Source: Alphaproteobacteria bacterium (GTDB taxonomy: Bacteria; Pseudomonadota; Alphaproteobacteria; Rs-D84). Taken from it: a stretch of DNA of 64,000 nucleotides. The DNA is taken from positions 3,498-67,497 of the forward strand of contig JAFUTJ010000007.1 of NCBI GenBank assembly GCA_017471445.1, in the 5' to 3' direction. The position numbers were made by a program, and so were the translations under genes. Under the pieces are notes generated by a model. That model was given only the letters and a program-made list of their open reading frames with translations, made no database searches and had not been told where the DNA came from. Shown piece after piece: positions 1 to 64,000 of this stretch (positions are counted from its first letter, which is position 1; each line of letters opens with the position of its first letter).

Positions 1-1406
1 TCGCGCAATTTTCGCGCAAATTCTGCACTTTCAAATATTGCGACATTTTCCGTGTTAAAATATTCACTGCGCGGGTCTAAATTAAAACTGCCAATCCAGG
101 AAATTTTATCGTCAAATACAATTGTTTTACTGTGCAGTACGGAAAATGCCGATTGTTTTCTTTCGCGGTCGTGCAACCGCCCACGCATATTTTGCGCAGA
201 CAACATAAATTCATACACATCGGATCCGGCCGCAACCAATGCTGCACGATATTTTTCCCATTTTGCATACACCGTTGGTGCATTCGTAGACGACAACGAA
301 TTTGTAACCAATGTAATATGTACCCCATCGCGTTCACGTTGAACCAAACGTTCCACACCACCGGCCCCAGGTACAAAATATGCCGCAGACATATATACAG
401 ATTTTTTTGTGTTGCGCCACAAACGGTTTAATTCATTTACAATTTCACCACGATAATTTTCTTTGTCATGCATTGACATTTCAACCTTGGCCGGGGAATC
501 AGCCAAGAATTTACCACGCCCCCACGAAAAATCAAAACGTTTATTACGGAAATCATCTTGGACACGCGAAATAATTTCATTATATTGCTTTAACGCGGCG
601 GCGGTTTGGGCATTTATATCTGTTACTTGGCGTTCCAGGCGACGCATTGCCTTTTTAGATTTTGCCTTTGGAAAAACAGATGCAGGTATTGCCAAGTGGT
701 GCGACCAATATTCATCAAAGCTGTGCGTTGCATGACGCGTCATGTCACCAATAAACAAAACATCCGTATCAGAAAAATTTGATGCGGTTTCAGGATAAAA
801 ATAATTACTGCCTACGTTGCGACCGCCGGTTATGTACGCAATATTATCAACAATGAACAATTTGTTATGCATACGCGAATTTAGGCGGTTAAAGTCCATT
901 AAAAATTGCGGGTAATAAAATATCTTGGCACGATTGGCAACCGTATTAAAAACCTTGACCTCTATATTCGGGTGCTGGTTCAGTAACATTACATCAACGA
1001 TATCGGATTTTGTTCCATAATCGTCCAACAATATTCGTACCTTGACCCCGCGATCAGCCGCATTTTTTAATTCAGCAATTAAAATACGCGACGAAAAATC
1101 ATTACTGTAAATATATGTCTGTAAATCAATTGTTTTTGTTGCCATGCGGGCAAATGCCGCACGTATTACAAACGCAGATAGCCCATCATCAATTAATGTT
1201 GCACCACTGATACCGGTGTTATGCCTTAATTCATCAGTGTATGGCAACGCAATCTGGGTCTGCATCGGGTCATAATTAAAATCATCGGCGGTAATTTTTG
1301 GCACATACCCATCCAGACGCCGATCAGACGTTGTTGTGGGCACCATTGTGCACCCAATCAACGGCAACGAAAATATCAGTATTGATATATTACGTAAATT
1401 TATCAT
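1..1406 (-). CDS. phospholipase D / cardiolipin-synthase-family lipoprotein (C-terminal end runs off the window)
   Basis: Missing from the ORF track because there is no stop in the window. Manual translation from the ATG at 1406 gives MINLRNISILIFSLPLIGC (lipobox) and two HKD motifs (HNKLFIVD; HSKTIVFDD..GSFNLD). The frame stays open to position 1. Confidence 0.8.
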   Translation of the reverse strand, partial: MINLRNISILIFSLPLIGCTMVPTTTSDRRLDGYVPKITADDFNYDPMQTQIALPYTDELRHNTGISGATLIDDGLSAFVIRAAFARMATKTIDLQTYIYSNDFSSRILIAELKNAADRGVKVRILLDDYGTKSDIVDVMLLNQHPNIEVKVFNTVANRAKIFYYPQFLMDFNRLNSRMHNKLFIVDNIAYITGGRNVGSNYFYPETASNFSDTDVLFIGDMTRHATHSFDEYWSHHLAIPASVFPKAKSKKAMRRLERQVTDINAQTAAALKQYNEIISRVQDDFRNKRFDFSWGRGKFLADSPAKVEMSMHDKENYRGEIVNELNRLWRNTKKSVYMSAAYFVPGAGGVERLVQRERDGVHITLVTNSLSSTNAPTVYAKWEKYRAALVAAGSDVYEFMLSAQNMRGRLHDRERKQSAFSVLHSKTIVFDDKISWIGSFNLDPRSEYFNTENVAIFESAEFARKLR

Positions 1407-1513
1407 GAATGCGATTATAGAAAATTTTGTATGGTTTGTACATTCTAAAATGCTGTGGATTTTGTATGAAAAATTTCATTATAATTTTGATATACAAAAA
1501 AAGGGGGAAATAT

Positions 1514-2542
1514 ATGTCATCAGATAAAATTATCGTAACCGGTGGGTGCGGGTATTTGGGTTCGCATACGGCGGTTGCACTGATTAACGCCGGGTTTAAT
1601 GTTGTTGTAATTGACGATTTACGTAATTCGCGTGCCGACGTGTTGGACGGCATTGCGCGAATTACCGGCACACGCCCAGAATTTGTGCATTGCGATTGTA
1701 CCGATGCGGCGACAATGGCGCATGCGTTTGACACGCACCGTGACGCGGTTGGTGTAATTCACTTTGCGGCGTTAAAGGCGGTTGGTGAATCGGTTGCGCA
1801 ACCTGTTTTGTATTATCGCAATAACCTGAACGCGTTGATTAACGTAATTGATATGATGGCGCGTTACAACATTCCAAACATTGTGTTTTCATCGTCGGCA
1901 ACGGTATATGGCGAACCAGACATATTACCCGTTACCGAAGAAACCCCGTTACAGCCCGCCACGTCCCCGTATGGCCAGACCAAGGTTATCGGTGAAAACA
2001 TCATTCGCGACTTTGTTCGTGCGAATGAAAATATGCACGCGGTGTTATTGCGGTATTTTAACCCAATTGGTGCGCACCCATCGGCGGAAATTGGTGAATT
2101 GCCAAATGGTGTACCAAATAACCTGTTGCCATATTTGACCCAGGTCGCCGCCGGCATTCGCGACCACTTGAACGTGTTTGGGGATGATTACCCAACGGCA
2201 GATGGTTTTTGCGTGCGTGACTATATCGACGTAAATGATTTGGCGGCGGCACACGTCGCGGCCGTTCAGTATATGATAAAAACTAAAAAGCCGATTGATG
2301 TATTTAACCTGGGGACGGGACGCGGTGTGTCTGTTATGGAATTGATTAATGCATTTGGTCGCGCAACCGGAATTAACATTAAATACGAAATTGCACCGCG
2401 GCGCGCAGGCGACGTACCGGAAATATGGTCAAATGCAGACCGTGCGAATAAAATACTGGGGTGGCGTGCAGAAACACCGTTGGACGAAACACTGGCCAAT
2501 GCGTGGCGGTGGCAAACGCGTGTTGGCAAAATAATTAAATGA
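1514..2542 (+). CDS. galE: UDP-glucose 4-epimerase
   Basis: MSSDKIIVTGGCGYLGSH Rossmann N-terminus, SSSATVYG, YGQTK and DYIDV motifs. The AAGGGGG SD lies before the ATG at 1514. The track start at 1427 would add an implausible extension. Confidence 0.9.
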   Translation: MSSDKIIVTGGCGYLGSHTAVALINAGFNVVVIDDLRNSRADVLDGIARITGTRPEFVHCDCTDAATMAHAFDTHRDAVGVIHFAALKAVGESVAQPVLYYRNNLNALINVIDMMARYNIPNIVFSSSATVYGEPDILPVTEETPLQPATSPYGQTKVIGENIIRDFVRANENMHAVLLRYFNPIGAHPSAEIGELPNGVPNNLLPYLTQVAAGIRDHLNVFGDDYPTADGFCVRDYIDVNDLAAAHVAAVQYMIKTKKPIDVFNLGTGRGVSVMELINAFGRATGINIKYEIAPRRAGDVPEIWSNADRANKILGWRAETPLDETLANAWRWQTRVGKIIK

Positions 2543-2626
2543 TTTATCACAATATATGTGCACTTTTTCGTTTGTAAAACATTGGCATATGTGATAAAAT
2601 CATCCTGATAGGAAGGATTTTTTGCG

Positions 2627-5053
2627 ATGAAAAGACTTGTTGCAGTAATCAGTGGACTGTTGATTTTACCCGCTTTTGCAGAGGTTGCGCCGCTTTATTA
2701 CGATGCCGCCGAAACAGAATATATTGACGACGCAGACGTGGCCGACGTTGCAGACGACATGTTAAATTCGGATGTTGCGGATGAATCTGCACCTGCGATT
2801 GTGTCATCAAACGCGGCGACGCCGCGTACAACACGCGCAATTTCGCGCGTTGTGCCGACCGGTACGGCATCTGCAACGCAAAAATCCAATACATCACGCC
2901 GAACATCGGCAACCCGTGGTGTTACGTCACGCGTAACCGCGCGTACGGCGGCAACACGCGCAAATATCGCATCGCGCCCGGCGGCAACCAATGGTACCAC
3001 GGCGCGCACATCGTCACGCACAACAAATAATGGCACCGTTTCGACACGTAACACACCGGCATCGTCTGGCACACGTGCACGTGCATCAATTGTTCAGACG
3101 GACACCGTTAACACCAGTTTATATAACGGCACAGCCGGTCGGGTGGGATTGCGTACAAATGTTGGTGTTGCGTCGCGTGTACCAACAATTCGCGCGGCAA
3201 CTGCGGTTGCGACACCTGCGACAACGACGGTGGTAAATGCGGCCGATACCGCGGCAACAATGAACGAATTGGCCGAATTAACCGATTATTGCAAGGCGCA
3301 ATATACCGAATGCATGGACAATTTCTGTAACGTATTGGACGATAACCAGGGTCGGTGCAGTTGTTCTAAAAACCTGAAAAATTATGAAAAAACAGAAACC
3401 GCGTTAAAGGATGCAACGGCGGCATTGCAAGATGTTGCCGCACAAATTCAGTACATAGGCCTGAGTTCGAGCGAGGTTGAAACCCTGTTCGCCCAGACCG
3501 AAGCGGAATTAAAAATGTCCAATTCAACCGATAATTCCAAGATTAAAAATGATTTGGACAAGATTAAAAACATGATTGTTAATGTTAAATCTGGTACAAC
3601 GGGTGTATCGGATGCAAATACATTGGGAATTGACTTGTCCGGCCTGTTGGACTTTAACATCAGCAGTACTGGATTTGACCTGTCGTCGTTGTTTGGGGGC
3701 ACATCATCAAACACGTCCAGTATTACAAATCAACGTGGCGAAACGCTGTACAAGACGGCAACGGCCCGGTGCAAGGCATCTGTATTAAACACGTGCGCGA
3801 CCCAAGGTGTTGATATTTCAATTGTATCAAATGCATACGATATGGAAATTGACAAACAATGTATTGCGTATGAACGCAGTTTGACCGATGCAAATGACCA
3901 AATGTCGGCAACCGTGCGTAATGCAAAGACGGTTCTGCAAAAGGCGCGCCTGTTGGTGGCACAGAATAAAAATCAATATGACATGCGTGGTTGCATAAAC
4001 GCATTGGATGCGTGCATGCAAGATGACTATGTATGTGGTTCCGACTATGAAAACTGTCTAGACCCAACCGGCAAATATATCGTTAATGGCGCGGTGGTCA
4101 AGGGCAGTTTACCCGGCATCCCCGGCGGCGAATACGGCACGGCCGGTACGAATGGTGGTGTTTCGTCAAATGGCGGTGTGGCAATCATAAAGAATGGTGT
4201 CGGTTTTACAAATTCTGGACTGTATGCGACATGGGATTATGACAACACGTCAAAAAATGCATGGTCAAATGGTAACCTGGCAGATTATATTACCAGTACA
4301 ATTTCCAAAACGGCCAATTCGATTACAACACCGGCCAACATGACAGAATATCTGAAATCGAAAATCGGTTATGTTGATAAAGATAACAAGGTCCAGGGTA
4401 TGTGCGCATCGGTCCTGACCAAATGTCAAGATTACACGTATACCGGCACCGGCAACAGCCGCAAATACAACGATAGCAACGACGTTATTAAAAATTATCT
4501 GGAACGCGTTATGGTTCAGATCAAGGCAAAACAAGACGATGTTATTTCCGACTATGCCGAAGGTTGCATATCAGATGTTTCGTCGTGCCTGGCCCAGAAT
4601 AATTACAATTATTATTATTCTGCAACAACGTACAGTACGCTGACCAATTCTAACCCGTCGAACATCGCGATTCAGGCATGCATGTCTATAATCAACACAT
4701 GCAAAAGCGCGACAACGCCGTCGTCTGATGCATCAACGGTGTATCAATGGCTGGATTCCGCGCTGGGCACCACGCTGGACACCATCAAAGCCGCCTGTAC
4801 CGCAGCAAGCGATTCTAACGGTATTTATTTTCAAGGAACATGGTCAGACGGTGAATGCAAGTGCAAGACTGGTGGTACATACTATGATGCGGCGTCGTTC
4901 CGTTGCGTTAACAACTGCATGTATTCACCACAATACCCGAAAAATGTTACCTTGGGAAACGGTGACCGTAAATGTGGCGAATGTCCCGCTGGGGAAACCC
5001 CAACAAAGTCAGGAAGTGGTACACCGACGCAATATGAATGTAAAGCTTCATAA
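2627..5053 (+). CDS. large secreted cysteine-rich protein, family A (paralog of 16147..18393)
   Basis: Signal peptide MKRLVAVISGLLILPAFA with an AGGAAGGA SD. An acidic stretch is followed by a long Arg/Ser/Thr-rich low-complexity region. An ordered series of Cys motifs (CKAQYTECMDNFCNVLDDNQGRCSCS, DKQCIAYE, GCINALDACMQDDYVCGSDYENCLDPTGKY, GMCASVLTKCQDYTY) is shared with the paralog. Confidence 0.85.
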   Translation: MKRLVAVISGLLILPAFAEVAPLYYDAAETEYIDDADVADVADDMLNSDVADESAPAIVSSNAATPRTTRAISRVVPTGTASATQKSNTSRRTSATRGVTSRVTARTAATRANIASRPAATNGTTARTSSRTTNNGTVSTRNTPASSGTRARASIVQTDTVNTSLYNGTAGRVGLRTNVGVASRVPTIRAATAVATPATTTVVNAADTAATMNELAELTDYCKAQYTECMDNFCNVLDDNQGRCSCSKNLKNYEKTETALKDATAALQDVAAQIQYIGLSSSEVETLFAQTEAELKMSNSTDNSKIKNDLDKIKNMIVNVKSGTTGVSDANTLGIDLSGLLDFNISSTGFDLSSLFGGTSSNTSSITNQRGETLYKTATARCKASVLNTCATQGVDISIVSNAYDMEIDKQCIAYERSLTDANDQMSATVRNAKTVLQKARLLVAQNKNQYDMRGCINALDACMQDDYVCGSDYENCLDPTGKYIVNGAVVKGSLPGIPGGEYGTAGTNGGVSSNGGVAIIKNGVGFTNSGLYATWDYDNTSKNAWSNGNLADYITSTISKTANSITTPANMTEYLKSKIGYVDKDNKVQGMCASVLTKCQDYTYTGTGNSRKYNDSNDVIKNYLERVMVQIKAKQDDVISDYAEGCISDVSSCLAQNNYNYYYSATTYSTLTNSNPSNIAIQACMSIINTCKSATTPSSDASTVYQWLDSALGTTLDTIKAACTAASDSNGIYFQGTWSDGECKCKTGGTYYDAASFRCVNNCMYSPQYPKNVTLGNGDRKCGECPAGETPTKSGSGTPTQYECKAS

Positions 5054-5057
5054 TTCA

Positions 5058-5084
5058 AAGCGCCCATCTGGGCGTTTCTTTTAT
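5058..5084 (+). terminator. intrinsic terminator after family-A gene
   Basis: Stem AAGCGCC/GGCGTTT with loop ATCT, followed by a T-rich run (cttttat). Confidence 0.6.
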
Positions 5085-5330
5085 GCATTTAACAAAAACC
5101 AATTTTTATAATTTTTGCAAAAACATCCAATGCGACAAAATATAATATATTTTTCCCGCATACCGATATCAAAACAGGATTCGAATATTAAACCAATTCA
5201 ATGTGTACAATATGCCGTACGTTTTACATAATGGTATAAACAAATGAACAATGATATGAAATAAATATTATGCACCGCAAACACCAATATAAAAAATAAT
5301 ACGATTTAACGGCGGTTTGTTTGGCACAAT

Positions 5331-5357
5331 AAAAAACGCGCCAAAGCGCGTTTTTTT
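5331..5357 (-). terminator. intrinsic terminator (A-run/T-run on both sides, potentially bidirectional)
   Basis: AAAAAA-CGCGC-CAAA-GCGCG-TTTTTTT. It abuts the stop of the minus-strand gene 5356..5712. Confidence 0.65.
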
Positions 5358-5712
5358 AATATCCGCAACGATTGCAACGCGGACGCGGGCTTTCCACCAC
5401 GCGACGTTCGGCGTATGTACCCGCCGGTGCGTAAACAACAACCGGTTGATACATTTGGTAATGGTCAATAACTTCGGTATGTGTCTTTACCGCAACCGGA
5501 TTACCGGCCGCATGCGGACATGGACGCGGGTTTGCCGCAACAACACGGCGCGGCGCATTATATGTGGCACGCGGTGCAACCGATGTTTCAACGCGAAAAT
5601 CTGTACGCGCATTGTAATGTCCAATTTCTTCATAAAACAGACCGCCGTCGGATGCATGTGCCGCAACACAAACCAAACCCGCCATCAGTCCAGATAAAAT
5701 TACTTTTTTCAT
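5356..5712 (-). CDS. small secreted protein, unknown function
   Basis: Signal peptide MKKVILSGLMAGLVCVAAHA. A terminator lies directly downstream. I recognise no family. Confidence 0.6.
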   Translation of the reverse strand: MKKVILSGLMAGLVCVAAHASDGGLFYEEIGHYNARTDFRVETSVAPRATYNAPRRVVAANPRPCPHAAGNPVAVKTHTEVIDHYQMYQPVVVYAPAGTYAERRVVESPRPRCNRCGY

Positions 5713-5823
5713 GTGTGTTCCCCTTGGTTGGTCGCCCTCATATTAACACAAATTAAATCATTGTCAACAATAATATTGACAAAAGTGTTTTTTGGAATTT
5801 ATACATGGTTTGTACGTAAATGT

Positions 5824-5852
5824 TTGACTTTTACGAAACATCGGTATAAAAT
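5824..5852 (+). promoter_or_regulatory. candidate sigma70 promoter for rpoA-rplQ
   Basis: TTGACT-N17-TAAAAT about 75 nt upstream of rpoA. A TTGTCAA-N8-TTGACAA palindrome lies at 5761-5782. Confidence 0.45.
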
Positions 5853-5926
5853 ACGCGCACACGTTCGGTAAAATACCGCGTGGCCATTTGGCGAAAATGA
5901 TAAACTAAGCTAAAAGGAAAAAATAA

Positions 5927-6955
5927 ATGATTGAAAAAAACTGGATGACTTTGACCAAGCCAAAAAAGCTGAATATCAAGGTTGATGAACATAATCCAAA
6001 CATTGCAACACTGGTTGCGGAACCGTTGGAAAAGGGATTTGGGCGTACAATTGGTACGGCGTTACGTCGCGTACTGTTGTCGTCATTACAGGGTTGCGCC
6101 CCAATTTATATTAAAATTGATGGCGTTCAACACGAATTTAGCAGTGTTCAAGGTTGTCGCGAAGATGTAACCGACATTATCTTGAACCTGAAAGGGGTTT
6201 ATTTCAAGGCCCTGACCGAAGGCCAACACAAGGCACATATCAAGGTCAAGGGTCCGGCCGTTGTCACCGCGGGTATGATTGAAACATCCGGCGGGGTAGA
6301 GGTGATGAACAAAGATGTTGAAATCTGCACATTGGACAAAGGCGCAAATTTTGACATGGAAATCACACTGGGTACCGGCCGCGGTTATGTTCCGTCGTCT
6401 GCAAATGCAGATGGTTTGCCGTTGGGGACGATTCCGGTTGATTCAATTTATTCGCCGATTCTGAACGTCGCGTTCGATGTCAGTGAGACCCGTTTCGGTC
6501 AATCCACCGACTATGACAAATTGGAATTAACGGTAAAAACAAACGGTTCGGTCAGCCCAGAAGACGCAATCGCATTTGCGGCACGTATATTGACCGACCA
6601 ATTGGTTGTATTCATTAACTTTGAAGACCCGGCGCAAATTAACGCCCCGACCGAAGAAGAAAAGGCCAAAGACGCATTGCCGTTTGACCCGAAATTGTTA
6701 AAGCATGTTGATGAATTGGAATTGTCTGTACGTGCGAACAATTGTCTGAAAAATGACAAGATTAACTGGCTGGGGGAATTGGTACAAAAGACCGAAGCAG
6801 ACATGCTGAAAACACCGAACTTTGGCCGCAAATCATTGAACGAGATTAAAGTTCAATTAGAGGCCATGGGATTAGGCCTGGGGATGGAAGTCCCGGGTTG
6901 GCCACCGGAAAATATTGCCGAATTGGCCAAAAAATACGAAGACCCGTATAAATAA
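5927..6955 (+). CDS. rpoA: DNA-directed RNA polymerase subunit alpha
   Basis: Typical N-terminus ([25 protein letters not shown]) and C-terminal domain ([13 protein letters not shown]...GRKSLNEIK). Confidence 0.97.
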
Positions 6956-7061
6956 AAATTAAAAATCCGCAATTCTGGCGCGCGTTGTGCGTACCAGGTT
7001 GCGGTGTGTCGAAACCAATCCCCGGCACCCCGGGGCAGAAATAAAATAAAGGAGTAATCAA

Positions 7062-7631
7062 ATGAGACACAATGTATCAGGTCGCACATTTAATCGCGAT
7101 ACAAATGCACGCAAGGCCCTGTTGATTGGCTTGGCGAAAAATTTAATTGAACGGGAACAGATTAAAACAACCTTGCCCAAGGCAAAAGACCTGCGCAGTG
7201 TTGTTGAAAAATTGATTACCCGTGCCAAGGTTGACAGTGTTGCAAACCGCCGCATCGTCGCCGCCGAATTGGGCAACAGTGGTGCCGCCACGGTAAAAAA
7301 ACTGTTTACCGTGTTGGGGCCACGTTATGCAAAACGCCCGGGCGGTTATACCCGCGTGTTAAAGGCCGGTTTCCGCTATGGCGATGCCGCACCAATGGCA
7401 ATAATTGAATTGGTTGACCGCGACGAAAGCGCGAAAAAGACGGTAAAAGCGGCAGAAGCCGCGGCACCGGTTGCAACAGATGCCGACACGGCGGAAAAGA
7501 CCACTGAAAAGAAACCTGCGGCAAAAAAAGCCGCCGCGCCCAAGGCAGAAAAAAAGCCGGCCACAAAAACGGCACGCGCAACAACTGCTAAAAAGGAAGT
7601 TTCGGTAAAACGTCGTTCAACCGGAAAATAA
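7062..7631 (+). CDS. rplQ: 50S ribosomal protein L17 with Ala/Lys-rich C-terminal tail
   Basis: [20 protein letters not shown]...GGYTRVLK is the L17 core, followed by an A/K/E-rich extension of about 60 aa. Confidence 0.95.
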
Positions 7632-7658
7632 AAAATTGCCCCGAACGGGGCATTTTTT
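7632..7658 (+). terminator. intrinsic terminator after rplQ
   Basis: TGCCCC-GAAC-GGGGCA followed by TTTTTT. Confidence 0.75.
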
Positions 7659-7999
7659 ATTGCGATAAAATTTTTAATCGCTGGTATGCCGATATTTGTT
7701 CTGATATTACCTTGATGTCGTGGCGATACTGCTGCGTTGGGATTGAACACCCATGGTAAGCGTCCGAATTACCGGACGATTTTGTCCCCGCCGGGAACGG
7801 TTGTGGGGGATGTGAATATATTGAATAAACATCGCAATTCTTACTATTGTGTTCAACCGCCAACCAGTACAATTTTGCGCAGGCGGGAATCTATTATTTT
7901 TGAATCATGGAATTTATTACGTATTAATTCCGGTAACTTGTATACAGTGGTTCCCCACCAGCGCGGGGGTGACGACATTCTACAACACCGGGCACAGTT

Positions 8000-8054
8000 C
8001 CAAAAATCATAAATCAGAAATCCGAAATCTACCAATCATCAAACCTGATTTATG
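8000..8054 (-). terminator. candidate terminator of ftsA-rpe ORF (10-bp perfect stem, large loop)
   Basis: CATAAATCAG (8008-8017) is the exact reverse complement of CTGATTTATG (8045-8054). On the minus-strand RNA the stem is followed by AUUUUUGG. The stem includes the stop codon. Confidence 0.45.
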
Positions 8055-9825
8055 CACTTGTTTTCCGCATCAGTCCACGTATGGCCAGGGGAAAATCATT
8101 TGCGCGTGCTAAATAAGACCCAGAAACCAGCAAATCGGCCCCAGCGTCCCAGCACATTTGTGCCGTTTTGTCATTTATTCCGCCATCAACAGATATTGTA
8201 AACCGCAACCCATACCGTTTGCGCGTCGCGGCCAGCACAGAAATTTTATGCAAACATTCGGGATTAAACGCCTGGCCGGCGGCACCGGGTGCAACGGTCA
8301 TAACCATAACTTCATCAACGTCGCGCAATACCGACTTTAATATTGAAACCGACGAATCCGGATGCAGTGCCACCCCAGCACGTACACCCGCCGCCCGAAT
8401 GTTATGCAGTGCGGTTCGCACCCCCGATGTGTTGGTTGAAACAATAATTGTATTTGCACCCGCGGCAATTGCGTCGTTTGCCCACACAACCGGCCCTTCG
8501 GTCATCAGGTGCACGTGCAGATGTGCGTCTGTGTGCGCGCGTATATATTTTAATTCATCAATCCCGCCGGCGATACGGTCGACATAGAATCCATCCATTA
8601 TATCAACGTGAACAATTGACACGCCACCAGATTGAAACAGTGAATATGTTTCATCACGCCGCATGTCAAAGCACAATGTGCTGGGCATAATGGGAATAAA
8701 TTCATTACGTTTACGGCGGCGGCGCGTAAATATGCCACGAATGCGCGACATATGTTTTTGCATGCGTTCACTGCGCGCGATATATGCGGCACGGTGTGCC
8801 CCTTCGGCCGCCCATATATATTCTGACAATGCACGTGTGGCCGCATCCGGCCCCATGTTTTCAACCGGTATTGCAAACATATTTTCAACCAGGTCCGCCA
8901 CACCGTCGCACCCACTTGCGCCGCCGGTAATGACAATACGCCGTGGTGCATATCGGCCAATTGCCGTCATTGCGGCGTTCTTTATTTGGCCAACAATATC
9001 AACAATGTTCGGTATCACAATATCGTTTATATCGCTGCGCGAAAAGTCATATGCCGTGTCCGCCGGGGTAAATCGGTCCATTTCTTTTGGAATCATGCTG
9101 GCCACGGTGCGCTTAATCCGTTCGGCATCGTCAAAACCGACATTCGTTTTTTCGGCAATTTCACGTGTGATGTTTGTTCCACCATGTGCATATTTATAGT
9201 GCCACACCGGTCCACGTTCGGACCAAATTGACACAGATGTAAATTCGGCACCAAAATCAATAATCATTTGCGTGCCATTTGCCGGGTATGATGCATTTAC
9301 TAAAAACATTGGGTCAAAGAACGCCGCCGGCTGAATATGCGCCCGTCGCAGGAATGCACCAATTTCATCCATACGTGATTGTTCATAAAAAATACCACCA
9401 AATACCGATGCCAATTTTCGTTCCACCACACCAATCGGCGTTGGCATATTTTTTGTCGTCGCCCCGTCATATCGCAATGGCACAATATGCATTGGGTAAA
9501 ATCCATCTGGCGGGGTTATTTGCGAAATCTGGGCCTTGATATCGGCGGGGGTAATTTTATGTTCGCCCGACCACAGTGTTTCGCGCCGCGTCATCGTAAA
9601 CCATGCGTTGCCAAAGTTCCCAGTAATATACGCCGTATCAAAGTGCGTGCCAATTTTATTTTCCAATTCATCAATTACCGACTTTAACGCGAAAACCGTA
9701 TCATAATTATCAACAGAATACATGGCCGATTTATCAATGCGCCCACTGCGCACGCGATGTGCAATGCCACGAACGCCGCTGGTTCCGATGTCCAGACACA
9801 AAAAAGATGAATCAAATAAATTCAT
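8050..9825 (-). CDS. ftsA: FtsA (cell-division actin homolog) fused in frame to ribulose-phosphate 3-epimerase
   Basis: The N-terminal ~375 aa are FtsA-like (LDIGTSGVRG..., ITGGASG...). They end in a basic amphipathic tail, IRGIFTRRRRKRNEF. After only IPI, an Rpe-like 212 aa follows from the ATG at 8688 (MPSTLCFD..VHVDIMDGFYV..HLHVHLM..VMTVAPGAAGQAF..ISVDGGIN..GADLLVSGSYL). The start at 9825 lies 1 nt after the ftsQ stop. Confidence 0.85.
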   Translation of the reverse strand: MNLFDSSFLCLDIGTSGVRGIAHRVRSGRIDKSAMYSVDNYDTVFALKSVIDELENKIGTHFDTAYITGNFGNAWFTMTRRETLWSGEHKITPADIKAQISQITPPDGFYPMHIVPLRYDGATTKNMPTPIGVVERKLASVFGGIFYEQSRMDEIGAFLRRAHIQPAAFFDPMFLVNASYPANGTQMIIDFGAEFTSVSIWSERGPVWHYKYAHGGTNITREIAEKTNVGFDDAERIKRTVASMIPKEMDRFTPADTAYDFSRSDINDIVIPNIVDIVGQIKNAAMTAIGRYAPRRIVITGGASGCDGVADLVENMFAIPVENMGPDAATRALSEYIWAAEGAHRAAYIARSERMQKHMSRIRGIFTRRRRKRNEFIPIMPSTLCFDMRRDETYSLFQSGGVSIVHVDIMDGFYVDRIAGGIDELKYIRAHTDAHLHVHLMTEGPVVWANDAIAAGANTIIVSTNTSGVRTALHNIRAAGVRAGVALHPDSSVSILKSVLRDVDEVMVMTVAPGAAGQAFNPECLHKISVLAATRKRYGLRFTISVDGGINDKTAQMCWDAGADLLVSGSYLARANDFPLAIRGLMRKTSA

Positions 9826-9826
9826 T

Positions 9827-10507
9827 TTAACGCACCAATATTCGCGCACTGTCGCGCATATCAATTACATTAATGTTTTTTGATAAAATCTTGTGATTTT
9901 GGTTCATTATTACCAACGCACCAATTGCCGCGGTTGGGTCATCTTCGGGTAACATAACGGTTATGCCGCCGGTTGTTGTCATGTTCCAACGCCGGTTTTC
10001 AATCCATTCCAGATAGTCAACATCGCCGGCCATACCGTGTGCCGCATTGGTTATTTCGGTTATATCGTCGGGAACATTTCCGCGGAATAATACCGCACCA
10101 TTATCACGAACATCGGTCGGGCGATTTACAATTGTGCCATCGGCCGACAATGGAAAGAAACTTTCGCCGTCGGTCCATTGTGCAACCGCACGATATAACT
10201 TTACCCGCACCGCCAGATTGCCATTTGGCATGCGTCGTACAGACGATTGCCGCACACCCGGCACCGCCGCCACACGTGCATTTACATCACGCAGTGCCAC
10301 CGAATACGTATGTGCACCCGGCGCAACGGTTGCCGCCGCCGCCAAGGCCGATAAATCTTTGTCATTAACATCCGCCGAAATTGATATATTGCGAACGCGC
10401 GCAACATCACCATGACCCAAGAATACCATAACAATGCGCACGGAAAAATACACCGCCAAAACAATGGCAAATATAAAATATAACCAAAACCGAACTGTAT
10501 GCTTCAT
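9827..10507 (-). CDS. ftsQ: cell division protein FtsQ
   Basis: One N-terminal TM helix, a POTRA-like region (VRNISI...) and an FtsQ-type C-terminal part. It sits immediately upstream of ftsA. Confidence 0.8.
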   Translation of the reverse strand: MKHTVRFWLYFIFAIVLAVYFSVRIVMVFLGHGDVARVRNISISADVNDKDLSALAAAATVAPGAHTYSVALRDVNARVAAVPGVRQSSVRRMPNGNLAVRVKLYRAVAQWTDGESFFPLSADGTIVNRPTDVRDNGAVLFRGNVPDDITEITNAAHGMAGDVDYLEWIENRRWNMTTTGGITVMLPEDDPTAAIGALVIMNQNHKILSKNINVIDMRDSARILVR

Positions 10508-10621
10508 ACCGTGTATTATATCATATACAAGCCGCGTCCGCTATATTTTGTTGAATTTTAACCATGGCAAAAACACGCGAATAAAAAAATACACCCCAAT
10601 TAAGTAAATAGATATTGTTCA

Positions 10622-10828
10622 CTAATTTGTTGGTACCAATTTTCCGCCGATGTCGCGTGTGGCGTTAATCCAACATGTTGCGCCATTACGCGGAACCGCC
10701 ATGGCGTATTTGGTGTGCTTTTCCGCATATATATTTATACCGTTCATTGCGGTTTCACCAATCCGGCACAGTGGCAAACACCGGTCGTCGGATGTGTGAC
10801 CGAACCCATCATCACATTCCCATGGGCA
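10622..10828 (-). repeat. conserved 3' cassette of family-B genes (copy 1)
   Basis: It shares long identical nucleotide runs with 29407-29613 (e.g. ccatggcgtatttggt, ccaatccggcacagtgg, cggtcgtcggatgtgtgacc, attcccatgggcaat). By manual count, 62 of 68 encoded residues are identical. Confidence 0.85.
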
Positions 10829-11446
10829 ATCGTTCGCATCAACAATTGTACCATCCACACTGTCTGGTGTGCCGGGGCCGGTATAGTGTGCATTTGCGGG
10901 TGCATTGGTGCATGGTTTAAACGCGTTATACGAGCTACTGCTCTGTCCATGATGTTGCGACAGATAATACCCAGCGTATGCCTTTGTATATAAACACGCA
11001 CTGTAATCGGCATAAGCCCCAACAGATTCCGAATAATAGAAACTTAGTGCATTTATTCTTGCTTCATCGCCATTAATACCACGAATAACAATGCCACACT
11101 TTTCGATATTTTTAGCGTTATAGGTGTGAGTAAACCATTCTGTAGAAACCATAACGGTCATTTCACTGTAATATGGGTTGGTAAGTAAAACATACGGCGA
11201 TATCATGTTTATAAGTTCTTGCCGGGTCATGTTAATTTCGGGACACGCATATTGCGCATCATCACCCGGACAATAATATGCCTCAGAACAGGCCGCGCAT
11301 TCACCGTTGTTCAACCAATACCCGGCGTTACATTGTGCGGCGCGGGCCGTGCCGACACCGCCAATCGTAATCAGTGCACAAATTGCTAACGCCAAATCAA
11401 CCGCACGGCAACGCATAATCGATTGAATATAAAAAAACAGATTCAT
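10622..11446 (-). CDS. secreted cysteine-rich protein, family B (paralog of 29407..30162)
   Basis: AGAGGGA SD before the ATG at 11446. Signal-like N-terminus ending GTARA. It has a CNAGYWLNNGECAACSEAYYCPGDD module and a C-terminal 68 aa nearly identical to the paralog. Confidence 0.8.
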   Translation of the reverse strand: MNLFFYIQSIMRCRAVDLALAICALITIGGVGTARAAQCNAGYWLNNGECAACSEAYYCPGDDAQYACPEINMTRQELINMISPYVLLTNPYYSEMTVMVSTEWFTHTYNAKNIEKCGIVIRGINGDEARINALSFYYSESVGAYADYSACLYTKAYAGYYLSQHHGQSSSSYNAFKPCTNAPANAHYTGPGTPDSVDGTIVDANDCPWECDDGFGHTSDDRCLPLCRIGETAMNGINIYAEKHTKYAMAVPRNGATCWINATRDIGGKLVPTN

Positions 11447-11462
11447 ATGTTTCCCTCTTAAT

Positions 11463-11657
11463 AAAAAAAATCCCTGCGCGAAATTGCAGTGGTTGGAGGT
11501 TAAGAACTATAAATGTAGAAAATAGTGTGCTTATTCAATATATTCGCAACCCTCCAACCCTGGGGATGGGTTGGACGCATGGCATTCATATACAATGCCG
11601 ATTAATCTACATTTATACGGGTTCTTACACCCCGACAACAATGCAACGCATTACGTC
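11463..11657 (-). promoter_or_regulatory. structured leader RNA upstream of family-B gene 10622..11446 (candidate attenuator)
   Basis: It follows TTGTCT-N17-TAAACT (11692-11664). Nested inverted repeats are 11501-11519 with 11606-11628 (12-bp perfect core tataaatgtaga/tctacatttata). GGGUUGGAGG can pair either with upstream CCAACCC or with downstream CCUCCAACC. It ends in a weak hairpin plus U8, directly before the SD. Confidence 0.4.
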
Positions 11658-11692
11658 AGGTAAAGTTTAAATCAAATAACAAACAAAGACAA

Positions 11693-11723
11693 GTTGAAAA
11701 AAATCGCCCGTTTGGGCGATTTT
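11693..11723 (-). terminator. intrinsic terminator after rpsD
   Basis: ATCGCCC-loop-GGGCGAT, followed on the minus strand by a T7 run. Confidence 0.75.
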
Positions 11724-12356
11724 TTAACGCGAATAGAATTCGACGACCAATTCCGGTGACATTTGAACCGGGTATGGCACTTCATCAAATGCCGGTACAC
11801 GGGTAAATGTTGCGGTAAAGTTCGCACTGTCCACGCTGACATAATCTGCGAATGCGCGTTCGGCGGATTCCAGTGCCAAAACGACCAACGGCATCTGTTT
11901 TGCCTTGTCGCTGACCGTGATAACATCGCCCGGCTTTACACGATATGATGCGATTTTTACGCGCTTGCCATTGACATAGATGTGACCATGGCTGACCAAT
12001 TGACGGGCCGAAAATACCGTCGGTGCCAATTTTGCACGGTATACAACTGCGTCCAAACGACGTTCCAACAAGCCAATCAAGTTATCTGGGGTGTCACCCT
12101 TCATATTGTCTGCTTCCAGATAATATGCACGGAACTTCTTTTCGCCGATGTTGCCATAATATCCCTTTAACGTCTGTTTGGCGCGCATCTGTTTTGCATA
12201 GTCAGAAGAATTGCCACCGCGTGACGTTGGACCATGCTGGCCCGGTTTGTATTTACGTTTGTTAAATGGCGATTTCGCCTGACCCCACAGGTTTACACCC
12301 AACGAACGGCCGATTTTTAATTTGCGTGTGCTGCGCTTTGCGCCTGCCCTTGCCAT
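11724..12356 (-). CDS. rpsD: 30S ribosomal protein S4
   Basis: [25 protein letters not shown]... and the S4 domain ([34 protein letters not shown]). Confidence 0.95.
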
Positions 12357-12512
12357 AATTATAATCCTTTTGTTTTTTGGTTTTTACGGTGCCAGATATT
12401 TTGACAGAATCCTTATCGCGGACGGGACCAAAAATCACCGCCGTTTAATCAGTTCTGATTACCCAGCGGTGCGTATTTTATAGTGCTTTTTTCGCGAAAT
12501 CAAGTATTTTGA

Positions 12513-13055
12513 TTAAAATTTAACCTGTGGCGCGGCGCGTTCAGAATCATCAATCGTGAACAATTGTTCCGGCGTAATACCAAACATGCGTGCGATTATG
12601 TTTGACGGAAACTGCTCTATTTGTGTATTTAGCCCCATAACCACGGTATTATAGAATTGACGGGCGGCCTGAATTTTCGTTTCGGTGTCGGTCAATTCGC
12701 GCTGTAATTCCAAGAAATTATCATTCGCGCGCAGCGTCGGGTAACTTTCCGCCAGGGCAAAAATGCTCTTTAACGCGCCGGTTAATTTATTTTCGGCCGC
12801 ACCACGTGCATCGGCACCGGTCGCCGATATGGCCGCATTACGCGCAGAAATAACCGCATTCAATGTATCTTTTTCATGTGCCGCCGCACCACGTACCGTT
12901 TCCATTAAATTCGGTATCAGGTCGTAACGCCGCTTTAACTGCGTGTCAATGGTCGCCCACGCCTCGCGCACTTGGTTTCGGCGCGCAACCAAACCATTAT
13001 AAACCGCAACAACATACAATAATAAAACCGCAATGACGGCAATCGCTGTCCACAT
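12513..13055 (-). CDS. lemA: LemA family membrane protein
   Basis: MWTAIAVIAVLLLYVVAVYNGLVARRNQVREAWATIDTQLKRRYDLIPNL is the LemA signature. AAGGAG SD before the ATG at 13055. Confidence 0.85.
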   Translation of the reverse strand: MWTAIAVIAVLLLYVVAVYNGLVARRNQVREAWATIDTQLKRRYDLIPNLMETVRGAAAHEKDTLNAVISARNAAISATGADARGAAENKLTGALKSIFALAESYPTLRANDNFLELQRELTDTETKIQAARQFYNTVVMGLNTQIEQFPSNIIARMFGITPEQLFTIDDSERAAPQVKF

Positions 13056-13184
13056 GACAAAGGCTCCTTTTTTTGTGTCGGTTGAAATTTTACAACGCAA
13101 CAAACGCAAAATCAAATATAAAAGCAACGGTTATTTACGAACCAATCGCGATATACCAAAATGATTTCATAATTACAGCAGAAA

Positions 13185-13631
13185 TTACCCCAAAACCAAA
13201 TTCGGACGGGATTTGCGCAAATTAGCCAATGATTTTTCTTGGGCCATGCGAAATGCGGTTGGATTCCATATCTGAAAACCATTACCACGCCCAACGAACA
13301 TTACCGCATCATCAATATCCGCATGCCGCAACAAATCACCCGGTATAATAATGCGACCAGTACTGTCAAAATTCAGTGGCCGCGCATCTGCAAACAGCAT
13401 TGCCGTCAAATCATCCAATGTATCATCAAACACACCAATCTTGTCCGTCGCCGCCGCCATCGCCGTCATGCGCGCCATAGACAACCCTTCGATACAGTTA
13501 TTTGTGAACGAACGATACAAAACAACGCCCGCGAAACAATCGTCGGCAACCGCCGCACGAAACGCCGCCGGCACAGAAACACGTCCCTTGGCATCCAAAT
13601 GATTTTCATAAATTGACAGGAATAATCCCAT
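13185..13631 (-). CDS. mraZ: transcriptional regulator MraZ
   Basis: HLDAKGRVSVPAAFR and DSTGRIIIPGDL are the duplicated SpoVT/AbrB-like MraZ motifs. Confidence 0.9.
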   Translation of the reverse strand: MGLFLSIYENHLDAKGRVSVPAAFRAAVADDCFAGVVLYRSFTNNCIEGLSMARMTAMAAATDKIGVFDDTLDDLTAMLFADARPLNFDSTGRIIIPGDLLRHADIDDAVMFVGRGNGFQIWNPTAFRMAQEKSLANLRKSRPNLVLG

Positions 13632-13651
13632 TCAAATAACCCTTTTGTCGC

Positions 13652-13680
13652 ACAATAGCATACGACACCACGGGTGTCAA
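13652..13680 (-). promoter_or_regulatory. candidate mraZ promoter
   Basis: The minus strand reads TTGACA-N17-TATTGT. Two TGGxx repeats with 10-nt spacing (TGGGA 13702-13706, TGGTT 13712-13716) lie just upstream and are possible MraZ boxes. Confidence 0.45.
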
Positions 13681-13958
13681 TGACAAACAAATGTATTTTT
13701 ATGGGATTTTATGGTTTTTGTAAATAAAATTAAAATAATTAATTTTTTCGCTTGACCAGCGATTCGTTTTTGTTCTATGATTTCTGTATAGACAAGGGAA
13801 AAAGACAACAAAGTTCCAGGAATCTGATAAAAAACCGGATTTCTGGTAAAATAAAAAAGGAAACAAAAAATTAAACCGGCGTTTTGTAAATACAATATGT
13901 AAATACAAACTTTCGGCGCGATTTTTTCAACAAACCCATGAAAGGAGGGGACACACAC

Positions 13959-14294
13959 ATGCCAAAGAACATCAAAGAAATAATGATTGCACTGAACCAG
14001 GTTCTGACCACGACCGTTTGGGTCAATGGTGACCGCCAAATTGTATCATTACGCGACGAATTGCAAATCGGTAAAAATAATGCACCACGTTCAATCGAAG
14101 ATTTACCGCGTAATGCATTGGTTGGCGCATATGTGTCCTTGCAAATTCGTACCGATAATTTTGACGTTGCCGCCGAGGCATTAGACACACGGGCGTTGGC
14201 CATGCGTGTCAAAGAAATGGTCTTTGCCGAGGCGAAAAAAATCATGGATTCCGCCGAACGCGACAATTCCGCACATGTTGCGATGGCCGCGTAA
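13959..14294 (+). CDS. hypothetical protein (111 aa)
   Basis: Strong AAGGAGG SD before the ATG at 13959 and a terminator downstream. I recognise no family. Confidence 0.55.
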   Translation: MPKNIKEIMIALNQVLTTTVWVNGDRQIVSLRDELQIGKNNAPRSIEDLPRNALVGAYVSLQIRTDNFDVAAEALDTRALAMRVKEMVFAEAKKIMDSAERDNSAHVAMAA

Positions 14295-14356
14295 TAAACA
14301 TGTTTGCATGTTTTTGGCAACAAAATTCCGGACAACCCGGAAGGAAGGGAGTAAAT

Positions 14357-14389
14357 CACCGGCAAGTAATTGCCGGTGGTTTCGTTTCT
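14357..14389 (+). terminator. intrinsic terminator
   Basis: CACCGGCAA-GTAA-TTGCCGGTG (9-bp stem) followed by GTTTCGTTTCT. Confidence 0.65.
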
Positions 14390-14450
14390 GGGGTGTTAGT
14401 TGTTGGTTGATGACAGTGTTCTGCCGTCTAAACCTCACTGTGCCACGTCA

Positions 14451-14460
14451 GGGGGGGGGG
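14451..14460. repeat. G10 homopolymer tract (intergenic)
   Basis: Ten consecutive G read directly from the sequence. Confidence 0.95.
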
Positions 14461-14587
14461 ACAGAGTTTAGTTATAAGATTTATGATTTTGTTGTGTCGG
14501 CGCACGCGATGGTTATGAATCCCCGGTAAAATATTAATAAAAAAACGCTGTAACAGGCAAAACACAAGGCTTTCGCCGAATCCACCC

Positions 14588-14619
14588 GTGCACCAAAAAA
14601 CCACCGTTTTTTTGTGCAC
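14588..14619. repeat. 32-bp hairpin-forming inverted repeat, left copy
   Basis: GTGCACCAAAAAACCACCGTTTTTTTGTGCAC. It is self-complementary (GTGCAC..A6 / T7..GTGCAC), and its reverse complement recurs at 14684-14713. Confidence 0.85.
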
Positions 14620-14629
14620 GATATTTAAT

Positions 14630-14658
14630 TTGGAAAATGGCGGAATTTGTGCTAAAAT
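14630..14658 (+). promoter_or_regulatory. candidate sigma70 promoter bracketed by the inverted repeats
   Basis: TTGGAA-N17-TAAAAT, about 75 nt upstream of the ATG at 14733. Confidence 0.5.
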
Positions 14659-14683
14659 ACGCATGCAAACAATGAAAAAAATA

Positions 14684-14713
14684 TGCACAAAAAAACGGTG
14701 GTTTTTTGGTGCA
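14684..14713. repeat. inverted repeat, right copy (in predicted 5' UTR)
   Basis: TGCACAAAAAAACGGTGGTTTTTTGGTGCA matches 30 of 32 positions of the reverse complement of 14588-14619. Confidence 0.85.
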
Positions 14714-14732
14714 AACAATAAAAAGGATTAAA

Positions 14733-15899
14733 ATGTTAATGGAAGAAAAAATAACGATGCTAAAAAATCTGGTAGAATCAGCAAATCGGTATTTTTTATA
14801 TGTCGGCGAAAAAAGATACGAAACCAAAAACCTTGCAGAAAAAGGTATGGCGTATTTATGTAACGTATCACGACCCCAAAACAAAAGCGAAGCAGCACTA
14901 ATAATCGTTTCTGTAGCCAGTCTTGTGACGAAAGAATTAGCGTCCAGTCCTTATTTTAACCCTTTTGTGGACTGCATATTTATATTTTACTATTCCATAG
15001 TGGAAGCACTTAGCGATGACGAGAAAAAGGTTATTTTTGACATGCTGGCGCGTACGGGTTTTGTTGAGGCAGCAAAATCATACATCAACCCCAAACTGAC
15101 TGAACAATATAAATCCGATGCTTTTAGCAAACAATTTTCTTCATATAGATATTTAATCAAACAGCCTAATTTTTGGGATTTCTTGTCGCATTTTGATAAA
15201 AGTTTCGAGCCAGGAGCAAAAAGAGTACAGCAAGAAAAACAAAAACGCATTGACGCCCAAAAAAGATTTGACGAACGCGTTAATAATATCTTAGAAAGAA
15301 TGACGCAAAACATTATTGACAATCGCGGCAAGTGTTTCAACGTGCCTGAGCGTATTCAGATTGACGGCAAAAAATATTGGTTGAAAGATTTAACTAATTC
15401 ATTTGATAAAAGAACCTGGGCTAAATTTGTTGTGGCCGTAATAAAAGCACAGAATAACATTACCCGCGACAATCTTGATAGTTATGATAAACTTATCGAC
15501 TTTATTAGAGATATTAACCGGAGTAGAAAAGAATTATACTGTCCGGGCTACACAGGTGTTTTTACGGACCAAACACGTCGCAACGTATTAAAAATCCTGG
15601 GAATTAGCGAAGAAGAATTGACCGAAGAATATTATTACGGCAAGGACAGGGGACGCTATGATGAAGTTGAATACCTACTTACAAAATATGCATCATTTCT
15701 TAATATTTATTTACATTTGGGGTATGACAATGACTTAGAATACATACGTTTGTCATTAAACAAAAAGCTGGGCGGCGACAGTTATCGTAAATCACGAAGA
15801 AAAATTGCGGAAAAAATCGCCCCAAAAGAATTGTCAGAATCTCAAAAAAAGAAAGAACAAAAATGGGCAAACATACTGTTTGGACAAAAGGACAGATAA
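14733..15899 (+). CDS. hypothetical protein (388 aa), visibly AT-rich, Lys/Glu-rich
   Basis: Long clean ORF with AAAAGGA before the ATG at 14733. No signal peptide and no recognisable motif. A terminator lies downstream. Confidence 0.7.
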   Translation: MLMEEKITMLKNLVESANRYFLYVGEKRYETKNLAEKGMAYLCNVSRPQNKSEAALIIVSVASLVTKELASSPYFNPFVDCIFIFYYSIVEALSDDEKKVIFDMLARTGFVEAAKSYINPKLTEQYKSDAFSKQFSSYRYLIKQPNFWDFLSHFDKSFEPGAKRVQQEKQKRIDAQKRFDERVNNILERMTQNIIDNRGKCFNVPERIQIDGKKYWLKDLTNSFDKRTWAKFVVAVIKAQNNITRDNLDSYDKLIDFIRDINRSRKELYCPGYTGVFTDQTRRNVLKILGISEEELTEEYYYGKDRGRYDEVEYLLTKYASFLNIYLHLGYDNDLEYIRLSLNKKLGGDSYRKSRRKIAEKIAPKELSESQKKKEQKWANILFGQKDR

Positions 15900-15920
15900 T
15901 ATTTTATTTTAATAACAACC

Positions 15921-15947
15921 GCCCGGCCACAACCGGGCATGTTTTAT
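15921..15947 (+). terminator. candidate intrinsic terminator
   Basis: GCCCGG-CCACAA-CCGGGC followed by ATGTTTTAT. Confidence 0.5.
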
Positions 15948-16146
15948 GCAATTTTTTTAATCACAGGGAACAGATTTATTTCCGAAATCGGGTTTATAGT
16001 ACGGCGCAACGCTTTTTACACACGATGTGCCCCCCGACCTGCGCCGACAGTAAACGATAACGTCGTCGGGAAAAATTATAATTTATTTTTGCGATGTTTT
16101 ATAACTTTGTATCTGGGGCGAATTATGATATAATCACATGGTAATT

Positions 16147-18393
16147 ATGAAACGATTGGCCACATGTTTCTTTGCAATTTTGGTATGTGCACCGCATGTT
16201 TTTGCGGCGGATGTGCCGTCGCGTGTTGTTGCGTCGGGCGCGACAAATAATTCCACGGCGGCATCGTCACGGGCATCAACGGGACGCAGCATTAATATTG
16301 AACGGACGGCCCCAGACCCAGAACAACCGGTTACCACAACGCAATCGCGTACAGCATCGCGGGCGATTGCGGGCGCGACATTCGGCAATGGCACATCAAT
16401 TGGGCGTGACGTACAGTTGGGCATAACGACACCGGCACGCACGGTTTCAACACGTGTCGCGAATCAATCGGGCACAAATGTCCGCAGTGCATTAGATACA
16501 AAGGTTCCGCAATCCGGCCGAAATGCCCGGGTAAACGCCGCATCAATAAACGCAAGCCCAACCGTACGGCGGGCGGGCCTAACCCTGCGTCCCAGCACAG
16601 CCGAGGTTGGCGGCCGCGCCGTAATTGGTGACACCGGTGTTCAGACCGGTTCCAACATCGCATCAGAAATTCGTAATGTTTCGGCACGCGCCGCGGCCGC
16701 AACACCGACGCGTGAATCAATTGCCGCAGCCAAGGAACGATTGGAACAAACAGCCGAATTAAACAAATCTTGCCAAGACCAATATAATGAATGCATGGAC
16801 CAATTCTGTGCGGTTATTGATGCAAATCAAAAGCGGTGTTCGTGTTCGGGAAACCTGGCCAGATATACAAAGGTTGAAAATGCGGTCAAGGAAGCAAACA
16901 CAGAATTAAACGATGTGGCCCAGCGCATTCGGTATGTGGGTCTGTCGGCGGATGAAATTCGCGCAATTATGACCGCGACCGAGGCGGAAGAAACCCTGTC
17001 GTCCACAAAAGACACATCTGAAACGCGCAGCATGTTAGACGACATTGAAAAATTAATCAAAGACCCAACATCTTCGGCCAGTTATTATGCCGACACCAGC
17101 ACCAGTTTAGATTTAGATTTGGATTTCACATCGAACGACGTGTCTGATATGTTCAATTTGGATTTTTTAAGCAACGACAGCGGCAGTTTTTCCAACCTGC
17201 GCGGACGTGAATTATATAACGCGGCAAAAAAACGGTGTAATACCGTGTTGAATCAATGTAAAGAGGTTGGCGCAACATCAACCCAGATTACGGGTAATTA
17301 CGACCTGGCGATTGACAAGGATTGTATCGCGTATGAACAGGGCTTGACCAAGATGAACGAAACGTTGGTTAGCAATGTGCGCAGTGCAAATCGCATGTTG
17401 CAAAAGGCGCGTCTGGCCGTGATGCAGAATAAAAATCAATATGATGCCAAGGGTTGTGTTGCCGCGTTGGATACTTGCATGACCGACGATATGGTATGCG
17501 GTGGCGATTATTATAAATGTCTGGATCCGACCAAACGATATATTGATGAAAATGGCGAAGTTGTTTTGGGGCAAAATATTTCCGACATAACGGTGTTCAT
17601 GCAAAATTACAACAATGCATCAATTACCGCAGGAACATTAAGTGCGAATAACAACGTGTCTATCACAACAGATTTTTGTCGCGGGACCGGCAACGATGGA
17701 ACATGTAATGTAAAATACCTGATGACAAAAATCGGCACCGGTCAAAAGGTTACCGACAACGGCATGTGTCGCGCAGTTTTGGACAAGTGCCAACAATACA
17801 CATACGATTCCAACGGAAATTACAAACCGTTTAATGATATTGTTGTAAATTATGTTCAACGCGCCATGGTTAATATCAAGGCCGCCCAGCAAAGCATTAT
17901 TGCCGAATACGCATCAAAGTGCATTTCAGATATTGCCACATGTTATAACAAGCAAGTGTCCCAGGTTAACACATGGGCATCATCGGCATCGGTTAACGGT
18001 ATATATAATGTTATGACGGGTGCGTGCAGGAATGTTGCCCTAACCTGCTCTTATGCAGTGTTTGCGGCCGATGAAGACCTGTGTCCAAAGGATACGGCCG
18101 GCACAAGCCAGTCAACATGTCTGCAAAATATATCAGAAATGTTCTATCAATCATTGCTGTGCCCGGACAATTCAACGTACAGCGTTACCAGCAAAGCACA
18201 GTGCACGGCTACTACTGGTGCCTCTTGCAACGAATATGTTAACGACCGCTGTACATGTGACAAGGGGTATGTCAAATGGGGCAGTTCGTGCTTGATTAAA
18301 TGCGGAATAGATGCCAGTTATGATGCATATGGAACGTGCAAATGTAATGACACGACAAAAACCTATAACGCCGCAACGAGTACTTGCAGTTAA
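16147..18393 (+). CDS. large secreted cysteine-rich protein, family A (paralog of 2627..5053)
   Basis: Signal peptide MKRLATCFFAILVCAPHVFA and an S/T/R-rich region. Then CQDQYNECMDQFCAVIDANQKRCSCS, DKDCIAYE, GCVAALDTCMTDDMVCGGDYYKCLDPTKRY and GMCRAVLDKCQQYTY occur in the same order as in the paralog. Confidence 0.85.
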   Translation: MKRLATCFFAILVCAPHVFAADVPSRVVASGATNNSTAASSRASTGRSINIERTAPDPEQPVTTTQSRTASRAIAGATFGNGTSIGRDVQLGITTPARTVSTRVANQSGTNVRSALDTKVPQSGRNARVNAASINASPTVRRAGLTLRPSTAEVGGRAVIGDTGVQTGSNIASEIRNVSARAAAATPTRESIAAAKERLEQTAELNKSCQDQYNECMDQFCAVIDANQKRCSCSGNLARYTKVENAVKEANTELNDVAQRIRYVGLSADEIRAIMTATEAEETLSSTKDTSETRSMLDDIEKLIKDPTSSASYYADTSTSLDLDLDFTSNDVSDMFNLDFLSNDSGSFSNLRGRELYNAAKKRCNTVLNQCKEVGATSTQITGNYDLAIDKDCIAYEQGLTKMNETLVSNVRSANRMLQKARLAVMQNKNQYDAKGCVAALDTCMTDDMVCGGDYYKCLDPTKRYIDENGEVVLGQNISDITVFMQNYNNASITAGTLSANNNVSITTDFCRGTGNDGTCNVKYLMTKIGTGQKVTDNGMCRAVLDKCQQYTYDSNGNYKPFNDIVVNYVQRAMVNIKAAQQSIIAEYASKCISDIATCYNKQVSQVNTWASSASVNGIYNVMTGACRNVALTCSYAVFAADEDLCPKDTAGTSQSTCLQNISEMFYQSLLCPDNSTYSVTSKAQCTATTGASCNEYVNDRCTCDKGYVKWGSSCLIKCGIDASYDAYGTCKCNDTTKTYNAATSTCS

Positions 18394-18401
18394 TAAATTA
18401 A

Positions 18402-19079
18402 TTATGCGGTGATTTTTTCCATAAATTCCCGATGGGCGGCCAATTCATTTTCGGGCACTGTAAAGTGCCGGCGCGGAAAATCGCCACCAATTTTTGGGTG
18501 CTTTATAAATGCATCGTGCTGCTTTGCAATGATTTCCGATACGTCGGGCGCGGGCGCGGTATTTTCCAGTTCCAAATACACCTTGGCCAAAATTTCTGCG
18601 TCAATTAATGCGCCGTGCGCATCGGCACGCGCGGTTAATGATATGCCGTACCATTTTGCCAATGCGTCCAATGAATAACTTTTTGGGCCAAATACGCGAT
18701 TACGTGCAATTACGATTGAATCCAACTGTTGACTGCGCGGGATTTGGTTTAAGCCCAATCGCGACAATTCCCAATTCATAAACGGAAAGTCAAAGTCCAA
18801 CCCATTATGTGCAACAATTTGTGAATCGCCAATAAATTCCAAAAAACGCGGTGCAACAACAGACATTTTCGGTTTATCTTCCAAAAACGCATTGGAAATT
18901 TTATGAACCATGTAACTTTCAGCCGGGATTATTTTACCTTCGGGGTTGATATATTCATGAAATGTGTCATCGGTAATTTTGCCGTCAACAACCGCGACCG
19001 CCCCAATTTCAATGCATCGGTCACCACGCATATACTCAAAACCCGTCGTTTCAATATCAAAACAAATTATGCGTGCCAT
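18402..19079 (-). CDS. dnaQ: DNA polymerase III epsilon subunit (3'-5' exonuclease)
   Basis: ICFDIETTG (ExoI), VAHNGLDFDFPFM (ExoII) and HGALIDAEILAKVY (ExoIII). Confidence 0.9.
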   Translation of the reverse strand: MARIICFDIETTGFEYMRGDRCIEIGAVAVVDGKITDDTFHEYINPEGKIIPAESYMVHKISNAFLEDKPKMSVVAPRFLEFIGDSQIVAHNGLDFDFPFMNWELSRLGLNQIPRSQQLDSIVIARNRVFGPKSYSLDALAKWYGISLTARADAHGALIDAEILAKVYLELENTAPAPDVSEIIAKQHDAFIKHPKIGGDFPRRHFTVPENELAAHREFMEKITA

Positions 19080-19127
19080 GTTTTTAACCTTTTCAATATG
19101 TAAATTTTTTTGTATTATAATGAACCG

Positions 19128-21206
19128 ATGAAATTAATGCTAGAAAATCTTAATGAAAAGCAACGCGCCGCGGTTGAAACAACAGATGGCCCGTTGTTGG
19201 TTTTGGCCGGGGCGGGCACAGGCAAGACGCGCGTGTTGACCACACGTATTGCATATATTTTGGCGAAGCATATGGCCGCCCCGTGGCAGATATTGGCCCT
19301 GACCTTTACGAACAAGGCGGCAAACGAAATGAAATCGCGTATTGCCGCATTTGCCGACGGAACCGACACATTTCATGCGGGCGATTTGTGGTGCGGAACA
19401 TTTCATTCGGTTTGCCTGCGCATACTGCGCGCGAATGCCGTGGCGGCAGGATTACGACGTGATTTTCTGGTATTTGGCGAAGACGATCAAAAGGCCGTGA
19501 TTAAATCAATTATTCAATCGTCAACAAAATCGCCTGGCGATTATGTCGAGGAATTTTCTGGGATTAAGGACAAGGGCCTGGCCGCGTTAAAGTGCGACGA
19601 TAAACTGTTTGCCGCGTATAACGCGGAACTGGGGCGATTGGGCGCGGTGGATTTTGGCGACATTATATTGCGCGTGTTAATTTTATTTCGCGATAATCCC
19701 GAAATCTTGGCCCGGTATCAGCGTCAGTTTCATTATATCTTGGTTGATGAATTTCAGGACACAAACAATGCCCAGATGGAATTCTTGGGTTTTCTAACCC
19801 GTGATGTTGAAAATCCAAACATTTGCTGTGTGGGTGATGATGACCAGTCAATTTATTCATGGCGCGGTGCGGAAATAAAACATATATTAAACTTTGATAA
19901 AACATACCCCGGCGCAACAATAATACGACTGGAAACCAATTACCGCAGTACGGGAAACATTTTGGGGGCGGCAAATTCATTGATTCGCCATAATATGGGG
20001 CGACTGGGCAAAGAATTACAGACCGCGGACGTGGCAAAATCAGGCGAACCAGTTTATATTCTGACACTGCCCACTGATTTTGACGAAGCGCGCGTAATCG
20101 CCGATGCAATAATGCGCGACGAAACCAAACAATATTGCAACTTTGCGGTACTTATACGTTCGGGCAAGGGATCATTGTCGCGCACAATGCAGGAAGAATT
20201 TACTATGCGCGGTATTCCATATCGGATTATTGGTGATACAAAATTTTATGAACGCATGGAAATTCGCGATGCAATTGCATACATGCGATTACTGATATTT
20301 CCATTTGACGACATATCGTTTATTCGTGCGATTGGCAAACCGAAACGCGGGTTTGGTGACGCGGCAATTGCAAAAATTCGCGCCGCAGGACCGTATTTGA
20401 TGGCCGGGTTGGGGAATGCGCAATTAAGTACAAAACAACGTGCAGCCGCCGATAATTTTTTAGATGCGTTTAACTTTGACTGGGGCAATATGTCACCGCG
20501 TGATGCGGCGCAAACACTGTTGGACCGGGCGGGTTATATGAAAATGTGGCAAGATGCCAAAGATGCAGATTCCGCCGACAGAATTGACAATATTCGCGAA
20601 TTAATAACCAATGTAATATCAAAATATGATAACTTGGCCGACTTTCTGGAACAGGCCGCATTAATGATGACCGAAGACGATGATGATGTCACCGGTCCAA
20701 ATAATAACGTGGTCAGCATTATGACAATTCACGCGGCCAAGGGTTTGGAATTTGACACGGTATTTCTGCCTGCATGGGAAGAAGGAATTTTCCCGAATGA
20801 AAAATCCACCCATGATGGCAGCCTGGAAGAAGAACGCCGTTTGGCATATGTTGCGATAACACGCGCACAGCGGCGCTGTATAATTACAAATGCAATGTCA
20901 CGCATGGTATTTGGGTCACGACAATATAATTCACCATCGCGATTTATAACAGAAATTGATAATCGATTCTTGGATTTTCAGGGTGGTAAACCCACCAGGC
21001 CACAGTATAATAACAATATGCATACATGGAATGCGTCACGTTCACAACATACACCACGCACCCGTAATGTTGTTGGCAAATTGGTAACGCATGCCGAAAT
21101 GGGTCCGGGCGTAATTATCGCAGATAACGGCGCGACATTGACCATTGCATTCGGTAACCGCGGAATAAAAAATGTTGCACGTGATTTTGTAAAAATGTCT
21201 GATTAA
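19128..21206 (+). CDS. UvrD/PcrA/Rep-family ATP-dependent DNA helicase
   Basis: LNEKQRAAV, AGAGTGKT (Walker A), VDEFQDTN, TNYRST and TIHAAKGLEFD helicase motifs. The ATG at 19128 is preferred over the track's upstream start. Confidence 0.9.
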   Translation: MKLMLENLNEKQRAAVETTDGPLLVLAGAGTGKTRVLTTRIAYILAKHMAAPWQILALTFTNKAANEMKSRIAAFADGTDTFHAGDLWCGTFHSVCLRILRANAVAAGLRRDFLVFGEDDQKAVIKSIIQSSTKSPGDYVEEFSGIKDKGLAALKCDDKLFAAYNAELGRLGAVDFGDIILRVLILFRDNPEILARYQRQFHYILVDEFQDTNNAQMEFLGFLTRDVENPNICCVGDDDQSIYSWRGAEIKHILNFDKTYPGATIIRLETNYRSTGNILGAANSLIRHNMGRLGKELQTADVAKSGEPVYILTLPTDFDEARVIADAIMRDETKQYCNFAVLIRSGKGSLSRTMQEEFTMRGIPYRIIGDTKFYERMEIRDAIAYMRLLIFPFDDISFIRAIGKPKRGFGDAAIAKIRAAGPYLMAGLGNAQLSTKQRAAADNFLDAFNFDWGNMSPRDAAQTLLDRAGYMKMWQDAKDADSADRIDNIRELITNVISKYDNLADFLEQAALMMTEDDDDVTGPNNNVVSIMTIHAAKGLEFDTVFLPAWEEGIFPNEKSTHDGSLEEERRLAYVAITRAQRRCIITNAMSRMVFGSRQYNSPSRFITEIDNRFLDFQGGKPTRPQYNNNMHTWNASRSQHTPRTRNVVGKLVTHAEMGPGVIIADNGATLTIAFGNRGIKNVARDFVKMSD

Positions 21207-21266
21207 AAATTGCACGACGTAAAAAACGTTGTTATAATGCGAAAAATTTTAACCCAAGGGGATTTT

Positions 21267-21869
21267 ATGTTACAAAAGGTTGATGTTGTTGTTTTTGATT
21301 TTGATGGGACACTGTCCGCACGCGATTGTAATGTTGAATTTGCAAAATATTGCATGCGCCATTCGGTGCGCCCATGGGTGTATTTGCCGTTAATTGGCAT
21401 TGCGGCGATTGTGCGCACTGTGCGCCCGGCGGGCATTTGGTGGCGGCAATGCATGCGCCGTTTTATGACACCCGATATGGTTCGGCGTTTTGCGCCCGAC
21501 TTTATTCGCGAACACCGACGTGAACGCTTTGGCTGGGCACGCGAACGTGTTAATGCCGAACGCGCCGCCGGACGACGTGTTGTTTGTATTTCAGCCGGGC
21601 CGGATTACTTGGTACCAGAATTGGTTCGTGATATGAAATTTGACGCGGTAATATGTTCCAAGATGGATGCAAAAAAACCGTGGAAGTATAAAAAATTATG
21701 CTGGGGCGCAAACAAGGTCGTGTCGTTGGACGAATGGGCAATGCGTAATAAATTTATACCACGCGTTGTGCGTTCATATTCGGACAGCCTATCAGACATG
21801 CCAATGATGGAAATTGCAGCCGAACGCGTATGGATTGATCGTAAAACCGGCCTGCGGATAACACGATAA
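21267..21869 (+). CDS. HAD-superfamily hydrolase (HAD-IB-like)
   Basis: VVFDFDGTLS is the DxDxT motif I. AAGGGGA SD before the ATG at 21267. Confidence 0.65.
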   Translation: MLQKVDVVVFDFDGTLSARDCNVEFAKYCMRHSVRPWVYLPLIGIAAIVRTVRPAGIWWRQCMRRFMTPDMVRRFAPDFIREHRRERFGWARERVNAERAAGRRVVCISAGPDYLVPELVRDMKFDAVICSKMDAKKPWKYKKLCWGANKVVSLDEWAMRNKFIPRVVRSYSDSLSDMPMMEIAAERVWIDRKTGLRITR

Positions 21870-21984
21870 AGGAATCGATATTTTTGTCGACAAAAATACA
21901 AAACACAGATGCCGTGAAATCACAATCTAATATGAAATTGTATGGCGGGTGGGTATAGGTGCACGTCCACAGGCAAGCAATTAA

Positions 21985-23022
21985 TTATTTCAATTTATCT
22001 GACAATTCGGCGATTGCAATTGCATACCAATTGGAATTATTCCATTTCTTAATTCTATAAAAGTTCGGATAGGTCAGGTATGCCGTTATTGTACGCGTTG
22101 GTTGAACATCTGTATCAGGATTATAATCGGTTTGTTCATTGTCAATCGCAGACGTATCTGCAACAATTCCCGCAATTATTTCCGATTGTGGTAACGCGGT
22201 TCCATCTGATGATAAAACGCCGCGGCGCGACCATTCCAAGACAGACTTTTTTGTTTTACCGTCCAACAGTCCAATGTCAAAATCTGCAGGTAAAATAACA
22301 CGCCGGACAATACGTTCATTTGGGTTCCACCCCAGTTTGTTCAGGTAATTGCCCGCACTGAACATCGCGTCACTGACATTATTAATTATATCAATACGGC
22401 CATCGCCATTGCCGTCTGTGCCGTATTGTTGCAGGGTTGTTGGAATAAATTGAAAATGACCCATGGCACCGGCCCAACTGCCCCGGATTTCATTTACATC
22501 TAATTTATTATCATCGGCAATTTTCATCAGTGCCAACAATTGGTCGCCAAAAAATTTTTCGCGTCGGCCGTCATACATCAATGTAAAAAATGCGTTCTTT
22601 AATTTATGTCGGCCATGTGTTGTGCCGTAATTTGTTTCCATTCCCCAAAATGCCAAAACCACATGCGACGGAATGCCATATGCATTTTCCACCCGCCCAA
22701 GCAATGTCGGGTAACGCCCCCGCATACGCCGTCCATCGGCAATGCGATTCGCATTAACCGTGCGGGCCAGGTATTGCGCCAATGTTAACTTAAATTCCGA
22801 TTGATTGCGGTCACTTTTTACAATTGATGGAATAAATTTTGGCGTTTGCATTACTGCATCAATTGTTGTGGTCGAAATATTCTGGGCCGCGGCGCGTTCG
22901 CGCACATTGTCCAGCATCGTGTTCCAACGTTCCATATCAAATGTACCCGTTGCACCAAATGCAACCGTTGGCAACAATGCCGACAAAAAGTACACTACAC
23001 GTAAATTCATGTTAAAATGCAT
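21985..23022 (-). CDS. lytic murein transglycosylase (MltB/SLT_2-like)
   Basis: Signal peptide; FWGMETNYG and GSWAGAMGHFQFIPTT..GDGRIDI motifs. An alternative start at 23010 would remove the overlap with the upstream gene. Confidence 0.85.
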   Translation of the reverse strand: MHFNMNLRVVYFLSALLPTVAFGATGTFDMERWNTMLDNVRERAAAQNISTTTIDAVMQTPKFIPSIVKSDRNQSEFKLTLAQYLARTVNANRIADGRRMRGRYPTLLGRVENAYGIPSHVVLAFWGMETNYGTTHGRHKLKNAFFTLMYDGRREKFFGDQLLALMKIADDNKLDVNEIRGSWAGAMGHFQFIPTTLQQYGTDGNGDGRIDIINNVSDAMFSAGNYLNKLGWNPNERIVRRVILPADFDIGLLDGKTKKSVLEWSRRGVLSSDGTALPQSEIIAGIVADTSAIDNEQTDYNPDTDVQPTRTITAYLTYPNFYRIKKWNNSNWYAIAIAELSDKLK

Positions 23023-24547
23023 ACTTGAATCCCAGGTGCAGGCCGAATGATTGCCATGTTGCTTCTTTCAAGGATTCTGATACATCTTCTGTGTGGGCAG
23101 CCGTTGTTTCCAAATAATATTCACCCGTATAATCACCATTTGCATCCTTGACCGCAACAAAGTCTGTATATTCGGCGATATATAATTTGCCCGGAATCTT
23201 GCCCACATGGAAACAGTTTGTATCGGCGCGCAACGATAACGCCAAGCGATCCGACAGGCGCATATTGTATTCCAATTCAAATGCATACGCGTATGAACCA
23301 CTGCTGCCTTCGTCTAGGAAACTGGGGTTCTGTTGCCAATCGTCACGGTTCGGCCAAATCCCTTCGGATGAATATTTGGGCAAACTAAATTGTGCATACA
23401 GACGCAATTTGTCCGACCATGTCATTTGCTTTTCAATTTCCAGCCCGATATAGAACCCAGACCATGTTGTGTTATATATATGCGTGGTGCCTTCTACTAT
23501 AATTGGGCCGTCGCCACCGATAACAACACATTCGTTTTCACCAACGCCCCACGGAATCGTTCCCAGATTCAGATTTGTGTAATTTTCGGTAATAATTTCG
23601 GTTTCACCGGTTACAGACGTTTGTGTCTGAATATAACCGTACCCATACGCGTCCGCCGCCCCGGTGGTTAATGCAACCTTGATATCTTCGGGGGACATAC
23701 AAACCTGGTACCAATTGTCGGGAACCGCACCATCAATTGGAACACTGTGATATATAACCTGGCCGATGGTGTCGGTTGTTTCACCATAAACATACGCACC
23801 GGTATTGGTCATTAATGGCAAATACACACCCGGATTGGGATAGTAATGGTCCGACATTTCCAGATTATGCTTAAATATTTCATAACCGATTATTGGTGAA
23901 AATTTCCACCCGGAAATATCCCATATATGATATGCACCAACACCAATCCTAAAATGATTCGTATGCCCAGATTGGTCACCGATTGAAATTGTAAATATGC
24001 CGTCAGTTGGGTTTGATGCCACGTATGGTTCCAAATCATAATCCATTGACAAACCGCCGGATTCCATATTGCCATATGTATATTCACCATATGCAAACAT
24101 GTCAAAGTTGCGTATGCTAAAATTATGGCGCGCGCCAACCGTCAATTCGTTGAAAATCATGTCGTCCCATTCCAGAACGGAATTAACACCGGTCTTGAAT
24201 TGAAAATCAGCGAATCGCCGTGAATATTCACCATATACAGATGTGTGCTTGTCCGCCTCTATCGGTAATGCGATACCATTTGCCGTCATACCGGTGTTCA
24301 TTGACGATGTATCGGGAACCGTTTGGCGCGGCGTTTGGTATGAATATGTACGACTGCCCACCACCTGCTTAGAACCGGATTTGCCAACATATTTACTGTA
24401 TCCCTGGGACTGATATTGGTCATACGATAACTGGTTCGCGGTAGGTGCGTTTTGTGTTTGATAGTATGTCGGAACCCCTTCGTTTGCAGCATTTGCGGCA
24501 AATGGCACAGAACATACAGATAATAATGCAATAAAACCTTTCTTCAT
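23012..24547 (-). CDS. outer-membrane beta-barrel protein, unknown function
   Basis: AAAGGA SD and signal peptide MKKGFIALLSVCSVPFAANA. Alternating beta-strand pattern and a C-terminal FGLHLGFKYAF beta-signal ending in Phe. Confidence 0.7.
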   Translation of the reverse strand: MKKGFIALLSVCSVPFAANAANEGVPTYYQTQNAPTANQLSYDQYQSQGYSKYVGKSGSKQVVGSRTYSYQTPRQTVPDTSSMNTGMTANGIALPIEADKHTSVYGEYSRRFADFQFKTGVNSVLEWDDMIFNELTVGARHNFSIRNFDMFAYGEYTYGNMESGGLSMDYDLEPYVASNPTDGIFTISIGDQSGHTNHFRIGVGAYHIWDISGWKFSPIIGYEIFKHNLEMSDHYYPNPGVYLPLMTNTGAYVYGETTDTIGQVIYHSVPIDGAVPDNWYQVCMSPEDIKVALTTGAADAYGYGYIQTQTSVTGETEIITENYTNLNLGTIPWGVGENECVVIGGDGPIIVEGTTHIYNTTWSGFYIGLEIEKQMTWSDKLRLYAQFSLPKYSSEGIWPNRDDWQQNPSFLDEGSSGSYAYAFELEYNMRLSDRLALSLRADTNCFHVGKIPGKLYIAEYTDFVAVKDANGDYTGEYYLETTAAHTEDVSESLKEATWQSFGLHLGFKYAF

Positions 24548-24634
24548 GATTCCTTTCGCGTCCATTATATCATAACAAAATATGCCTGACAAACAGATTT
24601 ATTACTTGCGCACATATTCGACGGTTGTAAAATA

Positions 24635-25699
24635 TTGAAAAAAATGAATATACCACACGATATTTACGTTCATGTCCCGTTTTGCGTGTCGCGATGCAAA
24701 TATTGCGCGTTTTATTCGCATGCATGCGCCACACCTGATTGGGATACATACACCAGAAATATTTGCGCCGAAATTGAACATTGGGGTCACAAATTGGGTC
24801 CGATTTCAATACCAACCGTGTTTTTTGGTGGTGGAACACCGTCACTGATGCCGGTAACGACGTTTGATAAAATAATTAATACAATTCGGCACACATTTGA
24901 TTTGGATGCGAATGCGGAAATAACACTGGAATCAAATCCCGGAACAATTGATGCGCAAAAATTGTCTGATTTTGTGTTGGCGGGTGTAAACAGATTGTCT
25001 GTCGGGGTTCAACGCATAGACAACACATCACTTGCATTTTTGGGGCGGCGGCATGATTTGGCAATGGCATACAATTTACTGAACGCGGCACAAAAATTAC
25101 CAATACGCCTATCGGCAGATTTTATTTATGGATTGCCGGGTGATACCACGGAAACAGTTACCAATATGTGCCGTGATATAAACAAGATTGGATTGTCGCA
25201 TGTATCAATGTACGAATTAACAATTGAAGAAAACACACCGTTTGGCAAAATGAATTTAGACATGCCGACAAACGAACAAATGGCTGATATGTATTGCACG
25301 ATTGCCCAAGAACTGAAATTACCACGATATGAAGTGTCAAACTATGCCGCGCCAGGTAATGAATGTCGGCATAATCAAAACGTATGGTATGGTGGTGCAT
25401 ATATTGGTATTGGTCGTGGCGCGGCCGGACGTATTAATATTAATGGCACATGGTATGAACAAATGGGCGACAATGCCGTTTTTGCGCCCATTTCGCCACG
25501 CGACCGCGCCGTTGAAATGATTATTACCGGCATGCGAACAACACGTGGGGTCGCAATATCGCATACCATTATGCAATTAATAAATACAGAATTTATCACG
25601 AAAAATCCCGAACTAGTACATATGAACGATGGATATATTTGTGCAACTGAAAAAGGCATGTTGATTTTGGATGATTTATTATTAAAATTGGTGAAATAA
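24635..25699 (+). CDS. hemW: radical SAM heme chaperone HemW (HemN-like)
   Basis: YVHVPFCVSRCKYCAF is the CxxxCxxC motif. GGGTPS and the HemN-like C-terminal region are present. Confidence 0.85.
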   Translation: MKKMNIPHDIYVHVPFCVSRCKYCAFYSHACATPDWDTYTRNICAEIEHWGHKLGPISIPTVFFGGGTPSLMPVTTFDKIINTIRHTFDLDANAEITLESNPGTIDAQKLSDFVLAGVNRLSVGVQRIDNTSLAFLGRRHDLAMAYNLLNAAQKLPIRLSADFIYGLPGDTTETVTNMCRDINKIGLSHVSMYELTIEENTPFGKMNLDMPTNEQMADMYCTIAQELKLPRYEVSNYAAPGNECRHNQNVWYGGAYIGIGRGAAGRININGTWYEQMGDNAVFAPISPRDRAVEMIITGMRTTRGVAISHTIMQLINTEFITKNPELVHMNDGYICATEKGMLILDDLLLKLVK

Positions 25700-25700
25700 G

Positions 25701-27686
25701 ATGAAAAACAAAACACTGAACATCATTGGAATTATTGCGGTCTGTGCCATGGCTGCGTTGGCAATTTTTTTACCAAGGGAGAAAATAATGCAAATCGGCA
25801 TAAATCCAGAAAATATGGACCAAACAATTCGCCCAGGCGATAACTTTTTTGATTACGCAACAATTGGGTGGCGTCGTGAAAACCCGATACCAGACGATTA
25901 CACACGTTACGGTATGTTTGAATGGTTGCATGAAACAAATCTGATGCGGGTACGTGAAATCGCAGAAAAAGATACCGGTAAAATTGGAACGCTGTATAAA
26001 ATCGCGATGGATACAAAACGTCTGAACACAGAAAAAACCACACCTGTTAAAAAATATTTGGCAGAAATTGATGCAATTTCATCGCGCACCGAATTGCCCA
26101 GTTATTTGGGACGCATGCATAAATTTTCTGGTGCATTTTGGGGCGACGGGGTTGGTCTGGACGAAATGGACAGTGAACATTATCTGTACAACATTGGCCA
26201 GGGTGGAATTGGCCTGTCGCGCGATTATTTTTTTGATACAGATGAAAAATCTGTTCAAGTTCGCGCCGCATATAAGAAATTTATTGCCGCACAAATGCAG
26301 AACTTTGGCATACATGCATCCGCAGAAAAGATATACGATTTAGAATATCGCATGGCAAAATCTTTCTATAAAAAAGAAAAATTACGCGACCCACATGCAA
26401 ATTATCATAAATTATCTATTGCGGATGTTCGCAAACAATTTCCGAACTTTGATTGGGATGCATATTTGAATGCACGTGGGGCCGTGGCAGAATATATTAA
26501 CATAAACCAACCGTCGGCAATCACCGAATCAATTGCGATTATGAATGATACAGATTTAGATTTGATAAAAGCGTATCTGAAATATCGTATAATCAGTGGT
26601 GCAGAAACATTACTGGACGATACAACATATGAAATTGCATTTGACTTTTACAATCGCACAATGGCCGGACAACGCGAACCCAAACCACGATGGAAACGCA
26701 GTATCGCAATGCTGGACGACAGTTTGGGTGAAGAAATCGGGCACATGTATGTAAAAAAGTATTTCCCGGCATCGGCAAAAAAACGTATGGAAACATTGGT
26801 TGAAAATTTGCGGCGGGCGTATGAAATTCGCATACGCAACCTGGATTGGATGGACGATGAAACACGCAAAATGGCGTTGGAAAAATTGAATGGTTTTCAT
26901 GCAAAAATTGGTTATCCAGAAAAATGGCGCGATTACAGCAAACTGGCCATAGATGCGAATTTATCACTGTATGAAAACATGGTGAATGTTGCACGTTTCG
27001 AAGATGATTTTTGGTTGGCAAAGATTGGTCAGTCCAAAGACCCAACCATTTGGTACATGAACGCGCATGAAATAAATGCGTATTACGACCCATCAACAAA
27101 CGAAATATGTTTCCCCGCGGGAATATTGCAATATCCATTCTTTGATATGAATGCAGATGATGCATTTAACTATGGTGCAATTGGCGCGATTATTGGACAT
27201 GAAATGACACACGGGTTTGATGATTCGGGACGCAAATTTGACCGATTTGGCAACCTGCGTGATTGGTGGACCCCAGATGACGCGCGTCGGTTTGATGAAC
27301 GCACCGGTGTTTTGCGCAAATTCTTTGATAATATCGTTATCAGTCCGGGCATACACGCAAATGGTGAATTTACATTGGGCGAAAATTTGGCCGATTATGG
27401 TGGCGTTACAATTGCGTACACCGCGTATCATAATTTCGGTATACCGTCCGATACCGTAAATGGATTAACCCCACAAATGCGGTTCTTTATTGCATATGCC
27501 GGTGCCTGGGCGGGGAATATTCGTGATGACGAAGCATTACGTCGCACCAAAACAGATGAACATTCATTACCACAAAATCGTGTAAATGGAATATTGCCAC
27601 ATATTGACGCGTGGTACGATGCGTTTGGTATAAACACGGCAGATAAATTATATGTTGCCCCAGAAAAACGTGTACGATTATGGTGA
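25701..27686 (+). CDS. M13-family zinc metallopeptidase (PepO/endothelin-converting-enzyme-like)
   Basis: N-terminal anchor, NAYY, IGHEMTHGFD (HExxH), GENLADYGG, and a C-terminal ..RVRLW. Confidence 0.9.
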   Translation: MKNKTLNIIGIIAVCAMAALAIFLPREKIMQIGINPENMDQTIRPGDNFFDYATIGWRRENPIPDDYTRYGMFEWLHETNLMRVREIAEKDTGKIGTLYKIAMDTKRLNTEKTTPVKKYLAEIDAISSRTELPSYLGRMHKFSGAFWGDGVGLDEMDSEHYLYNIGQGGIGLSRDYFFDTDEKSVQVRAAYKKFIAAQMQNFGIHASAEKIYDLEYRMAKSFYKKEKLRDPHANYHKLSIADVRKQFPNFDWDAYLNARGAVAEYININQPSAITESIAIMNDTDLDLIKAYLKYRIISGAETLLDDTTYEIAFDFYNRTMAGQREPKPRWKRSIAMLDDSLGEEIGHMYVKKYFPASAKKRMETLVENLRRAYEIRIRNLDWMDDETRKMALEKLNGFHAKIGYPEKWRDYSKLAIDANLSLYENMVNVARFEDDFWLAKIGQSKDPTIWYMNAHEINAYYDPSTNEICFPAGILQYPFFDMNADDAFNYGAIGAIIGHEMTHGFDDSGRKFDRFGNLRDWWTPDDARRFDERTGVLRKFFDNIVISPGIHANGEFTLGENLADYGGVTIAYTAYHNFGIPSDTVNGLTPQMRFFIAYAGAWAGNIRDDEALRRTKTDEHSLPQNRVNGILPHIDAWYDAFGINTADKLYVAPEKRVRLW

Positions 27687-27699
27687 TACAAAACACAAA

Positions 27700-27737
27700 T
27701 AAATACGCACCCGGGAATTAAACCCGGGTGTATCATT
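27700..27737. terminator. bidirectional intrinsic terminator between convergent genes
   Basis: CACCCGGG-AATTAAA-CCCGGGTG (8 bp) flanked by an A-rich run on the left and a T-rich run on the right. Confidence 0.65.
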
Positions 27738-28553
27738 TTATTTCTGTTTTTGACGCGCCAACAACTGCAAAGAATCCTGTAATTCTATATAACGTTCATA
27801 CAAAGAATCTTTTTCTGGATATGGTGCGTTTATAAAATATTCCGTTATTTTGTTTTCAACTTTATGCGCTTGGCTGATTTTATTTTCTAATCTGTCTATT
27901 TCCGCATCAATTTTTTTGATTTTTGCACGAATATTCACAATTTCACGCGGTGCATTTTGCGAATATATCGGCGTGTATGTATATGGCATAAAATGCGTAT
28001 ATATATCACGCATTGCGTCATTCGCCATATTATTACCAAAAAATTCAATCGTTGTTCTATTTACACGATGAAAAACATTGTTCTGTTTTACAGATTCACA
28101 CGGGTACGATATACTATCAACCGCAATACACAAATCAACAATTGTTGATGATGGTTGTACGCCTGGGACAATTTCACAAATTGTTTTGATTTGTGCCGGT
28201 GTGAAATAATTGCATAAATTATACCCACAACGCACAGCATATTTCCGTGCCGCCGTCATGGATAATGTTTTCTTTTGCTGATTCAATGTATGCAGCCGAT
28301 TATACACATTTGCCGGTACATTTGCAGCAGGGTTATTATAAACAGAATCATTTATGCGAAATTCCAGTGTTTCTTCACACACAGCCATAGCTGTTTGTGT
28401 ATAAACCATTTCATTATATATGCGCGCAATGTCTTCATCGGGCATTTGTTCGGTGGTCGGGCATTTTTCCGGCACAGATTCATGTTGGTTTATACCACAT
28501 GCCGCCATAATCATTGGTATTGTGTACATTAAAATCGTTTTCTTGGTATTCAT
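27738..28553 (-). CDS. lipoprotein, unknown function, coiled-coil C-terminus
   Basis: MNTKKTILMYTIPMIMAACG is a lipobox. AT-rich, with no family recognised. Confidence 0.65.
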   Translation of the reverse strand: MNTKKTILMYTIPMIMAACGINQHESVPEKCPTTEQMPDEDIARIYNEMVYTQTAMAVCEETLEFRINDSVYNNPAANVPANVYNRLHTLNQQKKTLSMTAARKYAVRCGYNLCNYFTPAQIKTICEIVPGVQPSSTIVDLCIAVDSISYPCESVKQNNVFHRVNRTTIEFFGNNMANDAMRDIYTHFMPYTYTPIYSQNAPREIVNIRAKIKKIDAEIDRLENKISQAHKVENKITEYFINAPYPEKDSLYERYIELQDSLQLLARQKQK

Positions 28554-28667
28554 TTATGCACCTTTGTTATAAATAATATATTAGTACAAAAACAATAAAA
28601 GTCAACTTTAATTGCGTTTTTTATTTGATTACGCACGCATGTTATCCTATGATTTAAACCATAAAAA

Positions 28668-29387
28668 ATGAACAATAAATACATTCGCCATTTTATTGCA
28701 CATGTAATATGCGGCATGATTCCAGGCCAGGCAACACGTCGGCGTGTACGCGCAATATTAAAATCAAATTGGCGTGAATGTATACAAATAATTGAAAACG
28801 ATATTGGTTATCGACCACGAAATATACGTCGTTTGGTTGGACATCGTGGGCGATACTTGGTCGTAACGGTTGATGATAAATACGTGTATAAATTTCCGAT
28901 TCGCAATCGCAACTATTGCGAAATGTGTATGCGCGAAAAAAAAATAACCGATGCATTGCGCGATGTTTCACCAATACACATTCCACAAATGAATGTTATA
29001 AATCATAATGGTACATATGTCCGCCGCTATGAATTTATTCGTGGTGCGCAAATGCCCGATGTTTCACCAAACGAAATCCGTGAACATATTGATGTGTTGG
29101 CACCGCAGATTGCACAATTTATATACGATATTGCCGCATCAAATCCAGGCCAAATTGCGTCTATGCGTGATATAACCGCCGAACCCGGATTCATGCGCGG
29201 ATGGTTCCATAACGATATCTGTGACAATTTTATATTTGACCGCAGAACATATAAAATAATCGCCATCATTGATTGGGAAGATGCACGATTTATGGATTTT
29301 TCTAAATACTTTGATATTCCACGCGACGCGCCCGCAAACGAATTAATGACCGCCGTACGACGCGAATATATACGCATTTTTGGATGA
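28668..29387 (+). CDS. phosphotransferase (APH/choline-kinase-like) family protein
   Basis: WFHNDICDNFIF and IIDWEDA resemble the catalytic-loop and metal-binding motifs of APH-type kinases. Confidence 0.55.
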   Translation: MNNKYIRHFIAHVICGMIPGQATRRRVRAILKSNWRECIQIIENDIGYRPRNIRRLVGHRGRYLVVTVDDKYVYKFPIRNRNYCEMCMREKKITDALRDVSPIHIPQMNVINHNGTYVRRYEFIRGAQMPDVSPNEIREHIDVLAPQIAQFIYDIAASNPGQIASMRDITAEPGFMRGWFHNDICDNFIFDRRTYKIIAIIDWEDARFMDFSKYFDIPRDAPANELMTAVRREYIRIFG

Positions 29388-29406
29388 TTGTTGCGGCGAT
29401 TAAATA

Positions 29407-29613
29407 CTAATTAACCGGCACCAATTTACCGCCATTGTCGCGTTTGGCATTAATCCAACACGTTGCGCCATTACGTGGTACGGCCATGGCGTATTTGGTA
29501 TGCTTTTCGGCATATATATTTATTCCATTCATTGCGGTGTCGCCAATCCGGCACAGTGGTAAACATCGGTCGTCGGATGTGTGACCATACCCCGCGTCGC
29601 ATTCCCATGGGCA
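29407..29613 (-). repeat. conserved 3' cassette of family-B genes (copy 2)
   Basis: See 10622-10828. Confidence 0.85.
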
Positions 29614-30162
29614 ATTATTTTCACCAATCACGCCACCGGTATAGTGCGCATTTGTCGGCGCATTCGTGCATTTATTCGCCAATTTATAAAGTTTGGCCCC
29701 TGACCAGGCCTCATCTTGTAACCATATGCCAACACCCGGTAATATATAATATTGCAAAGTAAATTTCGTATATAACCCCGTTTGCGTTTCATAGTTCAGA
29801 AATGCATATACCTTATTCCCATCTTTGTCATATGCGCCTGAACCTGTATACAACCCCATACCACAGTTGGTTATCGTGTATGGATATGTTTCTTGTTCGC
29901 GGGATGTACAAGCCGCACTATAAATACTTTGCAGACCAGATAATTCCAACACATCTTGGATTGTTTGGGTGAATAATGGACAATGTATTTTGGTGTCATC
30001 ACCGGGACAATAATTACATGCCGGACACCCAACGCATTTGCCCGCGTCATCCAAATAATATCCCGCATTACACGTTGCAGCGCGGGCCGCGCCAAAACAA
30101 AGCACAAAGAACAAACTGCAAAGTACAATTGGCAATTTGCACGTATGCCGTGCATGCAACAT
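29407..30162 (-). CDS. secreted cysteine-rich protein, family B (paralog of 10622..11446)
   Basis: Start chosen at MLHARHTCKLPIVLCSLFFVLCFGAARA (signal peptide) by analogy with the paralog. The track ORF extends to 30291. It has a CNAGYYLDDAGKCVGCPACNYCPGDD module, and the C-terminal 68 aa are nearly identical to the paralog. Confidence 0.8.
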   Translation of the reverse strand: MLHARHTCKLPIVLCSLFFVLCFGAARAATCNAGYYLDDAGKCVGCPACNYCPGDDTKIHCPLFTQTIQDVLELSGLQSIYSAACTSREQETYPYTITNCGMGLYTGSGAYDKDGNKVYAFLNYETQTGLYTKFTLQYYILPGVGIWLQDEAWSGAKLYKLANKCTNAPTNAHYTGGVIGENNCPWECDAGYGHTSDDRCLPLCRIGDTAMNGINIYAEKHTKYAMAVPRNGATCWINAKRDNGGKLVPVN

Positions 30163-30315
30163 TTTACTATGAATTGCCGCGCATTGTCCGTCCTTGTCAC
30201 ACCGGTACGTTCGCGCGTGCCCGCGGTATGACGACGGTTTGGAACGCCGTGTCTTGTTCCAAAGAATTAGAAATATGAATTCGTAAAGCATAATATGTCC
30301 CCATTTGATTTATTA

Positions 30316-30542
30316 AATTAAAAACACCGCAAATAAATCGCGGTCGGGGTGTTGAGAAATCATACGTTTTAATGACTCTTGTAATCTTTTGCAATATATG
30401 CATTATAACCACAAGCACCCCAACCAACATTGGGGAATAAAACACACGGTGCAAAATTGTGAATTTCTGTGGAATCACGATGACTTTCGCACCGAAAACG
30501 TAAAGGCTTCTCACAGCCCCGAACCCAATTCCCATTGGATTC
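30316..30542 (-). ncRNA. candidate structured RNA, copy X (leader of family-B gene or stand-alone sRNA), homologous to 62815-63036
   Basis: Collinear conserved blocks are shared with copy Y: GAAUCCAA, AUUGGGUUCGGGGCU, UUCGGUGCGAAAG, CAUCGU, GGUUAUAA, CCCCGACC. It starts about 8 nt after TATAAT and ends in ACCGC-loop-GCGGU plus GUUUUUAAUUU. Confidence 0.55.
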
Positions 30543-30549
30543 GATATCC

Positions 30550-30578
30550 ATTATACTTTATTTGTGCGACAAAGACAA
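30550..30578 (-). promoter_or_regulatory. candidate promoter of RNA copy X
   Basis: The minus strand reads TTGTCT-N17-TATAAT, immediately downstream of the rpmH terminator. Confidence 0.5.
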
Positions 30579-30591
30579 TATGTTTAATTGC

Positions 30592-30622
30592 AAAGAAAAA
30601 ACCGCCAAACGGCGGCATATTT
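30592..30622 (-). terminator. intrinsic terminator after rpmH
   Basis: CCGCC-GTTT-GGCGG on the minus strand, followed by TTTTTTCTTTG. Confidence 0.75.
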
Positions 30623-30625
30623 TTT

Positions 30626-30778
30626 TTAGTTTGCAGCGGTTGCGGCCAAACGTTTGCGCCCCGCAGCACGACGGCGATTCAGCACATCGCGTCCGCCCTT
30701 GGTCGCCATGCGTGCACGAAACCCGTGTTTGTTCACGCGACGTGTCTTGGACGGTTGATAAGTACGTTTTGTTGCCAT
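30626..30778 (-). CDS. rpmH: 50S ribosomal protein L34
   Basis: Below the ORF-track size cutoff. Manual translation gives [50 protein letters not shown]. Confidence 0.9.
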
Positions 30779-31083
30779 AATAAAATCCTTTTGTGCACCT
30801 ATTTAAGCATACGTTTTTACAAAACGCAACATTTTTATTTGCTTTTTGTAAAACTAATCTTTTCAATTGCGTTTTTTATCAAAAAATACACATACAACGA
30901 CATAAACAGCCGCCACTGTGTCATATTTCGTTTTTGCGCCATGTATAAACACCCCCACAGATAACTATTTTGATTTAACCAACCCGAGTTTCTTTAACGC
31001 CTCGGTCGCAAGATAATATACGAATAAAGCATAAAAAACGCGCCACAATGGTAAAAACATTTTATACCCCCACGTCTTTACAT

Positions 31084-31269
31084 TTACCGCATTCGCCCAC
31101 GAACCCGATTACCCAGCCGCCTGAGGGCGTTGCGAATACGTATCGCATTTCGCAGATTTGCCGTAATCGTGCGTAATTGCCATAACATAATGCGATCAGA
31201 TTCCGGATCATCGGAAAAAGATTTTTCCAACGCTTCCGCTTCTGCTAATGTCATATCAAGTACACTCAT
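31084..31269 (-). CDS. hypothetical small protein (61 aa)
   Basis: ORF with GGTGAGG just upstream of the ATG, but the spacing is very short. There is no other support. Confidence 0.3.
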   Translation of the reverse strand: MSVLDMTLAEAEALEKSFSDDPESDRIMLWQLRTITANLRNAIRIRNALRRLGNRVRGRMR

Positions 31270-31389
31270 TTCCTCACCATCGTACCTACAAAAGGCTATT
31301 TTGTCAATACAAAAATTCGCTTATAATGCTTGACCCGTTGTGCGAATTTTTGCTATTGTTTCATTGTTAAAAAACAAGGGAAATTCAGT

Positions 31390-34122
31390 ATGTCCGATAT
31401 AATTAATTCTAATGAAATAAACGAAATCAAAATTCCGACTTCGTCCATTGAACATGAAATGCGCACCAGTTTTTTGGATTATGCGATGTCGGTTATTGTT
31501 GACCGTGCATTGCCTGATGTTCGTGATGGGTGCAAACCGGTGCATCGTCGTATTTTGTATGTTATGAATGATGTTGCGCCCGCGACCAAGCCAACAGTTA
31601 AATCGGCACGTATCGTCGGTGATGTTATGGGTAAATATCATCCCCATGGCGACAGTTCTATTTACGAGGCGATGGTTCGTATGGGCCAAGATTTCTCTAT
31701 GGGGGAAATGCTGGTCCAGGGCCAAGGTAACTTTGGTTCCCGCGACGGTGACAAAGCGGCCGCCATGCGTTATACCGAGGCGCGATTGTCAAAACTTGGG
31801 GCATCGTTAATGGAAGATATGGATAAAGATACCGTTGATTGGCAACCAAACTTTGATGGCACGTTGCAAGAACCGGTTGTTTTGCCGACCAAGTTCCCGA
31901 ATTTCTTGGTAAACGGTGGTTCGGGTATCGCCGTTGGTATGGCAACAAATGTTCCAACATATAATTTGGGTGAAATTTGTAACGGCATTTTGGCAATTCT
32001 GGACAATCGCGATTTGTCAGATGACGAATTGTTTACAATCATTCCTGGACCCGATTTCCCAACAGGGGCGATGATTATGGGACGCGCCGGTGCATATAAG
32101 GCACACACCACAGGTCGCGGTTCTATTATTGTTCGCGCAAAAACACATATGGAAACATTTCACGACCACCCGGCGATTGTTGTAGATGAAATACCGTACC
32201 AGGTAAACAAGGCGCAAATGATTGTCAAAATCGCCGAATTGGCAAAAGAAAAACGCATAGAAGGAATTTCGGAAATTCGCGACGAATCATCCAAAGAAGG
32301 ATTGCGCATCGTCATTGAATTAAAGCGTGATGCAATTGCAGATGTGGTGTTAAATCACTTGTTCCAATATACAGAAATGCAAACAAATTTCCCGGTTAAT
32401 ATGATGGCATTGAACCGTGGACGCCCCATGCTGTTTAATGTGCGTGGTGTATTGGATGCGTTTATTGAATTTCGCGAAGAGGTTATTCGTCGTCGTACAA
32501 TATTTGACCTGAATAAAGCACGCAACCGTGCACATACGTTGTTGGGATTGTCGGTGGCGGTTGGCAATTTGGACGAGGTAATTGAACTGATTAAATCATC
32601 GGCCAGCCCCGAAGACGCACGTAACGCATTGGTTTCCCGCGGATGGAAGGCATCAGATATTGAAAGTTACATTCAGCTGATTGATGACCCAAATACGGAA
32701 TACAAAGACGGCATGTTCTTTATGTCCGAAGATCAGGCACGTGCGATTCTGGAATTGCAATTACATCGGTTGACAGGATTGGAACGCGATAAATTACACA
32801 ATGATTTGACAGAACTGGGTGCAACAATTCGCGACCTGCTAGATATCTTGGGCAGTCACGCGCGTATCATTCAAATTATTCGCGACGAAACAACCGCGGT
32901 ACGTGACAACTGGGCATCGCCACGCCGTACAGAAATATCAGATGCCGAAATTGACATTGATATCGAAGACCTGATTGCACGCGAAGACATGGTTGTGACT
33001 GTTACAAATACGGGATATATCAAACGTGTTGCATTGGACACATATCGCGCGCAAAAACGCGGTGGCAAGGGTCGCAATGCAATGACCACAAAAGAAGACG
33101 ACTATGTCGTACAGGTATTTGTTGCAAATACTCATACGCCGTTATTATTCTTCTCGTCCAAGGGACTGTGTTATAAATTAAAAACGTATAAATTACCCGA
33201 AGCGGCGGCGGCGGCCAAGGGACGTCCGTTGGTAAATCTGTTGCCGTTGGCGGCAGGCGAAACAATTACGGCAATTTTACCGGTCGCAGACGCAGATGTC
33301 GAACGCGTTAAGAATTCTGGCAAAGAACACTTCTTGATGTTTGCAACGGCATCCGGCACGGTACGTCGTAACCGCATGTCTGATTTTGATTCAATTCGCG
33401 CAAATGGAAAAATTGCCATGAAATTAGACGATGGCGACAGTCTGATTTCTGTGTTGCCATGTAATGAATACCAAGATGTATATTTGGCGACATATCGCGG
33501 TCGTTGCATACGATTCCCAGTGCCAGAAATTCGTGTATTTGCGGGACGTAATTCAACAGGTGTTCGCGGCATTACATTGGGACACGACGATAAAATTATC
33601 GGCATGGCGATGTTGAACCATGGCGAAAGCGATAGCAGTATCCGCAACGCATATATTAAACAATCACGTGCGGCACGTCGTGCGGCGACCGGTATTGACG
33701 AAGATGCCGGTGACGCAGATGACGAAACCACAACCGATGTTGTTTTAACAGATGAACAAATGAAACAAATGGCGGCGACAGAACAATTCATTTTAACTGT
33801 TTCGGAAAATGGGTTTGGCAAGCGCACCAGTTCATATGAATATCGCACAACACATCGTGGTGGCGGCGGATTCACCAATATTAAATTGGGCGGTAAAAAT
33901 ACTGCGGTGGCGGGTGCATTCCCGGTGGACGACAGCCATGATATTATGATGGTGACCGATGGCGGTAAAATTATTCGTACACCAGTTTCAGATGTACGCA
34001 TCGCTGGGCGCAGTACGGCGGGTGTAACATTATTCCGTACCGCGGAAAACGAACGGGTTGTATCGGCGATTTCAATCACATCGGATGATGATGCCGACGA
34101 TGCACCGGAAATAACAGAATAA
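31390..34122 (+). CDS. gyrA: DNA gyrase subunit A
   Basis: [38 protein letters not shown] (active-site Tyr region), and repeated C-terminal beta-pinwheel blades. The ATG at 31390 is preferred. Confidence 0.97.
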
Positions 34123-34125
34123 AAA

Positions 34126-34151
34126 ATGCCGGCGTTTGCCGGTGTTTTTTT
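34126..34151 (+). terminator. intrinsic terminator after gyrA
   Basis: CCGGC-GTTT-GCCGG followed by TGTTTTTTT. Confidence 0.7.
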
Positions 34152-34178
34152 ACACAAATTCTGTAATGGAATACTTTT

Positions 34179-35396
34179 TTATTCCCGGCGCATGCAATCA
34201 ATCGGTGACAGGTCCGCGGCGCGCATGGCGGGGAATATACCAGATGCAATTCCGCACGTAATTGCAATCGCACCGGATACAATAATTGCAATAAAAGAAA
34301 ACGGAACATACATCCCCAGTATTATTCGACCAACAAATTGTGTAATGCCAATTCCCAATATTAACCCAATCACTGCACCACATGACGATATAAAAACAGA
34401 TTCCATCAAGAATTGAAATGCAATATGTCGTGCGCATGCGCCGACCGCACGACGTATTCCAATTTCACGACGCCGTTCCACAACCGCAACCAACATCATA
34501 TTCATAATTCCAATTGCCCCAACCAGTAATGATACCGACGCAACCGTTATTATCAATATCTTCATATTGCCAGTTATACGATTCAGCGATTCCATTATCT
34601 GGCGCATGTCAAAAATCTGAAAATCGTCTGCGTCATTGTCGCGTAAACGGTGGCGCATTCGCAGAATAGTTTTAATTTGTTCTATCACAATATCATTATC
34701 GGCATACGGAAATAATCGAATGCCAATTACAGGTATTGAATTTATAAACGAATCGCCATTTATTCGCCGCTTTAATGTCCCCAGCGGTACAATCACCATA
34801 TCATCCATTGACCCCAGTGCCGTATCGCCACGCGGTCGCATAACCCCAATTATCGTAAACGGTATATTTTTTATACGCAATGTGTAACCAACAGAATTTT
34901 GGGGCAACCCCAACTCTTCGGCGGCACGCGGACCAATTATTGCATGCAGTGTATGATTACGAATGTCAATATCATCAATAAATCGTCCATATTGAATTTG
35001 TGTGCTTAATACATCACGATAGTCTGGGTATGCGCCGATAATTACAGAATGTATATTCTTGTTACCGTATACCAATTGTGCACTGGCCATTTGTGCTGGG
35101 GTTATTGATTGAATGCCCGGCAATGCAGAAATATATTCTGCGTCATCAATGGTTAATGTCGTAACCGTACCAACATGTACATTGCCACGCGTGGCCGCGC
35201 CGGCACGAACCATGATGGTATTTGTACCCAAATCTGAAAAATGGTTATTGATATGATGGTCAACCGTTTCACCAACCGCAATCATAATCACCACAGCCAT
35301 AACACCAATAACAACGCCCAATATAGTCAATATATACCGCAACCGATGCGATAAAATGGAAACTTTTGCTTCGGAAATAATATCGGTTAAATGCAT
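34179..35396 (-). CDS. ABC transporter permease, MacB/FtsX family
   Basis: N-terminal TM (LRYILTILGVVIGVMAVVIMIAVG), a large periplasmic domain, and a C-terminal FtsX-type 3-TM bundle (GIRRAVGA...). No ATPase gene is adjacent. Confidence 0.85.
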   Translation of the reverse strand: MHLTDIISEAKVSILSHRLRYILTILGVVIGVMAVVIMIAVGETVDHHINNHFSDLGTNTIMVRAGAATRGNVHVGTVTTLTIDDAEYISALPGIQSITPAQMASAQLVYGNKNIHSVIIGAYPDYRDVLSTQIQYGRFIDDIDIRNHTLHAIIGPRAAEELGLPQNSVGYTLRIKNIPFTIIGVMRPRGDTALGSMDDMVIVPLGTLKRRINGDSFINSIPVIGIRLFPYADNDIVIEQIKTILRMRHRLRDNDADDFQIFDMRQIMESLNRITGNMKILIITVASVSLLVGAIGIMNMMLVAVVERRREIGIRRAVGACARHIAFQFLMESVFISSCGAVIGLILGIGITQFVGRIILGMYVPFSFIAIIVSGAIAITCGIASGIFPAMRAADLSPIDCMRRE

Positions 35397-35532
35397 GGTC
35401 TATAAAAATTTATCAAAATGACACGCCGCCGGTCATTAGGGATGTGTTCACATTGGTTTTATAATTGAAAACAAATCTGCCATGATATATAATCAGCGTG
35501 TATTGTTTGCAAAACACGTAACGGGGTATCGC

Positions 35533-35931
35533 ATGGACAGTGAATATTTTTCATCAATAAACGATGTATCAAAGCGGCTGGGCGTGCCGGCATATACCCT
35601 GCGTTATTGGGAAAAACAGTTTCCATCGGCCATTCGTCCCACAACAGGAGCAGGCGGCCGTCGGTACTATCGCACGGAAACAGTAAAAAAAATAGAAACA
35701 ATAAAATCGTTGCTATATACCCGTGGAATGACAATTGCCGGGGTTAAAAAGTTAATGCGCGATGGTAACTTTCCTGATTCTGATGACGAATTTAATATCA
35801 CCAAATCACCCGTGCATAATTCACATGATGCGGGAAATGACATAACGTCAACAAAATCCCCCAGCATTGATACAGATATGATTGATTCTGCGGTTGCATT
35901 GTTGCAAACGGCACGTGATTTATTGCAATAA
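35533..35931 (+). CDS. MerR-family HTH transcriptional regulator
   Basis: INDVSKRLGVPAYTLRYWEKQF...GGRRYY is a MerR-type HTH. Confidence 0.8.
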   Translation: MDSEYFSSINDVSKRLGVPAYTLRYWEKQFPSAIRPTTGAGGRRYYRTETVKKIETIKSLLYTRGMTIAGVKKLMRDGNFPDSDDEFNITKSPVHNSHDAGNDITSTKSPSIDTDMIDSAVALLQTARDLLQ

Positions 35932-36050
35932 CATTCATAATATGATTCACCGGTGTTTGTATTACATATCGGAACGCCACAGACACTGAACATTTTTTTG
36001 CGAATAAGAACAGTCTGGTATAAAAAAAAGCCCCCAAATCGGGGTAAATG

Positions 36051-37112
36051 TTATTCTGTACGTAACATATTACGCACGGGCATCAATGCGGTCGCACGCG
36101 TGGCAATTTCATCATTCAGGTTTGCCCCCGCCAAATCAACCGCATATTTTATTGAATTTGCAAATGCCAATGCGTCACTGTTCCCGTGGGTTTTTACCGA
36201 AAAGCCTTTCAGTCCCAAAAACGTTGCACCCGCATACGAACGTGGGTCAATTTTATGCTTTAACCGTTTGAACACATGCACCAAGAAAAACGTTCCAATA
36301 ATTGCCAGCAACGATTTTTTCAGGTTTTCAACCAACACACGTTTTATCAATTTTGCCGTGCCTTCGACCGTTTTTAATACAATATTACCGGTAAAGCCGT
36401 CGGTAACAACAACCTGGACCCGACCGGCGGAAATATCGTTCCCTTCGACAAATCCGATATATTCATACGGTAATTTGTCGCGGTTTTCGCTTAACACCCG
36501 GTTCAAATGTTGCAGTGTTTCATTACCTTTGGTATCTTCGGCACCGATGTTCAGAACACCCAATTTTGGCCGTGGCATTTTACCAATTATTTCGGCATAA
36601 ACAGACCCCAGAATTGCAAAATCAAACAAATTTTCCGCGTCACACGACACATTGGCACCCAAATCCAAAACAACCACACGCGAATCCCCACCACCGGACG
36701 GCAACATTGTTGTTATCGCCGGACGCGAAATTCCATCAATGGTTTTCAATGCCAATTTTGATATCGACATCAAAACACCGGTGTTACCGGCACTGACCAC
36801 AGCCTGGGCCCCACCATCACGAACATCCCGAATTGCCATGTACATTGACGTGTCTTGGGCGTGGCGAATTACATCACGCACCTTGTCTGTGGGGCGAATG
36901 ACATTTGGTGCGTGAACAATTGTCGAATTACGTGAAACACGTGGATATTTTGCCATTAAACGACGTAATTTTTGTTCATCACCAAATACGCGGAAATGCA
37001 CAGAATCTTCACCATTCTGGTACAAGAATTGATTTATCCCACCCAATACAACATTGGGCCCCTTGTCCCCACCAAATGCATCAATGGCAATAATCTTTTT
37101 TTGTTCTGACAT
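36051..37112 (-). CDS. plsX: phosphate acyltransferase PlsX
   Basis: IAIDAFGGDKGP, VSAGNTG and GAPLLGL-like (ATFLGLKG) motifs. It sits downstream of rpmF as in the classical operon. Confidence 0.93.
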   Translation of the reverse strand: MSEQKKIIAIDAFGGDKGPNVVLGGINQFLYQNGEDSVHFRVFGDEQKLRRLMAKYPRVSRNSTIVHAPNVIRPTDKVRDVIRHAQDTSMYMAIRDVRDGGAQAVVSAGNTGVLMSISKLALKTIDGISRPAITTMLPSGGGDSRVVVLDLGANVSCDAENLFDFAILGSVYAEIIGKMPRPKLGVLNIGAEDTKGNETLQHLNRVLSENRDKLPYEYIGFVEGNDISAGRVQVVVTDGFTGNIVLKTVEGTAKLIKRVLVENLKKSLLAIIGTFFLVHVFKRLKHKIDPRSYAGATFLGLKGFSVKTHGNSDALAFANSIKYAVDLAGANLNDEIATRATALMPVRNMLRTE

Positions 37113-37179
37113 TTTTCTGTATAAAAAAAGCAGAAAGGCATATCACAAATGCCTGTCTGCAATTATTGTTTAACGAAAA

Positions 37180-37329
37180 CTATTTCGCACCACATGCAGG
37201 ACACACATGATGTGGACGTTTCTTTTCGCCACATGTCTTGCAAACACCGCATGGCATAATGCTTAATGCGTCATGACTGCGACGTTGTGCACTGCGTGCT
37301 TTACTGGTTTTACTTTTTGGCGTTGCCAT
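37180..37329 (-). CDS. rpmF: 50S ribosomal protein L32
   Basis: Below the ORF-track cutoff. Manual translation gives MATPKSKTSKARSAQRRSHDALSIMPCGVCKTCGEKKRPHHVCPACGAK, with the CxxC..CxxC zinc ribbon. Confidence 0.9.
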   Translation of the reverse strand: MATPKSKTSKARSAQRRSHDALSIMPCGVCKTCGEKKRPHHVCPACGAK

Positions 37330-37385
37330 TTTGTTATCCTTTTGTTATTTTTCAATCTTGTATTCTATTATAATATCACCCGTTT

Positions 37386-37501
37386 GCAAGCAAAAACTGG
37401 TGAAAGTGGTTAAGTGCCAGTGGCAATTGTTATTGAGATAAAATTCATAATTACACGGCTAATCCCAATTTAACGGCCACTAACACCTATACTAACCACT
37501 T
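37386..37501 (-). terminator. large imperfect hairpin plus U-run after rpoC (candidate terminator)
   Basis: On the minus-strand RNA, AAGUGGUUA pairs with UAACCACUU, and GGUGUUAGUGGC pairs with GCCACUGGCACU. The G-U wobbles work only on this strand. The loop is about 51 nt, followed by CAGUUUUUG. Confidence 0.5.
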
Positions 37502-37504
37502 ATG

Positions 37505-40500
37505 CTATATATCCAACAACTGTTGTTGACGACCACCGTCGCGCGCCAGTTTTTCTGCACGTTCTTCGTCACGGGCAATTTCACGAACACGACGTACATA
37601 TGCACCCGTACCAACCGGTATCAAACGACCAACAATCAGGTTTTCGTTTATACCGACCAATTTATCGGTTGAACCAGAAATTGCCGCATCAACCAAAACC
37701 TTGGTTGTTTGTTGGAACGACGCGTTGGAAATAAACGAACGTGATGTCAACGACGCACGTGTCAACCCAACCAGAACCTGGGACGCTTCGGCAACGCGGC
37801 CGCCGTCGTGTGCAACACGTGCATTTTCTTCTTCGAAATCAACACGGTCAACAACCTGTCCCATCAAGAATCCTGTATCGCCCGGATTTATGATTTCAAC
37901 ACGACGCGTCATTTCACGTATCAAGATTTCAATATGTTTATCGTTAATTACCACACCTTGCAGACGGTAAACGGCCTGAATCTGTTCAACCATAAAGGTT
38001 GCCAGGGCTTTCTGGCCCAGGATACGCAGAATATCTTGGGGTACCGGTTCACCGTCAACCAGTTTTTCGGCACGTTTAACAACATCACCACTGCGCACCA
38101 ACAGGTTTGTTCCCTTTGGCACCGCATATTCAACCGGTGCCGTTCCATCGGCCGGTTCAATGCGAATGATGATTTTAGATTTCGCGTCTTCTAATTCAAC
38201 GGTACCATCTGTTTCCGCCAATAATGCCGGGTTGGTTGGGCGACGAACCTCTAACAATTCTTCTACCCGTGGCAAACCGCCGGTAATATCGCTGGTACGT
38301 TTGGTCTGAACCGGAATACGCGCCAAAATATCACCTGCGCGAACCGTTGCGCCGTTTGCAACATTCAGAACAGAATATATCGGCAACAAGTATTCGGCAA
38401 TCTTTTTACCCCCCAGTGATATAACATTACCTTTGTCATCAACCAATGTCACCGCCGGTTTCAGGGCTTTCTTGGTATTTGTCTTCCAATTTATAACCTT
38501 GCGCGAAACAATACCCGTCATTGAGTCAACTTCTTCCTGGTACGAAACGTTTTCAAGCAAGTCGTTAAATTGAACAATACCGTCTTTTTCGGCAATAATC
38601 GTATTGGAATACGGATCCCATTCGGCAACCTTGGCACCACGTTCAACCGTTTCACCATCGTTTACGATTAACATTGATGCATACGGCAAAGATGTGCTGA
38701 ACAATTTTTCGCCTTTGGCATCAACAATATTCAATTCGCCATTACGCGACAGAACAACAACACGACCAACAGAATTCTTAATCGTATTTACACCTGTCAA
38801 TTTAATGGTACCGGCAACAGGCGCCTCTATAAAGTGACTTTCGGCACCACCGGCGGCAACACCACCAATATGGAACGTACGCAGTGTCAACTGGGTACCA
38901 GGTTCACCAATGGATTGCCCCGCGATAATACCAACGGCTTCGCCAACATGAACCAGCGCATTGCGCGACAAATCCATACCATAACATTTCGCGCACAGCC
39001 CATCCGAACAACACGTCAGCACAGAACGTACATCCACACTGGGCAGCCCAGATTCATTAATCTTTTTCGCCGCAGATTTTGTAATCAATTCACCTGCTGG
39101 AACAATCATTTCTTTGGTCAACGGGTGAATGATATCATGCGCCGCAGTACGTCCCAAGACCACATCACCCAACGCCACAGACAGTGTTGAACCCTGGTAC
39201 ACAGGCTTTGCCGTAATAAATTCAGACGTACCACAATCATGTTCGGTAATAACCGTGTTCTGGGCCAATTCAACCAAACGACGGGTCAGATATCCTGCCT
39301 CGGCTGTCTTTAAGGCTGTGTCTGACATACCTTTACGCGCGCCGTGCGTTGACGTAAAGTATTCCGACATGGTCAAACCTTCCTTAAAGTTGGAAATAAT
39401 CGGAACTTCAATAATAGAACCGTCTGGTTTCTGCATCATACCACGCATACCGGCCAACTGTTGAATTTGGCGTTTTGAACCACGGGCACCGGACAGTGCC
39501 ATCATCAACACAGAATTCCAATTGTCCCCGGTCGTTTTACCCAACGCGGCGTATGCCAAATCACCCAATTTATCGGTTGTTTTCTGCCACAGGTCAATCA
39601 GCTTATTGTGACGTTCACCCGCAGACAACAAACCATTTTGGTACTGCGATTCGATTTCTTCGGCTGCCTTTTCGGCATCACCAATCATCTTTTCCTTTTC
39701 TTCTGGAATAACGATATCGTTAAATCCAATGGAAATACCACTGCGGGCGGCCTGTTCGAACCCGGTGTTCTTTAACGCATCGGCCAACAGAATGGTTTCT
39801 TTATCACCACAACGTTCATATGTTGTCGCCAACAACGCCTTGATTTCTTTAACAGGCATAACCTTGTTCACCAAATCAAACGGCATATCGTCACGTTTTG
39901 GCAACAATTCACCCAAAATCATGCGCCCAGCGGTCGTTTTATAAACTTTACCATTAATACGTGCAACAATTGGCGTATGCAGTGTAATTGTATTGCTTTC
40001 CAAGGCCAACTTTACTTCGTCCATATTGGCAAAACGCGGCGATTTATCGTCATGTTCACCATTAATCAACGAAATATAGTACACACCCAACACCATGTCT
40101 TGTGATGGAACAATCATTGGTTCACCATTTGCCGGCGACAGAACGTTGTTTGACGACAACATTAATGTGCGCGCTTCCAATTGTGCCTCTAACGAAATTG
40201 GAACGTGAACAGACATCTGGTCACCGTCAAAGTCGGCATTAAAGCCCTTGCAAACCAATGGATGCAGACGGATTGCCTTGCCTTCTATCAAAACAGGTTC
40301 AAACGCCAACAGCGACAATCTGTGTAACGACGGTGCACGGTTTAACAATACCGGATGTTCGTGAATAACCTTTTCCAGCATTTCCCATACAACATCTTCG
40401 CCGTTTTCAACCATTTTGCGTGCGGTTTTCAGCGTATTCGCATAATCACCCGCCATCAAACGTGCAAACACAAATGGCTTAAATAATTCCAGTGCCATTG

Positions 40501-41614
40501 TCTTTGGCAAACCAACCTGGTGCAATTTCAAGGTTGGACCCGACACAATAACCGAACGACCCGAATAATCAACACGCTTACCCAACATGTTCATACGGAA
40601 ACGTCCCGATTTACCACGCAACGAATCAGACAATGATTTCAGCGGCCGACGATTTTGCGAAACCATTGGGCGCGCCTTGTGCCCATTATCAAACAGGGAA
40701 TCAACCGCTTCCTGTAACATGCGTTTTTCATTACGAATAATAATTTCCGGCGCATGCATTTCCATAAAACGTTTCAGGCGGTTATTACGAATAATCACAC
40801 GACGATACAAATCGTTCAGGTCAGATGCCGCAACATGCCCCGCATCCAATGTGACCAGTGGGCGCATATCTGGCGGAATAACCGGAATGATGTCCGGCAT
40901 CATCCATGCCGGGTCGGTCTTGGAATCCAAGAACGCTTCGACCAACTTTAATTGCTTAATTATTGATTTACGTTTCGCTTCGGACTTGGTTTCGGCCAAT
41001 TCTGCACGCAAACGCGTTCTTTCATCACCCATATCCAGGTTGGAAATAATACTGCGCACACCTTCGGCACCAATGCCAACATGAAATGCGTCGGCACCAA
41101 ATTCTTCGACTGCGGCCTGGTATTCATCTTCACTGATAACATCATATTGTTTCAGGTTTGTTAAACCCGGTTCAATAACAATGTATGCATCATATGAAAT
41201 AACCTGTTCTAATTTCTTTTGGGGTAAATTATTCAATAACGTCGCAATTTTACCTTCGCGCAGGAACCATGTATGCGCAACCGGCATTGCCAATTTGATA
41301 TGCCCCATACGTTCGCGACGCACGGCGGACGAACCAACCTCTACCCCGCAACGTTCACATACAACGCCACGGAATTTAATTCTTTTATACTTACCACACG
41401 CACATTCATAATCTTTGACCGGGCCAAAAATTTGCTGGCAAAACAGACCTTCGGCCTCTGGCTTTAATGAATGATAATTAATTGTTTCAGGCTTTTTAAC
41501 TTCGCCATGGGACCAAGACAGAATTTCTTCGGGTGACGCAATCGTAATGCGCAACGCGTCAAACTGTTCCTTGGTTTCAATTTGTCCAAATATCTTCTGC
41601 AACATATTTGTCAT
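37505..41614 (-). CDS. rpoC: DNA-directed RNA polymerase subunit beta'
   Basis: 1369 aa. It has the zinc-finger CxCGKY..CxxC and NADFDGDQM catalytic motifs. Confidence 0.98.
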   Translation of the reverse strand: MTNMLQKIFGQIETKEQFDALRITIASPEEILSWSHGEVKKPETINYHSLKPEAEGLFCQQIFGPVKDYECACGKYKRIKFRGVVCERCGVEVGSSAVRRERMGHIKLAMPVAHTWFLREGKIATLLNNLPQKKLEQVISYDAYIVIEPGLTNLKQYDVISEDEYQAAVEEFGADAFHVGIGAEGVRSIISNLDMGDERTRLRAELAETKSEAKRKSIIKQLKLVEAFLDSKTDPAWMMPDIIPVIPPDMRPLVTLDAGHVAASDLNDLYRRVIIRNNRLKRFMEMHAPEIIIRNEKRMLQEAVDSLFDNGHKARPMVSQNRRPLKSLSDSLRGKSGRFRMNMLGKRVDYSGRSVIVSGPTLKLHQVGLPKTMALELFKPFVFARLMAGDYANTLKTARKMVENGEDVVWEMLEKVIHEHPVLLNRAPSLHRLSLLAFEPVLIEGKAIRLHPLVCKGFNADFDGDQMSVHVPISLEAQLEARTLMLSSNNVLSPANGEPMIVPSQDMVLGVYYISLINGEHDDKSPRFANMDEVKLALESNTITLHTPIVARINGKVYKTTAGRMILGELLPKRDDMPFDLVNKVMPVKEIKALLATTYERCGDKETILLADALKNTGFEQAARSGISIGFNDIVIPEEKEKMIGDAEKAAEEIESQYQNGLLSAGERHNKLIDLWQKTTDKLGDLAYAALGKTTGDNWNSVLMMALSGARGSKRQIQQLAGMRGMMQKPDGSIIEVPIISNFKEGLTMSEYFTSTHGARKGMSDTALKTAEAGYLTRRLVELAQNTVITEHDCGTSEFITAKPVYQGSTLSVALGDVVLGRTAAHDIIHPLTKEMIVPAGELITKSAAKKINESGLPSVDVRSVLTCCSDGLCAKCYGMDLSRNALVHVGEAVGIIAGQSIGEPGTQLTLRTFHIGGVAAGGAESHFIEAPVAGTIKLTGVNTIKNSVGRVVVLSRNGELNIVDAKGEKLFSTSLPYASMLIVNDGETVERGAKVAEWDPYSNTIIAEKDGIVQFNDLLENVSYQEEVDSMTGIVSRKVINWKTNTKKALKPAVTLVDDKGNVISLGGKKIAEYLLPIYSVLNVANGATVRAGDILARIPVQTKRTSDITGGLPRVEELLEVRRPTNPALLAETDGTVELEDAKSKIIIRIEPADGTAPVEYAVPKGTNLLVRSGDVVKRAEKLVDGEPVPQDILRILGQKALATFMVEQIQAVYRLQGVVINDKHIEILIREMTRRVEIINPGDTGFLMGQVVDRVDFEEENARVAHDGGRVAEASQVLVGLTRASLTSRSFISNASFQQTTKVLVDAAISGSTDKLVGINENLIVGRLIPVGTGAYVRRVREIARDEERAEKLARDGGRQQQLLDI

Positions 41615-41659
41615 ATCTTATAGCTCCTTTCAGTCGCTTTATGTTAATTGCTGGTTGAT

Positions 41660-41707
41660 GGTTGTTGGTCGTCAGTTGTTAATAAATATAACCAACAACT
41701 AACAACC
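41660..41707 (-). other. GGTTGTT/AACAACC repeat hairpin in the rpoB-rpoC spacer
   Basis: ggttgtt (41660-66) and agttgtt (41674-80) pair with aacaact (41694-700) and aacaacc (41701-07). There is a 7-nt bulge and a 13-nt loop. Confidence 0.4.
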
Positions 41708-41720
41708 AAAAAGCCAACAA

Positions 41721-44700
41721 CTAATCAATCTTTTTCGGTGTCATTGCCAGACCCAATCCGCGCAATTCGCGCACCAAGACATTAAATGCCTCTGGCGTGC
41801 CCATTTGGATATCATTGCTGCCGGAAATGATGGATTCGTACATCTTGTTACGGCCAACAATGTCGTCTGATTTAACAGTCAACATTTCACGCAGCAGGTG
41901 TGCGGCACCATGTGCTTCTAAGGCCCAAACCTCCATTTCACCCAGTCGCTGGCCACCCATGTGGGCTTTACCAGACAATGGCTGTTGGGTAACCAATGAA
42001 TAGCTGCCGATGGAACGCGCATGAATCTTTTCATCAACAAAGTGATGCAGTTTCAACATGTACATAACACCAACCGTTACCGGGCGTGCAAACTTTTCAC
42101 CGGTCATACCATCGTATAAGGTAAATTGCCCTGTTTCGGGTAATCCTGCTAATTTCAGCATTGAACGAATGTCGTCTGGACTGGCCCCGTTAAAGGTCGG
42201 GGTCGCCATTGGAACACCTTCGCGTAACAAAGACGCTTCGGCACGAACATCGGTATCGGTCATCTTGGACAATTTTTCTGCCGTTGCCGGACCATAAATC
42301 TTGCCCATGATATTACGCAAATCGTCGGTTACGGCACGTTTTGCGCGAACTTCGTCCAAAACATCGCCGATTTGTTTACCCAACGTACGCGCGGCCATAC
42401 CAAGGTGCGTTTCCAAAATCTGGCCGATGTTCATACGCGACGGCACACCCAACGGATTCAGAACAATATCAACCGGTGTACCATCTTCCATGTATGGCAT
42501 ATCTTCAACCGGAACAACGCGGGAAACAATACCCTTGTTACCGTGACGACCGGCCATTTTATCACCCGGTTGCAATTTCATTTTGTGGGCGATGTAAACC
42601 TTGACTTCTTTCAAGACACCGGCATTCAGTGAATTGCTTTCTGTCGCCTTGGCAACTTCGGCATCGGCCACTTCATTCAATGTCTTTAATTTCAGAACAT
42701 GCTGTTCGCGTAATTCATCAATTTTAACCTGAACATCTTTGTTCTTTACGACCAATTTTTTAACATCGCTGGCACGGATTCCATCAAACACTTCGGCGGT
42801 TAATTTTTTACCGACGAATGGTTTCAGACTGCCCGAACCGGAATCAATGACTTCGTTTTCGGCCAATTGAAATACTTGGTCAGCAAAGCCCTTTTCTATA
42901 ATTGCGATTTCTTCTTCGCGGTCTTTGTTAATTTGTTCAATTTTTTGCAATTCAATCATCTGGGTGCGTTCGTCTTTCTTGACACCATGACGCGTCAAAA
43001 CGTTTACACCGATAACCGTACCTTCTTCGTTCGGTCCGACTTTCAGTGATGTATCTTTGACATTCAACGCCTTTTCACCAAAGATGTTGCGCAATAACGC
43101 CTCTTCTGGGGTTAACAAGGTTTCAGATTTTGGCGAAACACGCCCAACCAGAATATCACCCTGCTTTACGCGCGCACCGATATAGATGATACCGGATTCG
43201 TCCAGGTTTTTCAGTGCATCTTCACCAACGTTTGGAATATCGCGCGTCAGGCTTTCCGGCCCCAATTGTGTATCACGAACCTTGATTTCCTTTTCAACGA
43301 TTTTGATAGATGTAAACGCATCATCGCGGGAAATACGTTCCGATATAACGATAGCATCTTCGTAGTTATAACCACGCCATGGCACAAACGCAACCAATAC
43401 ATTACGTCCCAACGCCAATTCACCATAGTTCATTGATGCGCCGTCGGCGATAATATCGCCTGCAGAAACACGGTCACCAACCTTGACCAATGGTTTTTGA
43501 TGGATAATGGTTTCACTGTTGCTGCGTTCAAATTTTTCCAGGTTATAAATATCAACCCCTGTCACGACATTGCGACTGTTCATGCACTTTACCACAATGC
43601 GATTTGCATCAACGGATTCAACAATACCACTGTGCTTTGCGACCTTGCCCGTGCGGGAATCACGCGCAACTTCGCGCTCAATACCGGTACCAACCAACGG
43701 GGCCTGAACCCGCATCAGTGGAACCGCCTGGCGTTGCATATTGGAACCCATCAACGCACGGTTTGCGTCATCGTTTTCAACGAACGGGATTAATCCGGTT
43801 GCGATTGAAACCACCTGACGCGGTTCAACATCGATCATGTCAACGTCAGCCACCGGAACCATTGTAAATTCGCCATCAACACGTGCCGTAACGGTTTCAC
43901 CCAATAATGCACCATGTTCATCGGTCGGGGTATTACCCTGGGCAATTTTGTGTCCCAATTCTTCATCCGCCGTCAGATAAACCATCTTGTCTGTAATTTT
44001 TCCGTTTTCAACAACGTAATATGGCGTTTCAATAAACCCGTATGGATTTACACGTGCATATATAGACAAGTGATTAATCAGACCAATATTTGCCCCTTCG
44101 GGTGTGTGAATTGGACACAACCGGCCATAGTGTGTTGGATGAACGTCACGTACGTCAATACCCGCGCGTTCACGGTTCAGACCACCCGGCCCCAATGCCG
44201 ACACCAAACGTTTATGTTCCAATTCTGCCAACGGATTATACGCATCCATAAACTGGGACAATTGTGATGTACCCAAGAATTCGGAAACCAAGCTCATCAA
44301 CGGTTTAACGTTAATAACGTCTTGGGGTTGCATGTTGGAAATATTCGGGCTGCTTAACGCTTCGCGTACCAGGCGTTCAATACGCACCATACCGGTACGG
44401 AAATTTTGTTCCAACAATTCACCAACCGTACGAACACGACGATTAGACAGATTATCAATATCATCAATAGTATCGCGATGATCGATAATATTTGTTAATG
44501 TCTTTAACACCGCCAAGAAATCCGTCTTTGTCAACAGACGTTCATCTTCTGGCCGTTTACCAGATTCAATTTTCAGACGCTTGTTCATCTTGAAACGACC
44601 AACCGCCGACAAATCATAATAAGCCGCCTCGAAACCTTGACGCAAGAACAAGTTAATCGCCGCTTCTAGTGTTGGGCGTTCGCCCGGACGAATGATATTA

Positions 44701-45857
44701 TAAATTTCAATCAACGCCTCTTCCCGGTTTGCAGTTTTATCGGTAACCAGCGTATTGCGCATGTGCGATGAAACCGTTGTATTATCAATTGCGATTAACG
44801 AAATTTCCTTGACACCCATTTTGTCCAAATCTGACAAAACTTCTTCGGTTAATTCGGTACCAGCCGGGAATACAACGTCACCACCGTTCATAACTGGGTC
44901 AAATAGGTATTCACCCACCAGTGATTCTGGCAACATACCGTATTTCTTGGATGTCGTTGCAATTTTGGCCAGGCGTTTTGCATTTAATCTGTCACCTTTT
45001 GTGGCCAACGCCTTTTTATCCTTTGGATTAATAATATCGTAATTCAGACGATATTTTTCCAACCCATCAAACGCAGCCACATCGCCAATCCACATATTTC
45101 CATCAAAAGACAACGGCAAACGTTTATAAAACGCAGACAAGATTTCTGTATCACTCATCCCGCGAATTGATGCACTGCGCGGGTTTGCAATCCATTTCTT
45201 TTCATCGTCAACCGATGGCAAACACCGCAACAACACAGTTGCCGGAACCTTGCGCCGACGGTCAATACGAACATAAATTACACCCTTGGATTCTTCAAAA
45301 TCAATCCAAGAACCGTGTTCCGGAATGATACGCGCAGTATATGTTGTTGGATTGCCGGCAACCTTGGCTTCCTTGGTTGTGGCAAACACAACACCCTGGG
45401 CACGGTGCATTTGTGATACGATAACACGTTCAACACCGGCGGCAATAAAGCTGCCACGTTCGGTCATTAACGGGACATCGCCCATGAATATCTCTTGTTC
45501 TTTGATGTCGCGCAATGTTTTTTTACCATCTTCTGCAACATCCCATAAAATCAATCTCAGCTTCAGTTTCAGTTTGCTGGAATATGTCATATTCCGCAAC
45601 ATGCATTCCTTGACATTATATACCGGCTTGTCCAAAGTGTATTCAACAAATTCCAAATCGGCAACACCTGCGTAATCCTTAATCGGGAACATGGATGAAA
45701 AAACGTTCTGCAACCCCATATTTTTACGATTTTGTGGTGCAACATCGGCCTGCAAAAAGTCTTTGTAGGAATTGTATTGAATTTCAACCAAGTCGGGAAG
45801 CGGAGTTTGCAAAAAACTTTTACCAAAAGATTTTCTAATTTTCTGGATAACTGCCAT
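41721..45857 (-). CDS. rpoB: DNA-directed RNA polymerase subunit beta
   Basis: The start MAVIQKIRKSFGK is preceded by AAGGA. Conserved Rif-region and C-terminal motifs are present. The track start at 45932 adds 25 non-conserved residues. Confidence 0.98.
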   Translation of the reverse strand: MAVIQKIRKSFGKSFLQTPLPDLVEIQYNSYKDFLQADVAPQNRKNMGLQNVFSSMFPIKDYAGVADLEFVEYTLDKPVYNVKECMLRNMTYSSKLKLKLRLILWDVAEDGKKTLRDIKEQEIFMGDVPLMTERGSFIAAGVERVIVSQMHRAQGVVFATTKEAKVAGNPTTYTARIIPEHGSWIDFEESKGVIYVRIDRRRKVPATVLLRCLPSVDDEKKWIANPRSASIRGMSDTEILSAFYKRLPLSFDGNMWIGDVAAFDGLEKYRLNYDIINPKDKKALATKGDRLNAKRLAKIATTSKKYGMLPESLVGEYLFDPVMNGGDVVFPAGTELTEEVLSDLDKMGVKEISLIAIDNTTVSSHMRNTLVTDKTANREEALIEIYNIIRPGERPTLEAAINLFLRQGFEAAYYDLSAVGRFKMNKRLKIESGKRPEDERLLTKTDFLAVLKTLTNIIDHRDTIDDIDNLSNRRVRTVGELLEQNFRTGMVRIERLVREALSSPNISNMQPQDVINVKPLMSLVSEFLGTSQLSQFMDAYNPLAELEHKRLVSALGPGGLNRERAGIDVRDVHPTHYGRLCPIHTPEGANIGLINHLSIYARVNPYGFIETPYYVVENGKITDKMVYLTADEELGHKIAQGNTPTDEHGALLGETVTARVDGEFTMVPVADVDMIDVEPRQVVSIATGLIPFVENDDANRALMGSNMQRQAVPLMRVQAPLVGTGIEREVARDSRTGKVAKHSGIVESVDANRIVVKCMNSRNVVTGVDIYNLEKFERSNSETIIHQKPLVKVGDRVSAGDIIADGASMNYGELALGRNVLVAFVPWRGYNYEDAIVISERISRDDAFTSIKIVEKEIKVRDTQLGPESLTRDIPNVGEDALKNLDESGIIYIGARVKQGDILVGRVSPKSETLLTPEEALLRNIFGEKALNVKDTSLKVGPNEEGTVIGVNVLTRHGVKKDERTQMIELQKIEQINKDREEEIAIIEKGFADQVFQLAENEVIDSGSGSLKPFVGKKLTAEVFDGIRASDVKKLVVKNKDVQVKIDELREQHVLKLKTLNEVADAEVAKATESNSLNAGVLKEVKVYIAHKMKLQPGDKMAGRHGNKGIVSRVVPVEDMPYMEDGTPVDIVLNPLGVPSRMNIGQILETHLGMAARTLGKQIGDVLDEVRAKRAVTDDLRNIMGKIYGPATAEKLSKMTDTDVRAEASLLREGVPMATPTFNGASPDDIRSMLKLAGLPETGQFTLYDGMTGEKFARPVTVGVMYMLKLHHFVDEKIHARSIGSYSLVTQQPLSGKAHMGGQRLGEMEVWALEAHGAAHLLREMLTVKSDDIVGRNKMYESIISGSNDIQMGTPEAFNVLVRELRGLGLAMTPKKID

Positions 45858-45999
45858 GGGTATCAATCCTTTTTTGTTATGCGTTTTGCAAACGAATCTA
45901 TCGTCTTTTTTTTCGCCACCAAGCCCGCCCATAAAAATCTGGGCGGGTGGTGATTTGCCCCGAATATACGCCCGGGGCGTGCGTTTTTGTTTAGTTAAA

Positions 46000-46365
46000 T
46001 TATTTCAATTCAACCTTGGCACCTGCTGCTTCTAACGATGCTTTCATTTTGTCTGCTTCGTCCTTCGCAACAGCTTCTTTTACGGTCTTTGGTGCAGATT
46101 CAACCAAGGCTTTTGCTTCGCCCAGGCCCAAACCTGTGATTTCCTTAACGGCCTTGATAACCGCCAATTTGTTCGCACCAACGTCGGCCAAAACAACGTC
46201 AAATTCAGACTTTTCTTCTGCAGCAGCAGCAGCCGGACCCGCAGCAACAGCCACAGCGGCGGCGGCACTAACGCCCCATGTTTCTTCCAATGCTTTGGAC
46301 AGTTCAACTGCTTCCAAAACGGTCAATTTTGACAATTCTTCAACTAATTTCTGAATGTCTGCCAT
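46000..46365 (-). CDS. rplL: 50S ribosomal protein L7/L12
   Basis: [32 protein letters not shown], an Ala-rich hinge, and a C-terminal KVELK. Confidence 0.95.
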
Positions 46366-46396
46366 TTTTTGCTCCTATATATTCTTTTTTAGGTTT

Positions 46397-46873
46397 TTAA
46401 TTCTTTTTTCCGTATTCGCCAGAAACACGTGCCAAGCGCGATGCCGGTTCAACCAATATACGCGCAATTGTACCACGAATTTCCAACAACGACGGCAGTT
46501 TGGATAATTGCACAATGCCATTCACATCCAATACGTCCGCATCCATTTTACCACCAACGATTGTCAAATTCGGATGTTCTTCGGCGAATTTGGCCAATAC
46601 CTTGGTCACCGCCAGGCCGTCTGTTGCAATTGCAACCGCGGTCGGGCGTTTCATCATGTCGGACACAGGTGCAAAGTCGGTGTCTTTCAACGCCAACTTC
46701 ATCAAACGGTTTTTGACAACCTTGAACAAAGATACAGAACCGCGCAATTCGTTACGCAAGATTTCCATTTCTTTTACGGTCAACCCATGGTTTTCAATAA
46801 CGAAAACACCGTTTGCCGATTGAAGCGATGACTGCAACGATGAAATCAAATCTGATTTTTCTTCGCGTTTCAT
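46397..46873 (-). CDS. rplJ: 50S ribosomal protein L10
   Basis: Position between rplA and rplL, with L10-like sequence (GLTVKEMEILRNELR). Confidence 0.93.
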   Translation of the reverse strand: MKREEKSDLISSLQSSLQSANGVFVIENHGLTVKEMEILRNELRGSVSLFKVVKNRLMKLALKDTDFAPVSDMMKRPTAVAIATDGLAVTKVLAKFAEEHPNLTIVGGKMDADVLDVNGIVQLSKLPSLLEIRGTIARILVEPASRLARVSGEYGKKN

Positions 46874-47058
46874 CTGTTATACCCTTACTACTTCTTTTGT
46901 TAACTTTCCATCCGGTGTTGCCACCGATATGGGGCCTTTTGTTCCTGCCCCAAAGAAACTTTTCTTTGTCTATGATGGGAATTAAGCGTTGCCGCACCAT
47001 CAGTCTTGGACAGAAATCTGTTCTTTGTCGGCGACACATTACAGTCCGCCGACAAAAA
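46874..47058 (-). promoter_or_regulatory. rplJ 5' leader (possible L10-leader autoregulatory RNA)
   Basis: 185-nt untranslated spacer between rplA and rplJ with the hairpin UGUCGGCG...CGCCGACA. The assignment rests on position only. Confidence 0.35.
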
Positions 47059-47733
47059 TTATTTTACATCAATTTTCAAGCCCGGACCCTGGGTTGTTGC
47101 AACAGATGCACCCAAGATATATTGCCCCTTGGCGGATGCCGGTTTAACCTTTTTCAATTGTTCAATCAATGCGTTTGCATTTTCAACCAATTGTTCGGTT
47201 GTAAACGACATCTTGCCCAGCCCGGCATGAATAATACCGTTCTTTTCTGCACGATATTCAATTTGGCCCGCCTTGGCGGTTTTTACTGCATCGGCAACGT
47301 TGTTTGTAACCGTACCCAGTTTTGGATTCGGCATTAACCCCTTGGGACCCAAGATACGTGCGATTTTCGACATTTTCGGCATCATATCCGGTGTCGCAAT
47401 TACACGATCAAAGTTAATTTCACCGCCGGCAACACGTTCAATCAAATCTTCGCCACCAACGACGTCGGCACCTGCTTTCTGGGCTTCATCGGCCGAATTA
47501 ACAGTAAACACCGCAACACGTACAGTTTTGCCCGTACCATTTGGCAATGACAACATGCCGCGAATATTCTGGTCTGCCTTGGTTACATCAATACCCAAGC
47601 GAACTGCGATTTCCAGACTTTCATCAAATTTTTTGGAACAGAACGGACGCAATGCATCAACTGCATCAGCCAGCGTGTAAACCATATCGCGATTTAATTC
47701 CGCCCAAGTTTGCTGTCTTTTTGTTGCTTTCAT
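47059..47733 (-). CDS. rplA: 50S ribosomal protein L1
   Basis: FDESLEIAVRLGIDVTKADQNIRG...LPNGTGK. Confidence 0.95.
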   Translation of the reverse strand: MKATKRQQTWAELNRDMVYTLADAVDALRPFCSKKFDESLEIAVRLGIDVTKADQNIRGMLSLPNGTGKTVRVAVFTVNSADEAQKAGADVVGGEDLIERVAGGEINFDRVIATPDMMPKMSKIARILGPKGLMPNPKLGTVTNNVADAVKTAKAGQIEYRAEKNGIIHAGLGKMSFTTEQLVENANALIEQLKKVKPASAKGQYILGASVATTQGPGLKIDVK

Positions 47734-47737
47734 GTCT

Positions 47738-48169
47738 TTATTCCTCCACCTTTACGCCCATTGAACGGCATTGACCCGCAACGATATTCATCGCAGATTC
47801 AATGGTAGAGCAATTCAAATCCGGCATTTTATTTTCTGCAATTTCTTTGATTTGCGCACGTGTAATTGTACCGACAAAATCACGACCCGGCTTGTGCGAG
47901 CCAATCTTTAATTTCAACGCCTTTTTAATATAGTATGATACCGGCGGCAATTTCATAATAAACTCGAAACTGCGGTCTGTATACACCGTGATAATACACG
48001 GAATCGGCATGCCCGGTTCTTTATCAGACGTTTTATCGTTAAATTGTTTGCAGAATTCGGCGATATTAACACCCGCCGCACCCAACGCCGGCCCAATCGG
48101 TGGCGCAGGATTTGCCTGTTTGGCGGGGACAACCAACTTCACAATCCCCTTTAATTCTTTCTTTGCCAT
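47738..48169 (-). CDS. rplK: 50S ribosomal protein L11
   Basis: [34 protein letters not shown]. Confidence 0.95.
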
Positions 48170-48269
48170 TTTTTACTCCATCTTTTGTTTTTTTTGAGTC
48201 TTTGTGGTACGATGTTGGCGCATCTGCCACAAACTTTAATGCCACATGGGAATTACCCCACACAACACA

Positions 48270-48803
48270 TTAAACCCGTTCAACCTGGGTGAAATCAAGT
48301 TCCACACTGGTTTCGCGACCGAACACCAAAATCGTTACGGTCATTTTTTGTTTTAAGTTATCAACTTCGCTGGCAATACCATTAAAGCCCGCAAACGGCC
48401 CATCAATAACATGTACTTCTTGACCCACCTCGTAATCAACCTCGTCACTGGCGGTCGCCCCCTCCTCTACTTGACGCATCAGACGACGCGCCTCCTCTTC
48501 GGTGACTGCAATCGGCTTGTTACGGGCACCCAAGAACATAACCACCTGGGGCAACAACTTTACCAACGAAAAAGTTTCGTTATTCATAACCATCTGAACT
48601 ACGATATAACCCGGAAAAAACTTTCTTTCGGTCTTAACGCGCTTACCCCCCTTAATCTCAGTCACTTCGCGCGTCGGCACCAGAATTTCACCAAAATACG
48701 CATTCAGGCGACGCTTGTCAATCTGTTCACGTAACGAACGCGCAACCTTGTCTTCGCAACTCGTGTGCACATTTACAACGAACCACTGCATTTTATCTTC
48801 CAT
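48270..48803 (-). CDS. nusG: transcription termination/antitermination factor NusG
   Basis: WFVVNVHTSCEDKV (NGN domain) and a KOW motif (GQEVHVIDGPFAGFNG). AAGGGA SD. Confidence 0.93.
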   Translation of the reverse strand: MEDKMQWFVVNVHTSCEDKVARSLREQIDKRRLNAYFGEILVPTREVTEIKGGKRVKTERKFFPGYIVVQMVMNNETFSLVKLLPQVVMFLGARNKPIAVTEEEARRLMRQVEEGATASDEVDYEVGQEVHVIDGPFAGFNGIASEVDNLKQKMTVTILVFGRETSVELDFTQVERV

Positions 48804-48836
48804 CTGCGTCCCTTTTTGCTTCGTTTTTTTATTTTT

Positions 48837-49028
48837 TTAGAAAATCCACCCAACAACGGTATTCAGCACACTGTCCACGACAAAAAAGAACAATGCCGCC
48901 AACCCAGAAAACACCAAAATCATGATTGTTGCACGAATAACCGCATCACGCGATGGCCATACAATTTTGAACCATTCACTGCGCACCGATTTAATATATT
49001 CCAGCACTTTTTTCATCAATTTTTCCAC
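48837..49028 (-). CDS. secE: preprotein translocase subunit SecE
   Basis: 63 aa with a single C-terminal TM, KSVRSEWFKIVWPSRD. It lies between tRNA-Trp and nusG. Confidence 0.8.
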   Translation of the reverse strand: MEKLMKKVLEYIKSVRSEWFKIVWPSRDAVIRATIMILVFSGLAALFFFVVDSVLNTVVGWIF

Positions 49029-49048
49029 CGTTTGCGGGCGTTTTTTCC

Positions 49049-49122
49049 TGGCAGGGGCAAAAGGAATCGAACCCTTATCCGCGGTTTTGGAGACCGATAT
49101 TCTACCGTTGAACTATGCCCCT
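49049..49122 (-). tRNA. trnW: tRNA-Trp (anticodon CCA)
   Basis: Manual cloverleaf: acceptor AGGGGCA/UGCCCCU, anticodon loop CUCCAAA, T-loop UUCGAUU, encoded CCA. 74 nt. Confidence 0.9.
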
Positions 49123-49459
49123 GTATCCGTTTACGCCCTTGCACCCAACAGTCCGTGGTACAATAGCACACCCGAATAAAAAATCAAGTGGAAATATTAT
49201 AATGTTTATGTCTTTTTTGCGCAAGCAAAAAAGCATTCGTTGTATACGAAAGATTACGCCATACCCCGCGTATTGGTTTTGCGACACGGTAAACGATTAA
49301 AAAGTGTTCACAATTAAATATAACACACCCATAGATTACACCAACAATACGAATCGGTTTATAATTTTTCACCCTTACCTATTATTGTCTTATTTTTTTC
49401 CTTGCATGGGGCATGGTTGTTTTTCTAGAATCCAATAAAAGCATAGGAAGAGGGAACAC

Positions 49460-50140
49460 GTGCCAGACCGCATAGAACCGCCAATTTTGTTATCACGGAT
49501 GTTAACATTCGTATTTGCCGCCGCCGCGGTTATGTTGGTGGTTATGATTGTTACTGTCGCGAATATGTTTCCACTGACCCGTCCCCAGGTTTTTATTTTA
49601 ACCACCCAACCACGCGCCGATGTTGAAATGGTGGTTCAGGCAATGTCACCAGACGATGCAAATGTTGAAATGTATAAAATCAACTTTATCAAAGAATACA
49701 TCAAGGCACGCAATGAAATTGTAACAGATAGGCAATTTATGCGAAAAAAATGGGACAATTCTGAATACGGCATTGTGCGAAATTGGTCTGGGGATGCGGT
49801 GTTGCGCGATTTTTATCAAACATCAATGGTAAATGCGATTCTGAATGATATGCCTGAATTTGAGTTTCAATGTCCGGTGGAATTTCGCAACGGCGCAATA
49901 AAACCGTATCGTGGGGATGATACATACCAGGTCAGTTTTAGTTATTTCTGTTCAGATAGCAATAGACAAAGCCCACGGAAAGATTATACCATTATAGTAA
50001 AATTAGAATTTGATGCCAACGCGGGGCGGCCAATGCGGTGGGCGAACCGTATAAATAATCCGTTGGGTATACGGATTTCAGAATACAACGTTGGCAATGG
50101 CGGGGACCCACTGAACGGGTTTTCGGATGATGCGCAATAA
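49460..50140 (+). CDS. virB8: type IV secretion protein VirB8
   Basis: GTG start after AGGAAGAGGG. N-terminal TM helix, an NTF2-like body, and a near-C-terminal NNPLGIRISEYNV (VirB8 NPxG signature). Confidence 0.8.
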   Translation: MPDRIEPPILLSRMLTFVFAAAAVMLVVMIVTVANMFPLTRPQVFILTTQPRADVEMVVQAMSPDDANVEMYKINFIKEYIKARNEIVTDRQFMRKKWDNSEYGIVRNWSGDAVLRDFYQTSMVNAILNDMPEFEFQCPVEFRNGAIKPYRGDDTYQVSFSYFCSDSNRQSPRKDYTIIVKLEFDANAGRPMRWANRINNPLGIRISEYNVGNGGDPLNGFSDDAQ

Positions 50141-50158
50141 AAAAGAAAGGAAAGACAG

Positions 50159-51655
50159 ATGAATCTGATTCGGGCAATTTTTATCAATATTTGTGTTGTG
50201 GCGATTTCATTTCCCGCCATGGCCATCGTGCAAACGGCATGGGACAACCCGACCGCAAATATGGCCGTCGGCAGTACCAAGCCAGGCTATGCCCAATTGG
50301 CGTGGACGCCGGGTGCAGTTTTGCCAGTTAAATTGCGCAGTGGTATGGTTACAATGATAACGTTGCCAAATGGCGAACAAATTGAAGATGCGGTTATTGG
50401 TGACAATACGTCGTTTTCAATTGACACGACCCAGGGCGACCGTACATTGTTTATAACGCCAAGCGGTACCAATCAAGGCAATGACACAAACCTGATTGTG
50501 ATGGGAAAATCTGGGAATAATTATACATTCTATCTGCGGGCCGAACCACTTAATTCATCTGAAATCACATATTCCCAGGTTGATGTTACACTGGATGGCA
50601 ACGGCGTCATTGCAGGCGCAACCACGGCACGCAGCGGTGCATCATCGGCCGGAATGGGGTCTATATTTCGCAAATCAGCAAAGACATCTGGAACACTTGG
50701 GGTTGATGGCGAAGACTATGGGTGGATTAAGTCAATGAAAATTGACCCGTCAGAATTTCGATTCGACATGGATATATTTGTACCCAACCCAGACGATTAC
50801 GTTATCGCCCCCGAACGCGTGTGGCGCGACAGAATATTTACATACATTGACTTTGGCGACAAGGTTATTGCCATGACCCAGCGACCAGTTGTATCATTAT
50901 TGGTCGAAGGCGGCGAATCGCCGGTTGGATTTCGCACCGATGGGGAAGATGGGCGTTTGTTGATAGTAGAGGCGGTTGGCGACATGGTTCTGCGCAGTGG
51001 TCAACGCATTGTGTGCATTAAAAAGCGCGAGAAACCGTTCTTGATTGCAGATACGGCATCTGTCATGGCATTGGCCGAAGCGAACGTTGCACAATCAATG
51101 GCATCAACACAATCGTTGAACAACGCGGCATATGTGATGCCTGCCGCCGGTGTTAACGGTGCCGTAAACGCAGGATATATAACCATGCCCAGTGCAATTC
51201 CAAATACAACAAATGGTGCCGTGATGTATCAACAACAAATGATACCATCATATACCGGAACCGGTGCATCGGGGGTAAATATGATTCCGACCGAACGTTT
51301 AACCGCGGGTTCATACCTGCCGAATACGAATATACCACTGATACCAAGTAACCAAAGCGGTGTTGCCGTTGAATTAAAATCAGATACGTCGGTCAAGGCA
51401 CTGGACGATTATTGGACGGGCTTGTTGGCGAAATTTAGCGGCGATGACGGCAAAGGTCTGTTAACGCCATACAAAGACAGTGTGTTCTTTGCGGTTGATG
51501 AACAAGGCGTTGGCGAATTGGGATCGCGTGCGTCAACCGCCCGACTGTATCGGTTGCGCATTGGACCGATGTCTGATATTGACACCGCCCAAAAATTATG
51601 CGACCAATTGTTAAAGTTCAGTGGTAACAGTTGCCATGTGGTTAGAATACAATAA
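50159..51655 (+). CDS. virB9: type IV secretion protein VirB9 with C-terminal SPOR-like domain
   Basis: Signal peptide. VirB9/CagX/TrbG N-domain (GDNTSFSIDT..LFITP..TNLIVMGKSGNNYTFYLRAE). VirB9 C-domain (VWRDRIFTYIDF..VLRSGQRIVCI). The last ~98 aa end LYRLRIGPMSDIDTAQKLCDQLLKFSGNSCHVVRIQ, which is SPOR-like. Confidence 0.8.
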   Translation: MNLIRAIFINICVVAISFPAMAIVQTAWDNPTANMAVGSTKPGYAQLAWTPGAVLPVKLRSGMVTMITLPNGEQIEDAVIGDNTSFSIDTTQGDRTLFITPSGTNQGNDTNLIVMGKSGNNYTFYLRAEPLNSSEITYSQVDVTLDGNGVIAGATTARSGASSAGMGSIFRKSAKTSGTLGVDGEDYGWIKSMKIDPSEFRFDMDIFVPNPDDYVIAPERVWRDRIFTYIDFGDKVIAMTQRPVVSLLVEGGESPVGFRTDGEDGRLLIVEAVGDMVLRSGQRIVCIKKREKPFLIADTASVMALAEANVAQSMASTQSLNNAAYVMPAAGVNGAVNAGYITMPSAIPNTTNGAVMYQQQMIPSYTGTGASGVNMIPTERLTAGSYLPNTNIPLIPSNQSGVAVELKSDTSVKALDDYWTGLLAKFSGDDGKGLLTPYKDSVFFAVDEQGVGELGSRASTARLYRLRIGPMSDIDTAQKLCDQLLKFSGNSCHVVRIQ

Positions 51656-51661
51656 ATATTA

Positions 51662-54127
51662 ATGGACATATACATGCCTGTGTCAAAACCAAATATATTT
51701 TCTGTCAATGCAATAAAAAACGGTATCCGTGGATTACCCCGGGCGACGCGTTGGCTGTTGCTGGCCGCGGCAATATTGATTGTTGTGATACTGATGACAG
51801 TGTTATTGACCGGGCGTTTTAATCGGGCGCGTCCAATTGCAACCAATGATTTGCCAATTGAATTGACATTAAAGTCAGAAACCATTTCTGATATAAACAA
51901 TACAAATGAAATTGATTGGGGCAATGTAACGGTTGGCGATTCAGAAACAGGTGAAATTGAAATATCAACCACAGCACGCGCAAACGTTCGTATTACGTTT
52001 TCGCGTGATATTGATGGGTTTGTACAAAAACAAACATGTAATGCGGTAAATGTTGTGGACAACAGTATTTCATGTCGCGTGTTTTTGACGTATACCCCAA
52101 CGCGTGAAAGTGTCGAAAACACAATGCTCTTGAACATACATTGGTGGGGCGAACGCGAAAAAGAAGAAATCGCCCAGGTTCGCACCATAAAAATAAAACT
52201 GGGGGCGGTATCACCGATACCGGCTTCCGCGCCCGCGCCAATACCGGTACAGACGCCATCGCCTGTGGCCGAACCTGTACCCGTGGCCGAGCCTGTGCCC
52301 GTTGCGCCCCAGCCGACGTTGCCCGATATTGATGACGGGGTACGCGAAACCGTTGATGCCCTGGCGGGGGATGATAGTTTCTTTGATTTAGAACCAGAAC
52401 CAATACCAACGGTTGCAAAACGTACGCCACCGGTTGAGGCATGTTCGGATTTTGCATTTCCCGGCTATAATGAATACGGCACACAAATTGGGTGGATAAA
52501 ACCGGAACATGGTGCATACTATTTTCATCCATTTTCAGATCGAGAATGCAAAAACGCAACCGGGGTATATAATCCAGACAACGGAATTATTACCGACATA
52601 AAAAATGCCGGCAGACGCATCGGCACCGACGCAGAACACATTGGGTATATCGGTACAGGCGCAAGTATTCCGCAATTGACAAACCCGATACGCGAACGTC
52701 AAAAAATTGACGCAACATCACCAGATGCCGAATGGTTAGAACAATCGTCCGACACAGTCAGGGCCAAAAGACTGTTACAAACAGATGATGACAATGACAC
52801 TTTTGGTGGTATCAGAAAACGCGAAACATCAGACGTTATAGACGGCACATCGGGCGACGCCGTACTGTCAACCGACCCATATGACAGAACATTTGTCTTG
52901 CGCCAGTATAAGCCGATTCCGGCAACTATTGTTTCTGATGTACGTGCAGACCCAAAAATATACGAATCCGACAAAGCGAATCAATTACCTGTACGTGCAA
53001 CGGTTGACCGTAATGTCTATTCTGATAATGGTCGCACGGTTGTTATACCGGCCGGTACACTGTTGTTGGGGTATTTAACCGGTGATATGCCCGGGCCATA
53101 TAAATCGATTGGGCGTATGGAAATAAATTGGTATCAGTTTATATTGCCAAATGGTGCCGAGTTTAATTTTGAAGGTGATAACACCGACCCGTTTTCTGGT
53201 GATGCCCAGGGACGCGTTGGTGTACCCGGCCACGGCAGTACCGATTACATTGAACAAATGGTTATGCCAATGTTAACCGCCATTGTACCGGCGGCGGTAA
53301 ATATGATTGCACCAATTGCCGATGCATTCGTTAATAAAATTGACCTGGACAGCAATACTGTCACACAATCTGGAACAATACGTTCATCTGAATTGGCCAA
53401 GAATCAATTGGTCGAAGCATGGAACCAGGTTGCACAAAAATTATTGGTTGATGCAATGGATAATACCGTTCCGCCATTTACCATTGCCGCCGGTACACGT
53501 ATCACAGTATATTCACCCAGTGATTTGATTATTACGTGTGGCGATTCTGATAAAAACAAAAAATGTGCGGTCAGCAAATTTAAAGGGAAAGACCAGAACA
53601 CAAAACGTGCAAAATGGAAACACAAAGCGACCCCGAACTATGAAGATGGTTCGTGGACAGGGCAAGTGCGTCAGTTTATCTTAGATTCGGAAGATTTCTG
53701 TGACGGCAATAGCGGCAAACCCAAGATGAGTAAACAAAAGATACAAGAAATGGGCTATGATTACAGAACCATTCTGGCATATTGTCAATCATTACAATAC
53801 CAGGCAAAAAATAATGCAAAATATGATGCATATAAAGCGGGTGGGCAACAAGGTTATGTAAATTCCCAAACCGGGGAAACGTTGACCAAAGGCAGTCAAG
53901 AGTATAACGAACAAGTTTTGGGGTTACAATATGATGATAAAAATAATGTAAAAAATCCATTCCAGACAGAAAAGTTGCCAGAACCAGAACCAACAATAAA
54001 CTGTCTGGATGGTACCGCACCGGATTCATATGGTTGCTGTACCGGGGAAATATATACCGATATGGGCGAACAAGGATTCAATTGTTGTCCAGTGGAAGGT
54101 GGCGATTGTTTCCCGCCAATTGAATAA
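51662..54127 (+). CDS. virB10: type IV secretion protein VirB10 (821 aa) with N- and C-terminal extensions
   Basis: TM helix (res ~30-50), Pro-rich linker (PIPASAPAPIPVQTPSPVAEPVPVAEPVPVAPQP), and a TrbI/VirB10 core (res ~405-625: VIPAGTLLLGYL..INWYQFILPNG..GTRITVY). A ~195-aa Cys-containing tail follows. Confidence 0.85.
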   Translation: MDIYMPVSKPNIFSVNAIKNGIRGLPRATRWLLLAAAILIVVILMTVLLTGRFNRARPIATNDLPIELTLKSETISDINNTNEIDWGNVTVGDSETGEIEISTTARANVRITFSRDIDGFVQKQTCNAVNVVDNSISCRVFLTYTPTRESVENTMLLNIHWWGEREKEEIAQVRTIKIKLGAVSPIPASAPAPIPVQTPSPVAEPVPVAEPVPVAPQPTLPDIDDGVRETVDALAGDDSFFDLEPEPIPTVAKRTPPVEACSDFAFPGYNEYGTQIGWIKPEHGAYYFHPFSDRECKNATGVYNPDNGIITDIKNAGRRIGTDAEHIGYIGTGASIPQLTNPIRERQKIDATSPDAEWLEQSSDTVRAKRLLQTDDDNDTFGGIRKRETSDVIDGTSGDAVLSTDPYDRTFVLRQYKPIPATIVSDVRADPKIYESDKANQLPVRATVDRNVYSDNGRTVVIPAGTLLLGYLTGDMPGPYKSIGRMEINWYQFILPNGAEFNFEGDNTDPFSGDAQGRVGVPGHGSTDYIEQMVMPMLTAIVPAAVNMIAPIADAFVNKIDLDSNTVTQSGTIRSSELAKNQLVEAWNQVAQKLLVDAMDNTVPPFTIAAGTRITVYSPSDLIITCGDSDKNKKCAVSKFKGKDQNTKRAKWKHKATPNYEDGSWTGQVRQFILDSEDFCDGNSGKPKMSKQKIQEMGYDYRTILAYCQSLQYQAKNNAKYDAYKAGGQQGYVNSQTGETLTKGSQEYNEQVLGLQYDDKNNVKNPFQTEKLPEPEPTINCLDGTAPDSYGCCTGEIYTDMGEQGFNCCPVEGGDCFPPIE

Positions 54128-54152
54128 CATGGTTGATATGCGCAAAGTACAA

Positions 54153-54185
54153 TACACGCGATTTTATTAAATCGCGTGTATTTTT
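54153..54185 (+). terminator. intrinsic terminator after virB10
   Basis: TACACGCGATTT-TATT-AAATCGCGTGTA (12-bp stem) followed by TTTTT. Confidence 0.8.
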
Positions 54186-54352
54186 ATAAAAATGCGTATG
54201 TTTTGCGATTCGCATAAAAAAAGAAAAACGCATTTAACCCCGCACAAAACAAATATCAAATTCAATCATAAATTGAATTATTTAACAGGATTATATTCTT
54301 TGTTTATAACAAGATACATATGCAACTTTAACACAAACCAAAGGAGTAAACA

Positions 54353-54694
54353 ATGTTGCAAACAAAAAACGATACAAAATCTGAAAAATTTCCAAATGCT
54401 GAACAATTATGGTTTTGGTTCTTGTATTCTAAATCAATCCGTTCAATGTTAACGCATACACACAATAATTCCGTGCGACGGGTATGCGAACTGATTGATG
54501 TAGAAACGTTGATAACAAAACTGTATTTATCGGGTCAATTAACTGATGAACAAATTGGAATAATGAAGCAATTTGGCGATTTGCGGCGCGCACCGCATCA
54601 ATATATATGGCGTGAAAATCGTGCGGCGTATATTTGGAACGACGCAATGAATATAATTGCTAATGCCGCCCGCGCCCGTGGTTGGATTGAATAA
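54353..54694 (+). CDS. hypothetical protein (113 aa)
   Basis: Strong AAAGGAG SD. A hairpin lies downstream (ttctgatttctg / cagaaatcagaa). No family confidently recognised. Confidence 0.6.
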   Translation: MLQTKNDTKSEKFPNAEQLWFWFLYSKSIRSMLTHTHNNSVRRVCELIDVETLITKLYLSGQLTDEQIGIMKQFGDLRRAPHQYIWRENRAAYIWNDAMNIIANAARARGWIE

Positions 54695-54766
54695 AATAAT
54701 TCTGATTTCTGGTTTAATGGGATTTGATTCCTGCAAATCAGAAATCAGAAACCAGGAATATATAAA

Positions 54767-55150
54767 ATGATAATAATCGCATTTTCACGCAAGACATCAA
54801 AAATACTGCCGCGGATTATATGTCGCAAATTTCGTCATGTTGCACCAATGCAATGCCGCGGCGACAAGATTGTAATGTATCAATTTATACGACCGGGGCA
54901 TATTGAAAAAATAAATATGCATATGCGCGATATAAAAATATTGCATGCACACGGTTGGGAATTTATTAAATTAAACAATATAAACATGCCACACGGTAAT
55001 TGGTGGCACGGCGCATATTCATGTGTCAACATGACCAAGCGCGCATGTAATATACACACCGTATTTATACAAACACCGGATGGTTTGTATCACGCATTGA
55101 ACAGATACCAAGATATTGGTACCAATCACACCGCCACCAAACATAAATAA
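54767..55150 (+). CDS. hypothetical protein (127 aa)
   Basis: ORF with AGGAA upstream. AT-rich, no family confidently recognised. Confidence 0.5.
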   Translation: MIIIAFSRKTSKILPRIICRKFRHVAPMQCRGDKIVMYQFIRPGHIEKINMHMRDIKILHAHGWEFIKLNNINMPHGNWWHGAYSCVNMTKRACNIHTVFIQTPDGLYHALNRYQDIGTNHTATKHK

Positions 55151-55214
55151 TACCCAATTATGCACGATTACGCGTTTTCGTTGCAAATTATACATGTAAA
55201 GGAATACGCCACCA

Positions 55215-55970
55215 TTAATTACGTACGGCCAACAAAATATTTTGTGTTAATGAATGTGCGGTCGCACTGCGCGAATTTAGAACCACTATATTTTGCGCCC
55301 CCATTAAAAAGCACGCACATTCCCACACATCGGTTAATACCGTCAATGACTTTAATATTGCATTACCCGTATTTATATTATCAACAACAACAATATCCGC
55401 CGCATTGCCCGTCATATGCTTTTCATGACGAACATCCATATTCAGCGCAACATCCAATTGTTCAATATGTAATGTATCGGGGGCAAATTCTGTGATGTGC
55501 GCATCACGCCATTGATGCAACACCGGGGCCAGTTTTGTATTCGTGTCCCCACCCGCCGATATCAGCGATATATATGGTGCACGCCCTTTATTAAATATGT
55601 GCGAATACAGTGAAACCGCATTATTCACAATATATGTTAATTGTGTTTCGTCTGGCATTGGAACGCATGCCGCATCGGTCAGTATAAATGGCGCACGCCG
55701 TCCAACACAATCATGAAACACCGCACAATGCGTTAATGTAAATTTCTGACCGTTTGTAATAATCTTGTTGATTGCAATTATGCGCCGCAAAAAATCGTCA
55801 GAATGTATATCACACTTCATTAATATCGTATCGCCATCAATTTGTTGTGCGGCAATATTATTATCATCGGATGCAATCGCAAATTCAGTAATATTTTCAT
55901 TTTCACGCATCGCGTTATGAATCGCAGTTTTATACTTTTCAGGCATTTCGCCAAAGCACAATATTTTCAT
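55215..55970 (-). CDS. phosphate acetyl/butyryl-transferase (PTA_PTB)-like protein
   Basis: ILTDAA, VVDNINTGNAILKSL and LNSRSAT resemble PTA_PTB family motifs. It is shorter than typical Pta. Confidence 0.5.
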   Translation of the reverse strand: MKILCFGEMPEKYKTAIHNAMRENENITEFAIASDDNNIAAQQIDGDTILMKCDIHSDDFLRRIIAINKIITNGQKFTLTHCAVFHDCVGRRAPFILTDAACVPMPDETQLTYIVNNAVSLYSHIFNKGRAPYISLISAGGDTNTKLAPVLHQWRDAHITEFAPDTLHIEQLDVALNMDVRHEKHMTGNAADIVVVDNINTGNAILKSLTVLTDVWECACFLMGAQNIVVLNSRSATAHSLTQNILLAVRN

Positions 55971-56105
55971 TTCCTTGTTCCCTGATTTATGGTGGGGATT
56001 CTAACAAAATGCTTTGTGTTTTATCAAATGATTTTTTCCCGCATTTAATTATGCATTAATTTATGATATAATATGCTGTGTAATATTTTAATTCAGGGGA
56101 CGCTT

Positions 56106-57044
56106 ATGAAAATTGCAATTATCGGTATCGGTTCTGTTGGGGCGGCGGTTGCAACCGCAGTAAAAAATACAGGTTTGGCACATGAAATTGTTTTATATGA
56201 TCGTGACAATGTACGCAGTCGCGCCGCGGCCGAAGACCTGGGGCATGCGGCGGCGTTTTCGTTTGATGTAAAAATAACATCTGTTAATAACTATCGCGGT
56301 ATCCGTGGATGTGAAATTGTCATTATCGCCGCCGGCGCAAATCAAAAGCCGGGACAAACGCGAACAGACCTGTTGGATGCGAACGCGTCGGTAATTTCCG
56401 ATATTGTGCCACGTGTGATGGCAAACGTTGACCCAAAGAATGTAAAATTAATTATTGTAACAAACCCATTGGATGTAATGGTTATGTTGGCACATCGCAT
56501 ATCACACTTGCCTGCCGCACGTGTAATTGGCACAGGAACTATGCTGGATTCGGCACGGCTGCGAACAATTTTATCGCGGCAATTGTCTGTATCGCCCCAG
56601 TCGATAAATGCCTATGTTTTGGGCGAACACGGCGACAGCAGCATGATTAACTGGTCATCTGCGGCAATTGGTGCAATATCGTTGGATGATTTTTGTCGGC
56701 AAACAAAAACACATCTGCCAAAGTCAACACGTGCAACAATTGAACATCGTGTACAAAACGCCGCATACGAGATAATTCGTGGTCGTGGCGCAACATGGGA
56801 CGGTATTGCCGGTGCCGTTGCAGATTTATTACGATGCATTGTAAATGACGAACGGCGAATCGTTACCGTCAGTTCTATGGCCAATGTCACACGTGATGGC
56901 GTTGCAATGTCAATGCCGCGCATTGTCGGATGCGATGGTGTAATAACGACAATTATTCCAAAAATGGATCGTACAGAATCTGCGAAACTGCGTCGTTCGG
57001 CGCGCATAATTCGTCATAATTTTGATTGCGTGTCAAAACGCTGA
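56106..57044 (+). CDS. ldh: L-lactate/malate dehydrogenase family (LDH-like)
   Basis: MKIAIIGIGSVGAAVA Rossmann fold, ITAGANQKPGQTRTDLL-like segment, and VLGEHGDSS (LDH GEHGDS signature). CAGGGGA SD. Confidence 0.85.
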   Translation: MKIAIIGIGSVGAAVATAVKNTGLAHEIVLYDRDNVRSRAAAEDLGHAAAFSFDVKITSVNNYRGIRGCEIVIIAAGANQKPGQTRTDLLDANASVISDIVPRVMANVDPKNVKLIIVTNPLDVMVMLAHRISHLPAARVIGTGTMLDSARLRTILSRQLSVSPQSINAYVLGEHGDSSMINWSSAAIGAISLDDFCRQTKTHLPKSTRATIEHRVQNAAYEIIRGRGATWDGIAGAVADLLRCIVNDERRIVTVSSMANVTRDGVAMSMPRIVGCDGVITTIIPKMDRTESAKLRRSARIIRHNFDCVSKR

Positions 57045-57117
57045 ACCCCGCGCAAATGACGGATTAGAATCATATTTATACCACGAATATTTATTGTTAT
57101 AGTGCGCATGTAAAAAC

Positions 57118-57432
57118 ATGGAACAAACATACATGCGCCCAGAAATAAATTACATTGCTGCGCCAGATGGATTGGGATTTTTCGCCCTGTGCTGCGGGCG
57201 ACGTGTTGGCGAAATTACATTTGTTCGTGTCGGTGTCGACAAGATGATTATTGACCATACCGGTGTAAACAGCGAATATCGTGGTTTGGGCATCGGCATT
57301 GAATTATTACGATGCGCCGTACGTATGGCACGTGAACAAAATCGCAAAATAATTGCAATGTGCCCATTTGCACACGCAATGTTTTGCCGAAACCCAGAAT
57401 TTGATGACGTGCGATTAATATTAGCACACTGA
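57118..57432 (+). CDS. GNAT-family N-acetyltransferase (small YjdJ-type)
   Basis: YRGLGIGIELLRCAVRMAREQNRKIIAMCPF is the acetyl-CoA-binding motif pattern. Confidence 0.75.
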   Translation: MEQTYMRPEINYIAAPDGLGFFALCCGRRVGEITFVRVGVDKMIIDHTGVNSEYRGLGIGIELLRCAVRMAREQNRKIIAMCPFAHAMFCRNPEFDDVRLILAH

Positions 57433-57531
57433 AAATAAATCGGTAAAAAATCATTTTTTTGCATAAAAAGGTCTTGCGCGTTGTCGCCGGGCTTTACTAT
57501 AATCTGTGCATATGAAAAAAAAGGAGAAAAT

Positions 57532-58113
57532 ATGAAAAAATTATCATTTTTGGCGGCCTTGACTGGCCTGGTATTTTGTGGCGCGGCAAGTGCAGCGGAT
57601 ATAACCGTATATTATTCACCAACATGCCCGCATTGCCACAATGCACGTGGATTTATATCAAACACGTTAATTTACGAATACCCAGAATTAAAGGTGACCG
57701 AGGTTAATGCAACCGATATCGCAAACGCCGACATGTTTCAGAACGCATTAAAAAAATGTGAATACGAATCAGGTGGCGTACCAGTTTTGGTTATTGGTGA
57801 AAAATGTTTCCAGGGTTATGCAGAATTTATGAATGACGACCTGCGTAATGCGATAGAGGCAGATATGTCCGACGATGCCAAGGCCGTCGCCGCCGAAAAT
57901 AAAAAGGCAATGGAATCCGATGCGGATGCATTCAAGGCCGCACACAGTGACCGCACATCTGCGATTTCAGAATATTCGGCCAGCGCAGACGATTCCGACG
58001 CAACGGCGCAAAAAAAAAATAGCGAACCATCGGTCGCATGGTTTTATGGCCTGTTGGCGGCATTGGTTGTCGCACTGGGCATCGTGTTAATGCGTGGTAA
58101 CAAAAAGAAATAA
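57532..58113 (+). CDS. thioredoxin-fold protein (CPHC) with signal peptide and C-terminal TM anchor
   Basis: AAGGAG SD. MKKLSFLAALTGLVFCGAASA, then YYSPTCPHCHNA. C-terminal WFYGLLAALVVALGIVLM. Confidence 0.7.
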   Translation: MKKLSFLAALTGLVFCGAASAADITVYYSPTCPHCHNARGFISNTLIYEYPELKVTEVNATDIANADMFQNALKKCEYESGGVPVLVIGEKCFQGYAEFMNDDLRNAIEADMSDDAKAVAAENKKAMESDADAFKAAHSDRTSAISEYSASADDSDATAQKKNSEPSVAWFYGLLAALVVALGIVLMRGNKKK

Positions 58114-58128
58114 TTTGTTTGGTGACGT

Positions 58129-58935
58129 GTGATGTTTGATTTAACAACGCTGGATTATATATACATCGGAATTATTCTGGCATCAACCGTTTGGGCGACG
58201 ATTCGTGGCGGCGTATATGAAACAATTGCAACATTGTCGTGGGTATTGGCCGCGGTATGTGCACGTTTTACGTCGCCCTGGCTGGACGATTTGCTTCAGC
58301 GTTGGTTCCACCTGACCGAATCAACGGTTGGGACGTTGGTTGCATCATATTTTGTCGTGTTCTTTGCAATTTTACTGATAGCAGGGTTCTTTAACCAAAA
58401 ATTGCGCGACAAAATCCAAGACAGCATGATGAATGTAACCGACCACACACTGGGCGTGATATTCGGAATAATTCGCGGCATTGTTGTAATGGGCGTGTTT
58501 TATTGGATTACAATATGGTATTATTCAGATGCACCCCATTTACCGTCATGGGTTGCAAACGCACGTACGCGCCCGGTTATGCAATTAACCGCAATCAAGA
58601 TGGACAGATGGTTCATTCCCGGCCCAGACAATAAATTATTAGCCCGTGACCAGGCCGGCAGTTTCGAGGCAATGGAAATCTACAACAACCTGATTAATCC
58701 GGCGGTGTCTGAAACAAAACCGACCGCCAATTCGGTCGACGCAAACGTCCCAGATACAAAAAAAGCAGAAACGAAAAAAAACGATACAGAACAAAAGAAA
58801 TCTGTACCACCGCGGCCTGCACCAAAGCCCGTCGGTGCAGATGCCGAAACCGGATATCGTTCATCTGAACGTACCGCGTTGGAAAATCAGTTGTTGCAAA
58901 TTGAAACCGCGGCACGTGCCGAAAAAGATGAATAA
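58129..58935 (+). CDS. cvpA: CvpA-family membrane protein with extended hydrophilic C-terminus
   Basis: LDYIYIGIILASTVWATIRGGVYE and four TM segments typical of CvpA. The first codon is GTG, with an ATG at 58132. Confidence 0.8.
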   Translation: MMFDLTTLDYIYIGIILASTVWATIRGGVYETIATLSWVLAAVCARFTSPWLDDLLQRWFHLTESTVGTLVASYFVVFFAILLIAGFFNQKLRDKIQDSMMNVTDHTLGVIFGIIRGIVVMGVFYWITIWYYSDAPHLPSWVANARTRPVMQLTAIKMDRWFIPGPDNKLLARDQAGSFEAMEIYNNLINPAVSETKPTANSVDANVPDTKKAETKKNDTEQKKSVPPRPAPKPVGADAETGYRSSERTALENQLLQIETAARAEKDE

Positions 58936-58937
58936 GT

Positions 58938-58962
58938 GCCCCCGATTTTGGGGGCTTTTTTT
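58938..58962 (+). terminator. intrinsic terminator after cvpA
   Basis: GCCCCC-GATTTT-GGGGGC followed by TTTTTTT. Confidence 0.8.
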
Positions 58963-59191
58963 ATATTATATTCTGTTGATATTTTATTTACTGTTTCTGT
59001 GGTACATAATACAATGAACACATATCAGCATAAAGCATAATTTATATTATATTTGCATCATACGTTTAATTTTAACCGTAATTTTTATGCACGTTAATGC
59101 CTGTCCACGCCATGGGGGTACGGCACGCCCGGTGTTACATGTAAAAAAGAATCCACAACGGATGACAAATGTGGATTTATTTTACGTGAAA

Positions 59192-59220
59192 CAAATAAAA
59201 AAACGCGGCGATGCCGCGTC
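59192..59220 (-). terminator. intrinsic terminator after rpmA
   Basis: ACGCGGC-loop-GCCGCGT, followed on the minus strand by TTTTTTT. Confidence 0.75.
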
Positions 59221-59228
59221 TTAATGCC

Positions 59229-59489
59229 CTATTCTGCATCAGGAACAACCGAAACTGTTTTACGGTCGCCCAATCCTTTCTTGAATTGAACCTTGCCCGA
59301 TACCTTGGCAAAAATTGTATGGTCTTTGCCCATGCCGACATTCAGTCCCGGGTGCACCGCGGTACCACGTTGCCGGATGATGATATTTCCCGGAATTACG
59401 TGTGAACCACCAGATTTCTTTACCCCTAGTCTGCGTCCCGCGGAATCGCGTCCGTTGGTTGATGCCGAACCTGCTTTCTTGTGTGCCAT
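59229..59489 (-). CDS. rpmA: 50S ribosomal protein L27
   Basis: [32 protein letters not shown]. Confidence 0.95.
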
Positions 59490-59513
59490 AATTTAACTCC
59501 TTCGGCTTGATAT

Positions 59514-59813
59514 TTAGCCCTTGATTTCCGTGATTTTCAGAACGGTAATGTACTGGCGATGCCCCGCCGTACGACGATAGTTCTGACGACGTTTTTTCTT
59601 GAATACCAAGATTTTATCGCCGCGTTTTTGTTCAACAACCTGGGCCGTGACACGTGCACCATCAACAAACGGTGTGCCAACACGTTCACCAACCATCAGT
59701 ACCTGGTCAAATTCGACTGTATCTGTGGCATCCAGTTTTTCAACCTTGATAATATCGCCGGTCTTTACGCGATATTGTTTGCCCCCAGTCTGAAAGATTG
59801 CATATTCGCTCAT
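59514..59813 (-). CDS. rplU: 50S ribosomal protein L21
   Basis: [27 protein letters not shown]...GHRQ. Confidence 0.95.
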
Positions 59814-60023
59814 TATTCTTTCTCTTTTCTTGCGTTTTTATGTTCGTTGTCATTCGTCATAATTTTCGTTTTGACGAAAAGTTTATGCAAATAATACGTT
59901 TTTGCATACAAAAGTCAAGCATTTTGTCGAAAAAACACAACAAATCGCATTCTTGGAATAAATTCATTATGATTTTTAACGTTTTTGTTTGCGGTCGTGC
60001 GTAAAATGATATATAATGGGCGC

Positions 60024-60584
60024 ATGAAAAAATTAATATGCACATGCCTTGCGATTATGCTAGCGACCAGTAATGCGATGGCCGATTTTAATCCATTCAT
60101 GGGCAAAAATGAAAACCAGGTCGCATTTAACTTTGGTTATGGCGTGGACAGTGGTATTATTGTCCCACCGCCGGCGCGATTTGTTCCGTTCTTTATATTT
60201 CATGGCCAGTATTCCCAACCAACCACCTTTTTTAAGGTTCCGGCCCGTCAATCGTTAAACGTTGCCCAAACGGTTGGCATGGGCAAAAAGTATGGTTGGA
60301 AATGGGACAAATTTTCAATTCCAATCGCATTTTTATCCGAAGACGTATCATTGCTGTACGGGAATCGTTGGTATACCGGGGTTGGGGCCGGTGTCGGACT
60401 GCAGGCGCAACAGAATGAACGCCTGGGGGCAAAGTTGTTATTTCAGTTCAAGTTATCCGCGGGCTATCGCATAACGGAACGTTTTGGAACAGAATTTTTT
60501 GTTCAGCATTTTTCCAATGCCAACACTGCGCACGCAAATCATTCGTATGCATTCTATGGCCTTGGCATGAATTACAGTTTTTAA
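60024..60584 (+). CDS. outer-membrane acyloxyacyl hydrolase / lipid A 3-O-deacylase (PagL)-like protein
   Basis: Signal peptide MKKLICTCLAIMLATSNAMA. A small beta-barrel with HFSNA (His/Ser pair) near the C-terminus, ending GLGMNYSF. Confidence 0.6.
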   Translation: MKKLICTCLAIMLATSNAMADFNPFMGKNENQVAFNFGYGVDSGIIVPPPARFVPFFIFHGQYSQPTTFFKVPARQSLNVAQTVGMGKKYGWKWDKFSIPIAFLSEDVSLLYGNRWYTGVGAGVGLQAQQNERLGAKLLFQFKLSAGYRITERFGTEFFVQHFSNANTAHANHSYAFYGLGMNYSF

Positions 60585-60728
60585 TAATTAATCGCCATTC
60601 CAAACAATACATCGTGCGGTACCATACGTCCCATGTACAGAATATCGTCAATCTGTTGTATTCATACGTGCTGGCACATGCGTTGATATCACGGTAATAA
60701 TAATGTATATGTTACATCACGAAATTTA

Positions 60729-60803
60729 TGGCAGTCCCAACGGGAATCGAACCCGTGTTACCGGAATGAGAATCCGATGTCCTGACCGCTAGACGATGGG
60801 ACC
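60729..60803 (-). tRNA. trnE: tRNA-Glu (anticodon CUC)
   Basis: Manual cloverleaf: GGUCCCA acceptor, D-arm GUCU/GGAC, anticodon loop UUCUCAU, T-loop UUCGAUU, encoded CCA. 75 nt. Confidence 0.85.
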
Positions 60804-60867
60804 AATACATGGTGGGCAGTTTAATCTGTAACAACCATAAAATCAAGCGGTTTAATACGATTCTGAA

Positions 60868-61905
60868 TCAAAAATCCATTGCCTTTAATTGTTTTAATAC
60901 CAATGATTGCACAGTATATGAACTTAATTCTGTGGCAGATTTTTTGTATTCGTCAATATTTTCTTCCGACGTGATATATGTTTTTTCGTCTGCCACCATA
61001 ACCTGTGGGCCAACTGCGCCCATGCGTGGCCCCAGCCTATCCAGTGCGTGGTGCATTTCATGTGCAAACACACTTATCATATGATAAAATAAAACATCAC
61101 CTGCTTTCACAGCACTTTTTACCATCGCAATATTTACAACAACTTTCACGGCAGGTTTTGCATTCGGATATTTTGATGGTGCCCGTTGAAACTTCTTAAA
61201 TTCTGCATCTTGTTCTGCACGTGACATATTGCTTGGCAAAACCATTGTAAATGCCTGCATACAAATACCATATGTTTTATCCAGACCGCGCGGACGTGAA
61301 ACAGCCGTATTCCAATCTGTTACAACACTAACAAAAACAGTATGTGGGTCTATATTGTATTCATTGCAAAAATCTGATGTCAATTCAGAAAACAATGCCG
61401 AATATGCCGCAATTTCATCTTGCGTCGTGGCATTTTTTGCAGCCATGACAAGTTCTGGATATTTATTCAAACGACGAATCCAATCATGTGCAAACTGATA
61501 TGACACGTAATATCGATTTACCGTCAACTTGTCAAAATCATCACGAATGTCGGCCGCATTTTCGTCACGTTTCATTTTGCGCGCCAAATCATTATTAAAT
61601 GTATCAAATTCGCCTTTTATAAAATCTAAGTCATCACGATACGCAAACTGAAACACCGATAAATTGCGTGGTCGATACCTGTCCATGCGTATGGCGCGTT
61701 TAATTCGCGCAATGAATTCATCAACTGAAAACTTGTTTTTTTGTAACAGGTTTACAACCATTGGATTCATTTGACCCAATATTTTATCACGTGTGGCGGC
61801 GGATTTTGCCACACGGTATTTCTGTAACAAAACAATATTTTTCTTGGCAATTTCTGTTTCTATGTTACGTTGCGCATTATAAAATTTAGTATCGTTTATA
61901 TCCAT
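60868..61905 (-). CDS. hypothetical protein with HExxH zinc-metalloprotease-like motif
   Basis: 345 aa, no signal peptide, with FAHEMHHALD near the C-terminus. AT-rich and flanked by two tRNA genes. Confidence 0.7.
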   Translation of the reverse strand: MDINDTKFYNAQRNIETEIAKKNIVLLQKYRVAKSAATRDKILGQMNPMVVNLLQKNKFSVDEFIARIKRAIRMDRYRPRNLSVFQFAYRDDLDFIKGEFDTFNNDLARKMKRDENAADIRDDFDKLTVNRYYVSYQFAHDWIRRLNKYPELVMAAKNATTQDEIAAYSALFSELTSDFCNEYNIDPHTVFVSVVTDWNTAVSRPRGLDKTYGICMQAFTMVLPSNMSRAEQDAEFKKFQRAPSKYPNAKPAVKVVVNIAMVKSAVKAGDVLFYHMISVFAHEMHHALDRLGPRMGAVGPQVMVADEKTYITSEENIDEYKKSATELSSYTVQSLVLKQLKAMDF

Positions 61906-62082
61906 TGCTTTCCCAAATTCAATGAAAATGCTAACATATTTTGCAAAAAAAATAAATTGTTATTGCATAATTAATAAAATAAATTATAATCACGGTCAAT
62001 GATTTGGGCGTATCGTTCCTGGGGATACAGAAACGATACAGGCATGGTTATGTTCGTATAGGCATGCTTGATTCCATTTCAA

Positions 62083-62156
62083 TGGGGTGTCGTCTAATGG
62101 TAGGACAAGAGATTTTGGTTCTCTTTATCATGGTTCGAATCCGTGCGCCCCAACCA
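62083..62156 (+). tRNA. trnQ: tRNA-Gln (anticodon UUG)
   Basis: Manual cloverleaf: UGGGGUG/CGCCCCA acceptor, anticodon stem AGAGA/UCUCU with loop UUUUGGU, T-arm CAUGG-UUCGAAU-CCGUG, encoded CCA. 74 nt. Confidence 0.9.
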
Positions 62157-62172
62157 AGTTAAAAGCACCAGG

Positions 62173-62260
62173 ATAATCTTCAAGCATATATTTCATATTA
62201 TTCACTCCATTTTTTTAGTAATATAATCTTTAATGACTTCTTTCATGTGTATTACTCCAT
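62173..62260. repeat. diverged tandem repeat (two 38-nt units, 50-nt period) abutting tRNA-Gln
   Basis: ataatcttcaagcatatatttcatattattcactccat versus ataatctttaatgacttctttcatgtgtattactccat. 27 of 38 positions are identical by manual count. Confidence 0.7.
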
Positions 62261-62779
62261 CTTAAGTTGATTATATATCTTTCTGGTTTGGACGCATATC
62301 AGTATTTTTAGTTTTTTCTTGGTTTTCTGCGGCTTTGACCATTTTTACAAACAATCGCACCAACCGATTTTCCAATTCCAAAATCTGCCATTTGTTCATT
62401 GTCAAATTTTTGATGCAACCATTCCGATATGTTCATATGTTTTTCTGTTGTTACTGCCGCACCATCGCGTCAGTTGCAAATGCAGAAGTGTGCCCAAAGT
62501 TAATAGAAATGCACAAAATGCAATTTTTACGACTTAAAACGATTAACAGAGTGTTTTTAGGAATTTTATTTTTATTAAAAATTTTAAAGCAGGATAAATT
62601 TTTGCAATTTTGATAATAAAATCCCCATAAAATGTGTTCCAGGGTATCCTGTGTCAAATTTTAATGGTTTCCGTATGGTTCTAAGGGAAGTCTGAAACGA
62701 AGAAATAATAATTTCCCCAATGAACCAACGCAGAATATAATTTTATTTTGATTGTTCAGAATTTTTTCTTAAATCGGTA

Positions 62780-62808
62780 TTTACAATTTATGTTTGATAT
62801 TTTATAAT
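62780..62808 (+). promoter_or_regulatory. candidate promoter of RNA copy Y
   Basis: TTTACA-N17-TATAAT. Confidence 0.55.
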
Positions 62809-62814
62809 CACTTT

Positions 62815-63036
62815 GAATCCAAGAGATTGGGTTCGGGGCTATCTCAAGCCCAGAACATTCGGTGCGAAAGCATCGTAATCTGATGTTATCGGTGTCTTTT
62901 GCGCCGTTATCATCCCTGACTTATGGTCGGGGAGCTGTTGGTTATAAAATACGAACTAACCGAAAGACCAATGGAATCGTTAATGTTCTGATTTGAGAAC
63001 TCCCCGACCACCAATTTTTTGGTGGTCTAATTTTGT
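62815..63036 (+). ncRNA. candidate structured RNA, copy Y (leader of 63052.. operon or sRNA), homologous to 30316-30542
   Basis: Hairpins GAAUCCAA-GAGA-UUGGGUUC, GGGCU-AUCUCA-AGCCC, CGGUG-CGAAAG-CAUCG and GAUGUUAUCGGUG-UCUUUUG-CGCCGUUAUCAUC. A long-range helix joins 62925-62934 with 63000-63009. A terminator at 63006-63027 is followed by a U-rich tail. Confidence 0.55.
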
Positions 63037-63051
63037 ATCACGAGGATGGTA

Positions 63052-63888
63052 ATGACAGAAGAAAAAGATTACACAAGAATAATTGAGGTGAGGACAGGGA
63101 CTGCACCTGCTGAAAATCCGAACACTGAAAAGAAACAACCAGAAATTCAATATCAGGAAATGTCATTGTTGCAACGTGCAATACATTTTCGTGATTTTGA
63201 AATAGAAATGTCATGGAAACGAGCGCAATATTTCACAATATTCTTATCGGCCATTTTTATTGCCTATTACCATATTAAGACTGGATTACCCAGCGGAATA
63301 GATAATTTTTTTGATTTTTGTGAAACAAAAAACAGTTTTATATATAAATATTTACCGATGTTACTAATGGGACTTGGCACACTGTTATCGTACATATGGT
63401 ATTTAGTAAATCGTGGTTCAAAACAAACATACGAAAATTGGGAACATCATATTGATTGCATAGAAGCAACATATCATAAAGGTGTGCTGTATAGCAATTT
63501 ATGCCATAAAGAAAAGCCCAAGTTTTATAGACTATTAAAGTCATACCCAATATCAGCATCCAAAGCAAGTAATTTAGTTAGTTTAATAATCACAATTAGT
63601 TTTGGTGTCTGTTTTATATTTGAGATTATTGAATTATTAAAAACAAGTTGGATGCGATGTGTTGGTTGCACTCTTACTTTTGGTTCAGTGGTAATGATTA
63701 TATGTGTGTTCAGATTTTGCAACGATTGGATAAAATCAAGTAGTTATGGCAAAAAAACTGATGAAGAGTCACACCAAAAGACAATATTTTATTTTCATAA
63801 CCGTTTGACAGATGATGACTATAAGTATGTTTATGAAAACTCAAATTCTAAATTACCGAATACAAAAAAACAAAAGGCACAAAAATGA
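63052..63888 (+). CDS. integral membrane protein, unknown function
   Basis: GAGGA SD 5 nt before the ATG at 63052 (the track start is 63046). Hydrophobic segments include YFTIFLSAIFIAYY, YLPMLLMGLGTLLSYIWYL, LVSLIITISFGVCFIFEII and CTLTFGSVVMIICVF. The tail is Lys-rich. Confidence 0.7.
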   Translation: MTEEKDYTRIIEVRTGTAPAENPNTEKKQPEIQYQEMSLLQRAIHFRDFEIEMSWKRAQYFTIFLSAIFIAYYHIKTGLPSGIDNFFDFCETKNSFIYKYLPMLLMGLGTLLSYIWYLVNRGSKQTYENWEHHIDCIEATYHKGVLYSNLCHKEKPKFYRLLKSYPISASKASNLVSLIITISFGVCFIFEIIELLKTSWMRCVGCTLTFGSVVMIICVFRFCNDWIKSSSYGKKTDEESHQKTIFYFHNRLTDDDYKYVYENSNSKLPNTKKQKAQK

Positions 63889-64000
63889 AAAAATATATAC
63901 TATCTATATTGCTGATTTGTAATATGACATTTGCATATTCTGCCACAAGCACCACGAACGATATTTATGTCCTGGCCCAGGCAAACAGCACATCAGAATT
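63885..64000 (+). CDS. secreted protein (N-terminal fragment, continues beyond window)
   Basis: Its ATG overlaps the upstream TGA (ATGA). MKKYILSILLICNMTFAYSA is a signal peptide. Confidence 0.5.
   Translation, partial: MKKYILSILLICNMTFAYSATSTTNDIYVLAQANSTSE

What the first reader, a model, noticed from the sequence alone, without database searches (positions are those of the whole stretch)
8050..9825. ftsA reads straight through into ribulose-phosphate 3-epimerase (rpe) as one 591-codon ORF
The FtsA-like part ends in a basic amphipathic tail, ...MSRIRGIFTRRRRKRNEF. This resembles the C-terminal membrane-targeting helix that normally ends FtsA (E. coli FtsA ends ...LRKEF). Only three codons later (IPI), a complete Rpe-like sequence begins at an internal ATG (8688, MPSTLCFD...), and no stop codon intervenes.

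There are three possibilities. A stop codon may have been lost, giving a true FtsA-Rpe fusion with the membrane-targeting helix now internal. Rpe may be separately initiated from the internal ATG within a read-through frame. Or the fusion may be an assembly or base-call error. ftsZ, which normally follows ftsA, is absent. About 350 bp of unassigned DNA follows instead.
Basis: partly seen in the sequence, partly recalled or inferred. Interest (0 to 1): 0.6.

Follow-up and report, generated by a model that had tools for sequence, protein, structure and literature searches.

The report
Conserved FtsA–Rpe fusion, headless FtsZ lineage
In a whole family of tiny-genome gut bacteria (Candidatus Enterousia and relatives), the cell-division protein FtsA is permanently fused to a sugar-phosphate enzyme, and in the same family FtsZ, FtsA's usual partner, appears to have lost its entire polymerising core.

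Summary
Window 8050-9825 (minus strand) is one uninterrupted 591-codon ORF. It holds a divergent but complete FtsA actin fold (aa 1-340), a long helix plus basic tail (341-376), and a complete ribulose-phosphate 3-epimerase barrel (377-591).

It is not an assembly error. The same open frame occurs in every one of the 18 genera of the organism's family (GTDB order Rs-D84, Alphaproteobacteria), down to 29% identity. Both halves are under strong purifying selection (dN/dS about 0.06).

In the five sister families, ftsQ-ftsA-rpe are adjacent but separate. The ftsA stop overlaps the rpe start there, so loss of the stop explains the fusion. The "internal ATG" is not conserved (TTA, CTG or GCA in 30 of 93 loci), so Rpe is made as part of the fusion.

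No canonical ftsZ exists in any of 71 family genome searches, including a closed chromosome. FtsQ, FtsW, an FtsI-like PBP, ZapA and MreB remain. At the position syntenic with ftsZ lies an acidic disordered protein. It keeps only about 45 residues resembling the end of the FtsZ globular domain, a linker, and an FtsZ-type C-terminal peptide. This looks like a "headless FtsZ", but the support is only partial.

I found no publication describing any of this.

The parts
9827..10507 (-). ftsQ (226 aa). Its stop codon lies one base upstream of the ftsA-rpe ATG, so the two genes are tightly coupled.
   Evidence: Pfam FtsQ_DivIB_C PF03799, E 6.9e-9, above its cut-off. ORF coordinates.
8050..9825 (-). 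ftsA-rpe fusion ORF: 591 codons plus the stop at 8050-8052.
   Evidence: Conserved as one open frame across the whole family.
8806..9825 (-). FtsA actin-fold module (aa 1-340). The nucleotide-binding motifs are invariant (D12, G14, D190, G301, G302).
   Evidence: AF2 model with pLDDT 90.6. Foldseek to FtsA structures 1e4g, 7q6f and 4a2a gives TM 0.72-0.74 over about 380 columns, against 0.53 for PilM. Invariant columns. dN/dS 0.064.
8698..8805 (-). Former FtsA C-terminal region (aa 341-376). It is a long helix (342-366) ending in the amphipathic/basic segment MSRIRGIFTRRRRKRNEF. Residues 368-373 are predicted disordered.
   Evidence: for secondary structure and low pLDDT. It aligns to the membrane-targeting helix ...KVKKWIDDNF of sister-family FtsA. 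dN/dS 0.21 and 38% identity within the genus.
8053..8697 (-). Ribulose-phosphate 3-epimerase (beta/alpha)8 barrel (aa 377-591). The first strand, IPIMPS, starts directly after the tail. The non-conserved Met380 codon is at 8688-8686.
   Evidence: PF00834 at 154 bits and NF004076 at 177 bits. PDB 2FLI matches at E 6e-42 from residue 3 of IPIMPS. Foldseek to 2fli gives TM 0.92 and rmsd 1.4. H406, D408, H439 and D547 are invariant. dN/dS 0.057.
7637..7652 (.). Bidirectional GC-rich hairpin with T runs on both strands, between the convergent rplQ and ftsA-rpe genes. It is a probable shared terminator.
   Evidence: No Rfam family matches anywhere in 7400-10700.

Best explanation
**What it is.** Window 8050-9825 (minus strand) encodes a genuine 66-kDa bifunctional protein, translated as one chain. 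It has three parts:
- an FtsA actin-like ATPase;
- FtsA's former C-terminal membrane-targeting segment, now an internal helix followed by a basic linker;
- a catalytically intact ribulose-phosphate 3-epimerase (Rpe).

**Origin (supported by comparison with sister families).** The ancestor of order Rs-D84 had an ftsQ-ftsA-rpe operon in which the ftsA stop overlapped the rpe start. In the common ancestor of one family (Candidatus Enterousia plus 17 other genera) the stop was lost, and the two genes have stayed fused ever since.

**Function (inferred).**
- The protein supplies the cell's only FtsA and its only Rpe.
- The FtsA module probably still sits on the membrane through the internal amphipathic/basic segment. 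There it would work with the retained FtsQ, FtsW, FtsI-like PBP and ZapA.
- The Rpe barrel probably still feeds the non-oxidative pentose-phosphate pathway.

**Context (absence shown here, mechanism inferred).** The same family has no canonical FtsZ. The locus syntenic with ftsZ encodes a disordered protein that keeps an FtsZ-type C-terminal peptide. That peptide would explain why FtsA is retained at all.
For: **The fusion is real and old.**
- 24 of 25 genomes of the same genus have a full-length match at 47-67% identity.
- All 93 loci examined are open through the junction. The "1 TAA" flags are the terminal stop codon.
- All 18 genera of the family carry one frame covering residues 1 to about 588, down to 29% identity.
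- Logan contigs from four runs are identical across the junction.

**Origin by stop loss.**
- In sister families ftsA and rpe are separate but contiguous. G025 has a 17-nt overlap; G029 and G032 have a 1-nt overlap.
- FtsA there ends in ...KVKKWIDDNF or ...NWIKEHL.
- That helix aligns to the tail of the fusion.
- The basal genus g22 still reads ...IKNWFEKHL before the linker.

**Both halves are functional.**
- dN/dS is 0.064 for FtsA, 0.21 for the tail and 0.057 for Rpe, over 112 pairs.
- ATP-binding motifs and Rpe metal/catalytic residues are invariant.
- The AF2 model has pLDDT 90.6, and Foldseek matches FtsA and Rpe structures.
- The genome contains only one ftsA/rpe match.

**The internal start is not conserved**.

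**Division context.**
- ftsZ is absent in 0/25, 0/4 (including closed chromosome OZ007020.1) and 0/42 genomes of the family. It is found in 15/16 genomes of the other families.
- MreB is present, as are two SEDS proteins, ZapA, FtsQ, and FtsW and an FtsI-like PBP.
Against: - There is no protein-level evidence. Neither the 66-kDa product nor either activity has been observed.
- In the 63 of 93 loci where the junction codon is ATG or TTG, some extra internal initiation of a free Rpe cannot be excluded. The absence of a Shine-Dalgarno motif is uninformative, because the real start of the ORF lacks one too (0/93 at each site).
- The FtsA half scores far below the curated FtsA equivalog cut-off (59 against 176 bits). 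It also has four deletions relative to sister-family FtsA, one of them in subdomain 2B, so its partner set may have changed.
- The fusion and the change at ftsZ map to the same single branch. Their association is therefore one evolutionary event and could be coincidence.
- Whether an internal amphipathic segment still binds membrane is untested.
Confidence: 0.88

Rival explanations
1. The fusion is adaptive, not just tolerated. Rpe enzymes are obligate dimers or hexamers. Fused directly behind FtsA's membrane anchor, the barrel would make FtsA multivalent. It could also make FtsA assembly responsive to pentose phosphates. Either effect would partly replace the scaffold lost with the FtsZ GTPase core.
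For: - The fusion and the loss of canonical FtsZ are perfectly co-distributed: all 18 genera of the family against none of the 5 sister families.
- No reversion to split genes appears in more than 300 genomes. Yet in 36 of 93 loci a single nonsense mutation upstream of an existing ATG would recreate the ancestral layout.
- The linker is short, with Rpe strand 1 starting 1-3 residues after the tail.
- The best-matching Rpe crystal entries hold many chains, for example 12 in 2FLI.
Against: - The co-distribution reflects a single phylogenetic event.
- pTM is 0.60, and no confident inter-domain packing is predicted.
- The oligomeric state was not modelled or measured.
- Adjacent-gene fusions are common in reduced genomes and can persist neutrally.
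Confidence: 0.25
2. These are overlapping or contiguous genes. Rpe is mainly made on its own from the internal ATG (8688) inside a read-through frame, and the long fusion protein is a minor product.
For: - This genome has ATG at that position, and 63 of 93 loci have ATG or TTG.
- Genes in this genome commonly start without a Shine-Dalgarno motif.
Against: - 30 of 93 loci have TTA, CTG or GCA there.
- Distant genera have Ile, Gln or Tyr codons there.
- The next conserved Met (M388) lies after strand 1 and the conserved Ser (P381, S382). Starting there would truncate the barrel.
- No promoter-like site occurs on the minus strand near the junction.
- A stop codon has not reappeared in any genome.
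Confidence: 0.07
3. The read-through is an assembly or base-call artefact of this MAG.
For: The source is a metagenome-assembled genome: 23 contigs, 88% complete.
Against: - The same frame is found in more than 300 independently assembled genomes, including closed or single-contig ones (OZ007020.1; G252 and G297).
- Hundreds of protein clusters carry it in public databases.
- Contigs from four runs are identical across the junction.
- Purifying selection acts across the junction.
Confidence: 0.01

Closest known systems
Canonical FtsA (E. coli; Thermotoga maritima 1E4G/4A2A; Vibrio maritimus 7Q6F)
   Same: - Same four-subdomain actin fold including 1C (Foldseek TM 0.72-0.74).
- Intact ATP-binding motifs.
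- The gene follows ftsQ.
- An amphipathic/basic segment sits where the membrane-targeting helix belongs.
   Different: - The membrane-targeting segment is internal and runs into a 215-residue enzyme.
- About 45 residues shorter, with deletions in 1A, 1C, 2B and 2A.
- Scores well below the curated equivalog cut-off.
- Operates in a lineage without a polymerising FtsZ.
Canonical ribulose-phosphate 3-epimerase (S. pyogenes 2FLI; potato chloroplast 1RPX)
   Same: - 37-38% identity.
- TM 0.92, rmsd 1.4 A.
- The His/Asp/His/Asp metal and catalytic residues are conserved.
   Different: - It has no N-terminus of its own; strand 1 continues directly from FtsA.
- The phosphate-binding loop reads APGAAGQ rather than NPGFGGQ.
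- Scores below the TIGR01163 equivalog cut-off.
FtsZ-less bacteria: Chlamydia, Wolbachia supergroup J, Planctomycetes, some Mollicutes and insect endosymbionts (reviews PMC10591338, PMC4164004)
   Same: - No canonical FtsZ.
- MreB, RodA and PBP2 are retained, which points to MreB and peptidoglycan-synthase-driven division.
   Different: - Table 2 of PMC10591338 shows that Chlamydia and Wolbachia J lack ftsA as well. Here FtsA, FtsQ, FtsW, an FtsI-like PBP and ZapA are all kept.
- The ftsZ locus still encodes a protein with an FtsZ-type tail.
- These are gut-associated bacteria, so far known only from metagenome-assembled genomes, and are not known to be intracellular symbionts (PMC12306168).
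Metabolic enzymes that regulate division (UgtP in B. subtilis, OpgH in E. coli, GdhZ/KidO in Caulobacter). This comparison is from my own knowledge and was not checked here.
   Same: A central-metabolism enzyme is physically linked to the division machinery.
   Different: Those enzymes act non-covalently on FtsZ. Here the enzyme is covalently fused to FtsA, and no regulatory role has been shown.

Membership tests
FtsA | Actin-like fold with the FtsA-specific 1C subdomain | tested here: met
   AF2 pLDDT 90.6. Foldseek top hits are all FtsA, at TM 0.66-0.74 over about 380 columns; PilM scores 0.53.
FtsA | Curated sequence-model score | tested here: inconclusive
   Pfam PF14450 scores 41.1 bits, above its cut-off of 31.8. 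NCBIfam equivalog TIGR01174 scores 59.4 bits, far below its cut-off of 175.85.
FtsA | Nucleotide-binding motifs (phosphate 1, phosphate 2, adenosine) | tested here: met
   D12, G14, D190, G301 and G302 are invariant in 79 sequences.
FtsA | C-terminal amphipathic membrane-targeting helix at the very end of the protein | tested here: not met
   The homologous segment is present, but it is internal and is followed by a basic linker and Rpe. Membrane binding was not tested.
FtsA | Gene directly downstream of ftsQ | tested here: met
   ftsQ (PF03799) ends one base before the ATG. The order is the same in sister families.
FtsA | Binds the FtsZ C-terminal peptide through subdomain 2B | not testable with these tools
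   There is a 10-residue deletion in 2B relative to sister FtsA. A candidate peptide exists on the headless-FtsZ protein.
Ribulose-phosphate 3-epimerase | Curated sequence-model score | tested here: met
   PF00834 scores 153.7 bits (cut-off 21.1) and NF004076 scores 177.3 bits (cut-off 165). The TIGR01163 equivalog scores 158, below its cut-off of 212.6.
Ribulose-phosphate 3-epimerase | (beta/alpha)8 barrel with His/Asp/His/Asp metal and catalytic residues | tested here: met
   Foldseek to 2fli gives TM 0.92 and rmsd 1.4. H406, D408, H439 and D547 align to H34, D36, H67 and D176 of 2FLI and are invariant. The residue roles are from my own knowledge.
Ribulose-phosphate 3-epimerase | Epimerase activity | not testable with these tools
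   It is the only rpe match in the genome. A published metabolic reconstruction reports the non-oxidative pentose-phosphate steps in Rs-D84 (PMC12306168).
FtsZ (for the acidic protein at G000:C19:130799-131833) | Tubulin-like GTPase domain with the GGGTG(S/T)G signature | tested here: not met
   No TIGR00065 or Pfam match. No such motif in any real ORF. No remnant upstream.
FtsZ (for the acidic protein at G000:C19:130799-131833) | Disordered linker ending in the conserved C-terminal peptide (D/E-I/L-P-x-F-L/F) | tested here: met
   The genus consensus is ...DEDFSIPGFFT and basal genus g22 reads ...DSFDLPKFLRP. The motif is unique among real ORFs of the genome. An HMM built from FtsZ tails does not retrieve the protein.
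FtsZ (for the acidic protein at G000:C19:130799-131833) | Orthologous genomic position | tested here: met
   In G311 the gene is followed by a membrane-anchored wall hydrolase and a portal-like gene. These are homologous to the genes that follow ftsZ in G032, G040 and G028.

The most novel reading that the evidence does not exclude
In the Rs-D84 family, cytokinesis no longer uses an FtsZ polymer.

ftsZ was cut down to a non-polymerising, disordered protein. It keeps only the last strand-helix-strand of the globular domain, the linker and the FtsA-binding tail.

FtsA became multivalent through the oligomeric Rpe barrel fused directly behind its membrane anchor. It has taken over as the membrane scaffold that organises FtsQ, FtsW, FtsI, ZapA and MreB.

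On this reading, the fusion and the truncation of FtsZ are two halves of one rewiring of the divisome.
Probability: 0.22. Interest if true: 0.95.

Novelty: new variant of a known kind. Interest (0 to 1): 0.8.

Why it matters
FtsZ and FtsA form the near-universal core of bacterial division. The known FtsZ-less lineages tabulated in the review read here (Chlamydia, Wolbachia supergroup J) have lost FtsA too.

This abundant family of gut Alphaproteobacteria is different in three ways:
1. It keeps FtsA under strong selection.
2. It has welded FtsA to a central-metabolism enzyme for the family's whole history.
3. It appears to have reduced FtsZ to its FtsA-binding tail.

This gives a natural experiment on two questions: what FtsA does without an FtsZ polymer, and whether the membrane-targeting helix must be terminal. 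It is also a covalent link between the divisome and pentose-phosphate metabolism.

There is a practical point too. Public annotation calls these 592-residue proteins simply "ribulose-phosphate 3-epimerase". That hides the cell's only FtsA.

Tried and rejected
**On the fusion itself**
- "1 TAA inside" flags appeared for G020, G018 and G011. They looked like split genes but are the terminal stop.
- I tried a Shine-Dalgarno argument against internal initiation and dropped it. Neither the internal site nor the true start has such a motif in any of 93 loci.
- Rfam found nothing in 7400-10700. No minus-strand promoter or terminator lies at the junction.
- No independent FtsA-Rpe fusion outside this family appeared among the best 150 representatives of 1.84 billion proteins.
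- No paper mentions an FtsA-Rpe fusion or FtsZ in Enterousia or Rs-D84.

**Tests of the headless-FtsZ idea that gave nothing**
- Pfam on the N-terminal piece.
- Profile searches of PDB sequences; the top hits were unrelated beta-alpha-beta proteins.
- A six-frame search of 19 outgroup genomes with the N-terminal profile, which gave only noise.
- HMMs of the C-terminal 62 or 22 residues against FtsZ sequences, and an FtsZ-tail HMM against the proteome.

**Ideas rejected**
- A hidden, very divergent FtsZ in this genome. The best hmmsearch --max hit has E 0.12.
- The only other "EIPAFL" hit is a spurious ORF.
Full report
**1. The observation**

The ORF lies on the minus strand. Its ATG is at 9825 and its stop at 8050-8052, giving 591 codons.

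Pfam and NCBIfam find an FtsA-type actin domain in the N-terminal two thirds and a full Rpe in the C-terminal third:
- PF14450 at residues 188-327.
- TIGR01174 at residues 27-326, at only 59 bits against a cut-off of 176.
- PF00834 at residues 380-572, at 154 bits.
- NF004076 at 177 bits, above its cut-off.

ftsQ (PF03799) ends one base before the ATG. Downstream, the gene converges on rplQ, with a bidirectional hairpin at 7637-7652 and no Rfam match.

**2. The organism**

The window is contig C18 of a 0.91-Mb MAG with 23 contigs, 88% complete. Related loci are titled Candidatus Enterousia, Alphaproteobacteria or Rickettsiales MAGs from human and animal guts. GTDB places Enterousia in order Rs-D84, a lineage of reduced genomes. 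The one paper that analyses them does not mention FtsA, FtsZ or cell division (PMC12306168).

**3. Not an artefact: the fusion is family-wide**

- 24 of 25 genomes of the same genus have a match to residues 1 to about 589 at 47-67% identity.
- All 93 loci I extracted are open across the junction. Some of these loci are redundant between searches.
- The three "1 TAA" flags are the terminal stop.
- Across 328 genomes of the order, every one of the 18 genera of the window's family has a single frame covering both halves, down to 29-31% identity. The few family genomes with no match, or with the frame split at a contig end, are incomplete MAGs.
- The five other families have two separate matches.
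- Public protein collections hold hundreds of such 590-aa proteins. Where named, they are called only "ribulose-phosphate 3-epimerase".
- Among cluster representatives of 1.84 billion proteins there are about 20 full-length fusion clusters. After those come plain 210-230-aa Rpe proteins. No independent FtsA-Rpe fusion appears.
- Logan contigs from four metagenome runs match window 8300-9100 without an indel. This is contig-level evidence, not read-level.

**4. Origin**

In the sister families the order ftsQ-ftsA-rpe is conserved and the two genes abut. G025 has a 17-nt overlap; G029 and G032 have a 1-nt overlap. Family f3 has a 600-aa ORF inserted between them.

FtsA in those families ends in a typical amphipathic helix...KVKKWIDDNF...HRWIKEYL or ...NWIKEHL. 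In alignment, that helix corresponds to the W-I-x-K-I-F core of the fusion's tail. The terminal DNF/EYL is replaced by a basic stretch (RKPKKxxRF), and then the Rpe first strand IPI(M/L)PS follows. A basal genus of the family still reads ...QIKNWFEKHL-TPKNKIRLIKN-PVMPSTL.

Loss of the stop in a translationally coupled gene pair is therefore the simplest origin. This is an inference.

**5. One polypeptide**

The codon at the "internal ATG" is ATG in 36 loci, TTG in 27, TTA in 25, CTG in 3 and GCA in 2, out of 93. In distant genera it encodes Ile, Gln or Tyr.

PDB Rpe 2FLI aligns from residue 3 of IPIMPS, so no alternative start can give a whole barrel.

The lack of a Shine-Dalgarno motif says nothing, because the real start lacks one too. 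Some additional internal initiation in genomes that have ATG there, including this one, cannot be excluded.

**6. Both halves look functional**

| Region | dN/dS (112 pairs at 80-98.5% identity) | Mean identity within the genus |
|---|---|---|
| FtsA core | 0.064 | 63% |
| Tail | 0.21 | 38% |
| Rpe | 0.057 | 77% |

- The actin-fold phosphate and adenosine motifs are invariant (D12, G14, D190, G301, G302).
- The Rpe residues aligned to the metal and catalytic His34, Asp36, His67 and Asp176 of 2FLI are also invariant. They are H406, D408, H439 and D547.
- The AF2 model has pLDDT 90.6 and pTM 0.60. It shows a helix at 342-366, low confidence at 368-373, and Rpe strand 1 at 379-382.
- By Foldseek the N-terminal part is an FtsA (TM 0.72-0.74 to 1e4g, 7q6f and 4a2a; PilM 0.53). 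The C-terminal part is an Rpe (TM 0.92, rmsd 1.4).
- Relative to sister FtsA the module has deletions of about 11, 5, 10 and 14 residues, in 1A, 1C, 2B and 2A.

**7. Division context**

Canonical ftsZ (TIGR00065) was found in:
- 0 of 25 genomes of the genus;
- 0 of 4 further genomes, including the closed chromosome OZ007020.1;
- 0 of 42 genomes of the other 17 genera of the family;
- 15 of 16 genomes of the sister families.

In the sister families ftsZ is not next to ftsA. In this genome, tblastn and hmmsearch --max with FtsZ from the same order find nothing.

What is retained:
- MreB, at 476 bits in all 25 genus genomes.
- Two SEDS proteins. One best matches FtsW and sits in mraY-ftsW-murG. 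The other is RodA, in mreC-mreD-mrdA-rodA.
- A second class B PBP that best matches FtsI-type models.
- ZapA and FtsQ.

In the review read here, the tabulated FtsZ-less lineages, Chlamydia and Wolbachia supergroup J, lack ftsA as well (PMC10591338; see also PMC4164004). FtsA without FtsZ is therefore unusual.

**8. A probable headless FtsZ**

That protein is G000:C19:130799-131833, 345 aa. It is present in 24 of 25 genus genomes and, by sequence search, in none of 16 outgroup genomes. It has three conserved pieces:
- an N-terminal 45 residues (MKTKIIYISGNEVFDMADIRAAFEEVR..L.L..DTVLFGVPVD);
- a variable acidic linker;
- a C-terminus...KIGKLKNILPFKKAKRDD.GLMGDLFGWAGIAANDEDFSIPGFFT.AASKK.

Evidence in favour:
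- The homologue in basal genus g22 ends ...GLLDLIDQADDDVDSFDLPKFLRPGAV, a canonical FtsZ tail.
- A profile of the N-terminal piece was searched against 3482 sequences (all ORFs of this genome plus 13 outgroup FtsZ). The top three hits were FtsZ from three different families. All aligned at the last strand-helix-strand before the linker: G025 277-319 (E 0.005), G028 265-302 (E 0.02) and G032 253-287 (E 0.16).
- hhalign gives P 6.6e-5 for the same region.
- tblastn with five outgroup FtsZ hits the same spot.
- Synteny agrees. In G311 the gene is followed by a membrane-anchored wall hydrolase. That hydrolase is homologous to the gene right after ftsZ in G032, and to the gene right after the acidic protein in this genome. 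A portal-like gene comes next, 42% identical to the gene downstream of ftsZ in G032, G040 and G028.
- No GTPase remnant lies upstream.

Evidence lacking:
- Pfam, PDB profile searches, a six-frame genome search and tail-only HMMs gave nothing.

I rate "truncated ftsZ" at about 0.8. It lies outside the window and deserves a study of its own.

**9. Interpretation**

Shown here:
- The fusion is real and ancient, and both halves are under purifying selection.
- The origin by stop loss is supported by comparison with the sister families.
- The family has no canonical FtsZ.

Inferred:
- The FtsA module still works at the membrane with the retained late divisome proteins, and possibly with the FtsZ-type tail.
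- The Rpe module is the cell's epimerase.

Speculative:
- The oligomeric Rpe barrel makes FtsA multivalent and helps replace the lost FtsZ scaffold.

The fusion and the change at ftsZ share one branch of the tree. Their link is therefore a hypothesis, not a correlation with replicates.

Earlier agents in this scan reached the same verdict on the fusion in other genomes. My data narrow its range from "whole order" to one family, and add the family-wide FtsZ result and the headless-FtsZ candidate.

Noticed in passing
L130:1501-2535 (= G000:C19:130799-131833, outside the window); basal homologue at L160:1339-2664: An acidic disordered protein lies next to zauP/zapA. It looks like a truncated ftsZ: only the last strand-helix-strand of the globular domain, the linker and an FtsZ-type C-terminal peptide remain. 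In a basal genus it sits at the position syntenic with ftsZ in sister families.
   Followed up: partly
L129 (G027:C18:45500-48800), a sister family of the same order: A 422-aa degenerate FtsZ-like protein, at 31 bits to TIGR00065. The GGGTGTG GTP-binding loop is replaced by LGSVGEY. This may be a second, independent decay of FtsZ within order Rs-D84.
   Followed up: no
L160:2661-3725, L174:5157-6305, G000:C19:131843-132886: The gene directly downstream of ftsZ or its remnant encodes a membrane-anchored protein. The N-terminal anchor is homologous across these genomes, but the C-terminal wall-hydrolase domain differs: GH108 plus PG_binding_3 in G311, VgrG3-like C-terminal domain in G032, and an unassigned WRNNNPGN domain in Enterousia. 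In G311 (L160:4225-5625), G032, G040 and G028 a phage portal-like gene (PF12236 match in G311) follows, directly or after one or two short genes.
   Followed up: partly
window 10622-11446 (-); paralogues at G000:C14:18793-19620, C3:36688-37689 and C3:37755-38558; also L106:7966-8685: A family of Cys-rich secreted proteins with no Pfam match. Their N-terminal parts vary, but the last roughly 70 residues are nearly identical (...CTNAPANAHYTGPG...CPWECDDGFGHTSDDRCLPLCRIGETAMNGINIYAEKHTKYAMAVPR...). One copy sits between ftsQ and rpsD.
   Followed up: no
L106:4493-6295 and L107:4630-6411 (sister family f3): In family f3 an ORF of about 600 aa is inserted between ftsA and rpe. It ends in a basic amphipathic tail (...ENRALFRRIFRKKD). 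Its function is unknown.
   Followed up: no
window 12516-13631 (-): mraZ (PF02381) stands alone and is followed by lemA (PF04011), not by rsmH-ftsL-ftsI. The dcw cluster is scattered: mraY-ftsW-murG (no murD between them) and the FtsI-like PBP lie on contig C14.
   Followed up: partly
window 13874-18390: Three sizeable ORFs have no Pfam match at E <= 0.001: 13874-14365 (-), 14706-15896 (+) and 16138-18390 (+, 751 aa).
   Followed up: no

What the first reader, a model, noticed from the sequence alone, without database searches (positions are those of the whole stretch)
10622..11446. Family B: two Cys-rich secreted paralogs with a nearly identical 3' cassette and divergent bodies (mosaic pattern)
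Genes 10622..11446 and 29407..30162 share three features.

- A signal peptide.
- An N-terminal C-x-AGY(W/Y)L-x4-C-x2-C-x4-YCPGDD module, which resembles furin/ephrin-receptor-like Cys-rich repeats.
- A C-terminal 68-aa block from CPWECD to the end, identical at 62 of 68 positions by manual count. Long identical nucleotide runs occur across 10622-10828 and 29407-29613.

The central ~110-130 residues are essentially unalignable by eye. Sharp conservation of one end with a hypervariable middle is what I would expect from gene conversion or cassette exchange, or from strong diversifying selection on an exposed domain attached to a conserved anchoring or export domain.
Basis: partly seen in the sequence, partly recalled or inferred. 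Interest (0 to 1): 0.6.

Follow-up and report, generated by a model that had tools for sequence, protein, structure and literature searches.

The report
Cysteine-rich exported family with shared tail
The two genes are members of a family of about 45 cysteine-rich exported proteins in a tiny-genome gut bacterium; their bodies vary freely, while one C-terminal tail is kept almost identical in every copy by strong selection plus DNA exchange between copies.

Summary
Genes 10622-11446 and 29407-30162 (both minus strand) share a signal peptide, an N-terminal Cys module and a 68-aa C-terminal block identical at 62 of 68 residues. The middles are barely alignable.

They are not a pair. The 0.91-Mb assembly holds 47 family ORFs (3.8% of the DNA), 35 with complete tails, and 28 of 46 contig ends fall in or next to one.

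At the nucleotide level the A/B block is only 86.5% identical, with a longest identical run of 20 nt. Twenty-one of 28 differences are at third codon positions (dS 0.70, dN 0.05). So there was no recent A-B conversion, and the protein is strongly constrained.

Across the family the tail has its own reticulate history:
- Recombination tests are positive.
- Tail divergence is uncoupled from body divergence.
- Near-identical bodies carry different leaders, linkers and tails.
- The tail is species-specific, although one body lineage is shared with another species.

This is concerted evolution of the 3' segment.

The tail is this species' version of an uncurated C-terminal module that ends proteins of about 60 to 3,000 aa in related gut Alphaproteobacteria. 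I infer a shared docking or export module carrying variable heads; this function is untested.

The parts
10622..11446 (-). Gene A, 274 aa (P0001): exported Cys-rich family member
   Evidence: ORF listed. The identical protein lies on 4 public contigs in the same rpsD-geneA-ftsQ context.
11339..11446 (-). Gene A signal peptide (residues 1-36, cleavage after ARA)
   Evidence: Read from the translation. All 24 full-length paralogs align from the A-x-A site.
11240..11332 (-). Gene A N-module, a TNFR / ephrin-receptor-like Cys-rich repeat (C39-P69)
   Evidence: Foldseek gives local matches to the EphA2/EphA4 Cys-rich domain (CRD) and to OX40: probability 0.8-0.9, rmsd 1.3-1.7 A over 35 aa. Pfam gives only sub-threshold hits.
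10916..11239 (-). Gene A variable middle (residues 70-177); one helix plus a beta-sheet domain in the model
   Evidence: AlphaFold2 model m84fad3188bd5, pLDDT 94. pN is 0.62 and pS is saturated against gene B. No PDB or BFVD fold match at E<=1e-3.
10829..10912 (-). Gene A CTNAPANAHYTG motif plus variable linker (residues 179-206)
   Evidence: Conserved across the wider family and in other species. The linker comes in several length variants.
10625..10828 (-). Gene A conserved C-terminal block ('tail'), 68 aa; stop codon at 10622-10624
   Evidence: 35 complete copies in the genome at 84-96% aa identity. dN/dS is about 0.1. Homology ends at the stop codon.
11447..11692 (-). Gene A upstream region: promoter-like TTGTCT-N17-TAAACT after the rpsD terminator, about 195-nt leader, U-tract, RBS
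   Evidence: Read from the sequence. A 12-bp inverted repeat pairs 11508-11519 with 11606-11617. No Rfam family matches.
29407..30291 (-).
   Evidence: ORF. A GGGGA motif precedes the 30291 ATG. The 294-aa form is P0019 in public data.
29977..30072 (-). Gene B N-module (Cys-rich repeat)
   Evidence: Weak Pfam hit to TNFR_ELAPOR1_6th, E=0.006 and 16.9 bits, below the 33.2-bit cut-off. Aligned.
29671..29976 (-). Gene B variable middle
   Evidence: Nucleotide identity to gene A is 0.30-0.42. No close paralog body exists in the genome.
29410..29613 (-). Gene B conserved C-terminal block, 68 aa; stop codon at 29407-29409
   Evidence: 62 of 68 aa and 86.5% of nucleotides are identical to gene A's block.
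30292..30578 (-). Gene B upstream region: promoter-like TTGTCT-N17-TATAAT after the rpmH terminator, structured leader with a terminator-like hairpin (30326-30344)
   Evidence: An earlier scan note (e1-2799292) describes it as a two-state leader RNA; I did not re-test that here.

Best explanation
Genes A and B are two of about 45 members of a lineage-expanded family of Sec-exported, disulfide-rich proteins. The host is a gut alphaproteobacterium with a genome of about 0.9 Mb, probably Candidatus Enterousia (order Rs-D84).

**Shown: protein build.** Each protein has five parts:
1. a signal peptide;
2. a TNFR / ephrin-receptor-like Cys-rich repeat;
3. a variable helix-plus-beta-sheet 'head';
4. 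a second Cys-rich element (CTNAPANAHYTG…CPWEC…C-x3-C);
5. a small beta-rich C-terminal tail.

**Shown: evolution.**
- The tail is under very strong purifying selection (dN/dS about 0.1; 0.01-0.06 in its core).
- Its history is uncoupled from that of the bodies. Short tracts are exchanged between copies (gene conversion), and whole 5' and 3' segments have been recombined onto different bodies.
- All copies in this genome therefore carry one species-specific tail, while body lineages are older than the species.
- Heads of recent duplicates evolve with pN/pS about 1.

**Inferred: function.** The tail, with the Cys-rich element before it, is a common docking, anchoring or export module. It must fit a single shared partner in the cell envelope. 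Concerted evolution keeps all copies compatible with that partner. The heads are the exposed, diversifying parts: a repertoire of surface or secreted binding proteins for a partner-dependent bacterium.

The exchange is slow and evolutionary. It is not a fast programmed switch.
For: **Family size**
- 57 tblastn matches and 47 ORFs, 24 of them full length; 35 complete tails.
- The family takes 3.8% of the assembly, and 28 of 46 contig ends lie at a member.

**Selection**
- Tail: median pS 0.475 and dN 0.08. For A/B, dS is 0.70 and dN 0.049.
- 55 of the 88 variable tail sites are third codon positions.
- In the 8-gene subfamily, pN/pS is 1.11 (0.81-1.52) in the hypervariable middle and 0.12 (0.06-0.20) in the tail.

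**Recombination**
- PHI test: 0 of 2000 permutations reached the observed value. 77% of informative site pairs are incompatible.
- GENECONV-like run test: 44 pairs at p<0.01, against 4.65 expected.
- Spearman correlation of body divergence with tail pS is -0.03.
- C19_184203m and C21_38039p have bodies with pS 0.07 but different leader, signal peptide and linker, and a tail pS of 0.51.

**Concerted evolution**
- Tail aa identity is 0.87 within this genome, 0.56 within genome G045 and 0.25 between them.
- The 'long' body type of both genomes forms one clade (support 99/98), and the AU test rejects monophyly of this genome's bodies (p=0.023).
- No tail above 42% identity was found in 40 related genomes.

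**Module character of the tail**
- It ends proteins of about 60 to 3,067 aa in the genus, and of up to 1,986 aa in public protein data.

**Fold and export context**
- The AlphaFold2 model has pLDDT 93.8.
- 21 of 24 mature proteins have an even number of Cys, between 12 and 20.
- A DsbA-family gene and a secretin/TcpQ gene pair are present.
Against: - The function is not tested. No expression, localisation or partner data exist, and only assembled contigs were available, no raw reads or RNA runs.
- No tail partner has been identified.
- DsbB and VKOR were not found in the 88%-complete assembly, so the route to disulfide formation is incomplete.
- pN/pS in the head is not significantly above 1. 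Relaxed constraint would explain it as well as diversifying selection.
- pS in the unalignable middles is unreliable. The contrast rests on the well-anchored N-module.
- The cross-species test uses one other genome and gives a moderate AU p-value (0.023).
- The one apparent strain-level exchange is L064, which has the body of one copy and a tail 204/204 identical to another copy. It is a 995-nt metagenomic contig and may be an assembly chimera.
Confidence: 0.6

Rival explanations
1. Birth-and-death evolution with purifying selection only. The family expanded by duplication, the tail stays alike only because the protein is constrained, and no DNA is exchanged between copies.
For: - dN/dS is about 0.1 in the tail, and most differences are synonymous.
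- No two tails are identical; the highest nucleotide identity is 94.6%.
- A and B show no long shared tract.
Against: - The PHI and run tests are strongly positive.
- Tail pS is capped near 0.45-0.5 while N-module pS is saturated.
- Tail divergence is uncorrelated with body divergence, and it exceeds body divergence in recent duplicates.
- The tail is species-specific while a body clade spans two species.
Confidence: 0.1
2. A programmed antigenic-variation system of the msp2/p44, pilE/pilS or vlsE type. Silent cassettes are copied at high frequency into one expression site, using the conserved 3' block as the recombination anchor.
For: - Conserved flanks surround a hypervariable middle.
- Two 5'-truncated tail-only copies exist (G000:C21:26517-26810 and C22:158-376).
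- Gene A shares a significantly long tract with one of them.
- Contig L064 carries a body from one copy and a tail from another.
Against: - 24 copies are full length, each with its own start, signal peptide and upstream promoter-like/leader region.
- Only 2 truncated copies were found, and they carry the constant part, not variable cassettes.
- Gene A is identical on 4 contigs, and the unique parts of A and B are identical in 4 runs.
- Tail dS of about 0.7 implies old, rare exchange.
- L064 may be a chimera.
Confidence: 0.07
3. One recent burst of duplication from a single ancestor in this species. Very fast positive selection then erased similarity in the bodies, and the tail simply keeps the ancestral sequence.
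For: - The tail version is unique to this species.
- Copy number here (48 matches) far exceeds that in other species of the genus, which have 0-19.
- pN/pS is about 1 in the heads of recent duplicates.
Against: - Synonymous sites of the well-aligned N-module are saturated (pS 0.72) while the tail's are not.
- The 'long' body type is shared with G045 at 99/98 support, and the AU test rejects a single origin of this genome's bodies.
- The gene-A body type occurs with a foreign tail in P0025.
Confidence: 0.1
4. The tail is not an anchor or export signal but an assembly domain. Paralogs co-assemble through it into mixed oligomers or fibres, and that is why all tails must stay compatible.
For: - The evolutionary pattern is the same as for a docking module: one tail, many heads.
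- The tail is beta-rich.
- It also ends very long repeat proteins, which may be fibrous.
- Foldseek gives weak, non-significant hits to viral fibre proteins.
Against:
- The tail also occurs on small proteins of 60-150 aa, which fits a tag as well as an assembly unit.
Confidence: 0.15
5. The conserved 3' block is kept for a nucleic-acid function, such as an RNA structure, a recombination site or an antisense ORF, rather than for the protein.
For: Antisense ORFs overlap both blocks (10675-10920 and 29463-29762, plus strand).
Against: - 21 of the 28 A/B differences, and 55 of the 88 variable sites in the family, are third positions of the sense frame, with dN/dS about 0.1.
- Conservation starts and stops with the coding sequence.
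- Homologous tails in other species keep the protein pattern, not the DNA.
Confidence: 0.02

Closest known systems
Concerted evolution of the 3' segments of Helicobacter pylori babA/babB and homA/homB outer-membrane adhesin paralogs (Pride & Blaser 2002, as reviewed in PMC3960876)
   Same: - The 3' segments are more alike within a genome than between genomes, while other segments group across genomes.
- Intragenomic recombination makes chimeric paralogs.
- The products are exported proteins of a host-associated bacterium.
   Different: - This family has about 45 copies instead of 2-3.
- The proteins are soluble-looking, disulfide-rich, multi-domain proteins, not Hop-family beta-barrels.
- The comparison here is between species, not strains.
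- The exchange looks old (tail dS about 0.7).
Giardia variant-specific surface proteins (VSPs)
   Same: - A large family of Cys-rich (CxxC, TNFR/furin-like repeat) exported proteins in a gut organism.
- A variable ectodomain is joined to a highly conserved C-terminal end.
   Different: - Giardia is a eukaryote. Its VSP tail is a transmembrane helix plus the CRGKA motif.
- The tail here has no hydrophobic helix.
- One-at-a-time expression is not shown here.
- This comparison rests on my own knowledge of VSPs and was not tested.
Anaplasma Msp2/P44, Neisseria pilE/pilS and Borrelia vlsE segmental gene-conversion systems
   Same: - A hypervariable region is bounded by conserved sequence that can guide recombination.
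- Anaplasma is also a small-genome alphaproteobacterium.
   Different: - Those systems have one expression site and many promoterless partial cassettes, and they switch fast.
- Here nearly all copies are complete genes with their own upstream regions, and the alleles are stable across samples.
Shared C-terminal targeting or docking modules: dockerins of cellulosomal proteins and T9SS C-terminal domains of Bacteroidota
   Same: - One module of about 60-80 aa sits at the extreme C-terminus of dozens of otherwise different secreted proteins of one organism.
- The module has species-specific sequence.
   Different: - There is no sequence or fold match to either.
- The module here contains Cys.
- No partner (cohesin-like protein or secretion machine) has been identified.
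Ephrin_rec_like / GCC2_GCC3 (PF07699) and TNFR-type Cys-rich repeats
   Same: - The N-module superposes on the EphA2/EphA4 Cys-rich domain and on OX40 (35 aa, rmsd 1.3-1.7 A, 28-43% identity).
- A long relative, P0054, passes the Pfam cut-off (38.4 bits against 23.1).
   Different: - Genes A and B do not reach any Pfam cut-off.
- Only about 35 of 238 mature residues are covered.
- The head and tail have no known relatives.

Membership tests
Ephrin_rec_like / TNFR-type Cys-rich repeat (PF07699, PF23091) | Profile HMM score above the curated cut-off | tested here: not met
   Gene A has no hit. Gene B hits PF23091 at 16.9 bits, below the 33.2-bit cut-off. The relative P0054 passes PF07699 at 38.4 bits against 23.1.
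Ephrin_rec_like / TNFR-type Cys-rich repeat (PF07699, PF23091) | Disulfide-braced two-hairpin fold that superposes on solved Cys-rich domains | tested here: met
   Foldseek gives local matches to EphA2/EphA4 and OX40: probability 0.8-0.9, rmsd 1.3-1.7 A over 34-35 aa. The E-values are not significant because the stretch is short.
Concerted evolution of 3' gene segments (H. pylori bab/hom type) | The 3' segment is more similar within a genome than between genomes, while the rest of the gene groups across genomes | tested here: met
   Tail aa identity is 0.87 within G000 and 0.25 between G000 and G045. One body clade spans both genomes at 99/98 support, with AU p=0.023.
Concerted evolution of 3' gene segments (H. 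pylori bab/hom type) | Statistical signal of recombination inside the homogenised segment | tested here: met
   PHI test: 0 of 2000 permutations reached the observed value. Run test: 44 pairs at p<0.01 against 4.65 expected.
Concerted evolution of 3' gene segments (H. pylori bab/hom type) | The protein is a Hop/Hom-type outer-membrane beta-barrel | tested here: not met
   The AlphaFold2 model shows Cys-rich repeats plus small beta domains and no barrel. No Pfam OMP family matches.
Segmental gene-conversion antigenic variation (msp2/p44, pilE/pilS, vlsE) | One expression site plus many promoterless partial donor cassettes | tested here: not met
   24 copies are full length with a start codon, a signal peptide and their own upstream regions. 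Only 2 copies are truncated, and both hold just the tail.
Segmental gene-conversion antigenic variation (msp2/p44, pilE/pilS, vlsE) | Frequent switching seen within a population | not testable with these tools
   Only Logan contigs of 4 runs from one study were available. The unique parts of A and B are invariant in them. L064 is ambiguous.
Known C-terminal sorting or docking domains (T9SS CTD, dockerin, autotransporter, PEP-CTERM and others) | Sequence membership in a curated model | tested here: not met
   There are no Pfam-A or NCBIfam hits to the tail in A, B or 10 relatives. There is no PDB sequence hit.
Known C-terminal sorting or docking domains (T9SS CTD, dockerin, autotransporter, PEP-CTERM and others) | The module lies at the extreme C-terminus of many proteins of different size and build | tested here: met
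   The tail ends proteins of 62-3,067 aa in the genus, and of up to 1,986 aa in public data.
Known C-terminal sorting or docking domains (T9SS CTD, dockerin, autotransporter, PEP-CTERM and others) | A cognate receptor or secretion machine is present | not tested
   I only noted a secretin/TcpQ gene pair and a DsbA-family gene. Nothing links them to the family.
Giardia VSP-like coat proteins | A conserved C-terminal transmembrane anchor with a short cytoplasmic motif | tested here: not met
   The tail sequence has no hydrophobic helix, and the model shows beta strands.

The most novel reading that the evidence does not exclude
The tail, together with the CTNAP/CPWEC element before it, is a previously unrecognised docking or export module of small-genome gut Alphaproteobacteria. 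It would be a functional counterpart of dockerins or T9SS C-terminal domains. Gene conversion keeps it uniform across 35 or more genes of one genome, so that one envelope device can display a repertoire of more than 20 interchangeable, disulfide-rich heads of a fold with no solved relative. That would amount to a bacterial VSP-like variable coat, used by a partner-dependent bacterium to bind, or to evade, its host, its partner cells or phages.
Probability: 0.3. Interest if true: 0.8.

Novelty: new variant of a known kind. Interest (0 to 1): 0.62.

Why it matters
Bacteria of order Rs-D84 / Ca. Enterousia are widespread in animal guts. Their genomes are under 1 Mb and lack most biosynthesis, and they are thought to live off other cells (PMC12306168). 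Nothing is known about how they interact with those cells.

A family that takes nearly 4% of such a genome, is exported, and combines freely varying heads with one fixed tail is the obvious candidate for the contact surface of this lifestyle.

The family also gives a clean natural example of concerted evolution confined to one domain across dozens of paralogs. Its protein has two domains (head and tail) with no relatives in the Pfam-A copy searched, NCBIfam or the PDB. Because the tail marks a whole set of envelope proteins in the lineage, it could serve as a handle to find their common partner.

Tried and rejected
**Searches that found nothing**
- Pfam-A and NCBIfam scans of A, B and relatives gave nothing above cut-off for the head or tail.
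- PF26010 is precomputed for some long members but is not in the local Pfam copy, so I could not name it.
- A profile search against PDB sequences gave 0 hits.
- Foldseek of both models against the PDB and of the better model against BFVD gave no hit at E<=1e-3. Only the 35-aa N-module matched locally.
- The first AlphaFold2 run used paralogs only and left the tail at pLDDT below 50, because the tail has no variation within the genome. Adding other species' homologues fixed this.
- A search for gene A's body type in 80 genomes of the genus found none. The only foreign example is P0025, on a 1.3-kb contig.

**Data that could not settle the question**
- Only Logan contigs of 4 runs from one study, all the same strain, were served. 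They cannot show rare recombinants, nor decide whether L064 is real.
- No RNA runs were found, so expression is unknown.

**Ideas rejected**
- Invertible promoter near A or B: no suitable inverted repeats.
- Rfam family in gene A's leader: none.
- Integron-cassette idea: there is no conserved sequence after the stop codon.
- Lipoprotein idea: the residue before the first Cys is Q or T, which is not a lipobox.
Full report
**1. The observation**

Both ORFs are present on the minus strand at the stated coordinates. BLASTP gives 46% identity overall (E = 1e-72).

Both proteins have an A-x-A signal peptidase site followed by C-x-AGY(W/Y)L…C-x2-C…YCPGDD…CP.

A sliding window of nucleotide identity between the two genes is a step function:

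| Region | Nucleotide identity |
|---|---|
| Upstream | about 0.3 |
| N-module | 0.55-0.67 |
| Middle | 0.30-0.42 |
| CTNAP motif | 0.62 |
| 3' block | 0.87-0.90 |
| After the stop codon | 0.4 |

Three corrections are needed:
- The 207-nt block has 28 differences (86.5% identity), 21 of them at third codon positions. Its longest identical run is 20 nt. The 'cassette' is nearly identical as protein, not as DNA.
- Gene B more likely starts at the ATG at 30291. A GGGGA motif precedes it, and public data call the gene as a 294-aa protein, P0019.
- The two genes are not a pair (section 2).

**2. A very large family**

The window is contig C18:3498-67497 of a 910,822-bp, 23-contig assembly that is 88% complete. 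A tblastn search with gene A gives 57 matches.

A phmmer scan of all stop-to-stop ORFs finds 47 family ORFs:
- 24 are full length, with signal peptide, N-module and tail.
- 35 have complete tails, and 31 of these tails are exactly 68 aa.
- Two are 5'-truncated, tail-only remnants (G000:C21:26517-26810 and C22:158-376).

The ORFs cover 34.7 kb, or 3.8% of the assembly. Twenty-eight of 46 contig ends lie in or within 1.2 kb of a member, so the true copy number is probably higher.

Mature proteins are 216-299 aa long with 12-20 Cys, and the Cys count is even in 21 of 24.

I re-derived everything used here.

**3. Where the conservation lies, and what kind it is**

Pairwise nucleotide identity over 35 copies, anchored at the stop codon, is 0.84-0.94 across most of the block and 0.71-0.78 in its last 75 nt. 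It falls to the random level (0.27-0.30) just after the stop. The conserved unit therefore ends with the coding sequence.

Of the 88 variable sites in the 204-nt block, 55 are third codon positions.

Nei-Gojobori estimates for all pairs of the 24 full-length genes:

| Region | pS | pN or dN |
|---|---|---|
| Tail | 0.475 (dS 0.75) | dN 0.08 |
| CTNAP-linker | 0.55 | not computed |
| N-module | 0.72 | pN 0.34 |
| Middle | 0.73 | pN 0.61 |

For A against B, the tail has dS 0.70 and dN 0.049, while pS is 0.79 in the N-module and 0.76 in the middle (saturated).

It is not: it is lower. It is also far from zero, so there was no recent A-B exchange, and the protein is under strong purifying selection.

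**4. The tail has its own, reticulate history**

- *PHI test.* On 31 tails, none of 2000 permutations reached the observed value at three window sizes. 77% of informative site pairs are incompatible. The variable-site matrix shows short haplotype blocks in different combinations.
- *GENECONV-like test.* A test on the longest shared run gives 44 pairs at p<0.01 against 4.65 expected. The mean longest run is 11.1, against 8.5 ± 0.3 in permutations. Gene A shares significant tracts with the C22 remnant and with C21_38038.
- *Uncoupling.* Tail divergence is unrelated to body divergence (Spearman -0.03).
- *Direct mosaics.* C19_184203m and C21_38039p have almost identical bodies (pS 0.07; nucleotide identity 0.82-0.98). 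They have unrelated upstream regions and signal peptides, different linkers, and tails with pS 0.51. The 'NCPANFYLN' body type occurs behind at least two different leader and signal-peptide types.
- *Recent duplicates.* In the 8-gene subfamily, tail pS (0.46) exceeds body pS (0.28-0.32).

The tails therefore behave as a pool with bounded synonymous diversity that is reshuffled among genes.

**5. Concerted evolution across species**

The tail sequence of this genome is found nowhere else:
- 40 related genomes give only 35-42% identical matches.
- In the 5.8-billion-protein collection, every protein with this tail also matches a gene of this genome: 29 of 32 at 98% identity or more (most at 100%), and the other three at 80%, 91% and about 99% over the part assembled here.

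Homologues from other species keep the same architecture, including PCTNAPANAHYTGPGTPD…DANDCPWECDxGYG. Their tails differ and are about 10 aa longer (…C.PLC.AG.T.lH.G……lY..K.TsPal.v…..CYg.L..G….aiNv.y.G..YH..n).

Genome G045 is a wild-mouse gut alphaproteobacterial MAG of the same genus, with 19 matches. I fetched 15 of its loci.
- Median tail aa identity is 0.87 within this genome, 0.56 within G045 and 0.25 between them.
- In a tree of the bodies, the 'long' type of both genomes forms one clade (support 99/98). The AU test rejects monophyly of this genome's bodies (p = 0.023).
- P0025, from another metagenome, has a gene-A-type body with a foreign tail.

Body lineages are therefore older than the species, whereas the tail is species-specific. 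This is the signature of concerted evolution of the 3' segment, as described for H. pylori babA/babB and homA/homB (PMC3960876).

**6. Selection on the head**

In the best-sampled subfamily (8 genes), pN/pS with bootstrap intervals is:

| Region | pN/pS | 95% interval |
|---|---|---|
| N-module | 0.46 | 0.25-0.83 |
| Hypervariable 60 codons | 1.11 | 0.81-1.52 |
| CTNAP-linker | 0.17 | 0.04-0.41 |
| Tail | 0.12 | 0.06-0.20 |

In 20-codon windows, pN/pS falls to 0.01-0.06 in the tail core.

The head evolves about ten times faster at the protein level than the tail. The data do not separate diversifying selection from relaxed constraint.

**7. What the protein is**

With only paralogs in the alignment, the AlphaFold2 model was poor in the tail. 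With 48 sequences including other species, the model has pLDDT 93.8 and pTM 0.82. In order, it shows:
- two hairpins (the N-module);
- a helix;
- a beta-sheet domain (the variable head);
- a second hairpin element (CPWEC);
- a small beta-rich tail.

Foldseek against the PDB and BFVD finds nothing at E<=1e-3. Only the 35-residue N-module superposes, on the EphA2/EphA4 Cys-rich domains and on TNFR-type repeats (probability 0.8-0.9, rmsd 1.3-1.7 A).

Pfam-A, NCBIfam and PDB sequence searches give nothing for the head or tail. A long relative passes Ephrin_rec_like.

The exhaustive search of 1.84 billion representative proteins finds 126 relatives. In many of them the CTNAP…tail module sits at the extreme C-terminus of proteins of 130-1,986 aa. 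Within the genus, the last 60 aa or so end ORFs of 62-3,067 aa. The tail is thus a common C-terminal module of many envelope or secreted proteins of this lineage.

**8. Organism and context**

Named relatives carrying the family are uncultured gut Alphaproteobacteria and 'Candidatus Enterousia sp.' MAGs. Earlier notes of this scan name the genome as Ca. Enterousia. This lineage has genomes under 1 Mb, lacks most biosynthesis, and is thought to depend on other cells (PMC12306168). I found no paper that mentions this family.

The genome has a DsbA-family gene and a secretin plus TcpQ-like gene pair. No DsbB or VKOR was detected.

Gene A lies between the rpsD terminator and ftsQ, and gene B lies after rpmH. 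Each has its own promoter-like site and a leader of about 200 nt ending in a hairpin and U-tract.

In eight other species of the genus, rpsD is followed by different genes, mostly a trpS-like gene. It is never followed by ftsQ or a family member. Gene A therefore sits at a lineage-specific rearrangement junction.

Gene A is identical on four public contigs in the same context. The unique parts of A and B are invariant in four runs of one study.

**9. Ongoing exchange?**

L064 is a 995-nt contig from another sample. It matches copy C18_145m with one mismatch over 750 nt, but its tail is 204/204 identical to that of another copy, C6:1-624. This is either a real recombinant allele or an assembly chimera at a repeat. 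With only contigs available I cannot tell which.

**10. Reading**

*Shown:*
- a family of about 45 members;
- strong purifying selection on the tail;
- recombination within the tail, and between the tail or leader and the bodies;
- a species-specific tail on trans-species body lineages;
- fast-evolving heads;
- a tail that is a widespread, uncurated C-terminal module.

*Inferred:* the tail is a shared docking, anchoring or export (or assembly) module that must fit one partner, and the heads are the exposed, variable working parts.

*Not supported:* a fast, programmed cassette switch, and a recent conversion between genes A and B.

The kind of evolution is known (bab/hom, and more loosely VSPs and msp2). 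The protein family, its scale in so small a genome, and the tail module appear undescribed.

Noticed in passing
window 9827-12356; loci L089-L096: Gene A sits at a lineage-specific synteny break. In 8 other species of the genus, rpsD is followed by a trpS-like gene plus a SIMPL/DUF541-like gene (in one species by a 935-aa secreted ORF), never by ftsQ or a family gene. Dispersed family copies may drive rearrangements.
   Followed up: partly
window 8050-9864 (-): The ftsA ORF is fused to a ribulose-phosphate 3-epimerase domain. Public data call it as one 599-aa gene carrying both the FtsA and Ribul_P_3_epim Pfam families.
   Followed up: no
G000:C10:2079-3530 (-) and 3545-4672 (+): This is a second family with a variable body and a fixed tail. 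Two divergently transcribed Cys-rich secreted proteins share a near-identical C-terminus of about 70 aa that contains a hydrophobic, TM-like stretch (…SIAGVVLGTTGALVTSHIV…GDEFTVGIR).
   Followed up: no
G000:C10:11133-13700 (-); G000:C12:2149-2625 (+): A lipoprotein-type secretin (551 aa) lies next to a TcpQ-like gene. A DsbA-family ORF lies 1.2 kb from a family member. No DsbB or VKOR was detected in the 88%-complete assembly, so how 12-20 Cys per protein are oxidised is unexplained.
   Followed up: partly
G000:C21:26517-26810 and G000:C22:158-376: Two 5'-truncated, tail-only copies of the family with no start codon or signal peptide. Gene A shares a significantly long identical tract with the C22 copy.
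   Followed up: partly
L064 (ENA ERZ28653759, 995-nt contig): This contig has the body of copy C18_145m (1 mismatch in 750 nt) joined to a tail 204/204 identical to that of copy C6:1-624. It is either a recombinant allele in another sample or an assembly chimera.
   Followed up: partly
window 11662-11692 and 30550-30578 (-): Both family genes follow a ribosomal-protein gene terminator (rpsD, rpmH) and a promoter-like site that begins with the same string, TTGTCTTTGT. Their leaders are otherwise unrelated in sequence.
   Followed up: no
G045 loci L047-L060: In the related genome G045, the family genes share a conserved upstream stretch and start (stop-to-stop frame reads …LCLIQRDSFF…KNPGFLRQIFPPTMPKKTVGF…). 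Some 'long' members there lack the CTNAP/CPWEC element yet keep the species' tail.
   Followed up: no

Follow-up and report, generated by a model that had tools for sequence, protein, structure and literature searches.

A recurrent leader RNA with a C4-like domain in gut Alphaproteobacteria: a putative cis-acting transcription attenuator

We analysed a structured RNA, referred to as copy X, encoded on the minus strand of a 64,000-nt stretch of DNA (the window) from an alphaproteobacterium of the Rs-D84 lineage. Our main reading, to which we give a probability of roughly two-thirds, is that X is a cis-acting transcription attenuator based on a C4-like RNA domain and located in the 5′ leader of the gene at 30291, with a trigger that is unknown. 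This reading was built on sequence comparison alone, in which we observed a family of leaders with a fixed layout, two alternative folds, an overlap between the helix of one fold (State II) and the terminator, and a similarity of the 3′ domain to the sRNA-Xcc1 family (RF02221). The initial annotation of this DNA had proposed a non-coding RNA under selection for structure, and that observation was confirmed to be real. Beyond it, our comparisons suggest that the X RNA is a 5′ leader tied to its downstream gene, not a free-standing small RNA.

Copies X and Y and the family of leaders

The initial annotation described X and a second copy, Y, as collinear copies of one RNA, and the shared blocks were indeed found in the same order in both (Table 1). 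Two words, a 15-mer (ATTGGGTTCGGGGCT) and a 13-mer (TTCGGTGCGAAAG), were present exactly twice each in the window, and two matches were obtained in 0 of 100 shuffles. The X promoter was present at the proposed place, adjoining the rpmH terminator on its downstream side, and scored 10 of 12 consensus matches. The terminators of both copies, the loops of the first hairpin (GGGA in X, GAGA in Y) and the frame-breaking spacing between GGGGCU and UUCGGUGCGAAAG (18 nt in X, 17 nt in Y) were likewise as described. In folding analysis, X gave a z value of −5.6 and Y of −8.5, and 0 of 200 shuffles were as good for either copy. X had been placed upstream of a Cys-rich gene starting at 30162; the gene lies there, but its start was not upheld, and a family-typical Shine–Dalgarno (SD) sequence and ATG were found at 30291 instead. 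The resulting ORF (29407-30291) encodes a Cys-rich protein of 294 aa without a firm Pfam match, and a public gene call with the identical 294 aa exists. The gene downstream of Y starts with an ATG at 63046 and encodes a membrane protein of the 8xMP family.

Table 1. Positions of the leader RNAs and their predicted parts in the window
Feature	Position	Strand	Remark
Copy X, whole unit	30315-30578	−	Structured leader RNA, ~225-230 nt
X promoter	30550-30578	−	−35 TTGTCT 30578-30573, N17 spacer, −10 TATAAT 30555-30550
P1, 5′-terminal hairpin GAAUCCAAU-GGGA-AUUGGGUUC	30521-30542	−	90-98% of cells paired, some both-sided changes
G1 (GGGG) and Px hairpin (GGGCU..AGCC)	30505-30520	−	Px loop holds variable segment a
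Segment a, GUGAGAA	30514-30508	−	In Px loop
Variable segment b, UUUACGUUUU	30495-30504	−	5′ strand of helix P2b
P3 arm	30447-30494	−	Opens CGGUGC-GAAA-G(U)CAUCG, ends UUUUGCACCG
P4 hairpin, C1 (CCCCAAU):G2 (GUUGGGG)	30418-30435	−	Predicted in State I, sequestering G2
G2, GGUUGGGGUG	30416-30425	−	Begins GGU; 5′ strand of State II outer helix (PK, predicted antiterminator)
P5 hairpin	30378-30415	−	A/U-rich internal loop; counterpart of sRNA-Xcc1 hairpin 1
Py local hairpin (AGUCA..UGAUU)	30352-30377	−	b′ AAAACGUA in loop, then a′ (UUCUCA) in junction
C2, CACCCCGACC	30342-30351	−	Predicted to pair with G1 (State I) or G2 (State II)
Intrinsic terminator, ACCGCGAUUUAUUUGCGGU then GUUUUUAAUUU	30315-30344	−	Predicted computationally
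SD GGGGA-N7-ATG	30277-30304	−	ATG at 30291, start of downstream ORF
Copy Y	62780-63034	+	Blocks in the same order as in X; Y also placed at ~62812-63036
Y promoter	62780-62808	+	
Y P1	62815-62834	+	
Y G1/Px	62835-62851	+	
Y P3 start	62860-62875	+	
Y P4	62914-62932	+	
Y G2	62925-62934	+	
Y C2	63000-63009	+	
Y terminator	63006-63034	+	
Type 2 leader (third, more distant, same design)	11463-11692	−	Upstream of gene starting at 11446

Database scans yielded approximately 140 further copies. Three pattern-only matches fell in unrelated phyla; all other named hosts were metagenome-assembled genomes of gut or rumen Alphaproteobacteria (Ca. Enterousia and relatives). Nearly every copy showed the same layout, a sigma-70-like promoter followed by ~205 nt of leader, then an intrinsic terminator and finally an SD sequence with a start codon. 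The promoter, TTGAC/TTTAC-N17-TAnAAT in nearly all members, has a −10 element that ends 6-9 nt before P1. In the large majority of the approximately 50 copies examined in this respect, an SD sequence and start codon followed on the same strand 35-50 nt past C2, too close for another promoter to fit in between. The genes so preceded are varied and include those for lipoproteins, Cys-rich secreted proteins, an autotransporter-like protein, membrane proteins, DNA methylases and nucleases; no common Pfam family was found among the downstream proteins examined. The promoter–leader–terminator module keeps the same position before unrelated genes. In many terminators of the family, the stem and the U-run are separated by 2-4 nt, and such terminators may therefore be weak. 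A scan of viral contigs returned one copy, next to phage tail genes, which is too little evidence to call the element phage-borne.

Covariation and the two alternative folds

Covariation was assessed in an alignment of 115 non-redundant homologues. The proposed helices formed standard pairs in 96-97% of cells, compared with 87-94% in column shuffles, and the covariation score was 0.32, compared with 0.15 in shuffles; 0 of 500 shuffles reached the observed value. When the 3′ partners were slid by 1-3 columns, pairing fell to 33-51%. These results support two mutually exclusive folds, State I and State II, as predicted from the alignment, and the alternative conformers suggested previously were thus borne out. 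State I comprises the long-range helices P2, P2a and P2b together with hairpin P4, and leaves the terminator free. State II comprises the 10-bp helix PK between G2 and C2, which had been proposed as a long-range helix in both copies (GGUUGGGGUG/CACCCCGACC in X, GGUCGGGGAG/CUCCCCGACC in Y) and which takes four bases of the terminator stem. P2 and PK share columns 264-267 and therefore cannot coexist, and columns 268-271 of PK also belong to the terminator, of which the last four bases of C2 (GACC) form the stem base. The leaders thus contain a mutually exclusive terminator/antiterminator expression platform in which both sets of columns covary, and we regard this as an unusually clear case of two exclusive folds each supported by covariation.

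Individual helices of State I were well compensated. In P2, the pair 39-267 was GC in 95 sequences, GU in 9, AU in 7 and UA in 1. P2a and P2b, whose 3′ strands are a′ and b′, were paired in 90-98% of cells overall and in 98-100% at the inner positions, with all four Watson–Crick types represented; in P2b these four types were near-equally frequent, and the three inner positions were never broken. The local hairpin P4, recognized earlier as CCCCAAU/GUUGGGG in X and CCCUGAC/GUCGGGG in Y, was paired in 96% of cells with G-C to A-U exchanges (pair 144-166: GC 86, GU 10, AU 6). PK of State II was paired in 96.5% of cells, with changes on both sides in five pairs. Its pair 171-263, at which an A-U to U-A swap between X and Y had been noted, was AU in 60 sequences, GU in 38, GC in 10 and UA in 6, and was unpaired in none. 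Homologue L143 carries a double compensation in PK (GGCUGGGG/CCCAGCC), and L018 has an A-U pair at 167-267. Four pairs of the family terminator stem also showed both-sided changes.

Outside these helices, compensated variants of Px (GGUC/GACC and GGAC/GUCC) and of the local hairpin P3b (CGAUG/CAUCG in L039, UGGUG/CACCA in L035) were found, and covariation in P5 was seen at 4 of 4 tested pairs in one count and at 6 of 7 in another. The invariance of P3a, the first block of P3, was at least partly imposed by the search patterns used. The partner of G1 is C2 in State I and a local GCC(C) in State II. Separately, G1 and C1 could form a fourth helix in most sequences.

The terminator fold was the minimum free energy structure, or near it, in most members, and the nested antiterminator fold was less stable by 8 kcal/mol on average. 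State II is thus disfavoured in a purely nested energy model, suggesting that some factor is required to reach it.

The variability of the leader is concentrated in a and b, which were saturated (identity ~0.33) even where the identity of the core was 80-85%. This saturation could reflect drift under a pairing constraint, diversifying selection or gene conversion, which are not separable here. The a/b codes of copies in the same genome differed at 4-8 of 8 positions; this is close to the expectation for random codes and is therefore uninformative on orthogonality within a genome.

Two explanations that require no RNA structure were also considered. One holds that the unit is conserved because it is mobile as DNA, for instance as a MITE, recombination site or mobile promoter cassette, and not for an RNA function. 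A module of ~290 nt (promoter, leader and terminator) is indeed 95-97% identical between L013 and L033/L040 with unrelated sequences on both flanks, Y and L027 are alike over a block of 424 nt before diverging into different genes, and the RF02221 relatives described below travel in integron cassettes and phages. However, the compensatory changes are strand-specific and include G-U pairs, at the high pairing frequency given above. The similarity of X and Y runs from just past the −10 box to the terminator while their promoters are dissimilar, in agreement with the earlier view of a transcript-level unit and not a MITE, and a search, not exhaustive, revealed neither terminal inverted repeats nor target duplications. 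We consider an element conserved for mobility alone very improbable; movement of the module or gene conversion would be compatible with an RNA function.

The other explanation is that the 112-aa ORF at 30197-30535, which is open over 112 codons in X, is a real protein-coding gene. This candidate was rejected, and we leave it practically no chance. All three sense frames were closed by stop codons across the leader in 95 of 115 homologues, an ATG stood at the column of the X start codon in only 11, and the median open run from that column was 20 codons. Inter-block distances across homologues occupied all three classes modulo three, and neither the 112-aa ORF nor a 60-aa ORF matched a Pfam family. 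The reading frame is thus not conserved, which supports the earlier argument for selection on RNA structure.

Relation of the 3′ domain to sRNA-Xcc1 and C4-type RNAs

sRNA-Xcc1 was first found in an integron cassette of Xanthomonas campestris, and it occurs widely in prophages and genomic islands as well. The model of this family, RF02221, matched the G2-to-C2 domain of homologue L016 over its full length with 41.2 bits (E 3e-6) and that of L057 with 38.6 bits; even the former, the best score in our family, stays below the RF02221 gathering score of 53 bits. X and Y gave no RF02221 match even at E ≤ 10 when searched against Rfam at gathering and permissive thresholds, and the output consisted only of noise (miRNA, CRISPR-DR and snoRNA fragments at E > 1). 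For reference, true RF02221 members in phages scored 86 and 80 bits, and the C4 (RF01695) match in phage P13374, used as a control, scored 77 bits. In the reverse direction, covariance model R1, built from 84 of the family's 3′ domains, detected true RF02221 members in phage Aaphi23 (41.6 bits, E 3e-8) and in the Stx phage P13374 (29.8 bits, E 1e-5), both upstream of phage antirepressor genes; copy Y scored 84.9 bits against this model.

With matches significant in both directions, the 3′ half of the leader resembles and is related to sRNA-Xcc1 and C4-type phage RNAs. Common features with sRNA-Xcc1 are a three-way junction, a G/C-rich outer helix of 9-10 bp, hairpin 1, hairpin 2, a short 3′ junction and RCC, and a same-strand position immediately before accessory or mobile-element genes. 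The hairpin 1 motif of sRNA-Xcc1 (AUAnAAUAC..GAAA..GGAA) is common to the family, and hairpin 1 of X has diverged. Whereas sRNA-Xcc1 is described as a discrete RNA of ~90 nt, the Rs-D84 domain is embedded in a leader of ~230 nt, in which it is preceded by an extra 5′ domain of ~110 nt and overlapped by an intrinsic terminator, and its alternative fold dismantles the sRNA-Xcc1 fold. The hosts also differ, being uncultured gut Alphaproteobacteria.

In C4 RNAs, a′ and b′ of a three-way-junction RNA pair with short a and b segments of the same transcript (PMC5320573). In our leaders, hypervariability with co-variation is confined to segments a and b, suggesting that they are specificity determinants, as in C4 (PMC5320573). 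In the predicted State II, b′ lies in the loop of hairpin 2 and a′ in the 3′ junction, and the three-way junction would expose them to a and b of the same transcript, as in the C4 RNA of P1 and P7 (immI: c4-icd-ant; RF01695). G2 starts with GGU, GGUCGGGG or GGUUGGGG in most members, reminiscent of the GGW motif at the 5′ end of the C4 outer helix, where RNase P processes the 5′ end of C4; a corresponding cut would be conceivable here. We take the P1 immI module to control expression by occlusion of the ribosome site, through an upstream a1/b1 and a C4-like RNA with a′/b′.

Comparable arrangements were found around the phage RF02221 elements. In Aaphi23 and P13374, complements of the hairpin-2 loop and of the 3′ junction lie upstream of the element. 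Both complements also occur downstream in Aaphi23, at the ribosome site of ant (script search), and complementary 7-mers were read by eye from the downstream flank in P13374. P13374 carries in tandem an isrK + C4 unit and a unit of an upstream RNA + RF02221, and in each unit the hairpin loop and 3′ junction of the downstream RNA seem to have complements in the upstream RNA (judged only by eye for isrK-C4). Unlike P1 and the two phages examined, our family has the partners upstream only (equivalent to a1/b1), without a2/b2 at the ribosome site: no a2/b2 copies above the non-cognate background were found near the downstream start codon, and the longest words shared with the cognate and non-cognate downstream regions were 3.9 and 4.0 nt for a, and 4.5 and 4.4 nt for b. 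Further differences from C4 are the absence of a detectable sequence or covariance-model match to RF01695, the predicted output (intrinsic termination in cis, not a translational block with Rho polarity in trans) and the regulated genes, which are not antirepressors.

Other systems share single aspects of this design. The 'Group 1' C4-like small RNAs of Acinetobacter baumannii match the C4 model and are described as processed and trans-acting (PMC5320573). As here, they form a chromosomal family with many copies whose fold derives from the phage C4 type, with an extended 5′ region and variable a′/b′ loops, but coupling of a terminator/antiterminator to a downstream ORF was not reported there. 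The leaders also share with terminator/antiterminator riboswitches a promoter-proximal structured region, two exclusive folds and a shared deciding segment. In the plasmids pT181, pIP501 and pAMbeta1, pairing of an antisense RNA with the leader determines whether a terminator or an alternative fold is formed; the antisense partner is a separate counter-transcript there, whereas both partners lie on one leader in our family.

The similarity to sRNA-Xcc1 raises the question of whether X is an independent gene for a trans-acting small RNA with the downstream gene as a mere neighbour. X has its own promoter and terminator, its terminated product would be stable and highly structured, and sRNA-Xcc1 itself is described as trans-acting (cited in PMC12189769). 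The close same-strand ORF with its SD sequence in most of the copies examined and the constant position of the module before unrelated genes speak against such independence, as does the fact that RF02221 elements of phages and integrons also lie directly upstream of genes (ant, symE and an ORF6N-domain gene). We judge this explanation improbable as a replacement for a cis role; action of the terminated RNA in trans cannot be ruled out and would be compatible with that role.

A further possibility is that X is a riboswitch for a metabolite or second messenger, in which a small molecule reporting a global state would bind the multi-helix junction of State I or State II as its aptamer, the binding selecting either the terminator or the antiterminator. 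The RNA has a large, elaborate architecture with conserved nucleotides in junctions and internal loops (for example AAGCC, AAUCA and UGAUU), and the expression platform is typical of riboswitches. Several copies per genome precede varied genes, an arrangement also seen for c-di-GMP riboswitches. Against this, the downstream genes have no common pathway or transporter theme, and no ligand is known or hinted at by gene context. The homology of the 3′ domain is with a family of antisense RNAs and not with any aptamer, which points to RNA–RNA recognition, and hypervariability is limited precisely to the segments corresponding to C4-type specificity loops. In the Rfam searches, no match to a riboswitch was obtained, nor to C4 (RF01695) or isrK for the 5′ half. 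A riboswitch is unlikely on this evidence, but it is not excluded.

Proposed attenuation and a second leader type

Under the preferred reading of X as a C4-like attenuator, State I would be the thermodynamically favoured fold, with the pairs a:a′ (P2a), b:b′ (P2b), G1:C2 (P2) and C1:G2 (P4). GACC of C2 would then be free, allowing the GACCGC..GCGGU(C) terminator with its U-run to form and to stop transcription after ~225 nt. In State II, G2 would pair with the whole of C2, including GACC, and close a three-way junction made up of the outer helix, P5 and Py, as in the folded phage C4 and sRNA-Xcc1 antisense RNAs; four base pairs of the terminator would be lost and polymerase would read into the gene. 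That termination actually occurs, that State II permits read-through, and what tips the balance are inferences from this model; the transcription start site is also predicted, and there are no transcript data. As to the trigger, we would guess first at any factor that occupies a/b or a′/b′. One candidate is a cognate RNA acting in trans, which might be the leader itself after termination or processing; another is a cut by RNase P at the GGU that starts G2. The leader may have originated from a module of the P1 immI type by fusion of the a1/b1 part and the C4-like a′/b′ RNA, with the output shifted from occlusion of the ribosome site to a terminator.

A more speculative extension, which we hold to be quite unlikely, is that each leader is a self-addressed orthogonal switch with a private a/b code. 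The terminated or RNase P-processed C4-like RNA would feed back in trans on nascent transcripts of its own gene only, and occupancy of a/b would force the antiterminator, giving bistable expression. If true, surface and defence genes in these genomes of 0.75-1 Mb would be expressed gene by gene in a manner resembling phase variation, and the switch would be an analogue of phase variation that relies on RNA alone and stems from a phage immunity module.

The Rs-D84/Ca. Enterousia lineage is uncultured and has genomes of under ~1 Mb (PMC12306168). If attenuation by the recurring leader is true, it would represent a major regulatory device before many lipoprotein, secreted, membrane and restriction/defence genes in this lineage, pointing to co-ordinated or switchable control of the cell surface. 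The data also connect sRNA-Xcc1, a poorly understood family, with the classical C4 antisense system of P1, and would provide an example of a trans-acting phage module rebuilt as a cis-acting attenuator.

Finally, the third leader in the window belongs to a second type, which occurs in the same genomes, differs in sequence and has the same a/b-a′/b′ design. It scored 21.9 bits (E 0.012) against model R1. Its G2/C2 pair is GGGUUGGAGGG/CCUCCAACC, its a (UAAGAA) is matched by a′ (UUCUUA), and its b (GUAUAAAUGUAGA) pairs with b′ (UCUACAUUUAUA(G)) over at least 12 nt. Relatives of this type 2 leader were found at L020:461-546, L035:7368-7443 and L078:3667-3739.

Two collinear copies and their wider family

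Two collinear copies of one structured RNA, X and Y, were identified on opposite strands of the window. The copies are 75% identical, their flanks are unrelated and their promoters are dissimilar. The two longest words common to X and Y are each found exactly twice in the window, a result seen in none of the shuffles, and both copies share the same architecture and fold far better than shuffled controls (z = -5.6 for X and -8.5 for Y). The loops, both versions of the local hairpin, the terminators, the long-range helix, the A-U to U-A swap within it and the block spacing of 18 nt (X) versus 17 nt (Y), all proposed in the initial annotation, were found to be correct. The window's sequence is also present on public metagenome contigs, and the flank of Y shows 84% identity to a goat-colon alphaproteobacterial MAG.

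Coordinates of the leader copies, their relatives and neighbouring features (L numbers, loci from database scans; others, the window)
Feature	Position	Strand	Remark
rpmH (L34)	30626-30778 and downstream		own terminator next, then X
X promoter match TTGTCT-N17-TATAAT	30578-30550	minus	first feature past rpmH terminator
X 5' hairpin GAAUCCAAU-GGGA-AUUGGGUUC	30542-30521	minus	
X further structured stretch, ~180 nt, ending with CACCCCGACC	CACCCCGACC at 30351-30342	minus	
X terminator ACCGCGAUUUAUUUGCGGU + U-run	30344-30315	minus	
GGGGA-N7-ATG of gene downstream of X	ATG at 30291	minus	opens 294-aa Cys-rich ORF
tRNA gene before Y	62083-62153		
Copy Y	62780-63034	plus	same blocks, same order as X
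Type-2 leader	11692-11463	minus	third copy of design, different sequence class; upstream of ORF starting at 11446
Type-2 relatives	L020:461-546; L035:7368-7443; L078:3667-3739		
RF02221 element, phage Aaphi23	L148:1390-1625		~40 nt upstream of antirepressor gene
RF02221 element, Stx phage P13374	L149:1400-1612		~40 nt upstream of antirepressor gene
Near-identical leader units	L013:3738-3984; L033:3829-4062; L040:3016-3249		
Partial copies	L119:7285-7423; L065:3640-3741; L118:387-488		5' half only
Leader + lipoprotein unit	L150:12535-13411		IMG/VR, predicted viral contig

In many bacteria, rpmH is followed by rnpA, the RNase P protein gene; the rpmH-X order, as opposed to this usual order, is relevant only in that RNase P is a candidate processor of C4-type RNAs (C4 being the antisense RNA of phages P1 and P7). 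Which ATG opens the gene downstream of X is ambiguous (30162-30291): the ATG at 30291 has a family-typical SD sequence, whereas that at 30162 has none, and the signal-peptide-like segment of the 294-aa product starts only at residue 44. Y lies approximately 650 nt past the tRNA gene, across an AT-rich stretch without an ORF of at least 70 aa, and precedes a gene for an 8xMP-family membrane protein (region 62083-63888). L027 shares the 200 nt that precede Y (84% identity), but its leader is followed by a different gene, one for a lipoprotein.

The check for further copies elsewhere, envisaged in the initial annotation, revealed a large family. By scanning one genome per species with the pattern TTCGGGGC-N14-26-TTCGGTGCGAAAG, we identified 53 loci, 50 of them clear homologues, all in gut or rumen Alphaproteobacteria MAGs; many of these MAGs are labelled Candidatus Enterousia, and several genomes carry two leader copies. 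With TTCGGTGCGAAAGCATCGT, a metagenome scan added 91 loci, a single 347-kb contig carrying as many as three copies. A total of 124 full-length copies was obtained by profile search; alignment A3, from which sequences at least 96% identical were removed, contains 115 leaders. Genomes of the order Rs-D84 are reduced to approximately 0.75-1 Mb, and the TCA cycle and respiration are absent (PMC12306168).

A sigma-70-like promoter is present in nearly every copy, its -10 element ending 6-9 nt before the 5' hairpin P1, and the promoter sequences differ. Every complete copy ends with a GACCGCC..GGCGGUC-type hairpin and U-run, and a same-strand SD sequence and start codon lie 35-50 nt past CCCCGACC in the large majority. 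As no space is left for a further promoter, transcription can reach the downstream gene only through the leader and its terminator. These observations demonstrate a fixed coupling of leader and gene; a purely trans-acting sRNA, furnished with its own promoter and terminator, is a very unlikely description of the element. The downstream genes are heterogeneous, many encoding lipoproteins and signal-peptide proteins, and others several Cys-rich secreted families, small membrane proteins, the 8xMP-family protein (Y), an N6/N4 DNA methylase, an Mrr-type restriction endonuclease, a GIY-YIG protein and an RgpF-like protein. One 1741-aa product appears autotransporter-like, as judged on sequence alone, without a Pfam scan.

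Covariation and two exclusive folds

MAFFT alignments, not fitted to any structure, were analysed with RNAalifold and explicit pair counts, and the structure was very strongly supported. Paired cells amounted to 96-97% overall, compared with 87-94% in shuffles; both-sided changes were found in 636 cells versus 179 expected, a value reached in 0 of 500 shuffles, and sliding the helix partners lowered pairing to 33-51%. The long-range helices P2a and P2b, which stand out, join the variable 5'-half segments a and b to their 3'-half partners a' and b'. At their three middle and five inner pairs, respectively, the four Watson-Crick types are all represented and comparably frequent, with almost no broken sequence; the exceptions are the two outer, poorly aligned positions of P2b. 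Hairpin P5 and the terminator covary too.

Further helices fall into two sets, built from G-rich (G1, G2) and C-rich (C1, C2) strands. The first comprises P2, in which GGGG of G1 pairs with CCCC of C2 (pair 39-267: GC 95, GU 9, AU 7, UA 1), and P4 (C1:G2; 96% paired, with G-C to A-U exchanges). The second comprises PK, a 10-bp G2:C2 helix (pair 171-263: AU 60, GU 38, GC 10, UA 6, unpaired 0) with a double compensation in L143 (GGCUGGGG/CCCAGCC), and the local hairpin Px (GGGCU..AGCCC), which carries a in its loop and has the compensated variants GGUC/GACC and GGAC/GUCC. The two sets cannot coexist, yet both are supported. Columns 264-267 are contested by P2 and PK, and columns 268-271 (GACC) by PK and the terminator; by virtue of these overlaps, the RNA is a two-state switch: the terminator is left whole in one state and loses four base pairs in the other.

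The covariation above shuffled controls supports the claim of the initial annotation that the helices are kept by compensatory change, and its exclusion of selection on the 112-aa ORF of X was likewise borne out. Stops interrupt all three sense frames in 95 of the 115 leaders, the ATG of this ORF is kept in only 11, the median open run from its column is 20 codons, and the block spacings occupy all three mod-3 residue classes. A Pfam search of leader ORFs gave no match.

Relationship to sRNA-Xcc1 and C4 RNAs

An Rfam search of X and Y gave no match, and no Rfam family reached its threshold for the leader element. L016, a typical member, scored 41.2 bits against the full model of sRNA-Xcc1 (RF02221; E = 3e-6, threshold 53), and the match is exactly the G2-to-C2 domain in the PK-containing fold; L057 scored 38.6 bits. 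In the reciprocal test, the covariance model R1 (alignment A4), built from 84 leader 3' domains, matched directly upstream of the antirepressor genes of phages Aaphi23 (41.6 bits, E = 3e-8) and P13374 (29.8 bits, E = 1e-5), at elements that Rfam scores as true RF02221 members (86 and 80 bits, respectively). These results demonstrate the relationship: the leader 3' domain is an RNA of a known kind. Published reports place RF02221 elements before symE in integron cassettes of Xanthomonas and before an ORF6N-domain gene in APSE phages; a genomic island of Xylella is reported to contain multiple copies.

In both phages, short words approximately 65-110 nt upstream of the element are complementary to its hairpin-2 loop and 3' junction (a-type TCGAAA and b-type CAAACAG in Aaphi23; GCTCAAAA and CAAGTAG in P13374), and these words recur downstream beside the ant SD sequence, as found by script for Aaphi23 and read from the printed flank for P13374. 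This is the design of P1/P7 immI, in which the RNase P-processed C4 RNA recognises its target via loops a' and b', with specificity set by a few base differences (summarised in PMC5320573). P13374 carries an isrK and C4 pair further upstream. The complementarities in these two phages suggest that sRNA-Xcc1 is a C4-type immunity RNA, a statement not found in the literature examined. In the Rs-D84 leaders, b' lies in the loop of Py (AAUCA..UGAUU), the equivalent of RF02221 hairpin 2, and a' in the junction equivalent to the 3' junction; a (Px loop) and b (just after Px) in the 5' half mirror the phages' upstream unit. A second a/b copy at the downstream ribosome site of these leaders was looked for and not found.

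The leader element is not described in the literature mentioning sRNA-Xcc1 or Enterousia. New relative to the literature found are the fusion of the 3' domain to a partner domain lying upstream, the overlapping terminator, two states that can be demonstrated by covariation, and the multi-copy deployment before surface and defence genes in a reduced-genome lineage.

Proposed attenuation and leader diversity

We propose, with a probability of approximately 0.68, that the leader acts in cis as an attenuator and derives from a C4/sRNA-Xcc1-type module; termination, read-through and the direction of control are inferred. In State I (P2, P2a, P2b and P4), formation of a:a' and b:b' would dismantle the C4-like fold and leave C2 held by G1, so that the terminator forms and an RNA of approximately 225 nt is released. 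In State II, the C4-like fold with PK would disable the terminator and allow transcription of the gene. Nested energy modelling puts the terminator state at or near the MFE for most members, with the antiterminator state on average approximately 8 kcal/mol less stable; since the former is favoured, the default is predicted to be probably OFF, and activation would need a block of a/b or a'/b', or a stabilised State II. The trigger might be a cognate RNA acting in trans (the leader itself, once terminated or processed, is one possibility), cutting by RNase P at the GGU with which G2 begins, a protein, a small ligand or simple kinetic control. A genuine small-molecule riboswitch is regarded as improbable beside an attenuator of C4 descent.

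The variable helix positions are saturated (identity ~0.33) even where other leader positions are 80-85% identical. L013 and L015 have orthologous downstream genes and 89% identical flanks, and most variable positions, as well as P5, differ between their leaders. A ~290-nt unit made up of promoter, leader and terminator shows 95-97% identity between L013 and both L033 and L040, while both flanks are unrelated and the downstream genes differ, which points to module exchange or gene conversion. Together, these patterns suggest that paralogous leaders exchange modules or undergo gene conversion, or that the a/b code is under diversifying selection; these possibilities are indistinguishable here.

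Type-2 leaders in the same genomes follow the same logic with a different, more distant sequence (GGUUGGAGGG/CCUCCAACC). The one in the window has the promoter TTGTCT..TTTAAACT, followed by a 5' hairpin, GGGGU-GUAAGAA-CCC, G2/C2 strands GGGUUGGAGGG/CCUCCAACC, private a/a' and b/b' pairs and, at its 3' end, a terminator, then SD and ATG. Among the partial copies, L119 carries two 5' leader halves in inverted orientation. The L150 unit adjoins phage tail and lysis-like genes, with a PLD/Nuc-like ORF just upstream.
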